A stretch of DNA of 64,000 bases from Candidatus Culexarchaeum nevadense (lineage in GTDB: Archaea > Thermoproteota > Methanomethylicia > Culexarchaeales > Culexarchaeaceae). The DNA lies in assembly GCA_025060975.1 (NCBI GenBank), contig JANZKA010000003.1:1101-65100 (forward strand), given 5' to 3'. Both the position numbers and the translations under genes were made by a program. Below are positions 1 through 64,000 of this stretch, in pieces (within the stretch, counting starts at the first letter, position 1; every line of letters starts with the position of its first letter). A model generated the notes under the pieces. It saw only the letters and a program-made list of their open reading frames with translations, did no database searches and had not been told where the DNA came from.

Positions 1-167
1 AGCTTCCTAGAGTAATCGTTTGTTAAGAGCTCACTCCTAGCCTCCTCAACAACCTCACTTAAAACCTTCATTGGACAATTTGCTGGGAGTCTATTGTAAT
101 CCGCAGAGTAACATGCAAATACCCCACAATATGCACATCTAGGAAACTCCAAAACGTCCATAACCAT
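1..167 (-). CDS. partial CDS (N-terminal ~55 aa; gene runs past the window start): Cys-rich hypothetical protein MDVLEFPRCAYCGVFACYSADYNRLPANCP...
   Basis: Not in the ORF track because the window edge truncates it. Reverse-strand ATG at 159-161 (alternative 165-167) opens a stop-free frame to position 1. The CxxCG...C...C pattern suggests a metal-binding protein. It lies upstream of the radical SAM gene on the same strand. Confidence 0.3.
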   Translation of the reverse strand, partial: MVMDVLEFPRCAYCGVFACYSADYNRLPANCPMKVLSEVVEEARSELLTNDYSRK

Positions 168-197
168 CAATATACACTATTATTCTGGCCATGTGAT

Positions 198-1709
198 TTA
201 AGCCTTTTTAGATATCCATTCACTTAATGGTACCCCATACCTCTCTTCAACAATACTCCTATGAATACTATTATACGTGCAAAATGGCCTAACAGTCCCA
301 TCTGGAAGAGCATAATGTATTACACATCTATTAACCCTCTGTAAATCAAAATTCCATACATCCATGAAATGCATACATCCAATCATCACAATCTTCCTCA
401 TGAACCTTCCAAGAGCCTCATAACTACCCTCCCTCAATACTGGTATGAGTAAATCCTTAAGCAATCCAAACTTCACATACCTTAAACTTGCAATAGCCCT
501 TAAGTAGGCTTTGCTCCTACCACCCTTAGATGCATCCTCATAAACCTTATCCATGGCATTAAAGAATTTATCCACATCTGCAAGTCTCGTTATAGGCTTC
601 CAACCCTCATTTGTTTTAACCATGAATGTAGCTACACCACAAAATGGACTTGTGGTAAATTCAACATACCTCTTCCCCTTAAGTGCACCCACAGCTCTAG
701 ATATTGGAACCACACATGGAACTGGTCTGAAATCGTATACTGATATTAAACCATTAGTCTGCTTCTCCACAAGCTTCATGAAATCTGAAGTATTAATCCT
801 CATGGATTCACGTTCAAGTTTACTAGCTCTACCACTAAAAGATATTGGCTGAACATTAACACATCTAATAACATCACTATTATCCAATGCGAACCGTATT
901 ATTTCTCCAAGTTGATCATCATTAACCCCCCTAGCCAATGTAACCACCAAAACTATGCTTTCATGACCAATCTTCCTAGCATTCTCAATAACCCTAAGCT
1001 TAATATCCTTCATTGGAATCCCCCTCAACTTAACGTATAAATCATCATTTAAACCATCAAACTGCAAGTAAACTGTGCTCACACCAGCATCCAATAAACG
1101 CTTATAATAATCAATATCATTAGCCAAGACAACACCATTAGTATTAACTTCAACATGCCTAAACCCCATATCCTTAGCCATCTTAACAATCTCAAAAAGG
1201 TCATCCCTAACAGTAGGTTCACCACCACTAAGTTGAAGTGCTGGTGGTGGAACTGGACCTATAGATCTAAGAGTTTCAAGCATCCTCTTAATCTGCTCCA
1301 ATGAAGGTTCATATACAAAGCCAGCTGAAGCTGCATTGGCAAAACATATTGGGCAACGCATATTACACCTATTTGTAACATCAATTATCGCTAAAACTGT
1401 AGCTGAACTATGCTTTTCACATAAACCACAATCAAATGGGCACCCCCTAACACTATTAGTATGTGGAGTTGTAATCCCACTGGGTTCATGAGCATACCTC
1501 TCAGCCCACTCATAAAGCTTAGGATCTGAGAATGTGTAAACCTCATCAAACTCCCCATGCTCAGGGCAAACCCTCCTAATCCTAACAATATTATCATCAG
1601 CCAAATAGACTTCAGCATCCAAAACCTTCAAACACTCTGGACATAAACTCTTAGTCTCCCTCAAAACCTTCATAGCCAACACCAAACCAAAATACAATAA
1701 TAAATTCAA
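198..1709 (-). CDS. radical SAM enzyme with N-terminal Zn-ribbon/rubredoxin-like CPEC...CPEHG motif; possibly tetraether-lipid-synthase (Tes)-like
   Basis: CNMRCPICF (CxxxCxxC) radical SAM cluster motif and a GGEP SAM-binding motif in a ~490-aa archaeal protein. The true start is probably the internal Met (MKVLRETKSLCPEC...). The Tes assignment rests only on architecture and size. Confidence 0.75.
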   Translation of the reverse strand: MNLLLYFGLVLAMKVLRETKSLCPECLKVLDAEVYLADDNIVRIRRVCPEHGEFDEVYTFSDPKLYEWAERYAHEPSGITTPHTNSVRGCPFDCGLCEKHSSATVLAIIDVTNRCNMRCPICFANAASAGFVYEPSLEQIKRMLETLRSIGPVPPPALQLSGGEPTVRDDLFEIVKMAKDMGFRHVEVNTNGVVLANDIDYYKRLLDAGVSTVYLQFDGLNDDLYVKLRGIPMKDIKLRVIENARKIGHESIVLVVTLARGVNDDQLGEIIRFALDNSDVIRCVNVQPISFSGRASKLERESMRINTSDFMKLVEKQTNGLISVYDFRPVPCVVPISRAVGALKGKRYVEFTTSPFCGVATFMVKTNEGWKPITRLADVDKFFNAMDKVYEDASKGGRSKAYLRAIASLRYVKFGLLKDLLIPVLREGSYEALGRFMRKIVMIGCMHFMDVWNFDLQRVNRCVIHYALPDGTVRPFCTYNSIHRSIVEERYGVPLSEWISKKA

Positions 1710-1766
1710 ACCTCAAACAATATATTAATGTAATCCAACAATTCAAATGTTGATTGGTAGGTTAAA

Positions 1767-2513
1767 TTGGAAGATAGATTGAAACTACTTAAAAAATTTG
1801 GGTTAACAAGCTATCAAGCTAAAGCATACTTGACATTGATAATTATGGGTGAAGGAGATGCAAAAAGCATTAGCAGAACTTCAGGTATACCATACGCAAA
1901 AATCCACAGCACACTACTAAGCCTAATAAAAGATGGATGGATCATTACAGTAGAGGGGAGGCCGAGAAGGTACAAAGCTAAACCCCCAATTGAAATTGTA
2001 AATGAGAAGATTAATAGAGGAATAGAGGAAATGAAGATCCAAGGAGAGAGAATAATTAGAGAGTTGCAACCAATATATGAGAAAACTGGATTTGAAGAGA
2101 GATCCGAAGTCATGATACTTAGGGGTATAGGAATAATACTCGAGAGAACTGTGAATTCAATTAGGAAGGTAAATAAAACGTTGAGAATTGCATTAACTGG
2201 GAAGGTTTTCAAAGCCCACAAAGAACTCATAGACATACTGTTATCAAATTTGAAGAAGAAAGTTGATGTGAAAATACTATTGGATGAAGAACTTAAAGAC
2301 TACTTAGAAATTCTAAGCAAATATGGATTTAAAGGGGAGGTGGGAGGAGAGATGTTTGGAGGGGGGATAATAGTTGATGAAGATGAAGCAATAATCCTAC
2401 TTGGAGAAATACTTGGAACACCTATGGCTATATGGTCAAACAATAAAGTTCTAACAAACATAGCAAAAATATATTTTGAATACTTATGGGAAATGCGGAA
2501 ACCTAAGTCTTAG
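1767..2513 (+). CDS. TrmB-family transcriptional regulator
   Basis: N-terminal winged HTH (LTSYQAKAYLTLIIMGEGDAKSISRTSGIPYAKIHSTLLSLIKDGWI) typical of TrmB. 248 aa. Confidence 0.7.
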   Translation: MEDRLKLLKKFGLTSYQAKAYLTLIIMGEGDAKSISRTSGIPYAKIHSTLLSLIKDGWIITVEGRPRRYKAKPPIEIVNEKINRGIEEMKIQGERIIRELQPIYEKTGFEERSEVMILRGIGIILERTVNSIRKVNKTLRIALTGKVFKAHKELIDILLSNLKKKVDVKILLDEELKDYLEILSKYGFKGEVGGEMFGGGIIVDEDEAIILLGEILGTPMAIWSNNKVLTNIAKIYFEYLWEMRKPKS

Positions 2514-3261
2514 GTGAAACCTTAAATATTCCAGTGGAATCCACATTGAAGCTAACCCAACCAGTATGATGGGGAGCCCCCTTCATCTTTCTAACCCTAA
2601 ACTGTTTAACTAGGAAGCCTTGCTGCATGTACTGTGGATCATACCTTAAATCTATAATTCCATCAACCACATATTCAAGTATCTGCTCCAGATCATCATA
2701 AGGTTTAACTCCAAAATGAAATGTTCCGAAAACTGTTACCCCTCTCTCCTTAGCACACTCAGCCCTAATAATCTTAACAACTTCAAGAGCCACAGCAGAC
2801 TCACTTAAACTCATAAGTTCAGTTAGAGAATCTATGAACACAGCCCCCCTCCCCCTCATCCCAAGTCTATCCATCAAACCATTTAAAATATCAACCAACA
2901 AATAAAGCTCCCTAGGATTCTCCACATAAATCGTGTATTCAGGTATTGAAGCCTTATCTGGACTCATTCTAAATGAGTAGCAATCTATGAATCTCAAAAG
3001 ACCTTTACTAGTATAATCCAATAGATTCCAGTTAAATCCCTCAGCAGATTGCAGTATACTTAATGGAGTATCATCAAGACACATGAATATACATGGCTCA
3101 CCAGCTAAAAGCCTATAGTACATCAATTGAAGCATGAAAACGGATTTACCAGTTCCACCTTCACCCAAAATCATAATCATATTATTCCTAGGTATACCAT
3201 TCGGCAGAACTTCATCTAAAATAGCCAACCCAGTTTTAAACCTCTCAAACTTAATAGACAA
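2503..3261 (-). CDS. KaiC-like / RecA-superfamily ATPase (single KaiC domain)
   Basis: Walker A ILGEGGTGKS and a Walker B-like FIDSLTEL. About 250 aa, a typical archaeal KaiC/RadA-like paralogue. Its 3' end overlaps the convergent trmB-family gene by 11 nt. Confidence 0.7.
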   Translation of the reverse strand: MSIKFERFKTGLAILDEVLPNGIPRNNMIMILGEGGTGKSVFMLQLMYYRLLAGEPCIFMCLDDTPLSILQSAEGFNWNLLDYTSKGLLRFIDCYSFRMSPDKASIPEYTIYVENPRELYLLVDILNGLMDRLGMRGRGAVFIDSLTELMSLSESAVALEVVKIIRAECAKERGVTVFGTFHFGVKPYDDLEQILEYVVDGIIDLRYDPQYMQQGFLVKQFRVRKMKGAPHHTGWVSFNVDSTGIFKVSPKT

Positions 3262-3320
3262 AGGAAATCACCATAAAGACTATGATTTAAATCCTTTAAT
3301 ATAGCTTTTGCGAGAAGAAT

Positions 3321-3334
3321 CTATATTTAAATGG
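3321..3334 (+). promoter_or_regulatory. putative TATA box (ctatatttaaatgg) about 20-30 nt upstream of the RHH-lhr operon start
   Basis: TTTAAA-type archaeal TATA element. The spacing fits a leaderless transcript starting near the ATG at 3351. Confidence 0.3.
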
Positions 3335-3350
3335 ATTCAACATAAGTATT

Positions 3351-3533
3351 GTGATTGAAATGAAGGTTATAAGCATAAGACTCCCAGAAGAATACGTTAG
3401 AATTATGGATGAAATAATAAGGTTGGGAATATATCCAAGTAGAAGTGAATTCGTTAGAGCAGCAATAAGAGAACATTTAAAAAGAGAAATAGATTCAAGT
3501 ATAAAGGTGAGGGGAATAGTGAAGGAGATTTAG
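3351..3533 (+). CDS. ribbon-helix-helix (CopG/RHH) DNA-binding protein
   Basis: KVISIRLPEEYVRIMDEII...SRSEFVRAAIREHL matches the RHH_1 pattern. 60 aa. Ends 7 nt before the helicase gene. Confidence 0.6.
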   Translation: MIEMKVISIRLPEEYVRIMDEIIRLGIYPSRSEFVRAAIREHLKREIDSSIKVRGIVKEI

Positions 3534-3539
3534 AAGCCC

Positions 3540-6338
3540 ATGAAATCCTTCCAAAAACTAAATGAAAAACTAAGGAAAGTGATAAGGGAGTATGGATACA
3601 TAGAACCCACAGAACCCCAAGAAGAAGCAATACCAAAAATACTGGATGGAAAAAATGTACTGATAATAGCACCCACAGGTTCAGGTAAAACTGAAGCAGC
3701 ACTATTCCCAGTAATGAGCAAAATACTAGATGAAGAAGCTAAAGGGATTAGAGCAATATACATAACGCCCCTCAGAGCACTGAATAGAGACATATTGAGG
3801 AGAATGCAAGAAATAGCATTAAAAGCAGGGTTAACCATTGAAGTTAGACATGGAGATACACCTGAAGCTACTAGGAGAAGGCAATCCATAAAACCACCAC
3901 AAATACTAATAACAACACCAGAAACACTACAAGCAATACTGCCGGGGAAAAGAATGCGTAGACATTTATCAAAAGTTAAACATGTAATAATAGATGAAAT
4001 ACATGAATTCCTATCAGACAAAAGAGGAGTTCAACTCGCTCTAGCACTAGAAAGACTTAGGGAGATATGTGGAAACGAATTCCAAAGAATAGGGTTATCG
4101 GCAACTATTGGAAACCCATTGGAGGCAGTAAAATTCCTATCAGGTGAAGGGAGAAATGCGGAAATAGTAGACTCAACTATTGGTAAGAAGATTGAAGTCA
4201 AAGTTGAAGCTGTAATTGAAAATGGAGAAATTGAAAGCAAAATAGATGTAGATATACCGGAGACAATAATATCCAGAATTAAGAGGATAATGGAATTAAC
4301 ATTAGAAAATGGATTTACACTACTCTTCACGAACACTAGGGAAACAGCTGAATTCCTTGCAACAATGATTAAAAGGATGAATCCACCATTCAATATAGGG
4401 GTACATCACGGTTCACTATCCAGAGAAGAGAGGATAAGAGTTGAAGAAGAATTCAAGAATGGAATAATAAAACTCTTGATATGCACATCATCCCTAGAAC
4501 TTGGATTAGACATTGGACTCGTAAACTACGTAATACAATACACATCACCAAGACAGACAGTAAACTTGATACAGAGAATTGGGAGAGCCAAACACAAAAT
4601 AACAGAAACATCCCGGGGAGTTGTAATAACATCAACCCTAGACGACACACTGGAATCAGCAGTTCTAGCTAGGAGAGGGGTTAATGGAATCCTAGAACCA
4701 ATAAAGATTCATGAGAAAGCTTTGGATGTACTAGCTCACCAAATGGTTGGATTGATAATGGATAATGGATCTATAAGTATAAGCGATATTAAAAGGATTT
4801 TCAGTAGAGCATACCCATATAGGAATATAAGTGAAAACGAAATCTCTGAAGTTGCATCATTCCTATCAAGTATAGGAGTTGTGAAATACTTCAAAGAAGA
4901 TGGAATAATAAAAGCTAGAGGGAGGAGGACATGGAAATACTACTATGAAAACCTATCAGTAATACCCGATATAAGGAGATTTAAAGTTATATCCACAGAG
5001 AACAGGAGAGCCATAGGAGAACTCGATGAAGAATTTGTTGCAATACATGTAGAGGACCCATTCATACTTGCAGGGAGAGCTTGGAAAATTGTAAATGTAG
5101 ATGAAGATGAAATGAAAGTTTACGTGGAATATATGGGTGATGAACTTGCAGCAATACCAGCATGGATAGGAGAACTAATACCAGTATCCATGGAAACAGC
5201 TATGGAAACAGCTGATTTAAGAGAGAAGATAATTAAAGGTGAAGGTATAAGTGAATATCCATTAACAAAGGAATCAATAGAGTATGCTAAGAAAGTATTA
5301 GAAGAACACTTGAAATGTGGAATACCAATACCAACATCAAATAGGATTATAGTAGAAGGGTTAGGTAGGATAATCATAATACATGTACCACTTGGAACTA
5401 ATGGTAATAGAGCTCTAGCAACAATACTCTCATCTAAGATAACTGAAAAGATGAGGATGAATGTTAGGAGAGTTACAGACCCATATAGGGTGGCATTGAT
5501 AACACCAAACCCATTAAACCCAGAATCAATAATTGAATTAATTAGAAGTCTAGATCTGGAGGAGGAAGATATCGTTAATGCATTGAAAAATACACATGAA
5601 TACCAATGGAAACTACTCCACGTAGCTAGGAGAATGGGGGTTGTGGAGAAAGATGCGAAGATAAGCAAGATAAGAGGTTTAGCAGCATACTTAGAAGATA
5701 CCGTTGCAGAGAAGGAAGCAATTAGAGAAGCAATACAAGACTACTTCGACATAAAAGCAGTTAAAAGATTTATAGAAGAAATTAGGGCTGGTAGAGTTAA
5801 AGTGGAAGCGTATAAGAGTAGAATTGATGCTGAAATATCACCATTAACAAGACAAATACTCGTCCAAGCACTACCACATGGCTTAATACCGAAAGGTGAA
5901 GCTCCATTAAACATAGTGGATATCGTTAAAGAGAGATTACAAAATAGGGAGATTATACTTGCATGTATACATTGTAGGAAGTGGATGGGTAGATATAAAG
6001 TGAAATACCTACCAGAAGAAATAGTTTGCCCAAAATGTGGTGCAAAAGCTGTGGGAGCAACGCATAGGGAAGATATATTGAAAATATTGGGGAAGTGGCA
6101 TAGGGGTATAAAGATGAGTGACGATGAAAAGAAGAGTTTTGAAGAATTCCAGAGAAGCATAAGCTTAATAATGAGTTATGGTAAAAGGGCTTTAATAGCC
6201 TTAGCAGCTAGAGGGGTTGGGCCGACAACAGCAGCGAGAATACTTAAAGGATATATGAAGACTGAAGAGGAATTCTACCTAGAAATATTGGAAGCTGAGA
6301 AAGAATATCTTAGAACTAGAATGTTCTGGGAGGGGTAA
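3540..6338 (+). CDS. lhr: Lhr-like large ATP-dependent DEXH helicase
   Basis: Walker A APTGSGKTEA, DEIHEF (DEXH), helicase C motifs (QRIGRAKH) and a C-terminal Zn-finger CIHC...CPKCG. 932 aa, the typical Lhr size. Confidence 0.85.
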   Translation: MKSFQKLNEKLRKVIREYGYIEPTEPQEEAIPKILDGKNVLIIAPTGSGKTEAALFPVMSKILDEEAKGIRAIYITPLRALNRDILRRMQEIALKAGLTIEVRHGDTPEATRRRQSIKPPQILITTPETLQAILPGKRMRRHLSKVKHVIIDEIHEFLSDKRGVQLALALERLREICGNEFQRIGLSATIGNPLEAVKFLSGEGRNAEIVDSTIGKKIEVKVEAVIENGEIESKIDVDIPETIISRIKRIMELTLENGFTLLFTNTRETAEFLATMIKRMNPPFNIGVHHGSLSREERIRVEEEFKNGIIKLLICTSSLELGLDIGLVNYVIQYTSPRQTVNLIQRIGRAKHKITETSRGVVITSTLDDTLESAVLARRGVNGILEPIKIHEKALDVLAHQMVGLIMDNGSISISDIKRIFSRAYPYRNISENEISEVASFLSSIGVVKYFKEDGIIKARGRRTWKYYYENLSVIPDIRRFKVISTENRRAIGELDEEFVAIHVEDPFILAGRAWKIVNVDEDEMKVYVEYMGDELAAIPAWIGELIPVSMETAMETADLREKIIKGEGISEYPLTKESIEYAKKVLEEHLKCGIPIPTSNRIIVEGLGRIIIIHVPLGTNGNRALATILSSKITEKMRMNVRRVTDPYRVALITPNPLNPESIIELIRSLDLEEEDIVNALKNTHEYQWKLLHVARRMGVVEKDAKISKIRGLAAYLEDTVAEKEAIREAIQDYFDIKAVKRFIEEIRAGRVKVEAYKSRIDAEISPLTRQILVQALPHGLIPKGEAPLNIVDIVKERLQNREIILACIHCRKWMGRYKVKYLPEEIVCPKCGAKAVGATHREDILKILGKWHRGIKMSDDEKKSFEEFQRSISLIMSYGKRALIALAARGVGPTTAARILKGYMKTEEEFYLEILEAEKEYLRTRMFWEG

Positions 6339-6340
6339 TC

Positions 6341-6844
6341 ATGATAATAACTGGAATGAAAGCATATAAGATGGGGATTGTGGAAAATCTCATATCACCT
6401 GAAATGCAAATTCAACCAGCAGGAATAGAATTAACTTTGAATAGCGTTTGGAAGTTTATAGATTCAGGAACCATAGACTTGACGAACAAGTATAGGAGGA
6501 TCCCAGAAGTAGAGCAAATACCATTCGATAATGAGGGTAAAGTACATTTAAAGATGGGAGCATACAAGATAATATACAATGAAATTATAAAGATACCTAG
6601 AAACATGATTGCAATAGGATTACCAAGATCATCACTATTAAGATGTGGAGCTACAATAAACACAGCACTTTGGGATCCAGGGTATATTGGTAGAAGTGAA
6701 AGTCTATTACACGTATACAATGAGCATGGAATAACACTATACAAGAATGCAAGGATAATTCAATTGATATTCATAGAATTGGAAGAAGAACCACATAAGA
6801 CATATGAGGGGAAGTATCAAAAAGAAAATATCAATTTAAACTAA
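6341..6844 (+). CDS. dCTP deaminase / dUTPase family protein
   Basis: Beta-clip dUTPase-like sequence (PAGIELTLNSVW...GLPRSSLLRCGATINTALWDPGY..G). 167 aa. Starts 3 nt after lhr. Confidence 0.7.
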   Translation: MIITGMKAYKMGIVENLISPEMQIQPAGIELTLNSVWKFIDSGTIDLTNKYRRIPEVEQIPFDNEGKVHLKMGAYKIIYNEIIKIPRNMIAIGLPRSSLLRCGATINTALWDPGYIGRSESLLHVYNEHGITLYKNARIIQLIFIELEEEPHKTYEGKYQKENINLN

Positions 6845-6846
6845 AG

Positions 6847-7458
6847 TTAACCTTGAACTCCAATCTTTGGATATATCTCTTCTCTAAGCCTCCTATAAAC
6901 CTCCCTACTTATTGAATCGTAGAAGTTGTTTCCATGTGAATCTATGGTAACCATTAATGGACCGAAATTCTCAACTTCAATAACCCACAAAGCTTCAGGG
7001 ATACCTAAATCTAGCCAGTGAACATCTAAAACCCTCTTCATACCCTTAGCAGCCAATACCGCTGCTCCACCAGTAAATATCGTGTAAACTGCTCCGAAAT
7101 TCTTACAAGCCTCAACAGTCCTACTTCCCATACCACCCTTACCAATAATCATCCTAGCACCAGTCTTCTCAATAAACTCATACTCCAATAGATCCATCCT
7201 AGTACTCGTCGTGGGACCAGCAGCTACAATAACCCACTTATCATCCTTCTTATCAACAACTGGACCACAATGGTATATTGCAAGCCCCTTCAAATCTATT
7301 GGTAAAGATCCACCAGACTTCAAGATAGATAAAGCTCTACTATGAGCTGCATCCCTAGCGGTAACAACAATCCCACTAAGGTAAACCACATCTCCAACAT
7401 TAAGCTTCCTAACATCCCCCTCACTTAACGGAGTTTTCAAATAATACTCCAAAAACAT
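6847..7458 (-). CDS. class I fumarate hydratase (or tartrate dehydratase) beta subunit, C-terminal catalytic domain
   Basis: Fe-S hydro-lyase beta type (TARDAAH, GPTTSTRMD, GKGGMG motifs). Adjacent to the alpha subunit gene. Confidence 0.8.
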   Translation of the reverse strand: MFLEYYLKTPLSEGDVRKLNVGDVVYLSGIVVTARDAAHSRALSILKSGGSLPIDLKGLAIYHCGPVVDKKDDKWVIVAAGPTTSTRMDLLEYEFIEKTGARMIIGKGGMGSRTVEACKNFGAVYTIFTGGAAVLAAKGMKRVLDVHWLDLGIPEALWVIEVENFGPLMVTIDSHGNNFYDSISREVYRRLREEIYPKIGVQG

Positions 7459-8370
7459 TCACCTCCACAATTCATTCATGAACTTATGGGTTATGAAATC
7501 TACGTTCCCCTTGGAATCCATGATCATAGTAGACCTTCTAACAGCCCAGCAATTGAAAACCACAGCCACAGCGTATGATGCTGGATGTCTATGAGCACAA
7601 TCTACATGAACATCTAGAGCAGTAGTTCTACCGCCAACCCCATGTGGACCTATACCCAAACTATTCACAAGCTCAAGCAATTCAACTTCAAGTTTAGCTA
7701 TATCTTCAACATCACTCCTAACACCAATAGGTCTAAGCAAAGCCTTCTTAGCAAGTTTAACTGCGAAATCCATGGTTCCACCTAAACCAACCCCTATAAC
7801 TGTGGGTGGGCATGGTTTAGGTCCAGCTTCCACAACAGCATCTAAAACCATCTTCTTAGCATACTTTAACCCCTCAGTGGGGAGGATGACCTTCGCTAAA
7901 CACGGCCCCTCACTACCACCACCTTTTGGAAATGCCGTTACCTTAAGTTCACTATTATTTGGTATAAGCTCCCAATCTATATGTGGCACATATCTACCAG
8001 TATTATCGCCAGGATTCTTCCCACTTAAAACATCCACTGAATTTGGTCTAAGAGGTATTTCCCTAGTGGCTCTAATGGTAGCTCTCCTAAGTATATCAGC
8101 CAATGCACCTTTAACTGGAAATTCGTCTCCCACGGAAACGTAGAATGATATGAGCCCAGTATCTTGACATATAGGTTTCCCCTCAGCTTCAGCAAGCTCA
8201 CAATTCTTAATGATCGCATCAAGCTGAGCCTTTGCAAGTGGATTATCTTCCAAATCCCTAGCTTTAATCAATGCATTCTTAACATCTTGTGGTAGATATA
8301 TTGATGCAGCTTTAAGAAGCATTACAATGGCATCTTCAATCCTCTTATCAAGAGACACATCCAACACCAA
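7459..8370 (-). CDS. class I fumarate hydratase alpha subunit, N-terminal domain
   Basis: CQDTG...C Fe-S hydro-lyase alpha motif. Contiguous with the beta subunit (stop and start abut). Confidence 0.8.
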   Translation of the reverse strand: MVLDVSLDKRIEDAIVMLLKAASIYLPQDVKNALIKARDLEDNPLAKAQLDAIIKNCELAEAEGKPICQDTGLISFYVSVGDEFPVKGALADILRRATIRATREIPLRPNSVDVLSGKNPGDNTGRYVPHIDWELIPNNSELKVTAFPKGGGSEGPCLAKVILPTEGLKYAKKMVLDAVVEAGPKPCPPTVIGVGLGGTMDFAVKLAKKALLRPIGVRSDVEDIAKLEVELLELVNSLGIGPHGVGGRTTALDVHVDCAHRHPASYAVAVVFNCWAVRRSTMIMDSKGNVDFITHKFMNELWR

Positions 8371-8400
8371 GTAATAGGATAGGCTATCAATTTAAAAATG

Positions 8401-8811
8401 TTAAGCATACGATTTATGGGAGATCCATACTTCACCTTTATCAGTAACCTCCTTCTTCCATATATGAACTTCACTCTTAACCCTCTCAACAATCTCCCTT
8501 AAAACCTTAAACCCTTCACTCCTATGCTTAGATGCAACTCCAACTATAAATGTATGTTCACCTGGTACTGCTCGCCCAACTTTATGCATAACAGCCACAG
8601 AGTAAACACCATCACACTTCATAGCATCCCCAACTATACTTTCCAATTCAGATTTAGCTAGATCACCATAAGCTTCATAATTAAGCTCCTTCACAGCCCC
8701 TCCATCAGCACCCTCAGCCCTAACGAACCCTATGAATAATAGTACGCAACCAACATTAGGCGATGAAGATTTCAAACGATCAATTATGCTATTAAAATCA
8801 ACACTCTTCAA
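8401..8811 (-). CDS. moaE: molybdopterin synthase catalytic subunit MoaE
   Basis: MoaE-like core (GCVLLFIGFVR...ELNYEAYGDLAKSEL...HKVGRAVPGE...VASKHR). The ORF-track N-terminus (to 8895) looks non-coding. The likely true start is a TTG at 8811 (or 8820), giving MKSVDFNSIIDRL. Confidence 0.6.
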   Translation of the reverse strand: MKSVDFNSIIDRLKSSSPNVGCVLLFIGFVRAEGADGGAVKELNYEAYGDLAKSELESIVGDAMKCDGVYSVAVMHKVGRAVPGEHTFIVGVASKHRSEGFKVLREIVERVKSEVHIWKKEVTDKGEVWISHKSYA

Positions 8812-8912
8812 ATCCCCCAAGAATATTAGACTCAAACAATACACCAAATTAAAATTTGAGAATTGAAAATTTATAAAAATAGCTAAACATTCCATAAACT
8901 GTGTGAACGACC

Positions 8913-9368
8913 ATGGAGAGAGGGGAGAGATATATACCTTGGAGGGAAGCTGTACTCTGGAGATGTATTAGATGTGGTGAATGTTGCAGAGCATACATAG
9001 TACCATTAAAAATGAATGAAGCAGCATCATTTACAAGGAAGTATGGACCCATAGTAGTATACTACAATGGCAAATACTACTTATCCAAAAAGAATGATAG
9101 TTCATGCATATTCCTAACAAAAGTTAATGGAATAGCATACTGCATGAACTATCTTGAAAGACCATTATGCTGTAAACTATACCCATTCCATGTATCAGTA
9201 AAACCAATAGAGAATGTTAACGAAATAAATGCGAGAATTAAAATTGATAATATGGAATTATACCTATACCTCGATGCACTATGCCCTGGAATAGGCCAAG
9301 GATATAGGATAGAAGACTTCATACCAAAAATAATTGAGCTTTGGAGGATATATTCATCAACACGTTAA
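8913..9368 (+). CDS. YkgJ-family CxxCxxCC putative Zn/Fe-chelating protein
   Basis: CIRCGECC at the N-terminus plus additional Cys (CMNY...CCKLYPF), the PF03692-like pattern. 151 aa. Confidence 0.5.
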   Translation: MERGERYIPWREAVLWRCIRCGECCRAYIVPLKMNEAASFTRKYGPIVVYYNGKYYLSKKNDSSCIFLTKVNGIAYCMNYLERPLCCKLYPFHVSVKPIENVNEINARIKIDNMELYLYLDALCPGIGQGYRIEDFIPKIIELWRIYSSTR

Positions 9369-10138
9369 ACCCAACTCACATCCCTAAACCTCTTAGCTGC
9401 AACTTCAGGTTCATCTGCCTGAAATATAGCTCTCCCCACAATAAAATATTCTGAACCTGCATCCAAGCAATTCTTAACATCCCCACCTTGAAAACCAACT
9501 CCAGGAGTATATATTGGAATATAGTCTCCAAGCAACTTTTTAACCTCCCTAATCTTCTCAGGATATGTTGCTCCAACAACAACTCCATCAGCCCCCCATT
9601 TAAGAGCTCTCTCAGCGAAAAGCATGTATAGAGGTTTAAACCCCCCCTCAACGTAAACTGGAAGCTCATAACTTTCAGGGGAAGCTTTATGACTCATATA
9701 TGTGAGGAGTATAACCCCCCTACCACCATACTCCTTAGCAACCTCAAATACGGGTTCAACACCCTCACTCCAACCAACCATTGGATTAACTATTATAGCA
9801 TCAAATCCCGCTTCAAAATAATGCTTTGTAGCCCAAAGGTTCGTGTGACCTACATCACTAAGCTTACAATCAATTATAGCTGGAATACCAAGATCATGTG
9901 CTAAATCCACAATATCACTAACCCCACCATAAAGTCCAAGAGGCAATAACAATTGCATATTAATTTTAACAGCACATATGTATTGTGAAACTAGAGATAA
10001 AATCTTCATAGCCCTCTCCTTCAAAGACCAAAACCCCTCATCCCTTGGAAGCATAGATAAATCCAAAGCCAGAATTATCCTACTCCCCCTAGACCTAGAA
10101 ACCGAGGCAATATAATCCTTAAACTTCACAAAATACAC
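9365..10138 (-). CDS. pyrF: orotidine 5'-phosphate decarboxylase (archaeal long type)
   Basis: ILALDLS and D-x-K-x-x-D (IIDCKLSDVGHT) OMP decarboxylase motifs, and a C-terminal IVGRAI. 257 aa. Confidence 0.6.
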   Translation of the reverse strand: MYFVKFKDYIASVSRSRGSRIILALDLSMLPRDEGFWSLKERAMKILSLVSQYICAVKINMQLLLPLGLYGGVSDIVDLAHDLGIPAIIDCKLSDVGHTNLWATKHYFEAGFDAIIVNPMVGWSEGVEPVFEVAKEYGGRGVILLTYMSHKASPESYELPVYVEGGFKPLYMLFAERALKWGADGVVVGATYPEKIREVKKLLGDYIPIYTPGVGFQGGDVKNCLDAGSEYFIVGRAIFQADEPEVAAKRFRDVSWV

Positions 10139-10238
10139 CTATAAACAATATCCACAAAATAGCTATATAGCTTATCATAGTACGGTGTAATGGGAAAAAT
10201 TTAACAAACACCTAAACCCATATAATCATGACCAACCT

Positions 10239-10463
10239 ATGAGTGAAGATAAAAGTAGGGATCTTGATAAACTATTACGGGAAAGACTCATATTCTATAG
10301 GTTAATGAGTGAAGGAAGCCTAACAGAATCAATACCACAAGGAATATACTTACATAATGAAACAATCAAGCTACTTATAAAGATAATCGAAGATTTAAGG
10401 AGGATCGAGGGGAAATTGGATGAAATATTAAGGAGAATACAGCAAATACAAGGGAGCTATTGA
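10239..10463 (+). CDS. small hypothetical coiled-coil protein
   Basis: ORF only. Charged, heptad-like sequence with no recognisable family. Confidence 0.25.
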   Translation: MSEDKSRDLDKLLRERLIFYRLMSEGSLTESIPQGIYLHNETIKLLIKIIEDLRRIEGKLDEILRRIQQIQGSY

Positions 10464-10490
10464 AATCAAAACGTTCTGCGAGGTGCTGGA

Positions 10491-11258
10491 ATGATACGTG
10501 AAAACGATGATGTAATATTATACTTCGATCAAAGAGTAAACTACATGATAAAACTAAAGAGAGATCAAGTACTCCACAGCCATAAGGGGTACATAAAGAT
10601 GAACGACATAATAGGGAAAAGATATGGGGAAAAAGTGAAAAGCCACCTTGGAATCGAATTCCACATACTCAAACCAACCATAAGAGACTATATAATGAAA
10701 GCTTCCAGGAAAACGCAAATAATATACCCAAAAGACATCGCAACAATAATACACTACTCTGGAATAGGCCCAGGATCAAGAGTTATAGAGGCTGGAACAG
10801 GTTCAGGAGCTCTCACAATAGCATTAGCATACTATGTGAAGCCAAACGGTAAAGTATACAGTTACGACAATAGGGAAGATCATATAAGAGTAGCTAAAAG
10901 CAATATTGAAAGAGCTGGATTAATGGATTACGTGGAATTAAAACTTAGAGATGTAAATGAAGGATTTGATGAAAAAGATGTAGATGCAGTAATACTCGAC
11001 CTACCATCACCATGGATGATAGTTGAAAAAGCATACATGGCACTAGCAGATTGGGGGGTAATAGTCAGCTATAGCCCATCAATAGAACAAGTGATAAAAA
11101 CTGTTGAAGCATTGGAAAAAGCGAAATTCGTTGGAATAGAATGTATAGAGAACATTCAGAGGAGATGGAAAGTAAAGCCAAATGAAACAAGACCAGAAAC
11201 ATTAATGATAGGACATACCGGATACATAGTATTAGCCAGAAAATCCCTGGAGGCTTGA
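10491..11258 (+). CDS. trmI: tRNA (adenine57/58-N1)-methyltransferase TrmI (Gcd14 family)
   Basis: SAM-binding motif VIEAGTGSGALT, an aspartate motif (ILDLPSPW) and a 255-aa archaeal TrmI architecture. Confidence 0.75.
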   Translation: MIRENDDVILYFDQRVNYMIKLKRDQVLHSHKGYIKMNDIIGKRYGEKVKSHLGIEFHILKPTIRDYIMKASRKTQIIYPKDIATIIHYSGIGPGSRVIEAGTGSGALTIALAYYVKPNGKVYSYDNREDHIRVAKSNIERAGLMDYVELKLRDVNEGFDEKDVDAVILDLPSPWMIVEKAYMALADWGVIVSYSPSIEQVIKTVEALEKAKFVGIECIENIQRRWKVKPNETRPETLMIGHTGYIVLARKSLEA

Positions 11259-11261
11259 AAA

Positions 11262-12851
11262 ATGGAGAAACTATGGAGAAACATTACAATACTACTAATA
11301 ATGATAGTAATCTCCATCCCCACAACAACCCATACAATACAAGCCTACAATAAATTAAACACATCACAACACAATGGATTATACACATACATATGTGATG
11401 TAGACTACGATGGAGTAACAAAGGTAACAATAACATATGACTCACATATTACAAGTGGAAGATCATGGCTTCTAGTACCCAGAAACTTCACAAAATATAC
11501 ACTAACAGTAATTAGTGGAAGCATAGTGCATGGAGAAGTTAAGAGGGCATATACGAGGGAGGGGGAGGAATTCGCATTCTACGACAACTTCACATTCACA
11601 TATCTAGGAGATCCAAACTTCAAATTAAAATTGAATTACACAATGGATAATGGTGCATTGATAGTTGAACCCCGATGTTTCTTCTATTCACCACAAATAT
11701 ACTTCAACCCAGCAGATACTGGAATAGTATACGTATATCTACCAGAAGACAGCAAAGTTTTAGAAGGAAATGTGCAACCACCACCTACAAGCATAACATT
11801 TGAAGATAGAAAGCAAAAGATAACTATAAAGCTCCAAACAAATAGTGCAAGGATAGCCATAGAATACACTACAAGCATGCCTGGAAATCTAAAGACCTAC
11901 AGTAAGGGGATATTTGAAGTTATAACACCACATAGATATATGGATATAGCGGAAAACCTAATAAGAACATACGAAACATTCTACACTAATCTAACAAAGA
12001 TATTTGGTGTAAACCTCACAAACATAAGGATAATCTTCTTTGCACCAAGAATGACAGATCTTGGAACAGGGGGGTACATACCATTCAATGGAACACACCT
12101 AGGAAACATATACCTAAACCTACTATACACGAGAACTGTACAGGGATTCTGGGAGCAAATAGCACTCCATGAACTCATACATCACTTCACATGGGCTGCC
12201 GGAATATCACCAAACGTACTATGGTTACATGAAGGGTTAGCGGAATATCTTAGCATAAATTTGACAATGAACATGGGATGGACTGGAGCACTATCAAGAG
12301 TAAAGACCTTAGAGGATACCGCTAAACAATTGAGTGGCAACTATGGATTCGTGCAATGGTGGAATCCACTACAAACACCATCAAATATACTAAGCTACTA
12401 TGCAGCATCATACATGATAGTGAAAACTGTAGTTGAAGAGAATGGCGGAACAAGCTTCCTACAAAAACTGTTCAGGGAAATTAAGGGGACAACCATAAGT
12501 GACACAGACACACTAATACAATACATGAGCATGGCTGCTGGAAGAGATCTAACATTAAAATTCATCAGTTTCGGATTTAAAGTTGCAGGGGAATCAGAAA
12601 TTTATAAGATGATAGTAGAAGCAAAATATGCATTAATGAAGAAGAGGTGGGCTCAACCCTTCGCATTGATAGCCAATTGGCTATTAGACACTTCAATAAA
12701 CATGCTATCCTCGGGGAATATCATGCTGGCAACAATTATTGGATGGATAGGCATATTTATATCTATGCTAGCAGTGACATTAACTGTAGCATTATGGGGT
12801 GGAATACTAGTATTATTAACCATGAAGGTGCGTGGTGAAGATGAACTATAA
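11262..12851 (+). CDS. membrane-anchored putative zinc metallopeptidase (HExxH...EGxAxY, Peptidase_MA-like)
   Basis: N-terminal signal/TM segment, HELIHH plus a downstream HEGLAEY gluzincin-like motif, two C-terminal TM helices and many N-glycosylation sequons (NxT/S), typical of S-layer-associated crenarchaeal exoproteins. Confidence 0.5.
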   Translation: MEKLWRNITILLIMIVISIPTTTHTIQAYNKLNTSQHNGLYTYICDVDYDGVTKVTITYDSHITSGRSWLLVPRNFTKYTLTVISGSIVHGEVKRAYTREGEEFAFYDNFTFTYLGDPNFKLKLNYTMDNGALIVEPRCFFYSPQIYFNPADTGIVYVYLPEDSKVLEGNVQPPPTSITFEDRKQKITIKLQTNSARIAIEYTTSMPGNLKTYSKGIFEVITPHRYMDIAENLIRTYETFYTNLTKIFGVNLTNIRIIFFAPRMTDLGTGGYIPFNGTHLGNIYLNLLYTRTVQGFWEQIALHELIHHFTWAAGISPNVLWLHEGLAEYLSINLTMNMGWTGALSRVKTLEDTAKQLSGNYGFVQWWNPLQTPSNILSYYAASYMIVKTVVEENGGTSFLQKLFREIKGTTISDTDTLIQYMSMAAGRDLTLKFISFGFKVAGESEIYKMIVEAKYALMKKRWAQPFALIANWLLDTSINMLSSGNIMLATIIGWIGIFISMLAVTLTVALWGGILVLLTMKVRGEDEL

Positions 12852-13602
12852 GAAGATAGAGATAATTGGGTTGAAGGGAATCCCAGATATAAAGGCTGGA
12901 GACGACTTAGCAAAAATGATATGTGAAAAAGCCGATGAACAGATTGGAGGACTAAGGGAGGGAGATATAATAGTCGTCGCAAGCAAGATAGTTGCCAAGG
13001 CTGAAGGTAGGATAGTTAGGTTAAGCGATGTACAACCATCACCATTCGCAAGGAGAGTTGCAGAATTAACTGGGAAAACCCCTGAACTTGTGGAGTTAAT
13101 ACTTAGAGAGAGCAATAAAATAGTGAAAATGAAAAATAGACATTTAATAGTTGAAACGAAACATGGATTCGTATGCGCCAATGCAGGGATAGATAAATCC
13201 AACGTCGCTGGAGATGAGGAAGTAGTTTCACTACTACCAGAAGATCCAGATCAATCAGCCAGGAGAATAAAGGAAGACATAATGAAGATAAAGAATGTTG
13301 ATGTTGCAGTTATAATATCAGACACTTTTGGGAGGGCTTGGAGGAGGGGGCATGTGAACTTTGCCATAGGGGTTGCTGGAATTAAAGTTATAAAGGATTA
13401 TAGGGGGAGTCAAGACATGTATGGCTACATGTTAAGGGTAACCCAAATAGCCGTAGTCGATGAACTTGCAGCTGCAGCTGAATTAGCTATGGGTAAAAGT
13501 GATAGAATTCCAGTAGTTGTAATTAGGGGGTATGATTACCCAAGGGGAGACGACTCAATAAAGAATCTACTATACCCAGAGGAAAAAGACTTATTTAGAT
13601 AG
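12832..13602 (+). CDS. cofE: F420-0:gamma-glutamyl ligase (CofE) family protein
   Basis: GDDLA, GDIIVVASKIVAKAEGR, ANAGID-SN and DTFGRAWRRG motifs characteristic of CofE. 256 aa. Start overlaps the preceding gene by 20 nt. Confidence 0.7.
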   Translation: MVKMNYKKIEIIGLKGIPDIKAGDDLAKMICEKADEQIGGLREGDIIVVASKIVAKAEGRIVRLSDVQPSPFARRVAELTGKTPELVELILRESNKIVKMKNRHLIVETKHGFVCANAGIDKSNVAGDEEVVSLLPEDPDQSARRIKEDIMKIKNVDVAVIISDTFGRAWRRGHVNFAIGVAGIKVIKDYRGSQDMYGYMLRVTQIAVVDELAAAAELAMGKSDRIPVVVIRGYDYPRGDDSIKNLLYPEEKDLFR

Positions 13603-14964
13603 AGATTTAATGGTATCCTTAACTAATCCAACACATATATCAAACATTTTTGAAGCCCAATTTTCATCTAGGCTCTCAACAAAAACCCTGAAAACATCTT
13701 CTGTTCCAGAAGGCCTAAGTAAAACCCAACCTTCATCGAAAATTATCTTCAAACCATCAATATCAATAATCTCCTTTGGTTGAAACATATCTAGAAGTTT
13801 TGCCTTAACGGATATGAGGGTAATTTCTTTATACTCATCTACACATGGAATTGCAATCTTGAATTGGAAGTATTTTGGGAAATCCTTAATGATATTGGAT
13901 ATCGACCCATACTTTGAAACTAGCATCAACATGTACATTATAGCATAGCCTGGATCTCCATAAAGTATGTTTTGAGGCCAAATATACTTCCCAGATTCCT
14001 CAAAAGCAAAAACAACACCATCAATCCTCCTAACAGCTTCAACTATTTCAGGTGGACCAACCCTAGTGAAATGAATTCTACCATTAAACTTCTTGGAAAC
14101 ATCAACTATCAAATTAGATGTATTTATTGGGCATACAATTACACCACCACCAGTCTTCAATAAGATTTCACGGGCAAAAATTGCTCCAGCAAGATCACCT
14201 GAAATCACACATCCATGTTCATCAACAAATATACACCTATCACCATCACCATCAACACCAAAACCGAAATCTCCAACACCATTAACTATCATACTTGAAA
14301 CATCACGTAAACTTGAAACATTGACATCAGCACCTCTACCAGGGAAAAAACCATCAGGATGAGAATTAACATCAATGAATTCAATATCTAAACGATCAAA
14401 CAATGCTTGAAAATATGGTGCATATGCACTATTACCCATATCTCCAACAACTCTAAATCCTCCAACCCTTCCAATGTTACCAAAACCCCCAATAACCGAT
14501 TCAACATATAATCCACATATATCATGTAAATATTCCAAATCCCCAATAATCCCACTAAATTGTAAATTTGAATTTAAAAGATCTTCAATTACAATGGATT
14601 CTGATTGTGAAAGCTCTCCAGTATCACCCTTAAAGAACATTATCCCACAAAATCTTGAAGGAGTATGACTTGCTGAAACCATTATGGCACCATCAAGCTT
14701 TAAAATCTTAACTAAATGTAGAAGTACTGGGGTTGGAACTAAACCAGCATAGTAAACATTTAAACCTGAAAACAATGCACCAGAAATACAGGCTTCAACT
14801 AAAACCCTAGATGGAAACCTTGCATCAAATCCAATGGCAATATCCCCAGACCCTCCTAGAAATTTTGAAAATGCCATTGAAAGTTTAACAGCCAATTCAG
14901 GAGTTAAAGTACGATTGATCTCCCCCCTCACACCAGAAGTGCCAAATAGACGTTTATGAGACAT
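13591..14964 (-). CDS. phosphomannomutase / phosphoglucomutase (alpha-D-phosphohexomutase)
   Basis: Active-site SASHTPS, metal-binding GVDGDGDR and a sugar-binding loop. 457 aa. Confidence 0.85.
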   Translation of the reverse strand: MSHKRLFGTSGVRGEINRTLTPELAVKLSMAFSKFLGGSGDIAIGFDARFPSRVLVEACISGALFSGLNVYYAGLVPTPVLLHLVKILKLDGAIMVSASHTPSRFCGIMFFKGDTGELSQSESIVIEDLLNSNLQFSGIIGDLEYLHDICGLYVESVIGGFGNIGRVGGFRVVGDMGNSAYAPYFQALFDRLDIEFIDVNSHPDGFFPGRGADVNVSSLRDVSSMIVNGVGDFGFGVDGDGDRCIFVDEHGCVISGDLAGAIFAREILLKTGGGVIVCPINTSNLIVDVSKKFNGRIHFTRVGPPEIVEAVRRIDGVVFAFEESGKYIWPQNILYGDPGYAIMYMLMLVSKYGSISNIIKDFPKYFQFKIAIPCVDEYKEITLISVKAKLLDMFQPKEIIDIDGLKIIFDEGWVLLRPSGTEDVFRVFVESLDENWASKMFDICVGLVKDTIKSLSK

Positions 14965-15237
14965 ACAATAATGTTATGTTTAGAGGAATATTTGAACTAA
15001 ACGTTTAAAGATGACATACATGCAACAGAAAAATTAAATGAAAAGGAAAATTTAAACTTTAAATCAGAAGAAATCAAAAAATAAACTCTTATTTTTAATT
15101 TAAACCAAAATTTTAGGTTTAAATTGATTTTAAACGGAAAATTTCTGTTTAAAACTAAATTTTGAATAGGAGAAGTCTAAAAAGCAATATTAAAACCGAA
15201 TTTTTCCATAAAAAGATGGAAAAAGCCATAGAAAAGT

Positions 15238-15271
15238 TTAAATTTTATATTCTATTATGATAGGAGGGGGG
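15238..15271 (+). promoter_or_regulatory. putative TATA (tttaaattttatat) plus Shine-Dalgarno (ggaggggggg) upstream of the AdoMetDC-like gene
   Basis: A/T-rich TATA-like element about 25-35 nt upstream. A GGAGG-type RBS lies 3-11 nt before the ATG at 15274. Confidence 0.3.
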
Positions 15272-15273
15272 AA

Positions 15274-15633
15274 ATGCAGGCGGAGGAGATAAAAGCTGTT
15301 GGAAAACACGTATATGGAAGCCTCTACGGATGCGACAAAAACATGTTAGCTGACATAACATTCCTAAAAGAGTTGATTGTCAAAGCAGCAGAAGTTGCAA
15401 AGGCAAAATTGGTAAGTGTTGAAGCTTATAGCATAGGTGAATACAATGCTGTGATAGGAGTTGTCCTAGAATCACATATATCAATACATGCATGGCCAAA
15501 CCTAGAATATGCCACAATAGATGCATTTACATGTGGTAGAACTGATCCTGAAGCCGCCTTTAACTACATTATAGAAACACTAAAACCTAAGAAGTACACT
15601 AAGAACTATGTAGATAGATCTAGTGAACTGTAA
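15274..15633 (+). CDS. pyruvoyl-dependent S-adenosylmethionine decarboxylase-like proenzyme (AdoMetDC or the crenarchaeal arginine decarboxylase paralogue)
   Basis: ESHISIHAWPN matches the SpeH self-cleavage/active-site region (ES cleavage site). 119 aa. Confidence 0.7.
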   Translation: MQAEEIKAVGKHVYGSLYGCDKNMLADITFLKELIVKAAEVAKAKLVSVEAYSIGEYNAVIGVVLESHISIHAWPNLEYATIDAFTCGRTDPEAAFNYIIETLKPKKYTKNYVDRSSEL

Positions 15634-15764
15634 GTTTTTACAACATCTTGATGAAAGCCCACCCCCTATTTCAACATCTCCTCACATGTGTAATGGTAGT
15701 CTATATATGGAGGAATGTAAAATTATATTTAAATTGATGAGAAAAATATTATGTCTAGCTTAAA

Positions 15765-16304
15765 TTGAATAATGAAGGCAAGTATAAGGGGCGCATGAAA
15801 TTGACTGATGGAATCTGTATATATTGTGGTAGATTAGCTGACGGGAATATATGCGATAAATGTCTTTCAGAGAGGAATATTGAAAGATTGAAGAAGGAAG
15901 TTTTATTTAAAGTTGAGGGTAGAGTTAAGTTGAATGAATTTAAGAAGTTCATACTGATATCCATAGCTAGACACAACCTATCAGTTTTAGAGCAACATTT
16001 CAATCAAAGAAACCTCTACCCAGAAATTTCTGGGAGAATATGGTTGAATGCCAATAGTAAGAGTGTTGTGGGAAGCTTTGAAATACATAGTGGTGAAATT
16101 GTGGATATAGTTAAAGCAGATGTTGTACATCAAATAACATATAAGAGTAGAAGTAAACATACAGTTTTGAAGTGGAAGGCAATATATAAAAGTGAAGGGA
16201 TAATGAGTGGAGTTGCCACAACACATGCACTTAAAAACTTGTACGATGCTGGTATAGATATAAATAAGCTGAAAATAGAGAGTGTAAAGTTAGATTTGAC
16301 TTAG
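15765..16304 (+). CDS. hypothetical protein with N-terminal Zn-ribbon (CIYCG...CDKC)
   Basis: ORF with a four-Cys ribbon. No family recognised. Confidence 0.3.
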   Translation: MNNEGKYKGRMKLTDGICIYCGRLADGNICDKCLSERNIERLKKEVLFKVEGRVKLNEFKKFILISIARHNLSVLEQHFNQRNLYPEISGRIWLNANSKSVVGSFEIHSGEIVDIVKADVVHQITYKSRSKHTVLKWKAIYKSEGIMSGVATTHALKNLYDAGIDINKLKIESVKLDLT

Positions 16305-17789
16305 AAATGATACTAGAAGATCCATGAGAATTCTCGGGTATATTCCGAGGAGAACAGTGAAGAAGACTAGCACCATCATTGGAGCTAAAACGAGGATTGA
16401 AGGTTCATGAACCTCCTCCAATTCATCCTTCAAAGGACCAAAGAAAACTCTCCTAATAGTCCACAGGGCATAACCAGCCGTCAATACACTACCTACAAGT
16501 CCAAGTGCAACTACAATAAGCCTCATAGCATCATGAGATTCTATAGCTCCATGGAAAGCTCCAGTAAAGATCATCCACTCACTTTGAAAACCATTTAATG
16601 GTGGCGTCCCAGCAATACCCAAAAACCCTATTAAAGCTGCAACCGCAGTTAAAGGCATCTTCCTAGCTAAACCACCAAATTTCGAAATACTCCTTAAACC
16701 ATGAGTTTCAAGCATCAATGCTCCAGCAACCATGAAGAGGACAGCTTTACATGTCCCATGACTAACATAATGATACATTGCTCCACCAACCCCAACGGGA
16801 TCTGCACTTGAAAGTCCCAGTAATATGTACCCCATCTGAGAAGCACTAGAATATGCTAGTAGCCTCTTAATATCATCTTGTGCAAGGGCCATGGCTCCAG
16901 CATAAACCATCGTTATAATGGCTAATGCACTTAAAGCTAAGCTAAATGAACCCCAAAGATCTGGAAATGCTGAGTAAATTATCCTTACAGTTGCATATCC
17001 ACCAAGTCCAATCATTGCTGGTGATAATAGTGCACTTATGGGTGTTGGAGCTTCTGCATGTGCATCTGGAAGCCATGTGTGTAATGGGACTATAGCCATC
17101 TTAACAGCAAAACCGAAAAACATTGCCACAACAGCCCACTTCAAATATTCACCGGGATGTGTAAAGCGACTAAGAGAAGCAATTAATGGGAGTTCGAAGG
17201 TTCCATATATTGAGTACAAAGTTAATATTCCTGCAAGTAATCCAAGTGCACCTACATGTGTATAAATGAAGTATTTCAATGCAATTTTCTCCCTCTCACC
17301 ATAACCCCAAATGTTTATCAAAGCCCATGATGGTAGCAACATAAGCTCCCAGAAGAAGTAGAATTGAATGAGGTTTGTGGATAAAGCTGTTCCAATCATC
17401 CCTAAAGCGTAAAGTATATATAAAGCGTAGTAAGCAGCATGTTGAGCTTTATCTTCTCCTATATGATGCTCCATGTAGGGCATTGAATATATCGATACTA
17501 CAGCACACAACAATGTAACTGTGAATATTATGGGTAAACTTAAACCATCAACTAGAAAGCCGAAGTTTAAACCTATAGATGGCACTAAGGGTATGAAGAA
17601 GAGCACTGGACCCATTGAAGAGACTATTGGTATGAGCATTAGTGAAGCTATGAATGAGTATAGTAGGGGGATAAATGCAATCCAACCACATTTACTTCCA
17701 ATCCACCTACCAACAATGTATGTTATTGGTAGAAAGATGGACAAGATCACTATGATTGAGAAGGCTAAACCCTCAGCGAACATCAACAC
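16290..17789 (-). CDS. complex-I-type antiporter-like subunit (NuoN/NuoM/MrpD family)
   Basis: About 14 TM helices and proton-pumping antiporter family motifs (e.g. WLPDAH, GF..K). 499 aa. Confidence 0.75.
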   Translation of the reverse strand: MLMFAEGLAFSIIVILSIFLPITYIVGRWIGSKCGWIAFIPLLYSFIASLMLIPIVSSMGPVLFFIPLVPSIGLNFGFLVDGLSLPIIFTVTLLCAVVSIYSMPYMEHHIGEDKAQHAAYYALYILYALGMIGTALSTNLIQFYFFWELMLLPSWALINIWGYGEREKIALKYFIYTHVGALGLLAGILTLYSIYGTFELPLIASLSRFTHPGEYLKWAVVAMFFGFAVKMAIVPLHTWLPDAHAEAPTPISALLSPAMIGLGGYATVRIIYSAFPDLWGSFSLALSALAIITMVYAGAMALAQDDIKRLLAYSSASQMGYILLGLSSADPVGVGGAMYHYVSHGTCKAVLFMVAGALMLETHGLRSISKFGGLARKMPLTAVAALIGFLGIAGTPPLNGFQSEWMIFTGAFHGAIESHDAMRLIVVALGLVGSVLTAGYALWTIRRVFFGPLKDELEEVHEPSILVLAPMMVLVFFTVLLGIYPRILMDLLVSFLSQI

Positions 17790-17851
17790 ACCTCCACGTC
17801 AAATTCGTAACATTAATGTTATAACTATATACAGTATAAAACTTTTATGAT

Positions 17852-19282
17852 TTAAAAGACCGTATTGTGCAGTATTTCATTCACAACATTAGATTTAACT
17901 TCCCCAATAACATAATGTATAAATTCATAGAGACGCTCAGATATTACGCTAGATCTAAGTGCATTATCAAGAATCTCTAAATCCAGTACTTTAATTTCAC
18001 AATTCGGTTTAATACATACATCTACTGCTAAATCAATATACCTCAATCTGCCAGGATAGATTTCCACAGGAGTATTTATGTTCACGTAAGCTCCAATAAA
18101 TTTGCCATCACTAGAATAGTATTTTGAAACATAATACCAATCACCAAATCTTATTGTAGTTAAAATCTTATCCCCAACTTTCCTAGCAACATTTAAACCA
18201 TCATAGATACCTGGAGATTTAACTCTCCTAACAATTTCCAGTCCACCATCAAAAACTCTAACAAATTCAATATTGCCGAGCAGTACAACTTCACCATTAA
18301 GTTTAACGTGCTCCAAGAACTTTATACTTCCAATAAACTTACGTTTAAAATGTTCAAGCTCAGAAACCATGCTCTCAACATTAACCCCAAGTTTCATTGC
18401 CTCCTCAATTTTGTCAACGAGATTAGACTGCAATTTACCGAGAGATTTGAAGTAGTGATGTGAACTCACAGTTGGAGTAACCTTCCTCCTAATATCATCT
18501 AAAACAATTTTGGAATCATGGGGGAATAATACGTTCATAAGCGAGTACCCTTCAACCAGTAAGCTCCAAACAGGGGAATTCTGCAAAGAACTCTGCAATT
18601 CCTCATATTTGCGAATTAAATTTGAAATCTCATTTAAAATATCCTCCTTAGATGCACTTTTAAATGAAGACCTAAATATTACACCGAACCCTTCTGGGAG
18701 TATATCATAGTAGGATTTCAGATCATCATCCACAACACCTTTAATACGAAGCCTCCTACTAAGCTTCACCCCCTCACCTCTAAATAGAACTACATGTTCC
18801 CCAGCCAACCCTATACGTGTAGTCAATATAGGTTTACCAAAAACCACTGAAATCTTATCCACTTGAACAATAACTTCATCACCAATCTTTAAAGATTCAT
18901 CATGAAGTTTTAAAGTCCCAATAAGCCCATCCTCTATTGAGACGTATGCAATCCCTTTAACTTTGTCAATAGCTTCAACTCTACCCTTATAAATTCCCCT
19001 AACACTATATGATTCAACATTTAAAATTGCATCAAAAAGATATTTATGTATAATCTTCCTAATTTCATCCACAAGCTTCCTTGAAGCAAGAATGTGAACC
19101 CCATACTTATCCTCACGATCAAAAACATCAATATCGTAAGGCATAAACTCAGCTTCTTCATCAATATTAAACCTATCCTCAGCTATCTTTGATGGTTGAA
19201 CAACCCTATAACCTTCATCAATAAAAATCTTTGAGAGAGCAGTAGAATATATCCCTCTAACTCTAACTCTAATGGGATTCAT
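17852..19282 (-). CDS. FAU-1-type RNA-binding protein / RNase E/G-like ribonuclease
   Basis: The N-terminus VRVRGIYSTALSKIFIDEGYRVVQPS closely resembles archaeal FAU-1 N-termini. About 475 aa with an S1-like region. The call rests on recalled family features, not a search. Confidence 0.5.
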   Translation of the reverse strand: MNPIRVRVRGIYSTALSKIFIDEGYRVVQPSKIAEDRFNIDEEAEFMPYDIDVFDREDKYGVHILASRKLVDEIRKIIHKYLFDAILNVESYSVRGIYKGRVEAIDKVKGIAYVSIEDGLIGTLKLHDESLKIGDEVIVQVDKISVVFGKPILTTRIGLAGEHVVLFRGEGVKLSRRLRIKGVVDDDLKSYYDILPEGFGVIFRSSFKSASKEDILNEISNLIRKYEELQSSLQNSPVWSLLVEGYSLMNVLFPHDSKIVLDDIRRKVTPTVSSHHYFKSLGKLQSNLVDKIEEAMKLGVNVESMVSELEHFKRKFIGSIKFLEHVKLNGEVVLLGNIEFVRVFDGGLEIVRRVKSPGIYDGLNVARKVGDKILTTIRFGDWYYVSKYYSSDGKFIGAYVNINTPVEIYPGRLRYIDLAVDVCIKPNCEIKVLDLEILDNALRSSVISERLYEFIHYVIGEVKSNVVNEILHNTVF

Positions 19283-19408
19283 GACGCTAAATCACCCATA
19301 CCATCAAACCTAAATATAAGTGGCTTTGACCCCCCATATCTCAATATTAGAATTATCTAACTCCACTAATTAAGATAGAGCTATAAAAAGTTATAAGATT
19401 TAATGAAC

Positions 19409-21574
19409 TCAGAATATCCTAAATATTATGAGGATTATTAGCAATATTATACCTAAAACCATTCCCATAATGTTAAATGATGAAACGCCAGTTTGAATTC
19501 TCCTAAAAGCTTGGGAAAACGATGCAAAGGCATATGCAATCGTATAGTTTAATCCATCCAAAACAGGTTTCTCAAAGTATCTATAGACTACACCACTAAG
19601 CTTTACAATGGAGTTAGCAAGAATGTAATTGAATGCATCAATAACAGCCTTCTCAAAATTCCTAAATAGAATCAAACTTCCATTTATCAGAGAATAGACG
19701 AATAGACGATAATACGTTGGATTAATATACCATCTATTGTAGAGGAAATTGTATAACCCCTTCAAACCATGTTTCTCCACAAACTCTGCAGGATCCACTT
19801 TTCTAGATATGTAAAGGTAATATGCAGGTAAACCTCCAATCACCAACATACAAGCAGTAATGGTTGTTGTAATCAATTGCATGGGAATACCACTATGAGA
19901 TTCCACTGCACCATAAACCATAATCGAAAACTTGACTTCATGATGTAATATGTGCATTGATGGTTCAAGGAATTCATGCATGAAATGCTCAAATAATGGA
20001 CCTACAAAGCCTAATACAATCGTGGCAGCAGCCAATATAGTGTATGGAACCCACATAACCTTTGAAACTTCATGTACATGATGACCTTCATGCTCAAGCT
20101 CCTCCAAATGCTCACTTTTAGATCCAAGGAAAGTTATTGCAATCATACGTAGACTATAGAAGAATGTTATTGCAGCCGTAACTGCTGCTAAAGCCAACAA
20201 AAAGTATTGCCCAGAAATCATGCATGCTGTGAAAACAACCTCTTTACTCCAGAAACCACTTAATGGAGGTATACCTGAAAGAGATAATGCACCTACAAGC
20301 ATCGTAGCGAAGGTTATTGGCATATCCCTCCTAATACCACCCATATCAAACATATTGGTACTCTCACATGCATGTATAACTGCTCCAGCAGCCATAAATA
20401 GGAGAGCTTTAAATATTGCATGACTAGCTAGATGGAATATACCTGCCACAAATCCAGTGGATGGATCCATAGCTAATCCACCAGCACCTAAACCAAGCAT
20501 CATATAACCAATCTGCGAAATAGTTGAGTAAGCTAAAACCTTCTTCAACTCCCTACTAACCGTAGCTTGAGTAGCAGCTAAAAAGGCTGTAAATGCACCA
20601 ATCCAAGCCACAGTTAAGAAGAAGTTTTGGCGAGCTTGAAGGATTAAGCCTTCAATTGCGAGTCCATGAACATGCTCCACCGCAACTTCAAAACCATAGT
20701 ATATTGTTGGGAATAAGCGGGCTACAAGATATACTCCAGCCTTAACCATTGTTGCAGCATGTATTAAAGCTGAAACTGATGTTGGACCAGCCATAGCTTC
20801 TGGAAGCCATTCATGAAGTGGGAATTGTGCAGATTTACCAATAGGACCCCCAAACAATAATATTGTAACCGGAACTATTAAGCCAAGCTTGGCAAGCTCA
20901 ATTATCCACTCATGATTTACCTGAAGATCAAGGAAATTGAAAGTTCCAGATATGGAGAATATTATGAATGAAGCTATCATTAGACATATATCACCAATCT
21001 TTGTGGTTATAAATGCCTTCATACCAGCATGTGATGGTGGAATATCACCAATCCAACGCTTCCTCTCATCACTATAGTAGAATCCTATAAGCTGATAACT
21101 GCATAATCCAACACCTTCCCATCCAAATAACATTTGTAAAATGTTATCTGACATAACTAGTAGGAGCATGTTTCCAATAAAGAAGTTCATGAAGAACCAG
21201 TATCTAGTTAACCCCTCTTCACCATGCATATAACCCAAACTATAAACCATAATTAGAAATGATATCCAGGCCACGATGAGCCCCATAAAAGTACTCAGGG
21301 GATCTATAAGCACCCCCACATCAAGGTAGAAGCCCGGAACAACAAACCATTTAACACGCCAATCAACTGGGGGATGAACATAACCTACTCCGGGAACATA
21401 AACTTTACCAGACAATACATATGAAAAATTGAGTGTAGCCATTAAAGCCGCTAGAAGTGAACATAAAACTGCAAAGTAATCCCTAACTTTTTCACCTAAA
21501 CGAGCTATTAAAGGTGTAAGTATCGCACCAACAATTGGTATTATCCAAACAAGCCAAGGGGAATAGTACAACAT
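19409..21574 (-). CDS. complex-I-type large antiporter subunit, NuoL-like (with long C-terminal extension)
   Basis: 721 aa, NuoL/MrpA-like TM core plus a C-terminal amphipathic/TM extension. Confidence 0.85.
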   Translation of the reverse strand: MLYYSPWLVWIIPIVGAILTPLIARLGEKVRDYFAVLCSLLAALMATLNFSYVLSGKVYVPGVGYVHPPVDWRVKWFVVPGFYLDVGVLIDPLSTFMGLIVAWISFLIMVYSLGYMHGEEGLTRYWFFMNFFIGNMLLLVMSDNILQMLFGWEGVGLCSYQLIGFYYSDERKRWIGDIPPSHAGMKAFITTKIGDICLMIASFIIFSISGTFNFLDLQVNHEWIIELAKLGLIVPVTILLFGGPIGKSAQFPLHEWLPEAMAGPTSVSALIHAATMVKAGVYLVARLFPTIYYGFEVAVEHVHGLAIEGLILQARQNFFLTVAWIGAFTAFLAATQATVSRELKKVLAYSTISQIGYMMLGLGAGGLAMDPSTGFVAGIFHLASHAIFKALLFMAAGAVIHACESTNMFDMGGIRRDMPITFATMLVGALSLSGIPPLSGFWSKEVVFTACMISGQYFLLALAAVTAAITFFYSLRMIAITFLGSKSEHLEELEHEGHHVHEVSKVMWVPYTILAAATIVLGFVGPLFEHFMHEFLEPSMHILHHEVKFSIMVYGAVESHSGIPMQLITTTITACMLVIGGLPAYYLYISRKVDPAEFVEKHGLKGLYNFLYNRWYINPTYYRLFVYSLINGSLILFRNFEKAVIDAFNYILANSIVKLSGVVYRYFEKPVLDGLNYTIAYAFASFSQAFRRIQTGVSSFNIMGMVLGIILLIILIIFRIF

Positions 21575-21684
21575 AACCCCTCACCAAACAAGCATCAATT
21601 AAACTAACAAAATTAGTTACTTATGAACATTATAAAAAGATAACGGTTAAAAATTGAGGAGGAAATTCATTTAAGTGAAGACTT

Positions 21685-22206
21685 ATGATCGAAGAAGACT
21701 TATATGTAGAGCCAACGGAAAAGGTTTTAAATGCCATTAAAACTGCCATGGAAACCATTGGGAGAGAGAATTTCATTATCAGAGTAAAAGTTGAAAGCAC
21801 TAAAATTGATGATTGGATGAAACGTGCAGAGTATGTACCGATAAGAGTGATATATGAGGCATGCAAGATAAACATGGAAAACAATAAACCATACAATTCA
21901 ATTCAAAAAGTTGTGGAAGGCGCAAAGATCATAATTAAAAGTAAAGGGGGAATGAGAGAAGAAGCGAGAATTGAAAGGAAAGCAACAATTGAGGAGATGA
22001 GGAGAGAGAGGATCGTGTTCAGATACATGATGACTAAAAGCATAATACTACTACTAACAATGATACCATTAATCGTTCTAGGTTACTTCCTTGGAAGAAT
22101 GATAAGTGAATTCTATGCTGGAATAGGGATGACAATAGGAGTTTTCATATGGCTAATAATTATAACAGTATATCTACTGACAAAAAAGGATAAGTATAAG
22201 ATGTAA
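21685..22206 (+). CDS. hypothetical protein with two C-terminal TM helices
   Basis: ORF only. Confidence 0.3.
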   Translation: MIEEDLYVEPTEKVLNAIKTAMETIGRENFIIRVKVESTKIDDWMKRAEYVPIRVIYEACKINMENNKPYNSIQKVVEGAKIIIKSKGGMREEARIERKATIEEMRRERIVFRYMMTKSIILLLTMIPLIVLGYFLGRMISEFYAGIGMTIGVFIWLIIITVYLLTKKDKYKM

Positions 22207-22246
22207 ATAAAAGAGTTCAAAAGAGTTCTGTAAAGGTTGATGAGAA

Positions 22247-23296
22247 TTGCTTGGAATATTGAGGTATGGATTTATAAACACTAAGATTAGGGGGATGAAA
22301 AGGGAGTTCATAGCATATGAGCAATACCTTAAACTTGCAGAATTAAGCTATGATGAGTTAATAGATGAATTGAAAAGAACACCATATGGACATGCGTTTA
22401 GGGGGATGTATAAAACTCCAACACCAATTGAATTGGAAAAAATACTTTTAGAAGAATTGACGAAAAGCTATATTAAAGTATTGAAGTGGCTTCCAACAGA
22501 AGCCATGAAGGTTATAGCACTACATATGATGAAATATGAAGCTGAAAACATAAAAGCACTGCTAAGATTAAAAACACTCAATGCTGAAGTAGAAAGATTA
22601 AAGCAACATATAACACCAATACCTCTAGGGTTAAGTGTAGAGGAATACGTAAAGGTTTATGAAGAATCAAAGGATATAGAGGAAGTTATAGGAAAATTGA
22701 TGGAATTAGGATTACCAATACCATTAAATGAAGCTATAGAAGGTGGAGTGAAGGATATAAAGATAATTGAAGCAAGAATAGAAAGAATGACGTATAGGGA
22801 ATTGATGAATGAAGCTAAGAAGCTCGATGGGAAAAGCTTGAAAAGCATCAGGGAACTGTTAGGATTAGAAATAGATTTAACAAACGTAAAGAACGTTTTA
22901 AGAGCAAAGAAGATTGGAATAGATTGGAGCGAACTAGAAGAATACGTAATAACACCAACATATAAAGTTAAGTTAAAGAAGCTTAAGAGTGCATTTGAAA
23001 AGGGAAATTATAATGAAGCATTAAGGGAAGCATTAAGTAAGGATTACCCAAACCTACTGAATAGAGGATTAGAAGCATTGGCGAAGGGTGAATTAGACGC
23101 TCTGGAAAAATTGTTCAGCAAAGAGATATACAAGAATTATAAGAGGGTTTGGGTGTCTGGATTCAGATACGACATATCACCAGTACTAGCATACTTAACA
23201 CGGAAAATGATTGAAATGAAGAATCTAAAGGTCATAGCATATGGGAAGAGCTTTGAACTGCCAAAAGAAAAGATAATGGAGGAAATTATAATTTAA
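22247..23296 (+). CDS. atpC: A-type (A1A0) ATP synthase subunit C (V-ATPase d homologue)
   Basis: The N-terminal YGFINTKIRGMK...L...TPYG pattern corresponds to the conserved Y-x-N-A-R-V-R-x-M-K start of the subunit C/d family. 349 aa. Confidence 0.6.
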   Translation: MLGILRYGFINTKIRGMKREFIAYEQYLKLAELSYDELIDELKRTPYGHAFRGMYKTPTPIELEKILLEELTKSYIKVLKWLPTEAMKVIALHMMKYEAENIKALLRLKTLNAEVERLKQHITPIPLGLSVEEYVKVYEESKDIEEVIGKLMELGLPIPLNEAIEGGVKDIKIIEARIERMTYRELMNEAKKLDGKSLKSIRELLGLEIDLTNVKNVLRAKKIGIDWSELEEYVITPTYKVKLKKLKSAFEKGNYNEALREALSKDYPNLLNRGLEALAKGELDALEKLFSKEIYKNYKRVWVSGFRYDISPVLAYLTRKMIEMKNLKVIAYGKSFELPKEKIMEEIII

Positions 23297-23317
23297 AATT
23301 GTTGTCATGTTAACAGC

Positions 23318-23980
23318 TCAATCGAAGAATCTCCTAATAGCGTTCTTACCCCTCTGAATAGAGTTCTCAATTCTCTCCCTAATCATGCCTTTAGAACCAT
23401 CTATTCTAATCTTATAATTGCCCAAATTAGACTTCCAACGTATAAAAGCATTCTTAAATCCCTTAAATCTAAGGGTCAACCTCCCATAAACGCCAGTATA
23501 CCAAAATCTGAGTTCAATCATTGAAAGAGGGTAGGATTTAGAGTAAAGTATTGGTGGTGTGGAAAACTCGTCTGCAAGGAAAGCCTTAAAACGGGCTAGT
23601 GAATTTACAATGCCACCTAAAGCTCTGGTTAAATAATACTTTACCATTAGAATTTTTGAGGGCTTAACTTTCAGAATGTAGCTTGGTTTATCAATCATAC
23701 CATATATTTTTGTCAAACTCTCCTCGGGTCTGAAGCCAGGTCTATGTATACGCTTAATATTGTCATGAATAGCATTTTCAACCTTGTCGTGAAGTCCAGA
23801 CTTAACCTCCTCAATCCTACTATGAAGTTCAGCCCTAACGTAGGCAAACCGCTTAATACCGATTTTAGCCTTTAAAATAGATTGCCTATACCTTCTCTTA
23901 GTGGATTTAGCTTTTCTCTCCAGCTCTTCAATTTCAGTTTTAAAGCATTCTATTGAAGACATGGATGCCGCCATATACAC
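23318..23980 (-). CDS. hypothetical protein, possibly A-ATPase peripheral-stalk subunit (E-like)
   Basis: N-terminal coiled coil and C-terminal globular part. Immediately downstream of atpK on the same strand. No motif-level support. Confidence 0.25.
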   Translation of the reverse strand: MYMAASMSSIECFKTEIEELERKAKSTKRRYRQSILKAKIGIKRFAYVRAELHSRIEEVKSGLHDKVENAIHDNIKRIHRPGFRPEESLTKIYGMIDKPSYILKVKPSKILMVKYYLTRALGGIVNSLARFKAFLADEFSTPPILYSKSYPLSMIELRFWYTGVYGRLTLRFKGFKNAFIRWKSNLGNYKIRIDGSKGMIRERIENSIQRGKNAIRRFFD

Positions 23981-24430
23981 TTATATTGTACCTATCAGCA
24001 TAATGGATATTAGCAGTCCATAGATTGCTAAAGCCTCAGCTAGAACTACTGCTAATAGTGTTCTCGTAACAATTTCAGGTTTTTCAACTCCAGCTCCAGC
24101 CATAGCTGAGCCTGTATAGGCTATGGCTATTGAAGCCATTAAACCACATACAGCCATTATAGCACCCGCCGTTAAACTTTTCATGGCAGCTTCATAGGAT
24201 GTCACAATTATGGATAGTTTTCCTATTAGCATTATTGATGTTAATAGCCCATAGATTCCTATAGCCTCAGCCAATACCACTGCAAGAAGCAATCTCGTAA
24301 CTATCTCCGGGCGTTCAGTTCCAGCTCCAGCCATTGATATTCCTGCAGTTATAATTCCATAGGCTGCTCCAGCTATGGGCACACAACTTGATAGCAAAAC
24401 GCCTAATAGGCCTGTGATTACCTGGTCCAT
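23981..24430 (-). CDS. atpK: A-type ATP synthase proteolipid subunit K (c subunit, duplicated hairpin)
   Basis: Two tandem hairpins, each ending in ERPEIVTR..L.AVVLAEA.(A/G)IYGL with the conserved carboxylate. 149 aa. Confidence 0.8.
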   Translation of the reverse strand: MDQVITGLLGVLLSSCVPIAGAAYGIITAGISMAGAGTERPEIVTRLLLAVVLAEAIGIYGLLTSIMLIGKLSIIVTSYEAAMKSLTAGAIMAVCGLMASIAIAYTGSAMAGAGVEKPEIVTRTLLAVVLAEALAIYGLLISIMLIGTI

Positions 24431-24496
24431 ACGCCATATACCCCCAGCATTGAAGCTATACTATCATGATATAAACAACTTATAAATCTTATGAGG

Positions 24497-26140
24497 TTAA
24501 TGAATCCCTAGAGGTTTATATTCTCTTCCTCCACCACGGAAATATTTGAATCCAAATTCAACCCACGTTAACCTTAAGACGTGTGTGAAGGATACTAGTC
24601 CCTCTAAAGCCATTACAAGGAATATTGTTCCTATGGCTAGTACAATGTATCCAAGCATGCCTAAAGCTGGAGCTGCTGAAGAGAGGAGGTGACTTAACAT
24701 TCCATGTGAAAGGGATAATGCAAGTACACGTCCATAGGAAACTGTGTGGGAGAGGGAGCTTATTGCAGCTTCAAATGCATGGGCGAATCCATCTATTGGA
24801 CCTTCAGTTATCATCATTCCCACGAGCATTAAGACTATTGGTAGAATTACTAATGGTACTGTTAATGTTAATCCAGACATCCACTTTCCAATATCAAACT
24901 TGTATACGAATAGTCCAAGGTACATTGCTCCAAGATAGAACCACAACCAACATGCTGATCCAAAGAATGCCTTCCTATATTCACCTTCAAGTATATCGTT
25001 TATTATGCTTAATATTAAGCCAATACTTATATGAATAATTCCAACCATTAATGAGAGTTTAAACATCTTCATAGGCTCCTTGAGTGGGCTGAAGACGTGA
25101 CCTATACCTGGAATATGCTCAAATATGAACCCTAAGGGTGGTTCATGTATGTGGAATCCAAATATTTCACCAAACATTAACCCCCCAATGATCGCCATAA
25201 TTCCACATAGTATGTATAATTCAGCTCCAGACATCAGTAAACCTATCATCTCACTGCTACTCTTAAACCCTCTACGCTTATATATGTAGAGTAGTACTCC
25301 AAATAATGCTAGTAGTAGGCCGTGACCAACATCTGCAAAAGCTAATCCGAATAATATTGGGAAAGTTATGCTCACTATGAGTGTTGGATTAACTTCATGT
25401 GTTGATGGAATATCGTAAGTTTTTATCAGAGATTCAAAAGGTTTCAGGAATTTTGGAGATCTAGAGAGGAATGGTGGATGATCATGTTTGGATGGTGGTG
25501 AAACTAATACCATTGACGAGTTTTCCGTAACCTTTTGAACTGTTTCAACTATATCATCAACCTTATCTGGAGGAACCCATCCAACCATATATGAGAAGAA
25601 GTTTGAATGAAAGACATTTCCATCCCTATCCAACAAGACTCTGAGTATATTGATAGCTTCCGCTATGAGGGATTCATAGTTCGGGAAGAATTCACTAATT
25701 TTACTCTTAAATTCCGCAAACCCCCCTTCACCACTTTCAAGTATCTGTGAAAACTCTTTGACTATGGATTCAAGACGTGATACATTGTCTTCAATGAATT
25801 TTAAATGAGACCTGTTTAGAAGCTCCTCATTAAATGTAAAGCTAGCTACATTGATTTTAAGTGTGTCAGCCAAATTCAAGTATCTCTTCAGTAACCCATT
25901 GAATTTAACTGTTTCAGGATGCTCTTTAACCAAAGATTTCACATCAACATTTTCATCAACAGAATACTCCTCCCTAATTAATTCAACGAACTCCTCATCA
26001 TGCCACCATTCATCTAGATGTAAAACCTTCAATTTTATAAGTGCCAACTTAACATCATAATAGCAGCTTTTTGGAACCACTATCCTAACTTTAGCCATCT
26101 CCACAGGTTTAAACATACTTGACATGCACAGCCACTCCAT
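24497..26140 (-). CDS. atpI: A-type ATP synthase subunit I (V-ATPase a homologue)
   Basis: N-terminal soluble domain followed by TM helices. The C-terminal VSYGRVLALSLSHGMLS matches the conserved SY-LR-WALSLAH arginine motif of a/I subunits. Confidence 0.75.
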   Translation of the reverse strand: MEWLCMSSMFKPVEMAKVRIVVPKSCYYDVKLALIKLKVLHLDEWWHDEEFVELIREEYSVDENVDVKSLVKEHPETVKFNGLLKRYLNLADTLKINVASFTFNEELLNRSHLKFIEDNVSRLESIVKEFSQILESGEGGFAEFKSKISEFFPNYESLIAEAINILRVLLDRDGNVFHSNFFSYMVGWVPPDKVDDIVETVQKVTENSSMVLVSPPSKHDHPPFLSRSPKFLKPFESLIKTYDIPSTHEVNPTLIVSITFPILFGLAFADVGHGLLLALFGVLLYIYKRRGFKSSSEMIGLLMSGAELYILCGIMAIIGGLMFGEIFGFHIHEPPLGFIFEHIPGIGHVFSPLKEPMKMFKLSLMVGIIHISIGLILSIINDILEGEYRKAFFGSACWLWFYLGAMYLGLFVYKFDIGKWMSGLTLTVPLVILPIVLMLVGMMITEGPIDGFAHAFEAAISSLSHTVSYGRVLALSLSHGMLSHLLSSAAPALGMLGYIVLAIGTIFLVMALEGLVSFTHVLRLTWVEFGFKYFRGGGREYKPLGIH

Positions 26141-26198
26141 CCACCTTGAGAAAACCCAGAAAAATATGTTTATAAAAATATTATTAACTTTTCGAAAA

Positions 26199-27707
26199 TC
26201 AGAACCTTAACACACTTGTAATATACACTAACCTTTGGAAAGTAAAGTGAGCCGCCAACTCAGCAACATAAGATAATGGTTGAGGCCATACACCGAAAAT
26301 TATGCACAGCAATGATAGGATTACAAGTGATGATGTGATTAATGGTGGAGATTCATGGGCTTTCATAACGGCTTCAATTGGCTTCCTAAACAATACTTGT
26401 ATTACACGAACATAATACACGACTCCAACCGCGCTATTCAATAACCCTATAAATGTTAATAGATATGCTTGAGCATCTATCGCCGCAGCAAATATCAAGT
26501 ATTTACTTATAAAACCATTCAAGAAGGGCATTCCAGCTAGGGATAAGAGGGCTATTGCAAAGGATACACCAGTAACTGGCATCCTCCTACCAATACCAGT
26601 AAGCTCATCAATATTCCTAGTTCCAAGCACATGTATTATTGATCCAGCACAAAGGAATGCCAATCCCTTCATCAATGCATGATTGAAGAAGTGAACTATA
26701 CCTGCTAAGAGGCCAAACTCAGTTCCAAGTGATAACGCCAATACCAGGTAGCCTATCTGCGCTATACTGGAATAAGCCAATAAACGCTTAATATCCTTTT
26801 GAACTAAGGCGAGGATATTCCCAACAGTCATAGTCAAAACTGAGAGAAGAGCAAGCATGGGTCTAAAATCCACAGTGGGTATTGCTATTAGAGTATATGA
26901 TGCTCTTATAATGGCGTAAACCCCAGTCTTTATAACCACACCTGAAAGCATAGCACTTATGGGGCTTGGAGCAGCTGGATGAGCATCTGGAAGCCATGAA
27001 TGAAATGGAACTATTGCCGCTTTAACCCCAAATCCAACTAAAAGCAATATGAAAATGGCGTACAATAGTATCGATGGGCTAGCACCAGTTAACGATGATG
27101 CTATACGTGCAAAACTTAGGGAGCCAGTTAAACCATAGAGGAGGGACATGGAGAACAATACTAGCGCTGAACCAGCAGCACTCATTAGCAAATATTTGAA
27201 ACCAGCCTCCACAGGCTCCCATAAATGCTTCCTAAATCCAACAAGACAATAGGAGGATATGCTCATCAACTCCCAGAATACGTATAGTGTTAGGAAATCT
27301 CCTGCAAGCGTCACACCAACCATACCACAAACCATTAATAAGAGTAGTGAATAGTATGAGGGGAGACCAGTATCATGAGACATATAATCTATGGAATGCA
27401 ATGTAGATATCAATCCTAGAAATATGAATCCAATGGAAAATGTAAAGCTAAGCCAATCCAAAACAATGAATCCAGCAACATACTCGCCAATACTGGGATA
27501 CAATGAGACTACTATAACTGGATTTTTGTTCAATAAGTTCATAAGCCTAAAGCAAGCCATAAAGGATATTATGAAGCCAAATAACGCCCATGCACTAACT
27601 AGATTTCTAACTCTACCCCTCTCACATATAAAACCTATTATAGGTGTGAGGATACCAAATAATGCTAATATTATCATTGGGGATAGAATCTCCATCAATT
27701 CTACCAC
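26199..27707 (-). CDS. complex-I-type antiporter-like subunit (NuoM-like)
   Basis: 502 aa, 14 TM helices. Overlaps the nuoK-like stop by 7 nt, suggesting translational coupling. Confidence 0.8.
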   Translation of the reverse strand: MVELMEILSPMIILALFGILTPIIGFICERGRVRNLVSAWALFGFIISFMACFRLMNLLNKNPVIVVSLYPSIGEYVAGFIVLDWLSFTFSIGFIFLGLISTLHSIDYMSHDTGLPSYYSLLLLMVCGMVGVTLAGDFLTLYVFWELMSISSYCLVGFRKHLWEPVEAGFKYLLMSAAGSALVLFSMSLLYGLTGSLSFARIASSLTGASPSILLYAIFILLLVGFGVKAAIVPFHSWLPDAHPAAPSPISAMLSGVVIKTGVYAIIRASYTLIAIPTVDFRPMLALLSVLTMTVGNILALVQKDIKRLLAYSSIAQIGYLVLALSLGTEFGLLAGIVHFFNHALMKGLAFLCAGSIIHVLGTRNIDELTGIGRRMPVTGVSFAIALLSLAGMPFLNGFISKYLIFAAAIDAQAYLLTFIGLLNSAVGVVYYVRVIQVLFRKPIEAVMKAHESPPLITSSLVILSLLCIIFGVWPQPLSYVAELAAHFTFQRLVYITSVLRF

Positions 27708-28018
27708 CTCAACCTCCTAAGCTCCCTAATATCAAGAGTCTTATAATGCCTATAAGCATTAATTACGAATGCAAGTGCAATACCAATTAAACATGCTTCA
27801 ACAGATATGGCTATTATGGCAGTAACATGAAGTATTGGGTCTACAAAGCCATACATCCTAAAATACGCGAAGTTAACCAAGCTGAGTATTGCTGAACTGA
27901 ACATTATCTCGAGAGCCATAACCATTTTGATCATATTCCTCTTAACCATTAAACCATATATGCCCACGGCCAATAATACTCCAGAAGTTGCTATGAAAGT
28001 GTATGGTTCAATGGGCAC
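27701..28018 (-). CDS. NuoK-like (MrpC/MbhG-like) small membrane subunit
   Basis: 105 aa, 3 TM helices with a conserved Glu in TM2. Overlaps the upstream gene by 11 nt. Confidence 0.7.
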   Translation of the reverse strand: MPIEPYTFIATSGVLLAVGIYGLMVKRNMIKMVMALEIMFSSAILSLVNFAYFRMYGFVDPILHVTAIIAISVEACLIGIALAFVINAYRHYKTLDIRELRRLRW

Positions 28019-28295
28019 TATGCCTCACCTCTTCACGTAAAAGTGCAATAACACCCATAGCAGAAGCAAACAATACGATTGCCTGTATCAAAACATCTAT
28101 TCCACAATACCCCCACAACAAGTCACTAATATTCATTGCAAGATTATAAAATGACTCATCCGGTTTAACCAGTATCCTCGGAGCTTCATCATAAGCAAAT
28201 AAACCAACACCTGAAAAACCATAAACAAGTAATTGAGCTAAAAGGAAGGCTAATAGCAATCCCAAAAACAATCCAAAAATGTCAATAGCCTTCAA
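28008..28295 (-). CDS. NuoJ-like C-terminal half (MbhE-like small membrane subunit)
   Basis: TTG start at 28295 immediately after the TAA of the preceding ORF in the same frame. Hydrophobic NuoJ C-terminal-type sequence. Confidence 0.5.
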   Translation of the reverse strand: MKAIDIFGLFLGLLLAFLLAQLLVYGFSGVGLFAYDEAPRILVKPDESFYNLAMNISDLLWGYCGIDVLIQAIVLFASAMGVIALLREEVRHSAH

Positions 28296-28556
28296 TTAAT
28301 CCACCTCCACCTTTCCAGTCAACATTAAAGCTATTATGAATAAAACTGTGACTGCACCAGCTAAAACAGCCAACTGAAAAACCCCGACTAGAGGTGCTGA
28401 TAGATAAAAGAAGGCTAATGCTAAAACCACACTAAAAAGACATAGAGCCATAATGGAATGCATAATCCTCTTAAATTCCAAAGTTAAAACAGCCAAAACA
28501 ACAGCTGAAACCCCCAAAACTACACTGAGAATATCAACACTCAAACCCATCACCAA
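28296..28556 (-). CDS. NuoJ-like N-terminal half (MbhD-like small membrane subunit)
   Basis: 86 aa, 3 TM helices. Ends in a TAA followed directly by the in-frame TTG of the next gene. Confidence 0.5.
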   Translation of the reverse strand: MVMGLSVDILSVVLGVSAVVLAVLTLEFKRIMHSIMALCLFSVVLALAFFYLSAPLVGVFQLAVLAGAVTVLFIIALMLTGKVEVD

Positions 28557-28668
28557 CCATAACGGCGCAAAACTGTTATGTGTAATTATTGTATGTTGAT
28601 TAAGCTTTAAAGTTTTCTAAAGGTAAAATGTTATAACCATGTGGAGACTTATGTTCTAGTGGATAAAA

Positions 28669-29343
28669 TTGTTTGAATGGTTAACGGATGTAATGATGAA
28701 AATAGCGTTAAACTATGGGTATATAGGAGCTCTAGTAGTATCAATACTTGGAAATTTCCTACCATTTATCCCCATACCATACTTAATCGCAATATACTAT
28801 ATGGCTTCATACATGCCAGTAGACCCCATAATTCTTGGGATAGCTGCTGGAATTGGGGGGGCAATAGGTAAAAGCGTAATATACCTACTGGGATTCGAGG
28901 GGGGTAAAATCATAATAACTGAAGGGAAAAGGAGGCAAATTGAGAAGTTTAAGGAGATGCTTGGAAAATACGGGGCAATAGCAGTATTCTTCGTGACAGT
29001 TACACCATCACCAGACGATATAGTGATAATACCACTTGGATTAGTGAGGTATAGCTTCATAAAATTCTTCATAGCAACAGCACTTGGAAAAATATTGCTA
29101 AGTATAGCAGTAGCATCATTCGGAAGATACTTCACAGAACAGCTAAACATAGTCTTTGGGGAGGGGAGTATATATGGGATATTAATATCAGTAATTGTCC
29201 TATTGATAATGACCTGGATTATAGTGAAAATAAATTGGATAAAGGTTGCAGAAATAATGGATACTAGTGGATTGAGAGGGTTAATTGGAATTATAGTTAA
29301 GGGGAGATGGAGGGAGCTATTATCAAGTAATGAGAATGGATGA
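28669..29343 (+). CDS. DedA / SNARE-associated (TVP38) family membrane protein
   Basis: Typical DedA re-entrant loop motifs (G.LPFIPIPYL, VTPSPDDIVIIPLG). 224 aa. Opposite strand to the surrounding membrane-complex genes. Confidence 0.6.
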   Translation: MFEWLTDVMMKIALNYGYIGALVVSILGNFLPFIPIPYLIAIYYMASYMPVDPIILGIAAGIGGAIGKSVIYLLGFEGGKIIITEGKRRQIEKFKEMLGKYGAIAVFFVTVTPSPDDIVIIPLGLVRYSFIKFFIATALGKILLSIAVASFGRYFTEQLNIVFGEGSIYGILISVIVLLIMTWIIVKINWIKVAEIMDTSGLRGLIGIIVKGRWRELLSSNENG

Positions 29344-29346
29344 TTG

Positions 29347-30630
29347 CTAACGATTAATGAAATCCCTCAAATCCATAGAAACCCCAAACATGTTTATCTT
29401 CCCATAAACACCATCAAATCCAGGATTTATAGAATACTTACCATACCTCAAACTCTTAATGTATGATGCTATGACAGGATTAGATGCCTTCGCAATATCA
29501 TCTATTGAAGCATCAAGTAAGACATTGAATTCAGAACCAAATTTTGATACTAAATTAGCATATAAACTCCAAACTTTACCACTATTAAGCTTTGAAATAT
29601 CATCTTCACTAATACCCATACTGAAAGCTATGATAGTCTGTAGAGGTAGAACTTTAATGAATGGTATAGCGTTCTCTGGTTTAAACCCCCTCGGTCTATC
29701 AGCAAGTTCCTCAACCCTATCTTCAACCCCCTTAGTAAGCTTCCTACCACAAACTGGACATATATAATTAAGCTTCCTAGCCTCTTCCGGAGATAATGGA
29801 CCAACATTACAATTCCTATGACCAGACCAATGATACTTCCCATAAGCTGGATCAACCTCAATGGTCATTAGGAAACGCTTTGCATCTCTAGACTTTATGG
29901 CATCTATAAGCTCTAAATACTCCATTCTATCTAAATTAAATAGGCATGCCTCCCTACCAAGTCTAAATGGGTATGGAGAGTGGCTATCTGAGAAGCTTAA
30001 AATTGAGAATCTATGTAGTTGGCTAACCCGCCAATTCATTTCAGGATCACTACTTAAACCAGTTTCAATAGCATATATCTTGTCAACCATATCACCATAG
30101 CAATCCTCAATTCTATCAACACCACTAAAAGATCCAAACAAACTCCACCAAGGAGTCCAAATGTGGGCTGGAAATATAAAGCATGACTGCTCAACACCCA
30201 AAACTAAATCCACAAGTTCAGATGGATGCATATTGAAGACTGGACGACCATTAGATTCCACATCACCATAACGTGACAGGACATCTGAAAGCTGCTCAGC
30301 AACTTCAAGACTTGGCATTAAAATGACGTGATGAACCCTCCTAGATTTACCATTAAATTCGAAGACAGTTCCAACTTCACATTCAACAACAAATAGCACT
30401 TCAGGGTTAAGCCTATATGCATAGAATCCTCCACCAACATGTATAAGGTCATCCTTCAACTCCCTAAGCCAACGTGGATTTAAACAATCACCAGTTCCGA
30501 GGATCTTCAACCCTTTAATAAGAGCGTATGATACGAGGGTGGGGATATTCATCTTTTCACTTGATCCGCCACTATACTTAGAGTGTATGTGGAGATCAGC
30601 GTAAACCTTCATTCCAATAAACACTTCCAA
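29347..30630 (-). CDS. PHP-domain nuclease, endonuclease Q (EndoQ / TIGR00375)-like, with C-terminal C4 Zn finger
   Basis: The N-terminal ADLHIHSKYSGG...KGLKILGTGDCLNP PHP metal-binding start and CPVCGRK...C near the C-terminus match the EndoQ architecture (~425 aa). 427 aa. The call rests on recalled family features, not a search. Confidence 0.5.
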   Translation of the reverse strand: MEVFIGMKVYADLHIHSKYSGGSSEKMNIPTLVSYALIKGLKILGTGDCLNPRWLRELKDDLIHVGGGFYAYRLNPEVLFVVECEVGTVFEFNGKSRRVHHVILMPSLEVAEQLSDVLSRYGDVESNGRPVFNMHPSELVDLVLGVEQSCFIFPAHIWTPWWSLFGSFSGVDRIEDCYGDMVDKIYAIETGLSSDPEMNWRVSQLHRFSILSFSDSHSPYPFRLGREACLFNLDRMEYLELIDAIKSRDAKRFLMTIEVDPAYGKYHWSGHRNCNVGPLSPEEARKLNYICPVCGRKLTKGVEDRVEELADRPRGFKPENAIPFIKVLPLQTIIAFSMGISEDDISKLNSGKVWSLYANLVSKFGSEFNVLLDASIDDIAKASNPVIASYIKSLRYGKYSINPGFDGVYGKINMFGVSMDLRDFINR

Positions 30631-30671
30631 AATAATGTTTAAAATTTATACAGATAACCTTTACCAGAAAC

Positions 30672-31016
30672 CTACCCAGCACTATACACAAGTGTTTTAC
30701 GATCAGGTGATGCTAACTCATAGAATTTCGTCAAGCGTATAGCTGCCCTTGGACATATCCTCTCACACTGCCCACAGAATATACATTTATCAAGGTAGAA
30801 CACTGGAATCCTACCATTAACATTCTTGTCTGATGGAACTAGCTCAATAGCTAGTGCTGGACATTCACGGGCACATAAACCACAACCAACACATCTATCA
30901 ACATAAAATTCATGTTTCCCCCTATACCTCTCAGCAATTGGAGTTTTCTCAAATGGATACTTAACGGTTACTGGACGTTTGAATAGATGTTTAAATACTT
31001 CACGTATCATAGCCAT
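30672..31016 (-). CDS. NuoI-like 2x[4Fe-4S] ferredoxin subunit
   Basis: Two CxxCxxCxxxCP motifs (CVGCGLCARECP, CIFCGQCERICP). The true start is probably the ATG at 31016 or 31010 (ATGA overlap with the nuoH-like stop), not the upstream ATG at 31088 in the ORF track. Confidence 0.85.
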   Translation of the reverse strand: MAMIREVFKHLFKRPVTVKYPFEKTPIAERYRGKHEFYVDRCVGCGLCARECPALAIELVPSDKNVNGRIPVFYLDKCIFCGQCERICPRAAIRLTKFYELASPDRKTLVYSAG

Positions 31017-31972
31017 CTTAAACCAACCTCCACAAACCTGGTTAAAATTAATTGTAGAATTGATAATGGTATTAGATACCTCCAGCAACCTGAAACCATT
31101 TGATCAATCCTAAACCTTGCAAATAGAGATCTAATGTAAGAGCTTAATAACACTATGAAGATCATTTTCAATACAAACCATACCACTGGAGGCAGGATCG
31201 GACCACTACCACCAGCAAGGAATATTGCTGTGGCTAAACCTGAACAAAATACGAGCCTCAAATCCTCTGCAAAACGTAGAAATGCAAGTTTTGGACCACA
31301 ATACTCAGTAAGCCATCCAGCTACAATTTCACTTTCAGCTTCAGGTATATCGAAGGGGATCCTTTCAAGTTCAGCTTGCATTGAAATTATGAAGACTATG
31401 AAACCTATTGGTTGAAGCAAAATCATGGGTACAGGTTGATTCATAGATATGTAGGTTAATGATGTTGAACCAACATACACAGCAACAGAAGCTACTGAAA
31501 TGAACATTGGAATCTCATAAGCTAAGAATTGCAGTATAGCCCTAGCAGCTCCAACAGTACTAAACCTATTTGTGGAAGCCCAACCTGCAATAAAGACTAT
31601 TATGGTATATAATGTCATTAAAGTTAATAATAGCACTACATCACCCTCAAAGGATGATAGAATCGGACTTCCATCCAATGGGAGATATAGAGAAGCAAAG
31701 AATGGGATTGCCACTGCAAATATAGGTGCATTATTGAATATCAGGGTATCAACATATCTGGGCGTTATATCCTCCTTACCCATAAGCTTAATGAAATCTG
31801 CTATTGGTTGCAAAATCCCACTTGGACCAGCATATAATGGGCCTATTCTATTCTGAAACCTAGCATAAGCCTTCCTATCAATCCATTCAAATAAGAATGC
31901 AAGTATTGAGAGGAATAGTAAGCCAGGGAATATGAAGATCCTAATCAATGTGAAAACATTATCCATAGACAC
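31007..31972 (-). CDS. NuoH-like (MbhM/EchB-like) membrane subunit
   Basis: 321 aa, 8 TM helices with NuoH family signatures (FNNAPIFAVAIPFF..., E-rich loops). Confidence 0.85.
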   Translation of the reverse strand: MSMDNVFTLIRIFIFPGLLFLSILAFLFEWIDRKAYARFQNRIGPLYAGPSGILQPIADFIKLMGKEDITPRYVDTLIFNNAPIFAVAIPFFASLYLPLDGSPILSSFEGDVVLLLTLMTLYTIIVFIAGWASTNRFSTVGAARAILQFLAYEIPMFISVASVAVYVGSTSLTYISMNQPVPMILLQPIGFIVFIISMQAELERIPFDIPEAESEIVAGWLTEYCGPKLAFLRFAEDLRLVFCSGLATAIFLAGGSGPILPPVVWFVLKMIFIVLLSSYIRSLFARFRIDQMVSGCWRYLIPLSILQLILTRFVEVGLRWL

Positions 31973-33147
31973 TACACCCCCACACCATAATACTTACGAC
32001 TATAATTACGAAGCTCATCATAACTCCAAACCCACTTCTCACCCCTATTTGGATCAATGAATATAACCCTCTCAGTACAGCAATAACATGGATCTATGCT
32101 GGCAACTATTGCAGGTATATCTGCAATATGATACCCCTTCAACATCTCACAAAGGGACGGTATATTAGCCATAGTTGGAGTTCTCATTTTAGCTCTATAT
32201 GGAGTTTCCTTACCATCAGATTTCACATAATGCAATAATTCTCCCCTGGGAGCTTCAACCCTAGCAGTTGCTTCACCAACTGGTGGAATACGCTTAACCT
32301 TAACATTTATAGGTCCAGGCCTCATCTTATCCAAAGCTTGCCTAACAACACTAATGGATTCCAGAGTTTCATCAACCCTAACCATAGCTCTACCCCAAAC
32401 ATCACATGTATCATATGTTATTAAATTGAAATCTATAGTATCATATAAAGTGTATGGATCGTCAAATCTAACATCACTTTTAACATTAGATGCTCTAGCC
32501 GTTGGACCTACAGCACATAAATCTAAAGCCTTCTCAGTACTAAGAACCCCAACATCCACAGTTCTAGCTCTAATACTTGGATCCTCCTCCAAGACAGATT
32601 TATAATACTTAGTTCTTTCCTCAAGGTAATCCAAATTCCTCTTAATTATTGGAATCATTTCCGGAGTTATATCGTAAACTACTCCGCCAATACAATTCAT
32701 TGATGGTGTAACCCTATTACCACTAATCATCTCCACAAGATCCATAACCTTCTCCCTATCCCTCCAAACATACATGAAAAGTGTGTGGAAACCCAACTCC
32801 ATACCCAAAATTCCAATCCATAAAAGGTGACTGTGAATTCTGTTAAGCTCATTAATTATTATCCTAAGGTATTTAGCTCTCTCAGGGACATCAATATCAT
32901 AAAGCTTCTCCACAGCCAAACAGTAACATGTTGTATGTGGAACATTACATATACCACAAATCCTCTCAGCTAAGAATATCCCCTGAACCCATGTCCTAAG
33001 CTCCATACCCTTCTCAATACCCCTATGTACAAATCCCAGTCTAGGCTTAACATCAACTATAACCTCACCATCCAAAATGAAGTTGAATTGGAAAGCCTCC
33101 TTAATAGCTGGATGCTGTGGACCTATTGGAACTTGATAATAGCTCAA
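31972..33147 (-). CDS. NuoD homologue that retains [NiFe] ligands: group-4 [NiFe]-hydrogenase large-subunit-like
   Basis: N-terminal L1 motif ERICGICNVPH (RxCGxCxxxH) and C-terminal DPCYCCTER (DPCxxC), both intact. Bona fide NuoD/FpoD have lost these cysteines. PIGPQHP and HRGIEK core motifs are present. The start is either the ATG at 33207 (59-nt overlap with the nuoC-like gene) or, more likely, the TTG at 33147 just after the nuoC-like stop. Confidence 0.8.
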   Translation of the reverse strand: MSYYQVPIGPQHPAIKEAFQFNFILDGEVIVDVKPRLGFVHRGIEKGMELRTWVQGIFLAERICGICNVPHTTCYCLAVEKLYDIDVPERAKYLRIIINELNRIHSHLLWIGILGMELGFHTLFMYVWRDREKVMDLVEMISGNRVTPSMNCIGGVVYDITPEMIPIIKRNLDYLEERTKYYKSVLEEDPSIRARTVDVGVLSTEKALDLCAVGPTARASNVKSDVRFDDPYTLYDTIDFNLITYDTCDVWGRAMVRVDETLESISVVRQALDKMRPGPINVKVKRIPPVGEATARVEAPRGELLHYVKSDGKETPYRAKMRTPTMANIPSLCEMLKGYHIADIPAIVASIDPCYCCTERVIFIDPNRGEKWVWSYDELRNYSRKYYGVGV

Positions 33148-33148
33148 C

Positions 33149-33619
33149 CTACCCCACCTCCACCTTATAATCCTTCCTAAGTGGATAAACACCCTCAGGC
33201 CAATCATCTGGCAATATTAGTCTTTCAAGAGATGGATGACCATCAAAAATTACCCCCAAAAGATCATGAACTTCACGTTCATATAAAACAGCTCCAGGCA
33301 ATAACGGAACTATTGAGGGGATGTGTGGATTATCTCTAGAAATCCTAACTTTAACGTTTACCAGAACCCTCCGATCCAATGGAGATAAGTGATAGATCAA
33401 TTCAATAGAATCCCCAAGATCAGTTCCAGTTATAGTTGTTATATGCTTCAAATAGTATCTATCCTTCAAGTAACGTATAACATCATGAAGTATACCAGTA
33501 TCAACACTTACAAATACACTCCTAGCACCATCAAACTTGTAATCCAGAATCTTATTTGGAAATGCATTCATAAGATCCTTAACAATAAACTCCATATTGA
33601 AAGTTGACAATACATCCAC
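33149..33619 (-). CDS. NuoC-like (30-kDa / MbhK-like) subunit
   Basis: 156 aa, conserved ERE.HDL.G..F..HP motif. Confidence 0.8.
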   Translation of the reverse strand: MDVLSTFNMEFIVKDLMNAFPNKILDYKFDGARSVFVSVDTGILHDVIRYLKDRYYLKHITTITGTDLGDSIELIYHLSPLDRRVLVNVKVRISRDNPHIPSIVPLLPGAVLYEREVHDLLGVIFDGHPSLERLILPDDWPEGVYPLRKDYKVEVG

Positions 33620-33622
33620 CTC

Positions 33623-34048
33623 CTATCCAGACTTAAGTTTAGCTATAAGTTTTGCAACTGCATCTATCACCGCTTCTGGTCTAACGGGGCATCCTGGAAC
33701 ATACATGGTTACAGGTATAACCTTATCTATACCCCCCAAAACATTATAGCAACCCCAATAAACTCCACCCGAAGTAGCACATGTTCCAGCTGCAATAACA
33801 AATTTTGGGTCAGGCATCTGTTCATATATCCTCTTAAGCCTTGGAGCAACCTGCCTACTAACAGCCCCAGTAACAATCAATACATCAGCATGCCTTGGAC
33901 TCCCCTTCAAAAGTATCCCAAACCTCTCCACATCATACTTAGGGGCTAAAGCAGCTAAAACCTCAATATCACATGCATTACAAGCACCAGTACACATGTA
34001 CAATATCCACGGACTTCTAATCCTAGACCAAGCTAGAATTGAAGGCAT
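33623..34048 (-). CDS. NuoB-like (20-kDa / hydrogenase small-subunit-like) [4Fe-4S] subunit
   Basis: CTGACNACDIE ... C ... GCP cysteine pattern. 141 aa. Confidence 0.85.
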   Translation of the reverse strand: MPSILAWSRIRSPWILYMCTGACNACDIEVLAALAPKYDVERFGILLKGSPRHADVLIVTGAVSRQVAPRLKRIYEQMPDPKFVIAAGTCATSGGVYWGCYNVLGGIDKVIPVTMYVPGCPVRPEAVIDAVAKLIAKLKSG

Positions 34049-34052
34049 AAAT

Positions 34053-34391
34053 TCACCTCCTCGGAAGAATAGTTATTGCTGAAAGAACCACCGCCAAATA
34101 TATTAAGACGTAAATTATGTTTGCATTTAAAGATAAAAGCAATATGAAAGCCATCACATCAAATATGGTGAAATACAATGCATACTTGTAAAGTTGAACA
34201 TTCAACTGAATCTTCTCAGGTGGAAATCTATCAGTACCCTCACCACAAGCATAAGGCTCTAAACTCAACTCACTACGCCTAGGTGGAGGGGAAAGCCTCT
34301 TAAGAAATCTAAAGGAAACATAGCTTAACAGTAAGATTACAATGAAAATCATCAATGGTGAGAAGGCAATCTCAAACCACAACTTCAGCAC
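34053..34391 (-). CDS. NuoA-like small membrane subunit
   Basis: EPYACGEG matches the NuoA PYECG signature. 3 TM helices, 112 aa. Confidence 0.7.
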   Translation of the reverse strand: MLKLWFEIAFSPLMIFIVILLLSYVSFRFLKRLSPPPRRSELSLEPYACGEGTDRFPPEKIQLNVQLYKYALYFTIFDVMAFILLLSLNANIIYVLIYLAVVLSAITILPRR

Positions 34392-34476
34392 ACCACACTT
34401 GACAATGGATTAATAATATCAATTTAATTTATAAGTTTTAAGTTTTACTTTATTATAATTAAGAGTTCTCAATTTA

Positions 34477-35928
34477 TTGGTGAAACCCATGTCACTATCC
34501 ATGAGGGAGAAATGGTCAAAAGAGTTTGGAGAATGGTTTAGAGATGTATTAGATGAAGCTGAAATCTACGATTACAGGTATCCAGTAAAGGGATGTGGAG
34601 TATGGATGCCATATGGATTTGCCATTAGGAAGAATGTTCTAGAAGTTGTGAGGTCAATTCTAGATTCACTTGGACATGAAGAAATCCTCCTACCACTCCT
34701 AATACCAGAAGATCTATTTAAAAAGGAGGCTGAACACGTAAAAGGGTTTGAAAGACAAGTATTCTGGGTTACAAAAGGTGGAGAAACAGAATTAGATGTC
34801 AAATTGGCTTTAAGACCAACAAGCGAAACAGCCATAGGGCCAATGCTAAAACTATGGATAAAAGCCCATAGTGATTTACCCAAAAAATACTATCAAATAG
34901 TAAGCACATTTAGATATGAAACAGAAGCAACAAAGCCAATGATAAGAGTTAGGGAAATAACAACATTCAAAGAAGCTCATACAGCCCATGCAACCTTCGA
35001 AGATTCCGAAAGACAAGTAAAGGAAGCTGCTGAAGCATATAGCAGAATATTTGATGAGATAGGCATACCATACATGAGGAATAAGAGACCTGAATGGGAC
35101 AAATTTGCTGGAGCACTATATACAGTAGCCTTTGACACCATAATGCCAGATGGAAGAGTTATGCAAATAGGAACCGTACATAACCTTGGACAAAACTTTG
35201 CAAAAGCCTTCGACATAAAATATCTAACAATAGATGGTAAACAAGAATATGTTTGGCAAACATGCTATGGAATCTCAGAGAGAGTAATAGCCGCACTCAT
35301 AGCCATACATGGAGACGATAGAGGAATGATACTACCCCCAAACATAGCTCCAATACAAGTCATAATAGTTCCAATACCATACAAAGGATTTGAAGAAGCA
35401 GTTGACAAAACATGCAAGGAAATATTGAGCAAGCTACTGGAAAAAGGGGTTAGAGCCAAATATGATGATAGGGAAATAACTCCAGGAAATAAGTTTTACT
35501 ACTGGGAGAAGAGGGGGGTTCCAATAAGAATAGAAGTAGGCCCAGAAGATCTAAAGATGAACTCTGTTACCATAGCCAGGAGAGACACTCTAAGCAGAGA
35601 GAGAGTCGAAATGACTGAAGTCTTAAAGAGAGTTAATGAACTTATGGTGGAAATAATGGAGTACATTAAAAGTAGAGCATGGAGCTGGATGAAGCAAAAT
35701 ACACGTAAAGCTACAGATTACAATGAACTGAAGAATATGGCTGAAATGGGTAGAGGGGTTATAGAGGTAGATTGGTGTGGAAGATTTAAATGTGCACATA
35801 AAATAGAGGAAGATACCGACTTAAGAGTTTTGGGAGAACCATGGAATGAAGATATAGAACCTCCAGTAAAATGCATTGTATGTGGAGAAAGTGCTTGTAA
35901 GAAACTTAGACTTGCAAAAACATATTGA
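34477..35928 (+). CDS. proS: prolyl-tRNA synthetase, archaeal/eukaryal type
   Basis: Class II motifs, archaeal ProRS architecture (~480 aa) and a C-terminal Zn-binding CIVCGESAC...Y. Confidence 0.85.
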
Positions 35929-35961
35929 TATGCAAAGATATATTTATTGGTAATGCAGAAA

Positions 35962-36270
35962 ATGGAGTGGTGTGAAAATTTGCCTAAAAAGAGGAAGTCT
36001 AGAGGGAGGGGGAAAGGGCAAAAAGGCAGAGAACCCAGAGTTCAATGTGATTCCTGTGGAGCATGGGTTCCAAGAAGTAAAGCTAAAAGGATAACTACAT
36101 ACGCATCACCAGTAGACCCGCAATTAGCAAAGGAATTGGAGAAGAAGGGGACTGCAATAGCAAAATACCCAGTTACAAAGACATACTGCATATCATGTGC
36201 AATATATAGAGGACTCGTAAAAGTAAGAGCTGAAGAAGAGAGGAAGATAGTTAAACCAAAAAAGACCTAA
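35962..36270 (+). CDS. rps26e: 30S ribosomal protein S26e
   Basis: PKKRKSRGRGKG...VQCDSCGAWVPRSKA...YCISCAIY matches S26e. The start is uncertain: the ORF track begins at a TTG at 35947, and ATG 35962 or TTG 35980 (giving MPKKRK) are the candidates. Confidence 0.7.
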   Translation: MEWCENLPKKRKSRGRGKGQKGREPRVQCDSCGAWVPRSKAKRITTYASPVDPQLAKELEKKGTAIAKYPVTKTYCISCAIYRGLVKVRAEEERKIVKPKKT

Positions 36271-36283
36271 ACTAACTTGAACT

Positions 36284-36871
36284 CTACTCAAATCCAAGTC
36301 CATCCATAAAATTATTAACCAACCATATACATTGACTGGAGAGATACGCTATACGGCCAAGACTCACCATTGGAACTCCCATGGAAATCAATAGTTTCTC
36401 CGAATCCCTATCTAAACCAATTTGATCCCCTAATATGAAGCAATAATCGGCACCCAACTCAAAACCATAATTCTCTATTGGAATACCATCCTCATGTAAA
36501 TAAAGCAATTTAGCACCAGAAGCCCTAATTAAATTCACCAAACTATTGAAACTCATTTTTAAAATATTAAACCCCTTGAAATATTTGCCATGCATCAAAT
36601 CTAATATTACATTAGCCACCCAAACTTCATCTAGAAGAAAACTATCAATACTAGATCCATCCACCACAATGGTTTTAGGAGGGTCAGGGGGGCCTTCAAG
36701 AACACCATAAAATACGACATTACGTCTAAACATGTCCTTATCAATGAAGAAAGCATTCAAAATACATCTACAAATAATATCAAGTCTACCACTAGAACTA
36801 GCTAAACTCCTAATGTTAAATATGGGTGCAGTAAAAGCTGTTGAAGATTTAACTATAAATATCCTCTTCAA
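36284..36871 (-). CDS. trmY: tRNA (pseudouridine54-N1)-methyltransferase TrmY (SPOUT, DUF358)
   Basis: GRLDIICRCILNAFF...VVFYGVLEG matches the conserved TrmY core. 195 aa. Confidence 0.6.
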   Translation of the reverse strand: MKRIFIVKSSTAFTAPIFNIRSLASSSGRLDIICRCILNAFFIDKDMFRRNVVFYGVLEGPPDPPKTIVVDGSSIDSFLLDEVWVANVILDLMHGKYFKGFNILKMSFNSLVNLIRASGAKLLYLHEDGIPIENYGFELGADYCFILGDQIGLDRDSEKLLISMGVPMVSLGRIAYLSSQCIWLVNNFMDGLGFE

Positions 36872-37497
36872 CTAAAACCACCACGAAGAAAGCGTACAAC
36901 CCTATAGAACCTCTCCACAACAGTCACAATAACAAGTGTTGATAGTAGGTAAATGGATAATTGAATAACACCGAAAATTAAACCAGCAGAAATTATTATT
37001 AGCCTTTCAGAACGCTCAGCTAAACCTACACCAGCCAATCGAAGCCCAAAACACTCACCCTTACACCTAATATAGCTAATCATAAATCCCCCAACTAAAA
37101 CAAGTAATCCTAGAGGTAAATCACACATACCAGAGAGAATTACTGAAGAAATTATAAGAGCATCTGAAAAGCGATCAAAAACTGAATCTAGAAATTCACC
37201 TAAACTTGAAGATGAACCAGTCATCCTAGCCACAAAACCATCCATAACATCAAAAAAACCTGAAATTAATATCAAAATCCCCCCATAAATAGCGTTACCA
37301 AAAATTATTTGGATAGAAGAGCATAATGCAAATAGTAGACCTAGAAAGGTTAGCATATTGGGAGATATATGAAGTCTAATCATAAATGAAGCAAATGGGC
37401 GGAGAAAACCCTCCAAGAAAACCCTCAACCTTTCAAGCAAAGACAAATACACCCAAACATACTTATGAGGAAATACAAAATATAAAAAGCTACACAC
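36868..37497 (-). CDS. CDP-alcohol phosphatidyltransferase (archaetidylinositol-phosphate/archaetidylserine synthase-like)
   Basis: D-G-x2-A-R-x8-G-x3-D-x3-D signature present (DVMDGFVARMTGSSSSLGEFLDSVFD). 6 TM helices, 209 aa. Confidence 0.75.
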   Translation of the reverse strand: MCSFLYFVFPHKYVWVYLSLLERLRVFLEGFLRPFASFMIRLHISPNMLTFLGLLFALCSSIQIIFGNAIYGGILILISGFFDVMDGFVARMTGSSSSLGEFLDSVFDRFSDALIISSVILSGMCDLPLGLLVLVGGFMISYIRCKGECFGLRLAGVGLAERSERLIIISAGLIFGVIQLSIYLLSTLVIVTVVERFYRVVRFLRGGFS

Positions 37498-37514
37498 AAA
37501 ATATATAAATCCAA

Positions 37515-39146
37515 ATGGAAACCCCTAATGATAATGGTGTAACCAAAATGCAAGAAATTGATGTGAAACACTGGGTAGATGTACTCGCAGAGCGTCTAGC
37601 ATCAAAAAACATAAAAGAACACGTAATAAATGGTGGAATGGCAGCTTCAGGAACAATACACATAGGTAAAACCCGTGGAGAAATATTCCTCCAAGCAGCA
37701 GTCGCCAATAGACTGAGAAAAATGAACAAAGAAGTAAAACATCTACTAGTAATATACACACAAGACCCATTAAAAGCGAAACCACCACTAATAACAAAGG
37801 AATTTGAAGAGAAATGGAGAGGTGTTAGAATACTTGATGTACCATGTCCAGTGGGATGTTGCGAAAACTGGGTTGAACACTGGATGACCCCATTCTACAA
37901 ATCATACAGGAAGTACGATCTAGGTGAAATAACTTTCGTAGAGACTTCAAAAATATATGAATCCAGAGAAATGATTGAAACCATAAAGACATACATAGAG
38001 AAGAGAGATGCTGTTAGAGAGATACTAAATAGATTTAGAGGACAAAAGTATGGAAAAGACTGGATACCATTCAAACCACTATGCCCAAAATGCAAAAACA
38101 TATCCACAACAAAAGCAGTATCAGTAGATCTTGAGGCAGAAGAGGCAGAATACGAATGTCCAAGATGTGGGAGTAATGGGGTTGTGAAATTAAATGAAGG
38201 GAAACTAGAATGGAGATTGGAATGGGCAGCTTTATGGAAAGTTCTAAATGTAACCTTCGAACCATACGGAAAAGATCATGCCGCTGCAGGAGGTAGCAGA
38301 GAAACATGCACAGCATTAGCAAAAGAGATACTTGGAATAGAACCACCAGAAGGATTCCCATACGAATGGGTATATTTAAATGGAGAAGCAATGTCAAGTT
38401 CTGGAGGCATATCCTTCGACTTCGCAGAATGGGATAAAGTTGCAGACCCACATGTGCTAAAGTACTGGTACTATGTATCAAAACCAATGACACACCTCGA
38501 ATTCTCAGTAAGCAAGATACCACAACTCTGCGAAGAATACGAGAAAGCTGAAAGAATATATTATGGATTAGAATCCTTGAAAGATAAGAAGATTGAGAAG
38601 ATAATTAAACGGAGCTATGAATTGACGCATAATGAAAAACCAAGCCCCGAAATGCCATTACAAATACCATACACATTTGCATTAGTACTTGTACAAGTAA
38701 CACCGAGTGGAGAAAAGCAAATTGAAGAAATAGTGAAGAGATTAATGAGAACTGGACACTTGAAAAGGTATCCAACAAGCGATCAAATGGAGCAAATAAG
38801 GATAGTTATGGAGCGAGCAAAATACTACATTGAAAAATATGCTCCAGAGAATCTTAAGATAAAAGTTCTAGATAAATTACCAGAAGATATTGTTGAAAGT
38901 ATAAACCCGGAAGAAAGGGAGTATCTTGCTAAGTTGGCAGATAGAATTTCAAGTAGAAGATTTACACCAAAAGAACTTGAAGCTGAAATATTAGAAATCG
39001 CAAGGGAGAAGGGGATCGATGTTAAAAGAGCATTTCAAGTAATATATAAGGTACTCATGGGAAAAGATAGTGGACCAAGACTTGCACCATTCATGTTAAG
39101 CTTAAATGAAGAATTCATAGTTAAGAGGCTAAAACTCCTAGCATGA
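37515..39146 (+). CDS. lysK: class I lysyl-tRNA synthetase
   Basis: HIGH-type motif (TIHIGK), KMSSS motif (AMSSSGG), Zn-binding CPKC...CPRC and ~530 aa length typical of LysRS-I. The start may be the internal Met (MQEIDVKHW). Confidence 0.8.
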   Translation: METPNDNGVTKMQEIDVKHWVDVLAERLASKNIKEHVINGGMAASGTIHIGKTRGEIFLQAAVANRLRKMNKEVKHLLVIYTQDPLKAKPPLITKEFEEKWRGVRILDVPCPVGCCENWVEHWMTPFYKSYRKYDLGEITFVETSKIYESREMIETIKTYIEKRDAVREILNRFRGQKYGKDWIPFKPLCPKCKNISTTKAVSVDLEAEEAEYECPRCGSNGVVKLNEGKLEWRLEWAALWKVLNVTFEPYGKDHAAAGGSRETCTALAKEILGIEPPEGFPYEWVYLNGEAMSSSGGISFDFAEWDKVADPHVLKYWYYVSKPMTHLEFSVSKIPQLCEEYEKAERIYYGLESLKDKKIEKIIKRSYELTHNEKPSPEMPLQIPYTFALVLVQVTPSGEKQIEEIVKRLMRTGHLKRYPTSDQMEQIRIVMERAKYYIEKYAPENLKIKVLDKLPEDIVESINPEEREYLAKLADRISSRRFTPKELEAEILEIAREKGIDVKRAFQVIYKVLMGKDSGPRLAPFMLSLNEEFIVKRLKLLA

Positions 39147-39826
39147 ATTGATTCATGAATACAAGTGTCAATTAAAGATGTAATTCTAACCCCCAGTGGA
39201 CTCATAAAATCCAATAGAATGGCAAATGGATAACCATTAACCTTAACATTCAACACAACACAACCATAAGAACATTCAAAGTAATCAGAGATATCTATCC
39301 ATGAAGAATTCACAAAAACATAGAAAGCCATCCGTGATGGATGAACTAAATGTCCATTCTCAATGAATAAGTATTTCAAAATAATCTGTGAAGAATTAAC
39401 CCTACAATCAAATACTTGAAGAGATAAATTGTAACTTAAACTACGTGTTAAAACTATATTGCCAACACGAATCTTAAATCTACAGAAACAATAGATATGG
39501 GAATCCGTCGAATTATACTTAAACTTCGAGATCGTTGAAAAGTGAAATTCATCAACACCAACTGTAGATCTATACTTGAAAAGAGCATAAGCCAAATTAC
39601 AAATAGAGGAGTTAATGAACATAGAATCTAAGGGGTAATGTCTAAGAATACCTTGAAAATACCTATCTAGAAGATTGTTCAATAAATGTAAATATAAGAA
39701 TTCAACCTCTGGAAAGTAAGTGTTTCCAAGAGTAAACATGCACACGTAAGCTCCATAAAATAGTATTACTACTGAAATTATCAAAGAGAATATTAAGAAA
39801 GCTTCACCCCTCAAAATCAACACCAA
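39035..39826 (-). CDS. pilin-like protein with putative class III (type IV prepilin) signal peptide
   Basis: N-terminus MVLILRG|EAFLIFSLIISVVILF: a charged residue and small residue before a hydrophobic helix. First gene of a four-gene same-strand cluster facing pibD. Confidence 0.4.
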   Translation of the reverse strand: MVLILRGEAFLIFSLIISVVILFYGAYVCMFTLGNTYFPEVEFLYLHLLNNLLDRYFQGILRHYPLDSMFINSSICNLAYALFKYRSTVGVDEFHFSTISKFKYNSTDSHIYCFCRFKIRVGNIVLTRSLSYNLSLQVFDCRVNSSQIILKYLFIENGHLVHPSRMAFYVFVNSSWIDISDYFECSYGCVVLNVKVNGYPFAILLDFMSPLGVRITSLIDTCIHESIHARSFSLLTMNSSFKLNMNGASLGPLSFPMSTLYIT

Positions 39827-40200
39827 GAAAATGAAATTATGAAGAAACCATTATTGGAATAGAAATAGTAGTAGAGGATTTTATTAAATGAAGCCCCCTC
39901 AGGATACTTAAATAAAACCACACCACTAAAACCATCAATAACTATGATTCCAAAATCCAATTTAAAAACAGATTTCAAAACATTATAAAGCTTCATGTAA
40001 TCCCTACACATAAAAATTTCATCTAAATAACCCGATTTATCTAGCGATAACATAAACGATAAAAACTTAACATCATTACTGATTTCACCACTTGATGGAG
40101 GAATATACTTTGAAATCAAACTATACGATAATAGTAGAGATGAGAGAAGAAGTATCACCGATAAGAATGCTTCTACGAAGAACATAGCTCCAACCCTCAA
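39817..40200 (-). CDS. pilin-like protein with putative class III signal peptide
   Basis: N-terminus MRVGA|MFFVEAFLSVILLL, sharing the EAF motif with the neighbouring gene. 127 aa. Confidence 0.4.
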   Translation of the reverse strand: MRVGAMFFVEAFLSVILLLSSLLLSYSLISKYIPPSSGEISNDVKFLSFMLSLDKSGYLDEIFMCRDYMKLYNVLKSVFKLDFGIIVIDGFSGVVLFKYPEGASFNKILYYYFYSNNGFFIISFSWC

Positions 40201-40203
40201 ACA

Positions 40204-40569
40204 CTACACCCCAGGAACTCCAGCAATATATATTCTGCCATTAAACTCGATGAATATGGGATAAGAAAGGTTCAGTAAACATTCAGCCCCATAGACATTA
40301 TACTCGAAAAGAACTATTGAGAACTTACAGTTTAAATCTTTAAAATCATAATCATATTGTAATCTAAACTCAACAGTGGAACTGTTTAAAGGTATCTTAG
40401 AATTTACAATGCTTACTTCAACCCCCCTAACAATAATAGATTTACAAGACTTGTCAATACACAAATAAACATAATCGCCAATTAAAGCTAGATTGTGAAG
40501 GGAGAAGAATAAAACCGAAATCAGAAGAACTATTGAAAACGAGAATTCAATGGTCATAGACATCTTCAA
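40204..40569 (-). CDS. pilin-like protein with putative class III signal peptide
   Basis: N-terminus MKMS|MTIEFSFSIVLLISVLF. The IEFSF motif is shared with the 40566..41009 product. 121 aa. Confidence 0.4.
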   Translation of the reverse strand: MKMSMTIEFSFSIVLLISVLFFSLHNLALIGDYVYLCIDKSCKSIIVRGVEVSIVNSKIPLNSSTVEFRLQYDYDFKDLNCKFSIVLFEYNVYGAECLLNLSYPIFIEFNGRIYIAGVPGV

Positions 40570-41009
40570 CCACCATAAATCAAAATCTCAACAATTCCAC
40601 CATAACATTTCAATTTCAAAATTATGATACCACCACAAATTTTCAAGTATGATTCTGAAGCCCTCACATAATGTGGCAATTTAATAGAATAAGCCGATTC
40701 ACCTTCACCAACAATTATCATCACACAGCCATCATCATTAACAAGCCTTAAAATGTATGGAGCTGAAGAAAGCCTATAAGGAAGAGTTATTTTCAACTCA
40801 ACTTCTTCAACCCCAGAATAACTTGCTAAACTAAGCAATCCATTAATAGATGAATATATCAATGCACAAATAAGCCTATCATGCTCAAATCTTAGCCTAT
40901 CAACACCACCATAAACTATGATCCCAAAATAGTATGCAACTGAAGAGCAAATGATCATTGAAATAAGCAGTAAAAATGAAAATTCAATACTCTTAAATTC
41001 AACCACCAT
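40566..41009 (-). CDS. pilin-like protein with putative class III signal peptide
   Basis: N-terminus MVVEFKS|IEFSFLLLISMII. Paralogous N-terminus to 40204..40569. 147 aa. Confidence 0.4.
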   Translation of the reverse strand: MVVEFKSIEFSFLLLISMIICSSVAYYFGIIVYGGVDRLRFEHDRLICALIYSSINGLLSLASYSGVEEVELKITLPYRLSSAPYILRLVNDDGCVMIIVGEGESAYSIKLPHYVRASESYLKICGGIIILKLKCYGGIVEILIYGG

Positions 41010-41056
41010 TTAAACAGATCAAAATAGTATTTAAAGGATAACACTTAATAATACAA

Positions 41057-41200
41057 TTATTCAATTGGAAATTCATGCCCACACTTTGGACATTTAGCAT
41101 AGCCACATGAACCAAAAACAGAATACCTACATCCACTACATGAAAACGTTCTAGAATAAGTTAAATCAAACTTATACCCACAATTTGGGCAAATAAGCAT
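41057..41200 (-). CDS. 47-aa Zn-ribbon protein (MLICPNCGYKFDLTYSRTFSCSGCRYSVFGSCGYAKCPKCGHEFPIE)
   Basis: Not in the ORF track (<60 aa). ATG at 41198-41200, TAA at 41057-41059, six Cys in CxxC pairs. Lies between the pilin-like cluster and pibD. Confidence 0.35.
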   Translation of the reverse strand: MLICPNCGYKFDLTYSRTFSCSGCRYSVFGSCGYAKCPKCGHEFPIE

Positions 41201-41341
41201 TTTAGAGCCACTAGACTTAAACTTCAAACTTCACACCAATAAGCAAAGTAAAGAAGCTTAAAAATAAATCTTTCACATATCACTTAAACATGATTACATG
41301 ATTAATATATGTAATACGAGAAATAGTAATTTGAGGATTAA

Positions 41342-42145
41342 ATGATTGATGGAGTATACTACGTTAGATACATAATTGCAGCAATAGGCTTAACCATATC
41401 ATCATGGCAGGATTGGAGAAGTAGAGAGATAAATGATCTAATATGGGTTTTCATGACAGCTTCCGGAATACCATTACTAATATATGAAGCTTATATTAGG
41501 GGATTTGGATTCTGGATTATACTCTCAGCTACATCAATACTCTTCTCCACAATAACTGGATTAACATTATACAAATTAGACTTCTTTGGAGGAGCAGATG
41601 CTAAAGCACTTATATCCCTAAGCCTACTTATACCAGTAATACCAGAGGAATTATCCATAAAACTTGGTACACATCCAATAACATCGATATCGATATTCAA
41701 CAACTCAATAATATTATCCACAACACCAGCAATTTATCTGCTGATAAGGAATACATGTAGAATGGCTACTGGTGAGAGTATATTTACTGGATTAGAAAGG
41801 GAAAGCATCATTAAAAAGATCTTGGCAATGATGACTGGATATAGGATAAAATTGAGTGAACTTAAAGACAAAAGATTCCTATACCCAATAGAAGAAGTGA
41901 AATTGGAAAATGGAGTTATTAAGAGGAAGTTGAGTGTAAGAATTGGAGCATCATTAGGTGAAGAAAGGTTAGAGGATATAATAAAACTTTACAATGATGG
42001 AGTATTGGAAGGAGAAATATGGGTAACACCAGCTCTACCACTAATAATATTCATAGCTATAGGCACACTCATAACTTTCACTTATGGAGATATTGTGATG
42101 AAATTCATGCGTAGTTTAGGCGATATACGATTCAACTTAAGATAA
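41342..42145 (+). CDS. pibD: type IV prepilin / preflagellin peptidase (PibD/FlaK, A24 family)
   Basis: Two catalytic Asp contexts: SWQDWRSREIND near TM1 and FFGGADAKAL (GxGD-like). Polytopic, 267 aa. Confidence 0.75.
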   Translation: MIDGVYYVRYIIAAIGLTISSWQDWRSREINDLIWVFMTASGIPLLIYEAYIRGFGFWIILSATSILFSTITGLTLYKLDFFGGADAKALISLSLLIPVIPEELSIKLGTHPITSISIFNNSIILSTTPAIYLLIRNTCRMATGESIFTGLERESIIKKILAMMTGYRIKLSELKDKRFLYPIEEVKLENGVIKRKLSVRIGASLGEERLEDIIKLYNDGVLEGEIWVTPALPLIIFIAIGTLITFTYGDIVMKFMRSLGDIRFNLR

Positions 42146-42625
42146 AAGCATTTTTATTGGATTCAAACCTAAGTCAATATACAATTTACATATGGAATCC
42201 AATAGCTCATCATGATCTATGAATCTAAAATAATGTAAATGACTTAGACATCTACAATCAGAACACCCAAAACCAATTATTGGAACACCATTAAGCATAC
42301 TAAGTAGAGCTGTAGCTATACTACACTCAAATCTAAAAGCACTATGGGATGCACATAAACTCTTCACATAAACCACATCTGCTGACAACAAGTAGTCTAT
42401 ATGCCACTTCAACCTTTTACCATACTTCCTTAAATGTCTTGAAATCCTATTATACAACCCAAACTTTCCACCAAGAGCTGAACCAGTATAAGTGTATAAT
42501 CCAGCTTTGAAGTGAATTAAACCCATACAGCCAACTCTAATGCTGATATCCCGTGAAACCATAATTATAAGTGTGTAAGTCCCACCATCAAGAGGTTTAA
42601 GTTCTTCTAACAACCCATGAAACAC
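42137..42625 (-). CDS. GIY-YIG domain protein (DUF123 / Uri-superfamily endonuclease-like)
   Basis: GIY-YIG-like core (TYTLIIMV...GLYTYTGSA) and conserved Arg/Glu downstream. 162 aa. Confidence 0.45.
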   Translation of the reverse strand: MFHGLLEELKPLDGGTYTLIIMVSRDISIRVGCMGLIHFKAGLYTYTGSALGGKFGLYNRISRHLRKYGKRLKWHIDYLLSADVVYVKSLCASHSAFRFECSIATALLSMLNGVPIIGFGCSDCRCLSHLHYFRFIDHDELLDSICKLYIDLGLNPIKMLLS

Positions 42626-42720
42626 TAAAGTTAATTAGTATGAAACCAATAAATAAACTATTGGGCTATGAAGAGGAACTCGGGTTCTGATTTTAATGAA
42701 GACGTTAGACCATCTGAGCC

Positions 42721-42786
42721 TGCGCAACGATGAATAACGGGACAAAGCGCTGATCAATGATGATGCCGCTATAAATGAGTTGCGCA
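42721..42786 (+). ncRNA. candidate C/D-box sRNA (2'-O-methylation guide)
   Basis: Palindromic UGCGCA at both ends forms a terminal stem. Layout: C-like box ACGAUGA, 16 nt, D' CUGA, 3 nt, C' AUGAUGA, 11-12 nt, D-like AUGA/UGAG. The segment is locally GC-rich, intergenic, and on the strand opposite both flanking genes. Confidence 0.35.
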
Positions 42787-42815
42787 ATCAAAATCTGATA
42801 TTGAGAAATGAAAAT

Positions 42816-43028
42816 TCACTTTGGGGTAAACTCTTTAGGTTTAATCCAAGCATATCTAGTAGGGGTAGTCTTCACTATCTCAAATATCTGATCCCAAATT
42901 AAACCATACTTCTTGGCAAGTTCATCAAAAGTGTAATTGTAATGCACCCATTCATAGAAAATCCTATGCTTCAAATCTTCAGGGATACTTGAAATATCTG
43001 AACCACTACTCTCACTCATATAAATCAC
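42816..43028 (-). CDS. small hypothetical protein (70 aa)
   Basis: ORF only. Confidence 0.25.
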   Translation of the reverse strand: MIYMSESSGSDISSIPEDLKHRIFYEWVHYNYTFDELAKKYGLIWDQIFEIVKTTPTRYAWIKPKEFTPK

Positions 43029-43134
43029 AAAATGAATGATACATTATGGAGGTAAATAACATTTTCGCAACCTTAAACCAACAAAGATAAATATTTGTCT
43101 TTGGCTTAAAGCATTAGGCAAGGGTGTAAATTAA

Positions 43135-43443
43135 ATGACTGCCAAGAAGATAATCGTGGTTTCAGCATCATGGGAAGAAGCTTCAAAGTACGTTAAAAAA
43201 GCTGTATCAGAATTAGCTAAAGAAATGGGATTTGAAGTGGAATTCAAGGAAGAAGACTATGAATTCCTAGACAAATACGGCGTAAAAAATGAGTATGGAG
43301 GCATAGACATACCACAAGTATTCATACAAGATAAAGAGGTAATAAAGTACGTGATGTCCAGAGTACCATTAAATGAGAGGGGGCAACCAGATATAGATGC
43401 AGCTAAGAAAATACTATTGGAAGCTATGGGTGAAAAATCTTGA
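43135..43443 (+). CDS. hypothetical thioredoxin-fold-like protein lacking the CxxC pair
   Basis: A beta-alpha-beta start (KKIIVVSASW) and a glutaredoxin-like IPQVFIQDKEV, but no redox cysteines. Overlaps the next gene by 4 nt (ATGA). Confidence 0.3.
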   Translation: MTAKKIIVVSASWEEASKYVKKAVSELAKEMGFEVEFKEEDYEFLDKYGVKNEYGGIDIPQVFIQDKEVIKYVMSRVPLNERGQPDIDAAKKILLEAMGEKS

Positions 43444-43865
43444 AAAGCATAGTAATACTCTCCGAAAACGGGAATTCCAAAATATACAAGGAGATGAATT
43501 TAGATTTAGATAAAGCTGTAAAGGAGATAGCCAAGGAAGCCATGGAATTATGGGATTGCAAGAAATCAGATTTCATCATAATAAAAGATAGCTATCCAAT
43601 GGAGATAAAATTACCATTAACAAGTGAGGAATATGAGGTATACTCCAAATTAAACATTCAAAGAACTCAGCAAAAAACCATTATAGTAGATCTACCAGTA
43701 TACATAATATCATTTGATAATGAATGGTTTAACGATGGATACAAAGATAACAAAGTATTCATAGTAACCATTGGAGCCCCATTTAGAGAAGAAGCTAAGA
43801 AGGAGATTATGGATTGGTGTAGTGAAATAACCTCAAAGGAAACTAGCGAGGAAGGGGAGAAGTAA
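43440..43865 (+). CDS. hypothetical protein (141 aa)
   Basis: ORF only. Translationally coupled to the upstream gene. Confidence 0.3.
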   Translation: MKSIVILSENGNSKIYKEMNLDLDKAVKEIAKEAMELWDCKKSDFIIIKDSYPMEIKLPLTSEEYEVYSKLNIQRTQQKTIIVDLPVYIISFDNEWFNDGYKDNKVFIVTIGAPFREEAKKEIMDWCSEITSKETSEEGEK

Positions 43866-43867
43866 AC

Positions 43868-44263
43868 TCAACTACCAAAAATCCAAAATCTTTTCTTCTT
43901 ATCAGTTGAAGCTGAAGCCATCTGCTTAGCCCTCTTTTTAGCTTCTTTAGCAGCTCTCTCCTTCTCCTTCTCAATCTCCACAAGTTCTTCAATCCTCTTA
44001 ATAAGTTCTTCAACAGCAGACCTATCATGGAATATTGCTGTTATCTCATCAACTATTGGATTTGTAGTTATAGCTTTAATGTAGGGGAAAAGATAGAATA
44101 TTGCCATTTCAGCTCCAATAAAGCTTAATGGTTTAAAGGTTTCAAGAAGCATTATTGCAGGGGTTTCAAGACCACGTTTAACTATTTCAGTTGCAATCTT
44201 ATCTATAAGTTCCTTCCTCCTTTCAGGTGTTAATTCTAAATTTACATATGCCAATGTAAGCAC
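43868..44263 (-). CDS. hypothetical protein with Lys/Glu-rich C-terminal tail
   Basis: ORF only. Confidence 0.3.
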   Translation of the reverse strand: MLTLAYVNLELTPERRKELIDKIATEIVKRGLETPAIMLLETFKPLSFIGAEMAIFYLFPYIKAITTNPIVDEITAIFHDRSAVEELIKRIEELVEIEKEKERAAKEAKKRAKQMASASTDKKKRFWIFGS

Positions 44264-44305
44264 CCTATAAATATTTAGTTCAACATAGGATAATTAATTT
44301 TTCCA

Positions 44306-45217
44306 TCATGTATGCATGAGAAGGTCTCTAAGTCTAGACTCAGCAAATTGCCTATAAGACTTAATTACCTCTGGAAAGTTTTCAGCAGTACTAACATTTT
44401 CCTCTAGAATAACATAATATTTTTGATGTGCCCCAGGAATATGCTTCCTCAAAGCCTCATACAATTTTATTCCAAGTTCAGCAGCTTTTTCACATTTAGG
44501 ATCATGTGGTATGAAATTGCTTGAGAAGAATGAGAACACATTTGGCTTATCCCCAGCCATCCTCAGATTCTTGATCTGTTCAGATATCCTACCCTCAACA
44601 TAAATTCCTGAAGCCCTTTCCTCAGCATACCTCTTAACACAACACTCAGGATATCCAAGTATACTTCCAAGTTCACTAACAAATTTTGAAGAAAGCTCCT
44701 CCGGATATGCAAGTAGAGATGGTGGTAAACTAATATTTTGCATTTGGTATATTGCCCTCCTAATCTCCCTTCTAATGTAAAATAGATTCTTCAACCTTTT
44801 CCCCACATTTTTATCCTTGAACAAATAGACTTCACATATGCTAGGTCTAACTTTATCCATCTCCATTCTTAAACCAAGCTTCTTAGCCCAATACTCATGA
44901 GCCTTAAATACATCAGACTCCAAAACATACTTTTTAAACAATTCATCAATCTTCTTCCTTAACTCAATTATCAACTCCCCTCTCAACTGTATATCCCTAG
45001 TAGACATTATCAACGCCAGATCATCCTTACATTCAAGATCGATCTTAGCACCAAGCTCTCTAGCATTTGGAAGCTCTGCAACCATAGTGAAGAAGGATGC
45101 TGGTCTAACATCAAAATAAACTGAGAGGTAATCTTCAAATTTAACCCTATCCAAAATACGTTTATCCTCCATAAAAGACCTCAACAATTCACTCATGAAA
45201 TTCACCAAAATACTCAT
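44306..45217 (-). CDS. conserved hypothetical protein with GYPECC ... HDPKC motif
   Basis: 303-aa ORF with clustered Cys/His (ECC, H-x3-C) suggesting a metal site. No family assigned. Confidence 0.35.
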   Translation of the reverse strand: MSILVNFMSELLRSFMEDKRILDRVKFEDYLSVYFDVRPASFFTMVAELPNARELGAKIDLECKDDLALIMSTRDIQLRGELIIELRKKIDELFKKYVLESDVFKAHEYWAKKLGLRMEMDKVRPSICEVYLFKDKNVGKRLKNLFYIRREIRRAIYQMQNISLPPSLLAYPEELSSKFVSELGSILGYPECCVKRYAEERASGIYVEGRISEQIKNLRMAGDKPNVFSFFSSNFIPHDPKCEKAAELGIKLYEALRKHIPGAHQKYYVILEENVSTAENFPEVIKSYRQFAESRLRDLLMHT

Positions 45218-45244
45218 ATAAAAATTACATAAACATGTAAATAA

Positions 45245-45631
45245 GTGTTGGGGGATCTAATGGAAGGAAGAATGCCCAGCTTGAAAGAATATGTTGCAAG
45301 TGCACTTCTAGCAGATGCACCTGGATGGCTAGTAATAGCCTTAATATCATACATCACGGAATATATGAAAGAACTATTATCTGTTGCTGAAGCAATAATA
45401 GTAGCTTCATTCCTAATATCAACAATAATTTCAAGCTACCTGATATGTAGAGTGGCATATAGAGATAGGGTGAAAATTGGTTTAACCATTGGATTAACAG
45501 CAGTAATGTTAAACATATTTTTCCTATCAATTTTCGGCAGGATTCCTATATTTCTCGTAATAGAACTTCTAAGTGTTCAAGTATTTGGGGGGGTTTTAGG
45601 AGCATACATGGTGGAGAGAAAGGCTAAGTAA
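45245..45631 (+). CDS. small membrane protein (4 TM)
   Basis: ORF only, hydrophobic. Confidence 0.3.
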   Translation: MLGDLMEGRMPSLKEYVASALLADAPGWLVIALISYITEYMKELLSVAEAIIVASFLISTIISSYLICRVAYRDRVKIGLTIGLTAVMLNIFFLSIFGRIPIFLVIELLSVQVFGGVLGAYMVERKAK

Positions 45632-45637
45632 AACATT

Positions 45638-48262
45638 TCACTTTTTAAAGAAGAATTTATCAAGGCTCCTAACCCCAAATATTTCATCCAGATTTATCCC
45701 TATAGCTTCGAGGATTTGCCTCAAAGTAGTCTCCATATGACCAATATACTTATCCACATCAACTTCATCAATTCTGGCAAGCTGAATAGGCTTAACCCCC
45801 ATCTCCCCCTTAACCTTAACATACGATATTATATCTCCAGCCCCAAGCCTCCTATGTTGGAACTTCTCAAGAAGCTTTGCAGCCTTAACATGTTGAGGGG
45901 TAGTTTTAACGTAATGATCGAGATCTCTTGAAAGCTTAACTTTAAAGGCTAAATCATCTAGATTTAGCTCCCTACACTTCAACTTAACATAGTAATCTCT
46001 AACTACACTCCTAATCTTCATTTTAGCCTCCTCAAAATCCTTTGGGCTCTGAACTTTCCCAAGTATCTCCACAACATCCATGAAAAGCTTCTTCAAGAAT
46101 TCAGGTGTATTCCTCTTCTTACCCACAAGACCTTTAATGTCCACGGAACCATCATTGAAGACTCCAAGATAATTCTTCTTAAGACCGGAGAAGGTGACAT
46201 ACCTATAAACCTTATCCACATCCAAATCTATCTTAAACTCACTAATAGACCAATCTATTAAACTCTTAATCTGACTCTGTGTTGGTTGATGTAAGAATAT
46301 GCTATCAGTATCACCATATAGTACATCAACACCCAAAACCTTAGCTTTCTCAATTGTCTTGGAAATTATGTATCTACCAATTGCAGTAATACTTTCAGCT
46401 ACAGGTGGACAGTACAACGGGAAATTCTCATCCCCCATAACACCGTAACTGGCATTTAGAAAGACCTTTAAACCTTGCTCAACAACAGAATACCAAGTTC
46501 TCACATTGGGATCTAAACTCTTATCCTTGGCTTTAGGTTTAAACCAGTAAACCCTCATGTTCCTAAGCATTCCAATAATAATTGAGGAAAGCCCTCTCCT
46601 CTTAGTGCATATCCAATGTGGAAGTTCTGGGACCTTGTTCCTCTTACACTCTTCATGTGGACAATTTATAGTCTCATAAGATAGATTCCACCTATATAAC
46701 ACTGATGGGTATAGTGATGCAAAATCAAGTACGGTGACATTGAAGTATATTCCAGGTTTAGGTTCAATAACTATAGCCCCCATATACTTCTTACCTTTAA
46801 TTAAAGCTCTAGTTACTGAAACCCCCTTAGCTGCAATTATGTCCTCCTTTGACGGTATCAAATAATTCCTCTTCCTATGCTCATAATAAAGCATATTCCT
46901 AATCCAAACTGAAACACCCCTCCTCACAACATCACCCATACTGAGCTTACTAATTCTCATCAATAGAATTATCAATTTCATAACAATTCCATCATTGAAA
47001 GATGTTAAGTTGAGAGTTATCTCAGCATCTCTAAAACAGTAGGCTGCCAAATCATAATAGGATAACTCGCTTATCAGTCTATCCAATGTTATCTTCCCAA
47101 CACCCAAGAGGGATGTAGCCACAGCATCGAGGGTTGCATCCTTATACCTATTCCCAAAAGCATAAACTTGAATGGACCTATTACTGAAAAACTTATACAA
47201 ATCTATATGAACCCCTGGAACTACATCAACATAATTTCTGCCCATGGCTAAGGGGATCTCCTCACGCTTAATACCAATATTTGAAGCTCTATGCCTAAGA
47301 TAGTTTAAATCGAAATCATCACCATTAAAAGTGACTATTATTGGATATGAAGTTATAAGCTTGAAAACTTCACGCAACATCTCCCCCTCATCATCATAAA
47401 ACCTTATCTCAACATCTTCGGGGAGAGTTTTAGGTTTAACACCCTCATCAATCCCCTCCCTCTTAAGCATGAAAACCCTCTTCAAACCATTAGAAGAAAC
47501 GCAAGAAACGCATATAACTGGATCCTCAGCTTTAGAGGGTTCTGGAATCCTATTAGCTGTGGAGAGAACCTCAATATCTATAGCTAATCTAGGTATATCT
47601 GGAACTGGAATCAAGAATAATGGAAGCCAATCCTTAACGCAATCCAAAACCTCACTAGGCTCACCATTAAAAATCTTCAATATTTCCGAAGCTACATCCA
47701 TAGGAATCTCTATGGGTGCAAGCTTCAAATCCCCATCAACAACCATATAGTAGAGACCAGGGATTAATCTAGCATCATAAATATAGCAATTATTATATGG
47801 AATTCTATCCTCCCAAGCCTTTGGAAGTATTTCCCTAATACTCTTCCTCCTACCACCAATTGAAAGAGGATCTGAAGCAACTATTTTAGAAAACTTTAAA
47901 ACTCTATCCCTAATTGGATCATACTTCTCAATTTCATAAACCCCTCTAAATCCCTTATGAACTACAACAGCATGCCTCTTAACTTGATCAGGAGTTAAAT
48001 CTGTTAAGCAATACGGCATATGCCCAGTATTATCATGCCAATAATATATCTTATCATTAGATGGATCATAAAGTTTACATAAAGCTTTACCAGCAGAACC
48101 ATCATATGTAACTGCAAGCAGTATGCATGGACCAGTATTCTTAGGCTCCTCAACAGTTATGGGAACTACCTCAAGCTCCTCCTCTTCAAAAGACTCCCTA
48201 AACTCCTCCTCTTCCTCTTCAAAAGACTCCTCAACCCTCTCATCTAAACCTCCAACGCTCAT
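45638..48262 (-). CDS. polB: family B DNA polymerase (replicative PolB) with acidic N-terminal tail
   Basis: Exo I AIDIEV, Pol motif A LDFASLYPS, Pol motif C YGDTDS. 874 aa. The first ~35 residues are Glu-rich (SFEEEEEEFRESFEEEELE). Confidence 0.85.
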   Translation of the reverse strand: MSVGGLDERVEESFEEEEEEFRESFEEEELEVVPITVEEPKNTGPCILLAVTYDGSAGKALCKLYDPSNDKIYYWHDNTGHMPYCLTDLTPDQVKRHAVVVHKGFRGVYEIEKYDPIRDRVLKFSKIVASDPLSIGGRRKSIREILPKAWEDRIPYNNCYIYDARLIPGLYYMVVDGDLKLAPIEIPMDVASEILKIFNGEPSEVLDCVKDWLPLFLIPVPDIPRLAIDIEVLSTANRIPEPSKAEDPVICVSCVSSNGLKRVFMLKREGIDEGVKPKTLPEDVEIRFYDDEGEMLREVFKLITSYPIIVTFNGDDFDLNYLRHRASNIGIKREEIPLAMGRNYVDVVPGVHIDLYKFFSNRSIQVYAFGNRYKDATLDAVATSLLGVGKITLDRLISELSYYDLAAYCFRDAEITLNLTSFNDGIVMKLIILLMRISKLSMGDVVRRGVSVWIRNMLYYEHRKRNYLIPSKEDIIAAKGVSVTRALIKGKKYMGAIVIEPKPGIYFNVTVLDFASLYPSVLYRWNLSYETINCPHEECKRNKVPELPHWICTKRRGLSSIIIGMLRNMRVYWFKPKAKDKSLDPNVRTWYSVVEQGLKVFLNASYGVMGDENFPLYCPPVAESITAIGRYIISKTIEKAKVLGVDVLYGDTDSIFLHQPTQSQIKSLIDWSISEFKIDLDVDKVYRYVTFSGLKKNYLGVFNDGSVDIKGLVGKKRNTPEFLKKLFMDVVEILGKVQSPKDFEEAKMKIRSVVRDYYVKLKCRELNLDDLAFKVKLSRDLDHYVKTTPQHVKAAKLLEKFQHRRLGAGDIISYVKVKGEMGVKPIQLARIDEVDVDKYIGHMETTLRQILEAIGINLDEIFGVRSLDKFFFKK

Positions 48263-48548
48263 ACATCCTCTCCTTCCTTAAAACCTTCTTAACAGCCTTA
48301 TAATGCTCCTCACACAAATACACCCTACGGGCAGAGTCAGATGAAAGTTTAAGTCCAAGCTTTGAAAGAGCATTTAAAACCTCCTTAACAGATAATGAGT
48401 GGGAAGCATTATTTACACAACCAACAACACTACAACCCACACCCCTATCAACCCTACCCAAACACAACACACCAAAATATAGAATAGATAAGAGGAAGCT
48501 ATAAATGTATAGGCAGATGAAACCATAACTCAACATTAAGGACCACAC
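48240..48548 (-). CDS. small Cys/His protein (C-x4-C...C-x2-H) overlapping the polB start
   Basis: C-terminal region GCSVVGC...LCEEHY suggests a Zn-ribbon. The N-terminal 30 aa of the ORF are hydrophobic and may lie upstream of the true start. 23-nt overlap with polB. Confidence 0.35.
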   Translation of the reverse strand: MWSLMLSYGFICLYIYSFLLSILYFGVLCLGRVDRGVGCSVVGCVNNASHSLSVKEVLNALSKLGLKLSSDSARRVYLCEEHYKAVKKVLRKERMYERWRFR

Positions 48549-49086
48549 GATCCCTACTTATCCTTCGCCATTTAAAGATTTTAATACTAAGTTTAGAGCC
48601 TATAAAATTGGAGCTTTCTAATAAAGTTATACCTTTATTTTATAGACTATTATTGCTTGCATATCATTCTTTTAACCTCACATATGCAAACTCTACTTAT
48701 CAATATTTTAAATGTAAGTAGATTGGAGAATAAAACGACAGTAGCGGGATGCTGTACCACTTAGCTTTGGACACCGAAGCAAGGTAATTTAGAAACGAAT
48801 ATTTCAACTTTACTGACATGAGCTATACTCTATCTCCTTGAACACTACTTCAACGATTTACATGCTTGGGCAAACGTCCATGATCTTTATTTTGCCTCCA
48901 TTGAAAACCAGATTGAAATCACTATTAAGCCATATTTACTGAGCTCCTCGCACAGGTCAATACGCTTTATTACTTCAACCCTTTCATCATATTTCGCCTT
49001 AATCAAGTCTGCACACCCTAGGAATTTTAGGCATCACACATATTGCTGTTTAACTGTGAAAATTTCAACAACCATTCCACAACCCC

Positions 49087-49410
49087 CTAAACTATTTGTT
49101 CAACAACATGCCTAACAATGGCATTCACAAAATCGACATCTATAGCATCAATAACTTTAAAAATTGCTGGATTAGTAACAGAATAGAACCTCCTACTCTT
49201 GTCTCTTCTATCCCTTACAAGACCACAACGTTTCAATATTGCTAAGTGCCTAGAAACAAGTGGTTGAGGCACCCCCACATAATAGATGATCTCACAAACA
49301 CATCTCTCACCATCACGCAAACACTCAAGAATCTTAAGTCTCACAGGGTCGGCAAACGCATTGAAAACTTTTGCTCTAAACTTTTCTATGTTTTTCATTG
49401 TTGAATGCAT
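49087..49410 (-). CDS. ArsR/SmtB-family metalloregulatory HTH repressor
   Basis: FADPVRLKILECL...CVCEII...LVSRHLAILKRCGLV, a classic ArsR wHTH with a Cys pair. Confidence 0.75.
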   Translation of the reverse strand: MHSTMKNIEKFRAKVFNAFADPVRLKILECLRDGERCVCEIIYYVGVPQPLVSRHLAILKRCGLVRDRRDKSRRFYSVTNPAIFKVIDAIDVDFVNAIVRHVVEQIV

Positions 49411-49473
49411 ATAAAAATAAGTATATAACAGTCTATATATAACAATTTACACAATTATTTAAGGTGAAAAGTA

Positions 49474-49752
49474 ATGAAAGAGGTGAAAGTCGAAGTCATA
49501 GGGACAGATCCACCATGTATCCGTTGCCAAGCAGCAAGAAAAGCCGTGGAAAAAACCGCAGAAAAACTCAAACAATCAAGTGTGATTGTACACATTGAAA
49601 AAGCAAACATAATGTCTAAAGAAGTTGTCCAAAAATATGGCGTTCTGGTTTCGCCAGCTATAGCCATAAACAACACTATCAAGATCGTGGGGCGTGTTCC
49701 AAGTCCAGAGGAAATTGAAAAACTTATAATGGAAGTAGTCAAACAAGGGTAA
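49474..49752 (+). CDS. thioredoxin-like 'redox-active disulfide protein 2' (Thioredoxin_3 family)
   Basis: 92 aa, CIRC (CxxC) near the N-terminus, KYGV..SPAIAIN glutaredoxin-like C-terminus. This family classically pairs with an ArsR regulator and a DUF318 permease. Confidence 0.65.
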   Translation: MKEVKVEVIGTDPPCIRCQAARKAVEKTAEKLKQSSVIVHIEKANIMSKEVVQKYGVLVSPAIAINNTIKIVGRVPSPEEIEKLIMEVVKQG

Positions 49753-49766
49753 AAGGCGAAAAACAT

Positions 49767-50825
49767 ATGAAAGAAGAAACTAAGAGGACTGTTCGAACAG
49801 CTGTTTTGCTAGTCTTCTTCATAATAGTGATAAGTCTCTTCATTTACAGTCGAGTTACAGCTAGACCTACGAAAGAAACATTTAAGGATAAACTGGACAC
49901 GCTTGGTTTATGGGAAACCCCACTTGTATACTTGGCTATTCCAGCGCTATATATTGTCGACTACTTTAGCCACTCTTGGATATGTCTCCTTTTTGCCTTC
50001 AGCGTTGCCGGTCTAATTTACGAGTTTGTACCAAAGGAAGTTATAACCAAGTATATGGGGAGAGGAAAAACCGTTGGGTATATTTTGGCTCTTGGAATGG
50101 CACCCTTCCTAACAGTTTGTTCATGCACAATGGTTCCACTATTTGGCGGAATGTTATATGCTGGAGCTGGAATAGGACCGGCAATCGCATTCCTCCTAAT
50201 GGCGCCAGCGGCAAACATTTTGACAATTCTTATGACTGGTGAAATGATTTCATGGGAAATAGCTGGAGTACGCATCCTTGCATCAGCAGTAGTAGCCTTA
50301 ATAGCAGGTTTAATAGTCTCCATGACACCGTGGGGTAAGGCTATTGAAAAAGAATTTCAAGTAGCCAATTCCGCTATGCCTTCCACAAAAGTGGAAATTG
50401 TTAAACCATCCTTAGATGAGAGACTCTGGGCTGTACTAAAATTTGCTGGATACTTAGCCAAACAGATCCTCCCATTCTTTATCATAGGGCTAATAGTTGT
50501 AGGCTACCTCTCGGTCTTCGTACCAGAAGAAATTGTTGAAGCATACTTGAGGGGGTCCGCGGGAATTTTGATTGCATCTGTCCTCGGCGGCCCACTTTAC
50601 ACGCCCACGCTCGTTGAAATCGCTCTAGGACAAGAATTGTGGAATAAGGGCATGTCAAAGGGTGCTTTGCTTAGCTGGCTTATGGGACAACCCTACGACT
50701 TCGCCAATGCTATGGCTGTTTCCAGAATAGTTAAATGGAAGATTGTGGTAACCTATTTCATAGTCGCATGGGCTGGAAGCGTAACCTTTGGATTCCTATA
50801 CGGCATGTTAAGCGGGTCGCTATAG
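49767..50825 (+). CDS. DUF318 / ArsP-like permease
   Basis: 8 TM helices and a TVCSC motif corresponding to the ArsP T-P-F-C-S-C signature. 352 aa. Confidence 0.6.
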   Translation: MKEETKRTVRTAVLLVFFIIVISLFIYSRVTARPTKETFKDKLDTLGLWETPLVYLAIPALYIVDYFSHSWICLLFAFSVAGLIYEFVPKEVITKYMGRGKTVGYILALGMAPFLTVCSCTMVPLFGGMLYAGAGIGPAIAFLLMAPAANILTILMTGEMISWEIAGVRILASAVVALIAGLIVSMTPWGKAIEKEFQVANSAMPSTKVEIVKPSLDERLWAVLKFAGYLAKQILPFFIIGLIVVGYLSVFVPEEIVEAYLRGSAGILIASVLGGPLYTPTLVEIALGQELWNKGMSKGALLSWLMGQPYDFANAMAVSRIVKWKIVVTYFIVAWAGSVTFGFLYGMLSGSL

Positions 50826-52022
50826 CCCATGATCAGTAAAAACAATTTAGAAGTAAAGCGTCCTCACCCACACACCCAAGAAGCATAAAAGCCAAGGCTA
50901 TTCAGCCAATAAGAAGTCAAGTACTAAGATCAGCGTTTCAGCTTCAGTTAACTTAGAATATGGGTAAGCGTTTAGATGTCAAATGTAAGGATTTGAATAC
51001 ATCAGGTACCCCGTTAAATGATCCAGAGACTGTTTTGAACATAAACTTGCGACAAGATTCACATATCTTCGTAATTTATAATGCTAGAAAATAAGGGAAA
51101 GATAAAAAATGCAAGTCATGACAACCAAATAGGAAACTGGAATAAGCTTAAATACCCCCCTACAGACTAAAAATCTAAAGTTTCTAGAAGTTTTATCCAA
51201 TTCCAATTTGCTAAACAAAGGTTTCAAGAATCAGAAAAATCAAATTGCTCATCGCAAACGTGACGGCACGTAGAGGTACACATCTGAATCGATAATCAAA
51301 GTCTAGTCAAATTTCGACTTCGGAAAAACGTTAAGATGGATAACCCTACCAGCTATTTGAATTGTAAAGAGAATTTATGAAAGTTGAATCAACACGATTT
51401 AACTCATACTTAACTTTATTCAAGAGTTTTCAGACACATCAATCAGCTGTATGAAACGATCAAACATAAAAATCCCTTACGTATCTAAGATACTTTAAAC
51501 AATCTTCAATAACCATTAAAGCTAATAAAAATTTCGAAAATGAATTTGGCAGAATAATGTTTTCATCATACCACATATAAAACTTAAGTATTCTAAAAAT
51601 ATTCTTTTAATCACCATTAACAGAAACTCATTAAACTTTCAAATGACCGAATACGCTTCGCCTTTTCTTAAATTGCGGGTTTCTTACAGTCTACTTAATT
51701 GAAAAATCTAAGATTTGAATGTTTAAATATGATGTCCTAAAGAAAGTTGTTAAAGGGGATGCTAAAAGACAGACAGCTTAATGAAATGACTAAAAAAGGT
51801 AAGAGAAACATGATGAAAAACGATTATGTTTTGAAAATACTGAAAACTTACCCCTTGAATAGAATCTCTTGTGATGATAACAAGCTTACACACCACCATT
51901 ATTCCGCTAAATATTTCTCAAGCTCTTTAAAAGAGGATTACATGTCTGTAACTAAACTTTTCAAAGATATATCAAGAAAACAAGAGAGGAAAAAATATAT
52001 GAACGTTCGAGTAGGGGGAATC

Positions 52023-52100
52023 GGGCCCGTAGCTCAGTTTGGATAGAGCACTGGCCTCCGGAGCCAGGGGTCCCGGGTTCAAATCCCGGCGGGCCCGCCA
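52023..52100 (+). tRNA. tRNA-Arg: tRNA-Arg (anticodon CCG), CCA encoded
   Basis: Cloverleaf: acceptor GGGCCCG/CGGGCCC, D-arm GCUC/GAGC, anticodon stem CUGGC/GCCAG with loop CUCCGGA (anticodon CCG), T-arm CCGGG-UUCAAAU-CCCGG, discriminator G, 3' CCA. 78 nt, no intron. Confidence 0.9.
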
Positions 52101-52529
52101 CCTTTTAAATACAGTATACTTTGAAATTGTTTAAGGGATAATTGACTCTCCCGAAATGAAGATTGAAAATAGTATATTGAGTTTCTGAAAATTACCGAAA
52201 ATGTTTATCTTGTTCAGAAAGTTAAACAAAACTGGGCATTAGCATTTCACCTTTCTAAGTGGAGAAGAATGCGAATATGATTGAAAGATCGTTTGGAAAG
52301 TAAGCTGAGACAGTACGAGGAAATAATTAAAAAATAAGTATTTTCTTGAACAATTCCAAGTAATTGTAGTGTAAATAGCCTTGAAAAGGGATATGGCGTT
52401 TTGCTCATGTAATTATAATCGCCTTCATCACCACCCTACTGTGGATTTCACTATTAAAGGGTTTTTGCCCGAAGAACTCTGTCAAGCTTACTTAACCTAC
52501 TTTAACATTCTACGAGTGATAACAGTTTA

Positions 52530-53303
52530 ATGATAGGCGCCCTCATAATTGAATTGTTGACATCACTTATTACTGCTAGGCTTAAACATTTGAAGAGAGA
52601 AATCTACCTAGTTCGAAACGTTGTTGTCGTGATAGGGTATGTGGTGATAAGCCTCATAGCGTTAGCCATGTTTGAAGTTACAGGTGTAAGCGTCCTTGCA
52701 GGAGCCACAGTTTCAGGTTTAGTGATCGGTTTAGGGTTACAACTAATCCTAGCCAACTTTTTCGCTGGACTAATTATTCTTGAAACAGGTTTCCTTAGAC
52801 CAGAGGCCAGCGTTAAAATTTCTGACGGTATACCACTTTCAGTAGTGTCTTTTCCAGCCTATAAAATGTTCAGTTTAAATGAGTTTATGCCAACCTTACG
52901 TGGCGTAGTTGTTGAAGTCAACTTGATGCATACTAAAATTCTATCTGAAAGTGATGAACTTGTGAATATTCCAAACATGGCCTTCAACAATAGCGTTATC
53001 ATTGAGAAGAAGAAGGAGCCAAAAACCATGCGAGTCCGCTATGAGTTTTCAGTACAATACGACCCGGACACTGTGCTAAAGAAGATACGAGAAGAACTTG
53101 ACAAGAATAATATCAGCGAGTACAAAGTTTATCTTGAAGAACAAAGCGACAAAAACTATTACATAGTTCTCCTAGTGGCAACAGCACTTTCAAACATGAA
53201 AGTTAGGGATTTTCGGTCAGAGATTCTAAAGCATATAATAAAAGTTCATAGAATGCTTATTCAACAAGCATGGAATATAACACGTTCCATAATTGCTGTA
53301 TGA
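52530..53303 (+). CDS. small-conductance mechanosensitive channel (MscS family)
   Basis: Pore-lining TM3 motif GLVIGLGLQLILANFFAGLIIL followed by a beta-domain. 257 aa. Confidence 0.75.
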   Translation: MIGALIIELLTSLITARLKHLKREIYLVRNVVVVIGYVVISLIALAMFEVTGVSVLAGATVSGLVIGLGLQLILANFFAGLIILETGFLRPEASVKISDGIPLSVVSFPAYKMFSLNEFMPTLRGVVVEVNLMHTKILSESDELVNIPNMAFNNSVIIEKKKEPKTMRVRYEFSVQYDPDTVLKKIREELDKNNISEYKVYLEEQSDKNYYIVLLVATALSNMKVRDFRSEILKHIIKVHRMLIQQAWNITRSIIAV

Positions 53304-53430
53304 AATGAAAACCATGGCTAGGGGGATTCCCGAAAAGTTTATCAAAAACTACACTTGAAAGACATTACTAGCTTATGTAGGCTATCCTAAGCTTCAGTAA
53401 CTTTATTTAAATTTTAGTATACAAAAAGCC

Positions 53431-53460
53431 TTTTAAAGTGTGTATAGTAAGAGGAGGGGG
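53431..53460 (+). promoter_or_regulatory. putative TATA (ttttaaag) plus Shine-Dalgarno (gaggaggggg) upstream of the FNT gene
   Basis: A/T box about 30 nt upstream. A strong GGAGG RBS lies 6-15 nt before the ATG at 53466. Confidence 0.3.
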
Positions 53461-53465
53461 AGGGG

Positions 53466-54278
53466 ATGCCCTTAAAATCTCCATCTGAAATTGCGAGTGC
53501 TATATGTAAAGCTGGTGTAGAGAAAGCTAAGCTACCTCTTGATAAGATGTTTGTACTTGGAACACTTGCTGGAGTATATATAGGTTTTGGATGCCAGTTA
53601 ATGATAACAGTAACACAAGATTTAACTTCAATAAGTCTTGGCCTTTCACAACTGTTGGGTGGAGCTGTATTCTCCGTGGGATTGATGCTAGTTGTAATTG
53701 CTGGAGCTGAACTTTTCACGGGGAATTGCCTAATGATGATACCATTATGTAGTGGAGAAATAAACTGGAGGGGGTTGGCTGGGAATTGGATCATCGTTTA
53801 CATATCAAATTTCATTGGATCCGTATTACTTGCCTCTATTGTTTTCCTTAGTGGATTGTATTCAATGGGGAATTATGCTGTTGGGGTGAGAGCTCTTTCA
53901 ATAGCAAACATGAAGGTGAATCTCCCCTTTCTACAGGCGTTAATGAGGGGTATTGGATGTAATTGGCTAGTTTGTTTAGCAGTTTGGCTTGCAAATTCAT
54001 CAGACACTGTAACTGGTAAAATACTCTCCTGCCTTTTCCCGATAATGGCTTTCGTTGCAATTGGATTTGAACATAGCATTGCTAACATGTACTTTATTCC
54101 AATGGGGATCTTCCTTAAAGGAGTTCCTGAAGTTATAGCTAGATTTAAAGAACCTATAACTAACCTTACATGGGAAGGCTTCTTATACAACAACCTTCTA
54201 CCAGTAACCATTGGGAATATAATTGGAGGCAGTCTTTTCGTTGGAGTACTCTATTGGTATGCATACTTAAAGAAATGA
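53466..54278 (+). CDS. formate/nitrite transporter (FNT) family channel
   Basis: FNT signatures (LVVIAGAELFTGN, GIGCNWLVCLAVW, GFEHSIANMY). 270 aa. Confidence 0.8.
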   Translation: MPLKSPSEIASAICKAGVEKAKLPLDKMFVLGTLAGVYIGFGCQLMITVTQDLTSISLGLSQLLGGAVFSVGLMLVVIAGAELFTGNCLMMIPLCSGEINWRGLAGNWIIVYISNFIGSVLLASIVFLSGLYSMGNYAVGVRALSIANMKVNLPFLQALMRGIGCNWLVCLAVWLANSSDTVTGKILSCLFPIMAFVAIGFEHSIANMYFIPMGIFLKGVPEVIARFKEPITNLTWEGFLYNNLLPVTIGNIIGGSLFVGVLYWYAYLKK

Positions 54279-54381
54279 TTAAGTGAAGATAAAACTCATA
54301 TTTACTCATCCCTTTTCAATTTTCAATAGATTTAGGAAGCTAACGACACCATGTAATGTTAGTAGCATCTTAGAAATGCAG

Positions 54382-54720
54382 TTAATGTTTGTGCTTCATA
54401 AGTTTTCCACGAAACACATAAAACATTACTGAAAACACTATTACCATTACCATTACAAATTCGAGGAAAACATTCCCAGTAACAATGTATCCATACATGA
54501 GAATAGCAAGAGAGCCTATTATTGAGAGTAAATTAAATAGAGTTTTCAATCTAGGCTTATCCATGGCAATCGTAGATGAAAATATAAGCACTATCGTAGT
54601 GAAACATAAAGCTGAACCAAGAGTTAATGTAATAGTATCACTGGAAGAAATACCCTCAAAAATCATGAATAACCCAATTACAATCCAGAATAGGTATGTG
54701 AAGCTTATGGAGCTACTCAT
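54382..54720 (-). CDS. small membrane protein (3-4 TM)
   Basis: ORF only. Confidence 0.3.
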   Translation of the reverse strand: MSSSISFTYLFWIVIGLFMIFEGISSSDTITLTLGSALCFTTIVLIFSSTIAMDKPRLKTLFNLLSIIGSLAILMYGYIVTGNVFLEFVMVMVIVFSVMFYVFRGKLMKHKH

Positions 54721-54777
54721 TCACAACACAAACAATATAAGGGGGTTACAGGAATTTAAGTGTTAAGTACGTAATTA

Positions 54778-55473
54778 ATGAATCACAAAATACTAAGCTC
54801 ATTCTGTGTGGTGACTAGATTGGAGGAATTAGTACTTGATGGAAAGATTTTGGAATTGGAAAAGTTAATTGAAGAATTAAGAGACCATACAAACTTTTTA
54901 AAATGGTGTTTTAAGAGGTTTCTAGTGCCATTAATGGGACTTATTATGATACTAAGCCTAATTTGGAACGTGAACCTTGTGGGGTTAATATTTTTCTCAA
55001 CCATAACGTTCTTTTATGGTGGGTTCCTGCCAGACATAGATATACTTGTGAGGAAGACCGATAATCCACTTGAAGAGTCATTATGGTATGAAAAATACAC
55101 GTATCTCTTCTTAGCTCCAATAGTATTATATTACACTTTGATTGGCAGAGCTAAACCAATATATTCGATTAAAAGTAAATGCTTCCATAACATTGAATCA
55201 GCATTAATTTACGGTTTGTTAATCTTTGTAGTTTCATGCATATTCTGGCATGAATTTTGGATGAGAATAACTCCATCCATAACTGGCTTCATAGGATATT
55301 TAACACACTTAATTGTAGATGGCTTCATAAATATATCCAGTGAAATGAATAAAAGGATATACTATTGGTTTAGTTTGAAATGTGGCACCATAATTACCGA
55401 TGACAATTTAATAATGGAATTCTATAGTTTCCCCATAGTATTCGAGAATTACATAATTCTCCAGCTTGTGTAG
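54778..55473 (+). CDS. membrane-bound metal-dependent hydrolase-like protein (YdjM/DUF457 family)
   Basis: GGFLPDIDIL and GYLTHLIVDGF His/Asp motifs within TM segments. Confidence 0.45.
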   Translation: MNHKILSSFCVVTRLEELVLDGKILELEKLIEELRDHTNFLKWCFKRFLVPLMGLIMILSLIWNVNLVGLIFFSTITFFYGGFLPDIDILVRKTDNPLEESLWYEKYTYLFLAPIVLYYTLIGRAKPIYSIKSKCFHNIESALIYGLLIFVVSCIFWHEFWMRITPSITGFIGYLTHLIVDGFINISSEMNKRIYYWFSLKCGTIITDDNLIMEFYSFPIVFENYIILQLV

Positions 55474-57840
55474 ATCTCTCAACTCATCAATTATATCAGC
55501 ATACTCCTTGGAAAACTTTATTTCAACTTTAATTGGACTACTCAAACTTAACCCTAAATTCTTCTTCAAATTCCATATCTTGCTATTAGCGTTCACAAGT
55601 AACTCCAGGGGTTTAGATGAATAACGCCAATCACTCCTTGGATCATCAATCCTCTCAAGATGTATACTTCTCTTAGAGTAAAGCCTCCTCCATATGGAGT
55701 CTGTTATTATCGGCATTATTGGAGCCAACAGTTTTAAGACGTTACTTAAAACTTCATGTAGAACATACCATGAAGCCTTCTGCTGTCCATATGGATACTT
55801 TCCATTGAAGTTGTAAGCTCTCGACTTTACCGCTTCAATATAATGTGATGCAAATAGATTCCATGTGAAATTGTAAATTTCATTGATAGGTGTATAGACA
55901 TCCATGGAATTATATGCTGATATACATTTATCTAGAAGCATGTTTAAACTTGAGAGCATAGCCTTATCTAAGGGTCTAAGTTCAATTTCACTTGGATCTG
56001 GACGTGGGAATGATGATATAAATCTAGATATATTCCAAAGCTTGGTAATAAAGAGTGATCCAGTCTTAATTAGCTGTTCTGAAAATCTATAATCACTCCC
56101 AAGCTTGGAAGCTGAAGCTGCCCAAAACCTAAATGCATCCACACCATACTTCTTAAGGTATGGCTCTGGATCTATCACGTTACCCTTAGATTTATGCATA
56201 GCCTCCCCCTTCTCATCTAGACCCATACCGCTAATCCTAACATACTTGAACGCTGGCTTACCCATTAATTGATAGATTCTTAGAACTGAGTAGTATAACC
56301 AAGTCCTAATGATATCATAACCTTGAGGTCTAACAGTATTCGGGAATAGCTTATTGAATAACTTGTCATCACCATACTTTGAGACATATAGGACGCTTAT
56401 GGAAGAATCAAACCAAGTGTCGAGTACCTTCAACTCCCCCCTAAGCCTACCCCTAGGAGCATTACATTTCGGGCATTGCTGAAATGGAGGTTCATCAATC
56501 CAAGGCCTATAATATCTTCCAGGTTCAGGTAGTAGGATTTCACCACAATCAAGACATCTCCAAACGGGAACCTCGGTAGCATAATATCTATCCTTACTGA
56601 TAGGCCAATCAGTAGATACGGATTCAATCCAATCTAAAAGCCTCCTCCTATGCTCTTCTGGATAGAATATCATGAGCTGAGACACCCTCTTCAAATCCCC
56701 CTTGAAATCCAATTGTTTAAGGAAATATTCCTTGGAATTTATGAATTCAATTGGAGTTTTACATCTCCAGCAAACTGGATGTTCACGCACAAGATCCTCA
56801 ACTTTAACGATCAACCCCCTGGAATAAAGCTCCTCCACAATCCTCATCCTAGCTTCAACAATACTCAACCCCCTCAGAAATCCTGAAAACTCATTCATCC
56901 TTCCATCCCTATCAATTATAACTCTAGGCTCTAAACCCATATCCCTAAAAATCTTAACATCTACACTATCACCATAACTACATATCATGGCAAGTCCAGT
57001 TCCAAACTCCGGTTTAGCTTCCCCCCTCTCAACTATTGGAACTATTTGACCATATATTGGGACCACTGCATGAAGACCATGCAACCTCTTATACCTATCA
57101 TCAAATGGATTATAAATGACTATGGAGCATGCAGCTAAAAGTTCAGGTCTAGTTGTAGCTATAACTATATCTTCACCAGTCTCATGAACTTTAAACTTAA
57201 TATAATAGAGTTTAGCTACATCAGACTTGTACTCAAGCTCTGCATCAGCAAGCGTTGTCCTACAACGTGGACACCAATTTACAGGCCTCTCATCCTCATA
57301 TATGAGTCCACGCTTAAACAATTCAATGAATGTTGCTTGAGTTATACGCCTATACTCTGGACTATCAGTCCCCGAAGGCCAATACTCAAAGCTACATCCA
57401 CCCCTAATCAACCCATCAACCAAAATCTTCTCCACCGAATCAAGCTCAGATTTACATAATTTCAAGAACTCCATTCTACCATTAGGTGTTGAAGCAAGCT
57501 CATGTATGTTTAAATTAAACTTACGCTCCACTTGAACCTCTACTGGAAGACCATTCCTATCAGCGTAGAAGGGGAGCAACACATTGTAACCTCTCATCCT
57601 AAAGTATCTTGCCACCATATCTATCTGCATATAGTGAGCCAAGTTTCCAACATTCCACGGCCCTGAAACGTAGGGCGGCGGTGTATCAAAGACTATTACT
57701 GGTCTATCATCACTTGGATCATAATTGAACTTGTATATCCCCTCAGACCACCAAGACTCTATAATCTTAGATTCCTCAGCCCTATCCCAACGTTTCTCAA
57801 CTATAATGGGTTTAAACTCTTCACCAATAAAACCCACCAA
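55408..57840 (-). CDS. class Ia aminoacyl-tRNA synthetase, ValRS-like, with non-canonical HIGH and KMSKS motifs
   Basis: TPPPYVSG, editing-domain ATTRPEL, Zn knuckles (CPRCRT, CWRCKTP, CLDCG, CPKCN) and the overall 810-aa layout resemble archaeal ValRS. The HIGH position reads NVGN/NLAH and the KMSKS position reads AMHKSKG. Confidence 0.6.
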   Translation of the reverse strand: MVGFIGEEFKPIIVEKRWDRAEESKIIESWWSEGIYKFNYDPSDDRPVIVFDTPPPYVSGPWNVGNLAHYMQIDMVARYFRMRGYNVLLPFYADRNGLPVEVQVERKFNLNIHELASTPNGRMEFLKLCKSELDSVEKILVDGLIRGGCSFEYWPSGTDSPEYRRITQATFIELFKRGLIYEDERPVNWCPRCRTTLADAELEYKSDVAKLYYIKFKVHETGEDIVIATTRPELLAACSIVIYNPFDDRYKRLHGLHAVVPIYGQIVPIVERGEAKPEFGTGLAMICSYGDSVDVKIFRDMGLEPRVIIDRDGRMNEFSGFLRGLSIVEARMRIVEELYSRGLIVKVEDLVREHPVCWRCKTPIEFINSKEYFLKQLDFKGDLKRVSQLMIFYPEEHRRRLLDWIESVSTDWPISKDRYYATEVPVWRCLDCGEILLPEPGRYYRPWIDEPPFQQCPKCNAPRGRLRGELKVLDTWFDSSISVLYVSKYGDDKLFNKLFPNTVRPQGYDIIRTWLYYSVLRIYQLMGKPAFKYVRISGMGLDEKGEAMHKSKGNVIDPEPYLKKYGVDAFRFWAASASKLGSDYRFSEQLIKTGSLFITKLWNISRFISSFPRPDPSEIELRPLDKAMLSSLNMLLDKCISAYNSMDVYTPINEIYNFTWNLFASHYIEAVKSRAYNFNGKYPYGQQKASWYVLHEVLSNVLKLLAPIMPIITDSIWRRLYSKRSIHLERIDDPRSDWRYSSKPLELLVNANSKIWNLKKNLGLSLSSPIKVEIKFSKEYADIIDELRDLHKLENYVILEYYGETIEFHY

Positions 57841-57887
57841 TCAGCAGTAAACTATAATTTTGATATGTGAAATAAACTTTTCGCAGT

Positions 57888-59831
57888 CTACATCCTCTTA
57901 GGAGCCTCTATACCCAAAATCCCTAAACCATTCCTAAGAGTCTTCATAACTGATTTTACAAGCATAACCCTAGCATTCCTTAACCCCTCATCAGTACACT
58001 TCAAAACTGGAAGTTTATCATAGAATAAATTGAAGTCCATAGCTAAATCATTCAAATATGCACAGAGGGATTCAAAACTCAATTTCGAAACAGCATCTGA
58101 AACAACTTCTGGAAACATGGCTAAATCCAAAATCAATTTACATTCTAAGGGATCCACAAGCTTACTCACATCATAATCACTATAATCCCAATCCACCTTG
58201 GCAAGAATATTATATGCCCTTGCATGGGCATACTGTATGAATGGACCACTATTCTGATCGAAATCCAAAATCTTACTCCAATCAAACACAATCCTCTTAC
58301 TTGGAGACACTGAAAGCATAGCATAACGTATAGCTCCAACAGCCACAATTCTAGCTATATCTTCAACTTCAGACATACTTAAACCCGGATTCCTCTTCAA
58401 AACCTCAACCTTACATCTCTCAACAGCTTCCCTCAGCAATCCATCAAGATCCACATATCTACCACGCCTACTGGACATTTTAAATCCAGGTAGATGGACA
58501 AGCTCATAGGAGTAGTGTAATAGGTTTAAAGCATAATCCATTAAACCCATACATGCCAAGGCAACTCTCAACTGAAGTTGAGCTAAAGACTGCTCATTCC
58601 CAATAACATGTATAACCATATCAGCATCTCTAAACTGTCTTATCGTATAGGCTATATCCCTAGTAGTATACAGAGTTCTACCATCAGACCTCGTTAAAAC
58701 CAGTTCTGGAATTTCATGACGCTCATCAACTTTAAAAAGCTTCTTCAAACCAAGACTTCTACAAGCAGACTCCACATCAAACACCCATACACCCTCAAAC
58801 CTCAAAAACCCAGTACCCTTAAGCTTCTCCAAAACTCTACCCACATCACCACTCCAAACCACATCACTCTCCCAATCCCAGAATTCATGGTGAACATTTA
58901 TCTTTGAAAGAGTCTCCTTAAACCCTTCAATAACCATACTGCAAAGTTCACGTATAACCCTTTTAGCATACTCCACTCCACGCTCATAATCTAAATCAAG
59001 CTTATTTATTGAACTCAATGGATCAGCATCTGAGTTAACATGATCCAGCAATGCTTCAAAGAGTTCAGGACTCCTACCCCTCAATTCCTCAGCAACAGAA
59101 ACCCACTCCGAAAGCTCAGCATTCAACTTTGAAATTTCATCTGGATCTGGATTCTGAAGAGCTTTTAAGGTTGCCAATCTATCTTTTAACCTCCTAATCT
59201 CAACAAGACAATTGGTCATGGCATAAATTAAACCTATAAAGTGATCAGGCTTCAAATTCAATTTAACCTTATCTTTAACACCCATAAACCCATAAGCTGC
59301 TATTGAAACTTGAAGACCAACATCATCTATGTAGAAGTGCGTTCTAACCTTATGACCAACACCCCTCAAAAGCCTAGCTAAACTATCCCCCAAAATTGCA
59401 TTCCTACCAGCACCTATATGAAGAGGATGTATAGGATTGGCGCTAGTATGCTCCACAACAATCCTCAAAGGTTTATCCACAGGTATAAAACCATAATTGT
59501 GATCTAAAATTTCAATAGACTTAAAGGTTAATGATGCAAGTTTTTGATAATTAACCCTAAAATTCACATATCCACCAGATGGTTCAACACCACCTATAAG
59601 GCTATAACTGGATAAATCAATCCCCCCAGCTATCTTTAAAGCAAGATCCATTGGGTTTATACCTAGAGATTTTGCCAATGCAAATGTTGGGAAAGCCATT
59701 TCAGCTGAAATCCCACTTGGAGGTCTCTCCAAAGATACACTTACATCACCAACAACAATCCCACTCAAAGCCTTTGAAATAGCATCAGCACATTCAAACC
59801 TGAATCTCCCAAATGGATTGTATTCGACCAT
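57888..59831 (-). CDS. argS: arginyl-tRNA synthetase
   Basis: HIGH region PIHPLHIGAGRN, KMSKS-equivalent FKMSSRRG and DALR anticodon-binding C-terminus. The true start is likely the ATG at 59831 (MVEYNPF...), not the TTG at 59891 in the ORF track. Confidence 0.85.
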   Translation of the reverse strand: MVEYNPFGRFRFECADAISKALSGIVVGDVSVSLERPPSGISAEMAFPTFALAKSLGINPMDLALKIAGGIDLSSYSLIGGVEPSGGYVNFRVNYQKLASLTFKSIEILDHNYGFIPVDKPLRIVVEHTSANPIHPLHIGAGRNAILGDSLARLLRGVGHKVRTHFYIDDVGLQVSIAAYGFMGVKDKVKLNLKPDHFIGLIYAMTNCLVEIRRLKDRLATLKALQNPDPDEISKLNAELSEWVSVAEELRGRSPELFEALLDHVNSDADPLSSINKLDLDYERGVEYAKRVIRELCSMVIEGFKETLSKINVHHEFWDWESDVVWSGDVGRVLEKLKGTGFLRFEGVWVFDVESACRSLGLKKLFKVDERHEIPELVLTRSDGRTLYTTRDIAYTIRQFRDADMVIHVIGNEQSLAQLQLRVALACMGLMDYALNLLHYSYELVHLPGFKMSSRRGRYVDLDGLLREAVERCKVEVLKRNPGLSMSEVEDIARIVAVGAIRYAMLSVSPSKRIVFDWSKILDFDQNSGPFIQYAHARAYNILAKVDWDYSDYDVSKLVDPLECKLILDLAMFPEVVSDAVSKLSFESLCAYLNDLAMDFNLFYDKLPVLKCTDEGLRNARVMLVKSVMKTLRNGLGILGIEAPKRM

Positions 59832-59894
59832 AAACCCCAAAAGGAGATTGTGGGAGGAGACATATAAAATTAGAGTTACAGTTAAAACCAAATG

Positions 59895-61079
59895 CTAACG
59901 CTTAACAGATGGGTTTGGAGGTTTCAAGAGGAGGGAGGAGAAACCAGCAACAATAGATGAGAATGATAGGAATAATAGGATTTGATGATAGGAACCGAAG
60001 ACCATATATAAATATCCAGTCAACCAACCAGATATCAATCCAGCCCAAGCCTTAGCAGTATAAGTTAAACCATAATTTGTAGTAGCATACCTAGAACCAT
60101 AATAATCACCTATAATAGAGGGGTAGAAGGCGAAAGGTGAACCGCCAAATAAAGCTACAACAAAACTTAAACACACAAACAATATTGGATTAAAGCCGAA
60201 GAAAACTAAAGCCAAAGTTGAAATACCCAATAGAACATAAAAGATGAACATACATTTAACTCTACCAATCCTATCAGAAATAAATCCAGCTAGAATTCTA
60301 CTCAAACCATTACCCACAGGGAATAATGTTAAAGCCAAATTCAGATAATAGCTTGAAATACCAAAATACTTAGCCAAAAACTTCAATTGAGCTGCAAATA
60401 CCAAGACTATCGCCACAGTAAACGTAAAGGATACGTAGATGAGATACCACTGCCAAGTTGAGAGCATACCCCTCACATTGAAATCAAGCCCAAAAGAGGA
60501 TCTTGAACGCTCAACCCCACTCTCAGGATAAACATATAATAGCGATGCTGAAAAAGTAACTAGCAACATAATTAAACCGAGAATTTTCAATGTAAAACTT
60601 AAACCATAAATTGATAAAAGCCATTGAATAATCAAATTGAATAATGCAGCTCCAGAACCAAAACCGAAAACAACAATTCCAGTAGCGAATCCACGTTTCT
60701 CAGGAAACCACTTAACAGCCAAAGCAGTTGAAACACCGTAAAGTATTCCAACACCAAACCCTCCAAATCCATAAGCTAAATAAAGTAGTAATGGACTCTC
60801 AACCATAGATGAAAATATTAAACCAAAACCACAAATAACTGAAGCAATTATAGAAACCCTCCTAGCACCATAATTATCAGCCAAGAAACCGGAAAATGGT
60901 TGAATGAATGTTGCAGTATAAGTGAAGATTGTGAAAGCTAAACCCACAACAGCAGCATCCCAACCGAAAACAGTCATAAAGGCATCTGCAAATAGAGACC
61001 AAGAATACTGATAAACACTAATAAACATCATCACAGCAACAGCGAAGAACAATATCACAATCCTACGTTCCAAAACCAA
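59895..61079 (-). CDS. MFS transporter
   Basis: 12 TM helices and an MFS loop motif (G.L.DR.GRR-like: SDRIGRVK). 394 aa. Confidence 0.7.
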   Translation of the reverse strand: MVLERRIVILFFAVAVMMFISVYQYSWSLFADAFMTVFGWDAAVVGLAFTIFTYTATFIQPFSGFLADNYGARRVSIIASVICGFGLIFSSMVESPLLLYLAYGFGGFGVGILYGVSTALAVKWFPEKRGFATGIVVFGFGSGAALFNLIIQWLLSIYGLSFTLKILGLIMLLVTFSASLLYVYPESGVERSRSSFGLDFNVRGMLSTWQWYLIYVSFTFTVAIVLVFAAQLKFLAKYFGISSYYLNLALTLFPVGNGLSRILAGFISDRIGRVKCMFIFYVLLGISTLALVFFGFNPILFVCLSFVVALFGGSPFAFYPSIIGDYYGSRYATTNYGLTYTAKAWAGLISGWLTGYLYMVFGSYHQILLFLSFSSIVAGFSSLLLKPPNPSVKR

Positions 61080-61165
61080 ACACCCAAACTAAAACCATTT
61101 AGACATAAATTCAAATATAAAAGGATAGCGAAATACAAGTATGCAATAAAATTTATGGTTTAATG

Positions 61166-62989
61166 TTATGGTACAGTAACACTTTTAGCTAGATTCCTAG
61201 GTTTATCTGGGTCAAGCCCTCTCTCAACAGCAACATAATATGCGAAGAGCTGTAATGGAACAACATATGGTATTGGGCTTAAGATATCTGGAACCCCCTT
61301 AGGCATAGGTATATGATGATCGACTAATCCAATAAGCTCTCCATCATCCTCTTCACATAAAGCTATGATCTCAGCCCCCCTAGCCTTCATCTCCATAATA
61401 TTCCCAACAATCTCCTTCCTAGTAGAATCTCTTGGAGCTATAAATATCACTGGAACCCCCTTCTCAACAATACTTATAGGGCCATGTTTAGATTCAGCTG
61501 CACTAAAAGCCAGCGATGGAATATAAGTTATCTCGAGAAGCTTCAATCTACCCTCAAGTGCAGTGGCAACATTGATCCCCCTACCAAGGAATAAGAATAA
61601 ATTCTTCTTAGCATAACGTTTAGCTAAAAGCTTAACATTATCAGCACAGGAATTCAAAACTCTATTAACAACTTCAGGCATACTCTTAAGGCTATCCCTA
61701 AGATGATCAGACTCCTGCTGGGAAAGCTTCCCCCTCAAATTCGCAACCTTCATAGCCAATTGAGCTAAAACAATAAGCTGAGAAGTAAACGTCTTAGTAG
61801 CTGCAACACCAATCTCTGGACCAGACTGCTGAACAATATAAGCCCTAGAAATCCTAGTAAGTGTTGAACCAACAGTATTGGTTAAACCCAGAACTGTAGC
61901 AGCCTTCATCCTAGCATGATCCACAGCCCTCAAAACATCATAAGTCTCACCAGATTGACTTACCGCGAGAATAACATCATCAATACCAACAGAATCACCA
62001 TACTGCTCCAGAAATTCAGAAGCCACCACAGGAAAGGCTGCAACCTTAGCAATCTTGGAAAACATGTATGAAGCAGCTAAACATGCATGATAAGAAGTTC
62101 CACAAGCCACAAGAAATACCCTCTCACCACGATCAATAAATCTTGAAAGCAAATCTAAATACTGCTCTTGAAGTCTAAGGGCATTCCTAAGACTTAAGGG
62201 TTGCTCATATATCTCCTTAAGCATAAAGTGAGGGTAACCTTGCTTCTCAGCCAACTCAACACTCCAATCCACAGTAAAAGATTTCTTCGAAACAATTTCA
62301 CCACTAGATATCTTCCTAAACTCAACACCACCAAGACTTAGAATGGCTATCTCACCATTATCCATGGAAATAAAGTTCCTAGTATATTCGAGGATTGCAG
62401 GTATATCTGAAGCACAATAATACGCTCCATCACCAATACCAACTATCAATGGACTCTCATTTCTAGCACAAACAATCTTATCAGGTTCAACTGTTGAAAT
62501 AACGGCTATAGCATAAGACCCCCTAAGCCTCCTAACAGCTTGAAGAGTAGCTTCATAGAGATTTAAACCAGATTCAACCCCTTCCTCAATTAGATGAGGG
62601 ATAACCTCAGTATCAGTTCTTGAAGTAAATCTATGCCCCCTATCCTCAAGCTCCCTCTTCAACTCCAGAAAGTTCTCTATAACACCATTATGTACAACAG
62701 CAATCCTCCCACTACAATCCAGATGTGGATGAGCATTCTCCCTACTCGGAGCACCATGCGTAGCCCACCTAGTATGAGCAATACCCAAACTCCCAGGCAT
62801 ATCCATAAAGTTAAGTCTAGCATTAATATCATCAATCTTACCAGAATCCTTCTTCAAATACAACTTACCCTCACAGATAGTAGCCATACCAGCAGAATCA
62901 TACCCCCTATACTCAAGTCTCTTCAAACCACTAAACAGTATTGGAGCCACTAAACCACTGGATAGTATACACCCAATTATACCACACAT
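61166..62989 (-). CDS. glmS: glutamine--fructose-6-phosphate aminotransferase (isomerising)
   Basis: N-terminal MCGIIG (Ntn Cys), class II glutaminase domain and two SIS domains ending ...KSVTVP. 607 aa. Confidence 0.9.
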   Translation of the reverse strand: MCGIIGCILSSGLVAPILFSGLKRLEYRGYDSAGMATICEGKLYLKKDSGKIDDINARLNFMDMPGSLGIAHTRWATHGAPSRENAHPHLDCSGRIAVVHNGVIENFLELKRELEDRGHRFTSRTDTEVIPHLIEEGVESGLNLYEATLQAVRRLRGSYAIAVISTVEPDKIVCARNESPLIVGIGDGAYYCASDIPAILEYTRNFISMDNGEIAILSLGGVEFRKISSGEIVSKKSFTVDWSVELAEKQGYPHFMLKEIYEQPLSLRNALRLQEQYLDLLSRFIDRGERVFLVACGTSYHACLAASYMFSKIAKVAAFPVVASEFLEQYGDSVGIDDVILAVSQSGETYDVLRAVDHARMKAATVLGLTNTVGSTLTRISRAYIVQQSGPEIGVAATKTFTSQLIVLAQLAMKVANLRGKLSQQESDHLRDSLKSMPEVVNRVLNSCADNVKLLAKRYAKKNLFLFLGRGINVATALEGRLKLLEITYIPSLAFSAAESKHGPISIVEKGVPVIFIAPRDSTRKEIVGNIMEMKARGAEIIALCEEDDGELIGLVDHHIPMPKGVPDILSPIPYVVPLQLFAYYVAVERGLDPDKPRNLAKSVTVP

Positions 62990-63085
62990 TCCAATACACC
63001 AAGTAAACTTGTTTTAAGTAAAAAACAGTTAAAGTAATTTCTACAGAGCAAACTTAAAAGCTTTATCATGAAATTACAATTCAAA

Positions 63086-63937
63086 TCAAATGACATTAGC
63101 CAGACATCTAAACAGGTAATTCAATTGACTTAAAACTATAAGGGATATTATTGATGAACGCATCCTAATACCAATACTCCTTGCATTTGAAAGCCAATAC
63201 ACCAGCACTGCAGAGTAAACTTCAAGGGGGAGGTTAAATAAAACCCTACTCTGAAGCATACCATCAAGAAATGGATATACAATTGAAGATGTGATTATAG
63301 TAAATCTCAAAATATCATCACAAACCCCACGAGACGGAGTTAACAAAGCTATAAAAGCCGAAATTAACGTGAAGAAGTTAAGTTGAAAACCACCATACAA
63401 TATGAAACCAATGAAGAATGAGTTATACCAGTAATTGTATAGGTTGCCGAGATTTAAAGTCTTAATCAAACCATAGATAATCCAAAACTGACTTCCACCA
63501 GGGATTAGGAGGATTAAAGTTAGAGGGATTGATGGAGCTAACATTAAAACCACACTATGATATCCCCTTAAAACTCTAATAAACCCCCTAAACTTAAAAA
63601 TAGAGTATAAGAGGAATAAAGCTAAGGAAGCTGAAAACTGAATGTAAGTCCATGGATGAATTAATAAAGCCATATTATAAAGAGCTGCAGCCAATATCAA
63701 TACAACTCTAGATTTAGAATTAAAATACGTGAATAAAAGAGACAATGAGAAGAATATGACTATCAATGCAAAAATGTTAGCTAGAAAGTATGAATACATG
63801 TTAACTGTAATTTTAAATCCCATGGAAGTAAGCAAAGCAGAAATTGAAGCTAACCTCAAATCACCAAACCCCCTCCAAACAATCATGAAAATGGAGAAAA
63901 CCAACAATGGGTTAAGTATAATTGGAGCAAATGTCAC
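63086..63937 (-). CDS. polytopic membrane protein, function unknown
   Basis: ORF, about 8 TM helices. Confidence 0.35.
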   Translation of the reverse strand: MTFAPIILNPLLVFSIFMIVWRGFGDLRLASISALLTSMGFKITVNMYSYFLANIFALIVIFFSLSLLFTYFNSKSRVVLILAAALYNMALLIHPWTYIQFSASLALFLLYSIFKFRGFIRVLRGYHSVVLMLAPSIPLTLILLIPGGSQFWIIYGLIKTLNLGNLYNYWYNSFFIGFILYGGFQLNFFTLISAFIALLTPSRGVCDDILRFTIITSSIVYPFLDGMLQSRVLFNLPLEVYSAVLVYWLSNARSIGIRMRSSIISLIVLSQLNYLFRCLANVI

Positions 63938-64000
63938 AGCAGTCCTAACATCAAAACCAAATAAACACTTAAAGAAATACAGAAATACTATGAGGAGAGG

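What the first reader, a model, noticed from the sequence alone, without database searches (positions are those of the whole stretch)
55408..57840. ValRS-like class I synthetase with both catalytic signature motifs degenerate
The protein has ValRS hallmarks (TPPPYVSG, editing-domain ATTRPEL, four Zn knuckles). Where HIGH should be it reads PWNVGNLAHY, with both His positions occupied by Asn/Leu. Where KMSKS should be it reads AMHKSKG. Either this lineage's ValRS uses highly unusual motifs, or this is a catalytically altered or inactive paralogue with a moonlighting role, as reported for a second LeuRS copy in Sulfolobus. It lies directly next to argS.
Basis: partly seen in the sequence, partly recalled or inferred. 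Interest (0 to 1): 0.65.

Follow-up and report, generated by a model that had tools for sequence, protein, structure and literature searches.

The report
Orthologous archaeal ValRS with histidine-free HIGH motif
This gene is the ordinary valine-tRNA synthetase of the hot-spring archaeon Candidatus Culexarchaeum nevadense, not a decayed spare copy; most of its "odd" motifs are normal for its whole archaeal family, and the only oddity specific to this lineage is one catalytic histidine replaced by asparagine.

Summary
ORF 55408-57840(-) is an 810-aa archaeal-type ValRS that reads NVGN where HIGH should be and AMHKS where KMSKS should be. It lies directly downstream of argS.

The "inactive moonlighting paralogue" reading is not supported.
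- AMHKS and loss of the fourth His (HVGG) are the consensus of 115 Thermoproteota ValRS, including those of cultured Desulfurococcus, Thermogladius and Pyrodictium.
- Only His63->Asn and Gly66->Asn are lineage-specific. Both are fixed in all 10 full-length genes of the Culexarchaeum clade.
- The gene keeps 242 of 249 family-conserved columns, all four CxxC knuckles, the editing motifs and the second KMSKS lysine.
- It shows no rate acceleration, and its dN/dS (0.08-0.10) is lower than that of the adjacent argS.
- The glmS-MFS-argS-valS order is kept within Culexarchaeum, and MFS-argS-valS in two 77-79% relatives.

The best reading is a housekeeping ValRS with a rare, His-free variant of the class I signature. 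The first His is otherwise present in 108 of 109 diverse ValRS representatives. Whether the genome holds a second valS could not be tested here. Interest is moderate to low: a new motif variant of a known enzyme.

The parts
55408..57840 (-). valS, archaeal-type valine-tRNA ligase (810 aa from TTG 57840; alternative starts GTG 57837 and ATT 57828)
   Evidence: NCBIfam NF009687 873.7 bits against cut-off 738. Pfam tRNA-synt_1 plus Anticodon_1. 1GAX E=1e-104. AF2 pLDDT 90.1 with Foldseek top hit 1gax_A, TM 0.81. Identical to MCS7368495.1 of Ca. Culexarchaeum nevadense GBS-70-058.
57643..57654 (-). HIGH-equivalent signature, residues 63-66 = N-V-G-N (codons AAT GTT GGA AAC), at the N-terminus of the first Rossmann helix
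   Evidence: Aligns to HMGH of 1GAX. The AF2 helix starts at residue 64. Family consensus is HVGG with His at 115/115. NVGN is fixed in 10/10 clade genes, with Asn66 encoded by both AAC and AAT.
56188..56202 (-). KMSKS-equivalent loop, residues 547-551 = A-M-H-K-S (second Lys retained)
   Evidence: Aligns to KMSKS of 1GAX. Identical to the consensus of 115 Thermoproteota ValRS; M548, H549, K550 and S551 are invariant in alignment A1.
56791..57216 (-). CP1 editing domain (about residues 209-350) with ATTRPE and FGTG...YGD..D motifs
   Evidence: Matches the isolated ValRS editing domains 1wka and 1wk9. The motifs are identical to the family consensus.
55519..55968 (-). Anticodon-binding helical domain (residues 625-774)
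   Evidence: Pfam PF08264, 103 bits. pLDDT above 90 throughout.
57888..59891 (-). argS, 47 bp upstream on the same strand; probably co-transcribed (inferred)
   Evidence: NF002446, 681 bits. The MFS-argS-valS order is conserved in L001, L002, L007-L011, L014 and L015.

Best explanation
This is the vertically inherited, housekeeping valine-tRNA ligase of Candidatus Culexarchaeum nevadense (class Culexarchaeia; filed under Methanomethylicia in some databases).

It belongs to the Thermoproteota branch of archaeal-type ValRS. In that whole branch the class I signatures read H-V-G-G/A/Q and (A/E)-M-H-K-S rather than H-x-G-H and K-M-S-K-S. On the stem of the Culexarchaeum clade the motif changed further, from HVGG to NVGN. 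The first His became Asn, and an Asn appeared at the fourth position, where canonical enzymes have His.

Inferred mechanism (not shown): the enzyme still activates valine with ATP and charges tRNA-Val. The retained second lysine of the AMHKS loop and the amide side chains of Asn63 and Asn66 would supply the hydrogen bonds to ATP and the transition state that histidines normally give. The intact CP1 domain would edit Thr-tRNA-Val.

Shown here: orthology, domain and motif integrity, fixation of the variant, and strong purifying selection. Inferred: catalytic competence, and that this is the only valS in the genome.
For: - Identity as ValRS: NF009687 873.7 bits, above the 738 cut-off. Full-length alignment to 1GAX. 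AF2 pLDDT 90.1, pTM 0.87, and best Foldseek hit 1gax_A with TM 0.81.
- The motifs are family-wide. Of the 120 closest homologues, 89 read KWHVGG and about 100 read (A/E)MHKS. These include proteins on complete-genome-sized contigs of Desulfurococcus amylolyticus, D. mucosus, Thermogladius and Pyrodictium delaneyi.
- Only 7 of 249 columns that are at least 95% conserved in 115 outgroup sequences are changed in the clade. The Zn knuckles, ATTRPE, FGTG..YGD..D, DTWFDSS, QG.DI and GMGLDEKGEAMHKSKGN match the consensus.
- No acceleration: NJ root-to-tip distance is 0.883, against 0.849 +/- 0.047 for the others. Mean identity to the outgroup is 0.57-0.59, against 0.61 for the sister sequence P0005.
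- Purifying selection: dN/dS is 0.07-0.12 at dS 0.1-0.5. For the same genome pairs valS gives 0.08-0.10, argS 0.115-0.195 and the MFS gene 0.13-0.30.
- NVGN is fixed in 10/10 full-length clade genes spanning 76-100% amino-acid identity, with synonymous codon variation around and within the motif.
- Conserved MFS-argS-valS neighbourhood.
- The nearest HVGG sequences (P0005/L006 at GC 54%, L012 at GC 46%) come from other organisms than the 29-40% GC Culexarchaeum loci. They are sister orthologues, not co-resident paralogues.
- Precedents that altered HIGH motifs can be fully active: natural G/AXHH IleRS2 (PMC10485003) and TIGN in bacterial TrpRS (PMC10201369).
Against: - The first His of HIGH stabilises the transition state of amino-acid activation. 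Mutating it in several class I enzymes lowers the rate about 1000-fold (PMC10485003).
- That His is present in 115/115 Thermoproteota ValRS and in 108/109 diverse ValRS representatives. Its loss is therefore a real anomaly for a supposedly fully active enzyme.
- No obvious relocated His or Lys was found among the 42 clade-specific substitutions.
- Whether the genome lacks a second valS was not testable. The window has no other class Ia synthetase, but it covers only 64 kb of a 1.42 Mb MAG.
Confidence: 0.8

Rival explanations
1. Inactive or catalytically repurposed ValRS paralogue (a pseudo-synthetase). It would be kept for a non-canonical role such as tRNA-Val binding, trans-editing or regulation, while an unseen canonical valS elsewhere in the genome charges tRNA-Val. 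This is analogous to Sulfolobaceae LeuRS-I.
For: - The otherwise invariant first His of HIGH is lost, and mutating that residue normally costs about 1000-fold in activation.
- The whole genome could not be searched.
- Strong purifying selection is also compatible with a conserved non-catalytic role.
Against: - No acceleration or domain decay. 242 of 249 conserved columns are kept, and CP1, the Zn knuckles, the amino-acid pocket motifs and the second KMSKS Lys are intact. LeuRS-I has a disrupted CP1 and a divergent C-terminus.
- In the ValRS tree the clade sits as a single monophyletic lineage with normal branch length.
- A vertically inherited canonical copy would be at least about 60% identical and should appear among the 120 best hits, which reach down to 56% identity. 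At least six NCBI Culexarchaeum/Methanomethylicia MAG proteins are in that database. The named Culexarchaeum/Methanomethylicia hits whose HIGH region is present all read NVGN; P0006 lacks that region.
- The aaRS duplication review lists no ValRS case.
Confidence: 0.07
2. Sole and active ValRS in which the NVGN motif was selected because it confers resistance to a natural active-site inhibitor (an aminoacyl-adenylate mimic). This would parallel the G/AXHH motif that makes IleRS2 hyper-resistant to mupirocin. It is a special case of the best explanation that adds an adaptive cause.
For: - There is a precedent for resistance driven by a signature-motif change in a sister class Ia enzyme.
- Two coordinated substitutions within four residues (H63N, G66N), plus A67L, are fixed across the clade.
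Against: - No inhibitor of archaeal ValRS is known in these hot-spring communities.
- No biosynthetic or self-resistance context is seen around the gene.
- The change could equally be neutral and compensated drift.
Confidence: 0.1
3. Artefact: a mis-registered alignment, a frameshift or an assembly error creates the apparent loss of motifs.
For: None found.
Against: - The alignment to 1GAX is gap-free through both motifs.
- The ORF is uninterrupted.
- The identical peptide occurs in 10 independent assemblies from Yellowstone, Great Boiling Spring and Chinese springs.
Confidence: 0.01

Closest known systems
Thermoproteota (crenarchaeal) archaeal-type ValRS, NCBIfam NF009687 / PRK13208, e.g. Desulfurococcus amylolyticus valS
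   Same: 56-63% identity over the full length among the listed homologues (about 61% to Desulfurococcus). Same domain order, four CxxC knuckles, editing motifs, the AMHKS loop and no His at HIGH position 4.
   Different: The first His of the motif is Asn and position 4 is Asn instead of Gly (NVGN against HVGG). W144L and five other conservative changes occur at otherwise conserved columns.
Thermus thermophilus ValRS (PDB 1GAX), the structural reference for ValRS
   Same: The fold matches with TM 0.81 and 29% identity. Zn knuckles, CP1 and the anticodon-binding domain are shared.
   Different: 1GAX has canonical HMGH and KMSKS and a C-terminal coiled-coil extension (862 aa). The archaeal-type protein is shorter.
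IleRS2 with the natural non-canonical G/AXHH signature (Brkic et al. 2023, PMC10485003)
   Same: A class Ia housekeeping synthetase in which the first His of HIGH is naturally replaced yet the enzyme is fully active. Those IleRS structures are also among the best Foldseek matches.
   Different: In IleRS2 the His is relocated to position 3 and the variant gives mupirocin hyper-resistance. Here Gly stays at position 3, no His remains in the motif, and no inhibitor link is known.
Sulfolobaceae LeuRS-I (Weitzel et al. 2020, as summarised in PMC9437257)
   Different: LeuRS-I coexists with a functional LeuRS, has a disrupted CP1 and a very divergent C-terminus, and cannot aminoacylate. The present protein has none of these sequence features, and no co-resident copy was seen.
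Bacterial TrpRS with a TIGN signature
   Same: An active class I enzyme with a non-His first position and Asn at position 4 of the HIGH-equivalent motif (PMC10201369).
   Different: It belongs to a different subclass (Ic), is a dimer and has no editing domain. The similarity is in motif chemistry only.

Membership tests
Valine-tRNA ligase, archaeal type (NF009687/PRK13208) | Full-length match to the curated equivalog HMM above its cut-off | tested here: met
   873.7 bits against cut-off 738, covering residues 15-796. TIGR00422 gives 575.6 bits, below its 612.1 cut-off.
Valine-tRNA ligase, archaeal type (NF009687/PRK13208) | Rossmann catalytic core + CP1 editing insertion + helical anticodon-binding domain, ValRS fold | tested here: met
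   Pfam PF00133 and PF08264. AF2 pLDDT 90.1. Foldseek best hit 1gax_A, E=1e-52, TM 0.81.
Valine-tRNA ligase, archaeal type (NF009687/PRK13208) | Four CxxC zinc knuckles and editing-site motifs (T-rich ATTRPE, GTG...D..D) | tested here: met
   C190/193, C357/360, C429/432 and C456/459, plus ATTRPE and FGTGLAMICSYGDSVD, all match the consensus of 115 relatives.
Valine-tRNA ligase, archaeal type (NF009687/PRK13208) | Literal class I HxGH signature | tested here: not met
   Reads NVGN. Accepted family members also fail the literal motif at position 4: HVGG/A/Q in 115/115 Thermoproteota ValRS. All of them keep the first His, however. Loss of that His is specific to this clade.
Valine-tRNA ligase, archaeal type (NF009687/PRK13208) | Literal KMSKS signature, with the catalytic second Lys | tested here: inconclusive
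   Reads AMHKS. The first Lys is lost and the second Lys (K550) is kept. This is identical to the family consensus, with M548, H549, K550 and S551 invariant in A1.
Valine-tRNA ligase, archaeal type (NF009687/PRK13208) | Valine activation and tRNA-Val aminoacylation activity | not testable with these tools
   Needs ATP-PPi exchange and charging assays.
Non-aminoacylating aaRS paralogue (Sulfolobaceae LeuRS-I type) | Coexists with a canonical synthetase of the same specificity in the same genome | not testable with these tools
   No whole-genome access. There is none in the 64 kb window. No second Culexarchaeum-like ValRS appears among the 120 best hits, which reach down to 56% identity.
Non-aminoacylating aaRS paralogue (Sulfolobaceae LeuRS-I type) | Degenerate editing domain, divergent C-terminal domain, or accelerated evolution | tested here: not met
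   CP1 and C-terminal motifs match the consensus. 242 of 249 conserved columns are kept. Branch length is normal. dN/dS is 0.08-0.10, at or below that of argS.
IleRS2-type swapped signature (G/AXHH) | His moved to position 3 with Gly/Ala at position 1 | tested here: not met
   Position 3 is still Gly and position 1 is Asn. There is no His within the motif.

The most novel reading that the evidence does not exclude
The Culexarchaeum ValRS has lost amino-acid activation through loss of the transition-state His. It would be kept under strong selection for another job, such as tRNA-Val binding or delivery, trans-editing or regulation, while a second, unseen enzyme charges tRNA-Val. This would be the first ValRS pseudo-synthetase described in archaea.
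Probability: 0.07. Interest if true: 0.75.

Novelty: new variant of a known kind. Interest (0 to 1): 0.35.

Why it matters
If this is the sole ValRS, as the evidence favours, it is a natural class Ia synthetase that works with no histidine in its HIGH signature.

The first His is regarded as a key transition-state ligand. Its natural replacement in IleRS2 was described as highly surprising and turned out to underlie antibiotic hyper-resistance (PMC10485003). The N-x-G-N variant would extend the known plasticity of the most conserved class I motif.

It also gives a clean natural experiment: HVGG sister lineages against the NVGN clade, with 97% of the other conserved positions unchanged. That comparison could show how the ATP site compensates.

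There is a practical caution too. AMHKS and HVGG are the norm for Thermoproteota ValRS, so textbook motif checks will wrongly flag the whole family as degenerate.

Tried and rejected
1. Looking for a second valS.
   - phmmer of the protein against all window ORFs of at least 100 aa found only itself.
   - The main text and supplements of the Culexarchaeia paper hold no per-genome valS count.
   - So "sole copy" remains untested.
2. P0005/L006 and L012 (PWHVGG, 68-71% identity) as possible co-resident canonical paralogues. Rejected: their GC is 54% and 46%, against 29-40% for the Culexarchaeum loci, and they branch as a sister lineage.
3. L013 (55% identity, HLGA/KMSKS, GC 38%) as a possible second copy. 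Rejected: its ValRS is closest (67%) to the P0113 lineage, and its neighbouring Lhr helicase is only 38% identical to the window's copy.
4. Synteny with outgroups as a positional-orthology test. Uninformative: L005 (P0007) has no argS neighbour, and the L006 and L012 contigs are too short.
5. Structural compensation between HIGH position 4 and residue 144 (W in HVGG enzymes, L here and in 1GAX). Rejected: Trp at 144 is common in HxGH enzymes too.
6. Search for a relocated His or Lys among the 42 clade-specific substitutions. None is obvious.
7. Literature search for a description of crenarchaeal ValRS motif variants. Nothing specific was found.
Full report
**What is there**

The finding's coordinates coincide with one uninterrupted ORF, 55408-57840 on the minus strand, 810 aa from a TTG start.
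- It carries Pfam tRNA-synt_1 and Anticodon_1.
- It scores 873.7 bits against the curated archaeal-type ValRS equivalog NF009687, whose cut-off is 738. IleRS, LeuRS and MetRS models score far lower.
- It aligns end to end with Thermus thermophilus ValRS 1GAX at E=1e-104.
- An AlphaFold2 model built from a 46-sequence alignment is confident (pLDDT 90.1, pTM 0.87). Its best PDB match is 1gax_A with TM 0.81.
- The gene 47 bp upstream on the same strand is argS (NF002446, 681 bits).

**The observation**

The gap-free 1GAX alignment places PPPNVTGSLHMGH over PPPYVSGPWNVGN and KMSKS over AMHKS, so the motifs were not missed because of an indel. One detail needs correcting: the two His positions are Asn63 and Asn66 (N-V-G-N), not Asn/Leu. 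The motif sits at window 57643-57654 with codons AAT GTT GGA AAC.

**Whose gene it is**

An exact look-up shows the window's protein is MCS7368495.1 of MAG GBS-70-058, Candidatus Culexarchaeum nevadense, on a 65,856-bp contig. According to the describing paper this MAG is 1.42 Mb, 37% GC and 96.7% complete, with a predicted growth optimum of 83 C (PMC9723716). The window's GC agrees.

**Most of the "degeneracy" is the family norm**

Among the 120 closest database homologues (56-100% identity), 89 read KWHVGG and about 100 read (A/E)MHKS. These include proteins on complete-genome-sized contigs of Desulfurococcus amylolyticus, D. mucosus, Thermogladius sp. and Pyrodictium delaneyi.

In an alignment with 115 such sequences the window protein matches the consensus at several motifs:
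- the Zn knuckles
- the Thr-rich ATTRPE motif
- FGTG..YGD..D
- DTWFDSS
- QG.DI
- the whole GMGLDEKGEAMHKSKGN segment

So AMHKS, which keeps the second lysine, and the loss of the fourth His are characteristics of Thermoproteota ValRS, not of this gene. More distant representatives are mostly canonical HxGH/KMSKS.

**What is specific to this lineage**

Only P0001-P0004 and the corresponding loci read PWNVGN.
- The motif is identical in all 10 full-length genes of the clade: the window, L001, L002, L007-L011, L014 and L015. They span 76-100% identity and come from Nevada, Yellowstone and Chinese springs.
- Neighbouring codons and Asn66 itself vary synonymously.
- In the 115 outgroup sequences the first His is 100% conserved.
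- Among 109 full-length representatives of 50%-identity clusters across the ValRS family it is His in 108 and Thr in one.

The loss of the first His is therefore real, rare and ancient.

**Is the protein decaying or repurposed?**

The evidence says no.
- Of 249 columns at least 95% conserved in the outgroup, the clade changes seven: I51F, H63N, W144L, F473L, A567V, E686Q and F711I. Six of these are conservative.
- Per-sequence deviations (7-13) lie within the outgroup range, whose maximum is 13.
- In an NJ tree the clade is monophyletic and sister to a PWHVGG lineage (P0005, L012). Its root-to-tip distance is 0.883, against 0.849 +/- 0.047 for the rest.
- dN/dS is 0.07-0.12 where dS is unsaturated.
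- For the same genome pairs valS (0.08-0.10) is under at least as much constraint as the adjacent argS (0.115-0.195) and the MFS gene (0.13-0.30).
- The glmS-MFS-argS-valS arrangement is conserved in the 92-99% relatives, and MFS-argS-valS in the 77-79% relatives.

**Is there a canonical second copy?**

The indirect evidence is as follows.
- The window has no other class Ia synthetase.
- The named Culexarchaeum and Methanomethylicia proteins among the 120 best hits read NVGN wherever their HIGH region is present; P0006 is N-terminally truncated.
- The nearest HVGG sequences have GC of 54% and 46%, against 29-40% for the clade loci, so they come from other organisms.
- L013 belongs to a different lineage.
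- A horizontally acquired, distant second valS cannot be excluded.

**Mechanistic reading**

According to PMC10485003, the first His of HIGH stabilises the activation transition state, and mutating it typically costs about 1000-fold. The same paper shows that a natural class Ia enzyme, IleRS2, works as a housekeeping synthetase with a G/AXHH motif. Bacterial TrpRS uses TIGN (PMC10201369). From memory, E. coli GluRS reads HVGG; this was not checked here.

I infer that NVGN is a compensated variant. Relative to the HVGG ancestor, a hydrogen-bonding amide was gained at position 4 at the same time as His1 became Asn. The KMSKS-loop lysine K550 is intact. I found no relocated His or Lys. An apparent coupling with residue 144 did not hold up.

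LeuRS-I has a disrupted CP1 and a divergent C-terminus (PMC9437257), and this protein has neither.

**Verdict**

This is an orthologous housekeeping ValRS with a rare His-free variant of the class I signature, at confidence about 0.8. The moonlighting-paralogue reading stands at about 0.07. The finding is a new variant of a known kind and of moderate-to-low interest. It mainly concerns synthetase enzymologists, and it is a caution that textbook motif checks mis-flag the whole Thermoproteota ValRS family.

Noticed in passing
window 57888-59891 (-), argS: The adjacent ArgRS also lacks the fourth His of its HIGH motif. It reads PLHIGAGRNAILGD, against PLHMGHARNAILGD in Pyrococcus horikoshii ArgRS 2ZUE. 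Its KMSKS-equivalent reads FKMSSRRG.
   Followed up: partly
window 1-64000: There is a strong strand-wide A>T asymmetry: A 23,304 against T 16,978, AT skew +0.157. The skew is positive in every 2-kb bin whatever the gene orientation. Coding-strand AT skew is +0.24 to +0.31 for three soluble plus-strand genes, but -0.02 to -0.37 for minus-strand genes. This suggests a replication or mutational strand bias on top of the coding bias.
   Followed up: partly
window 54778-55473 (+) against valS 3' end 55408-55473: A convergent 231-aa ORF with no Pfam hit, apparently a membrane protein, overlaps the last 66 nt of valS. It is conserved in the close relatives L007-L011 and L014 at 71-99% identity.
   Followed up: no
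window 52023-52100 (+): tRNA-Arg(CCG) is the only tRNA gene in the window. It lies about 5.8 kb from argS.
   Followed up: no
L013 5989-11307; window 3540-6338: In an unrelated Thermoproteota contig (L013, GC 38%) valS has canonical KMSKS with HLGA. It is followed directly by an Lhr-type DEAD helicase homologous (38%) to the window's Lhr gene at 3540-6338, which lies about 50 kb from valS here.
   Followed up: no
protein P0247 (representative search): This is the only other ValRS-family representative seen without the first His. It reads L-T-M-G-H, is 894 aa and its organism is unknown.
   Followed up: no
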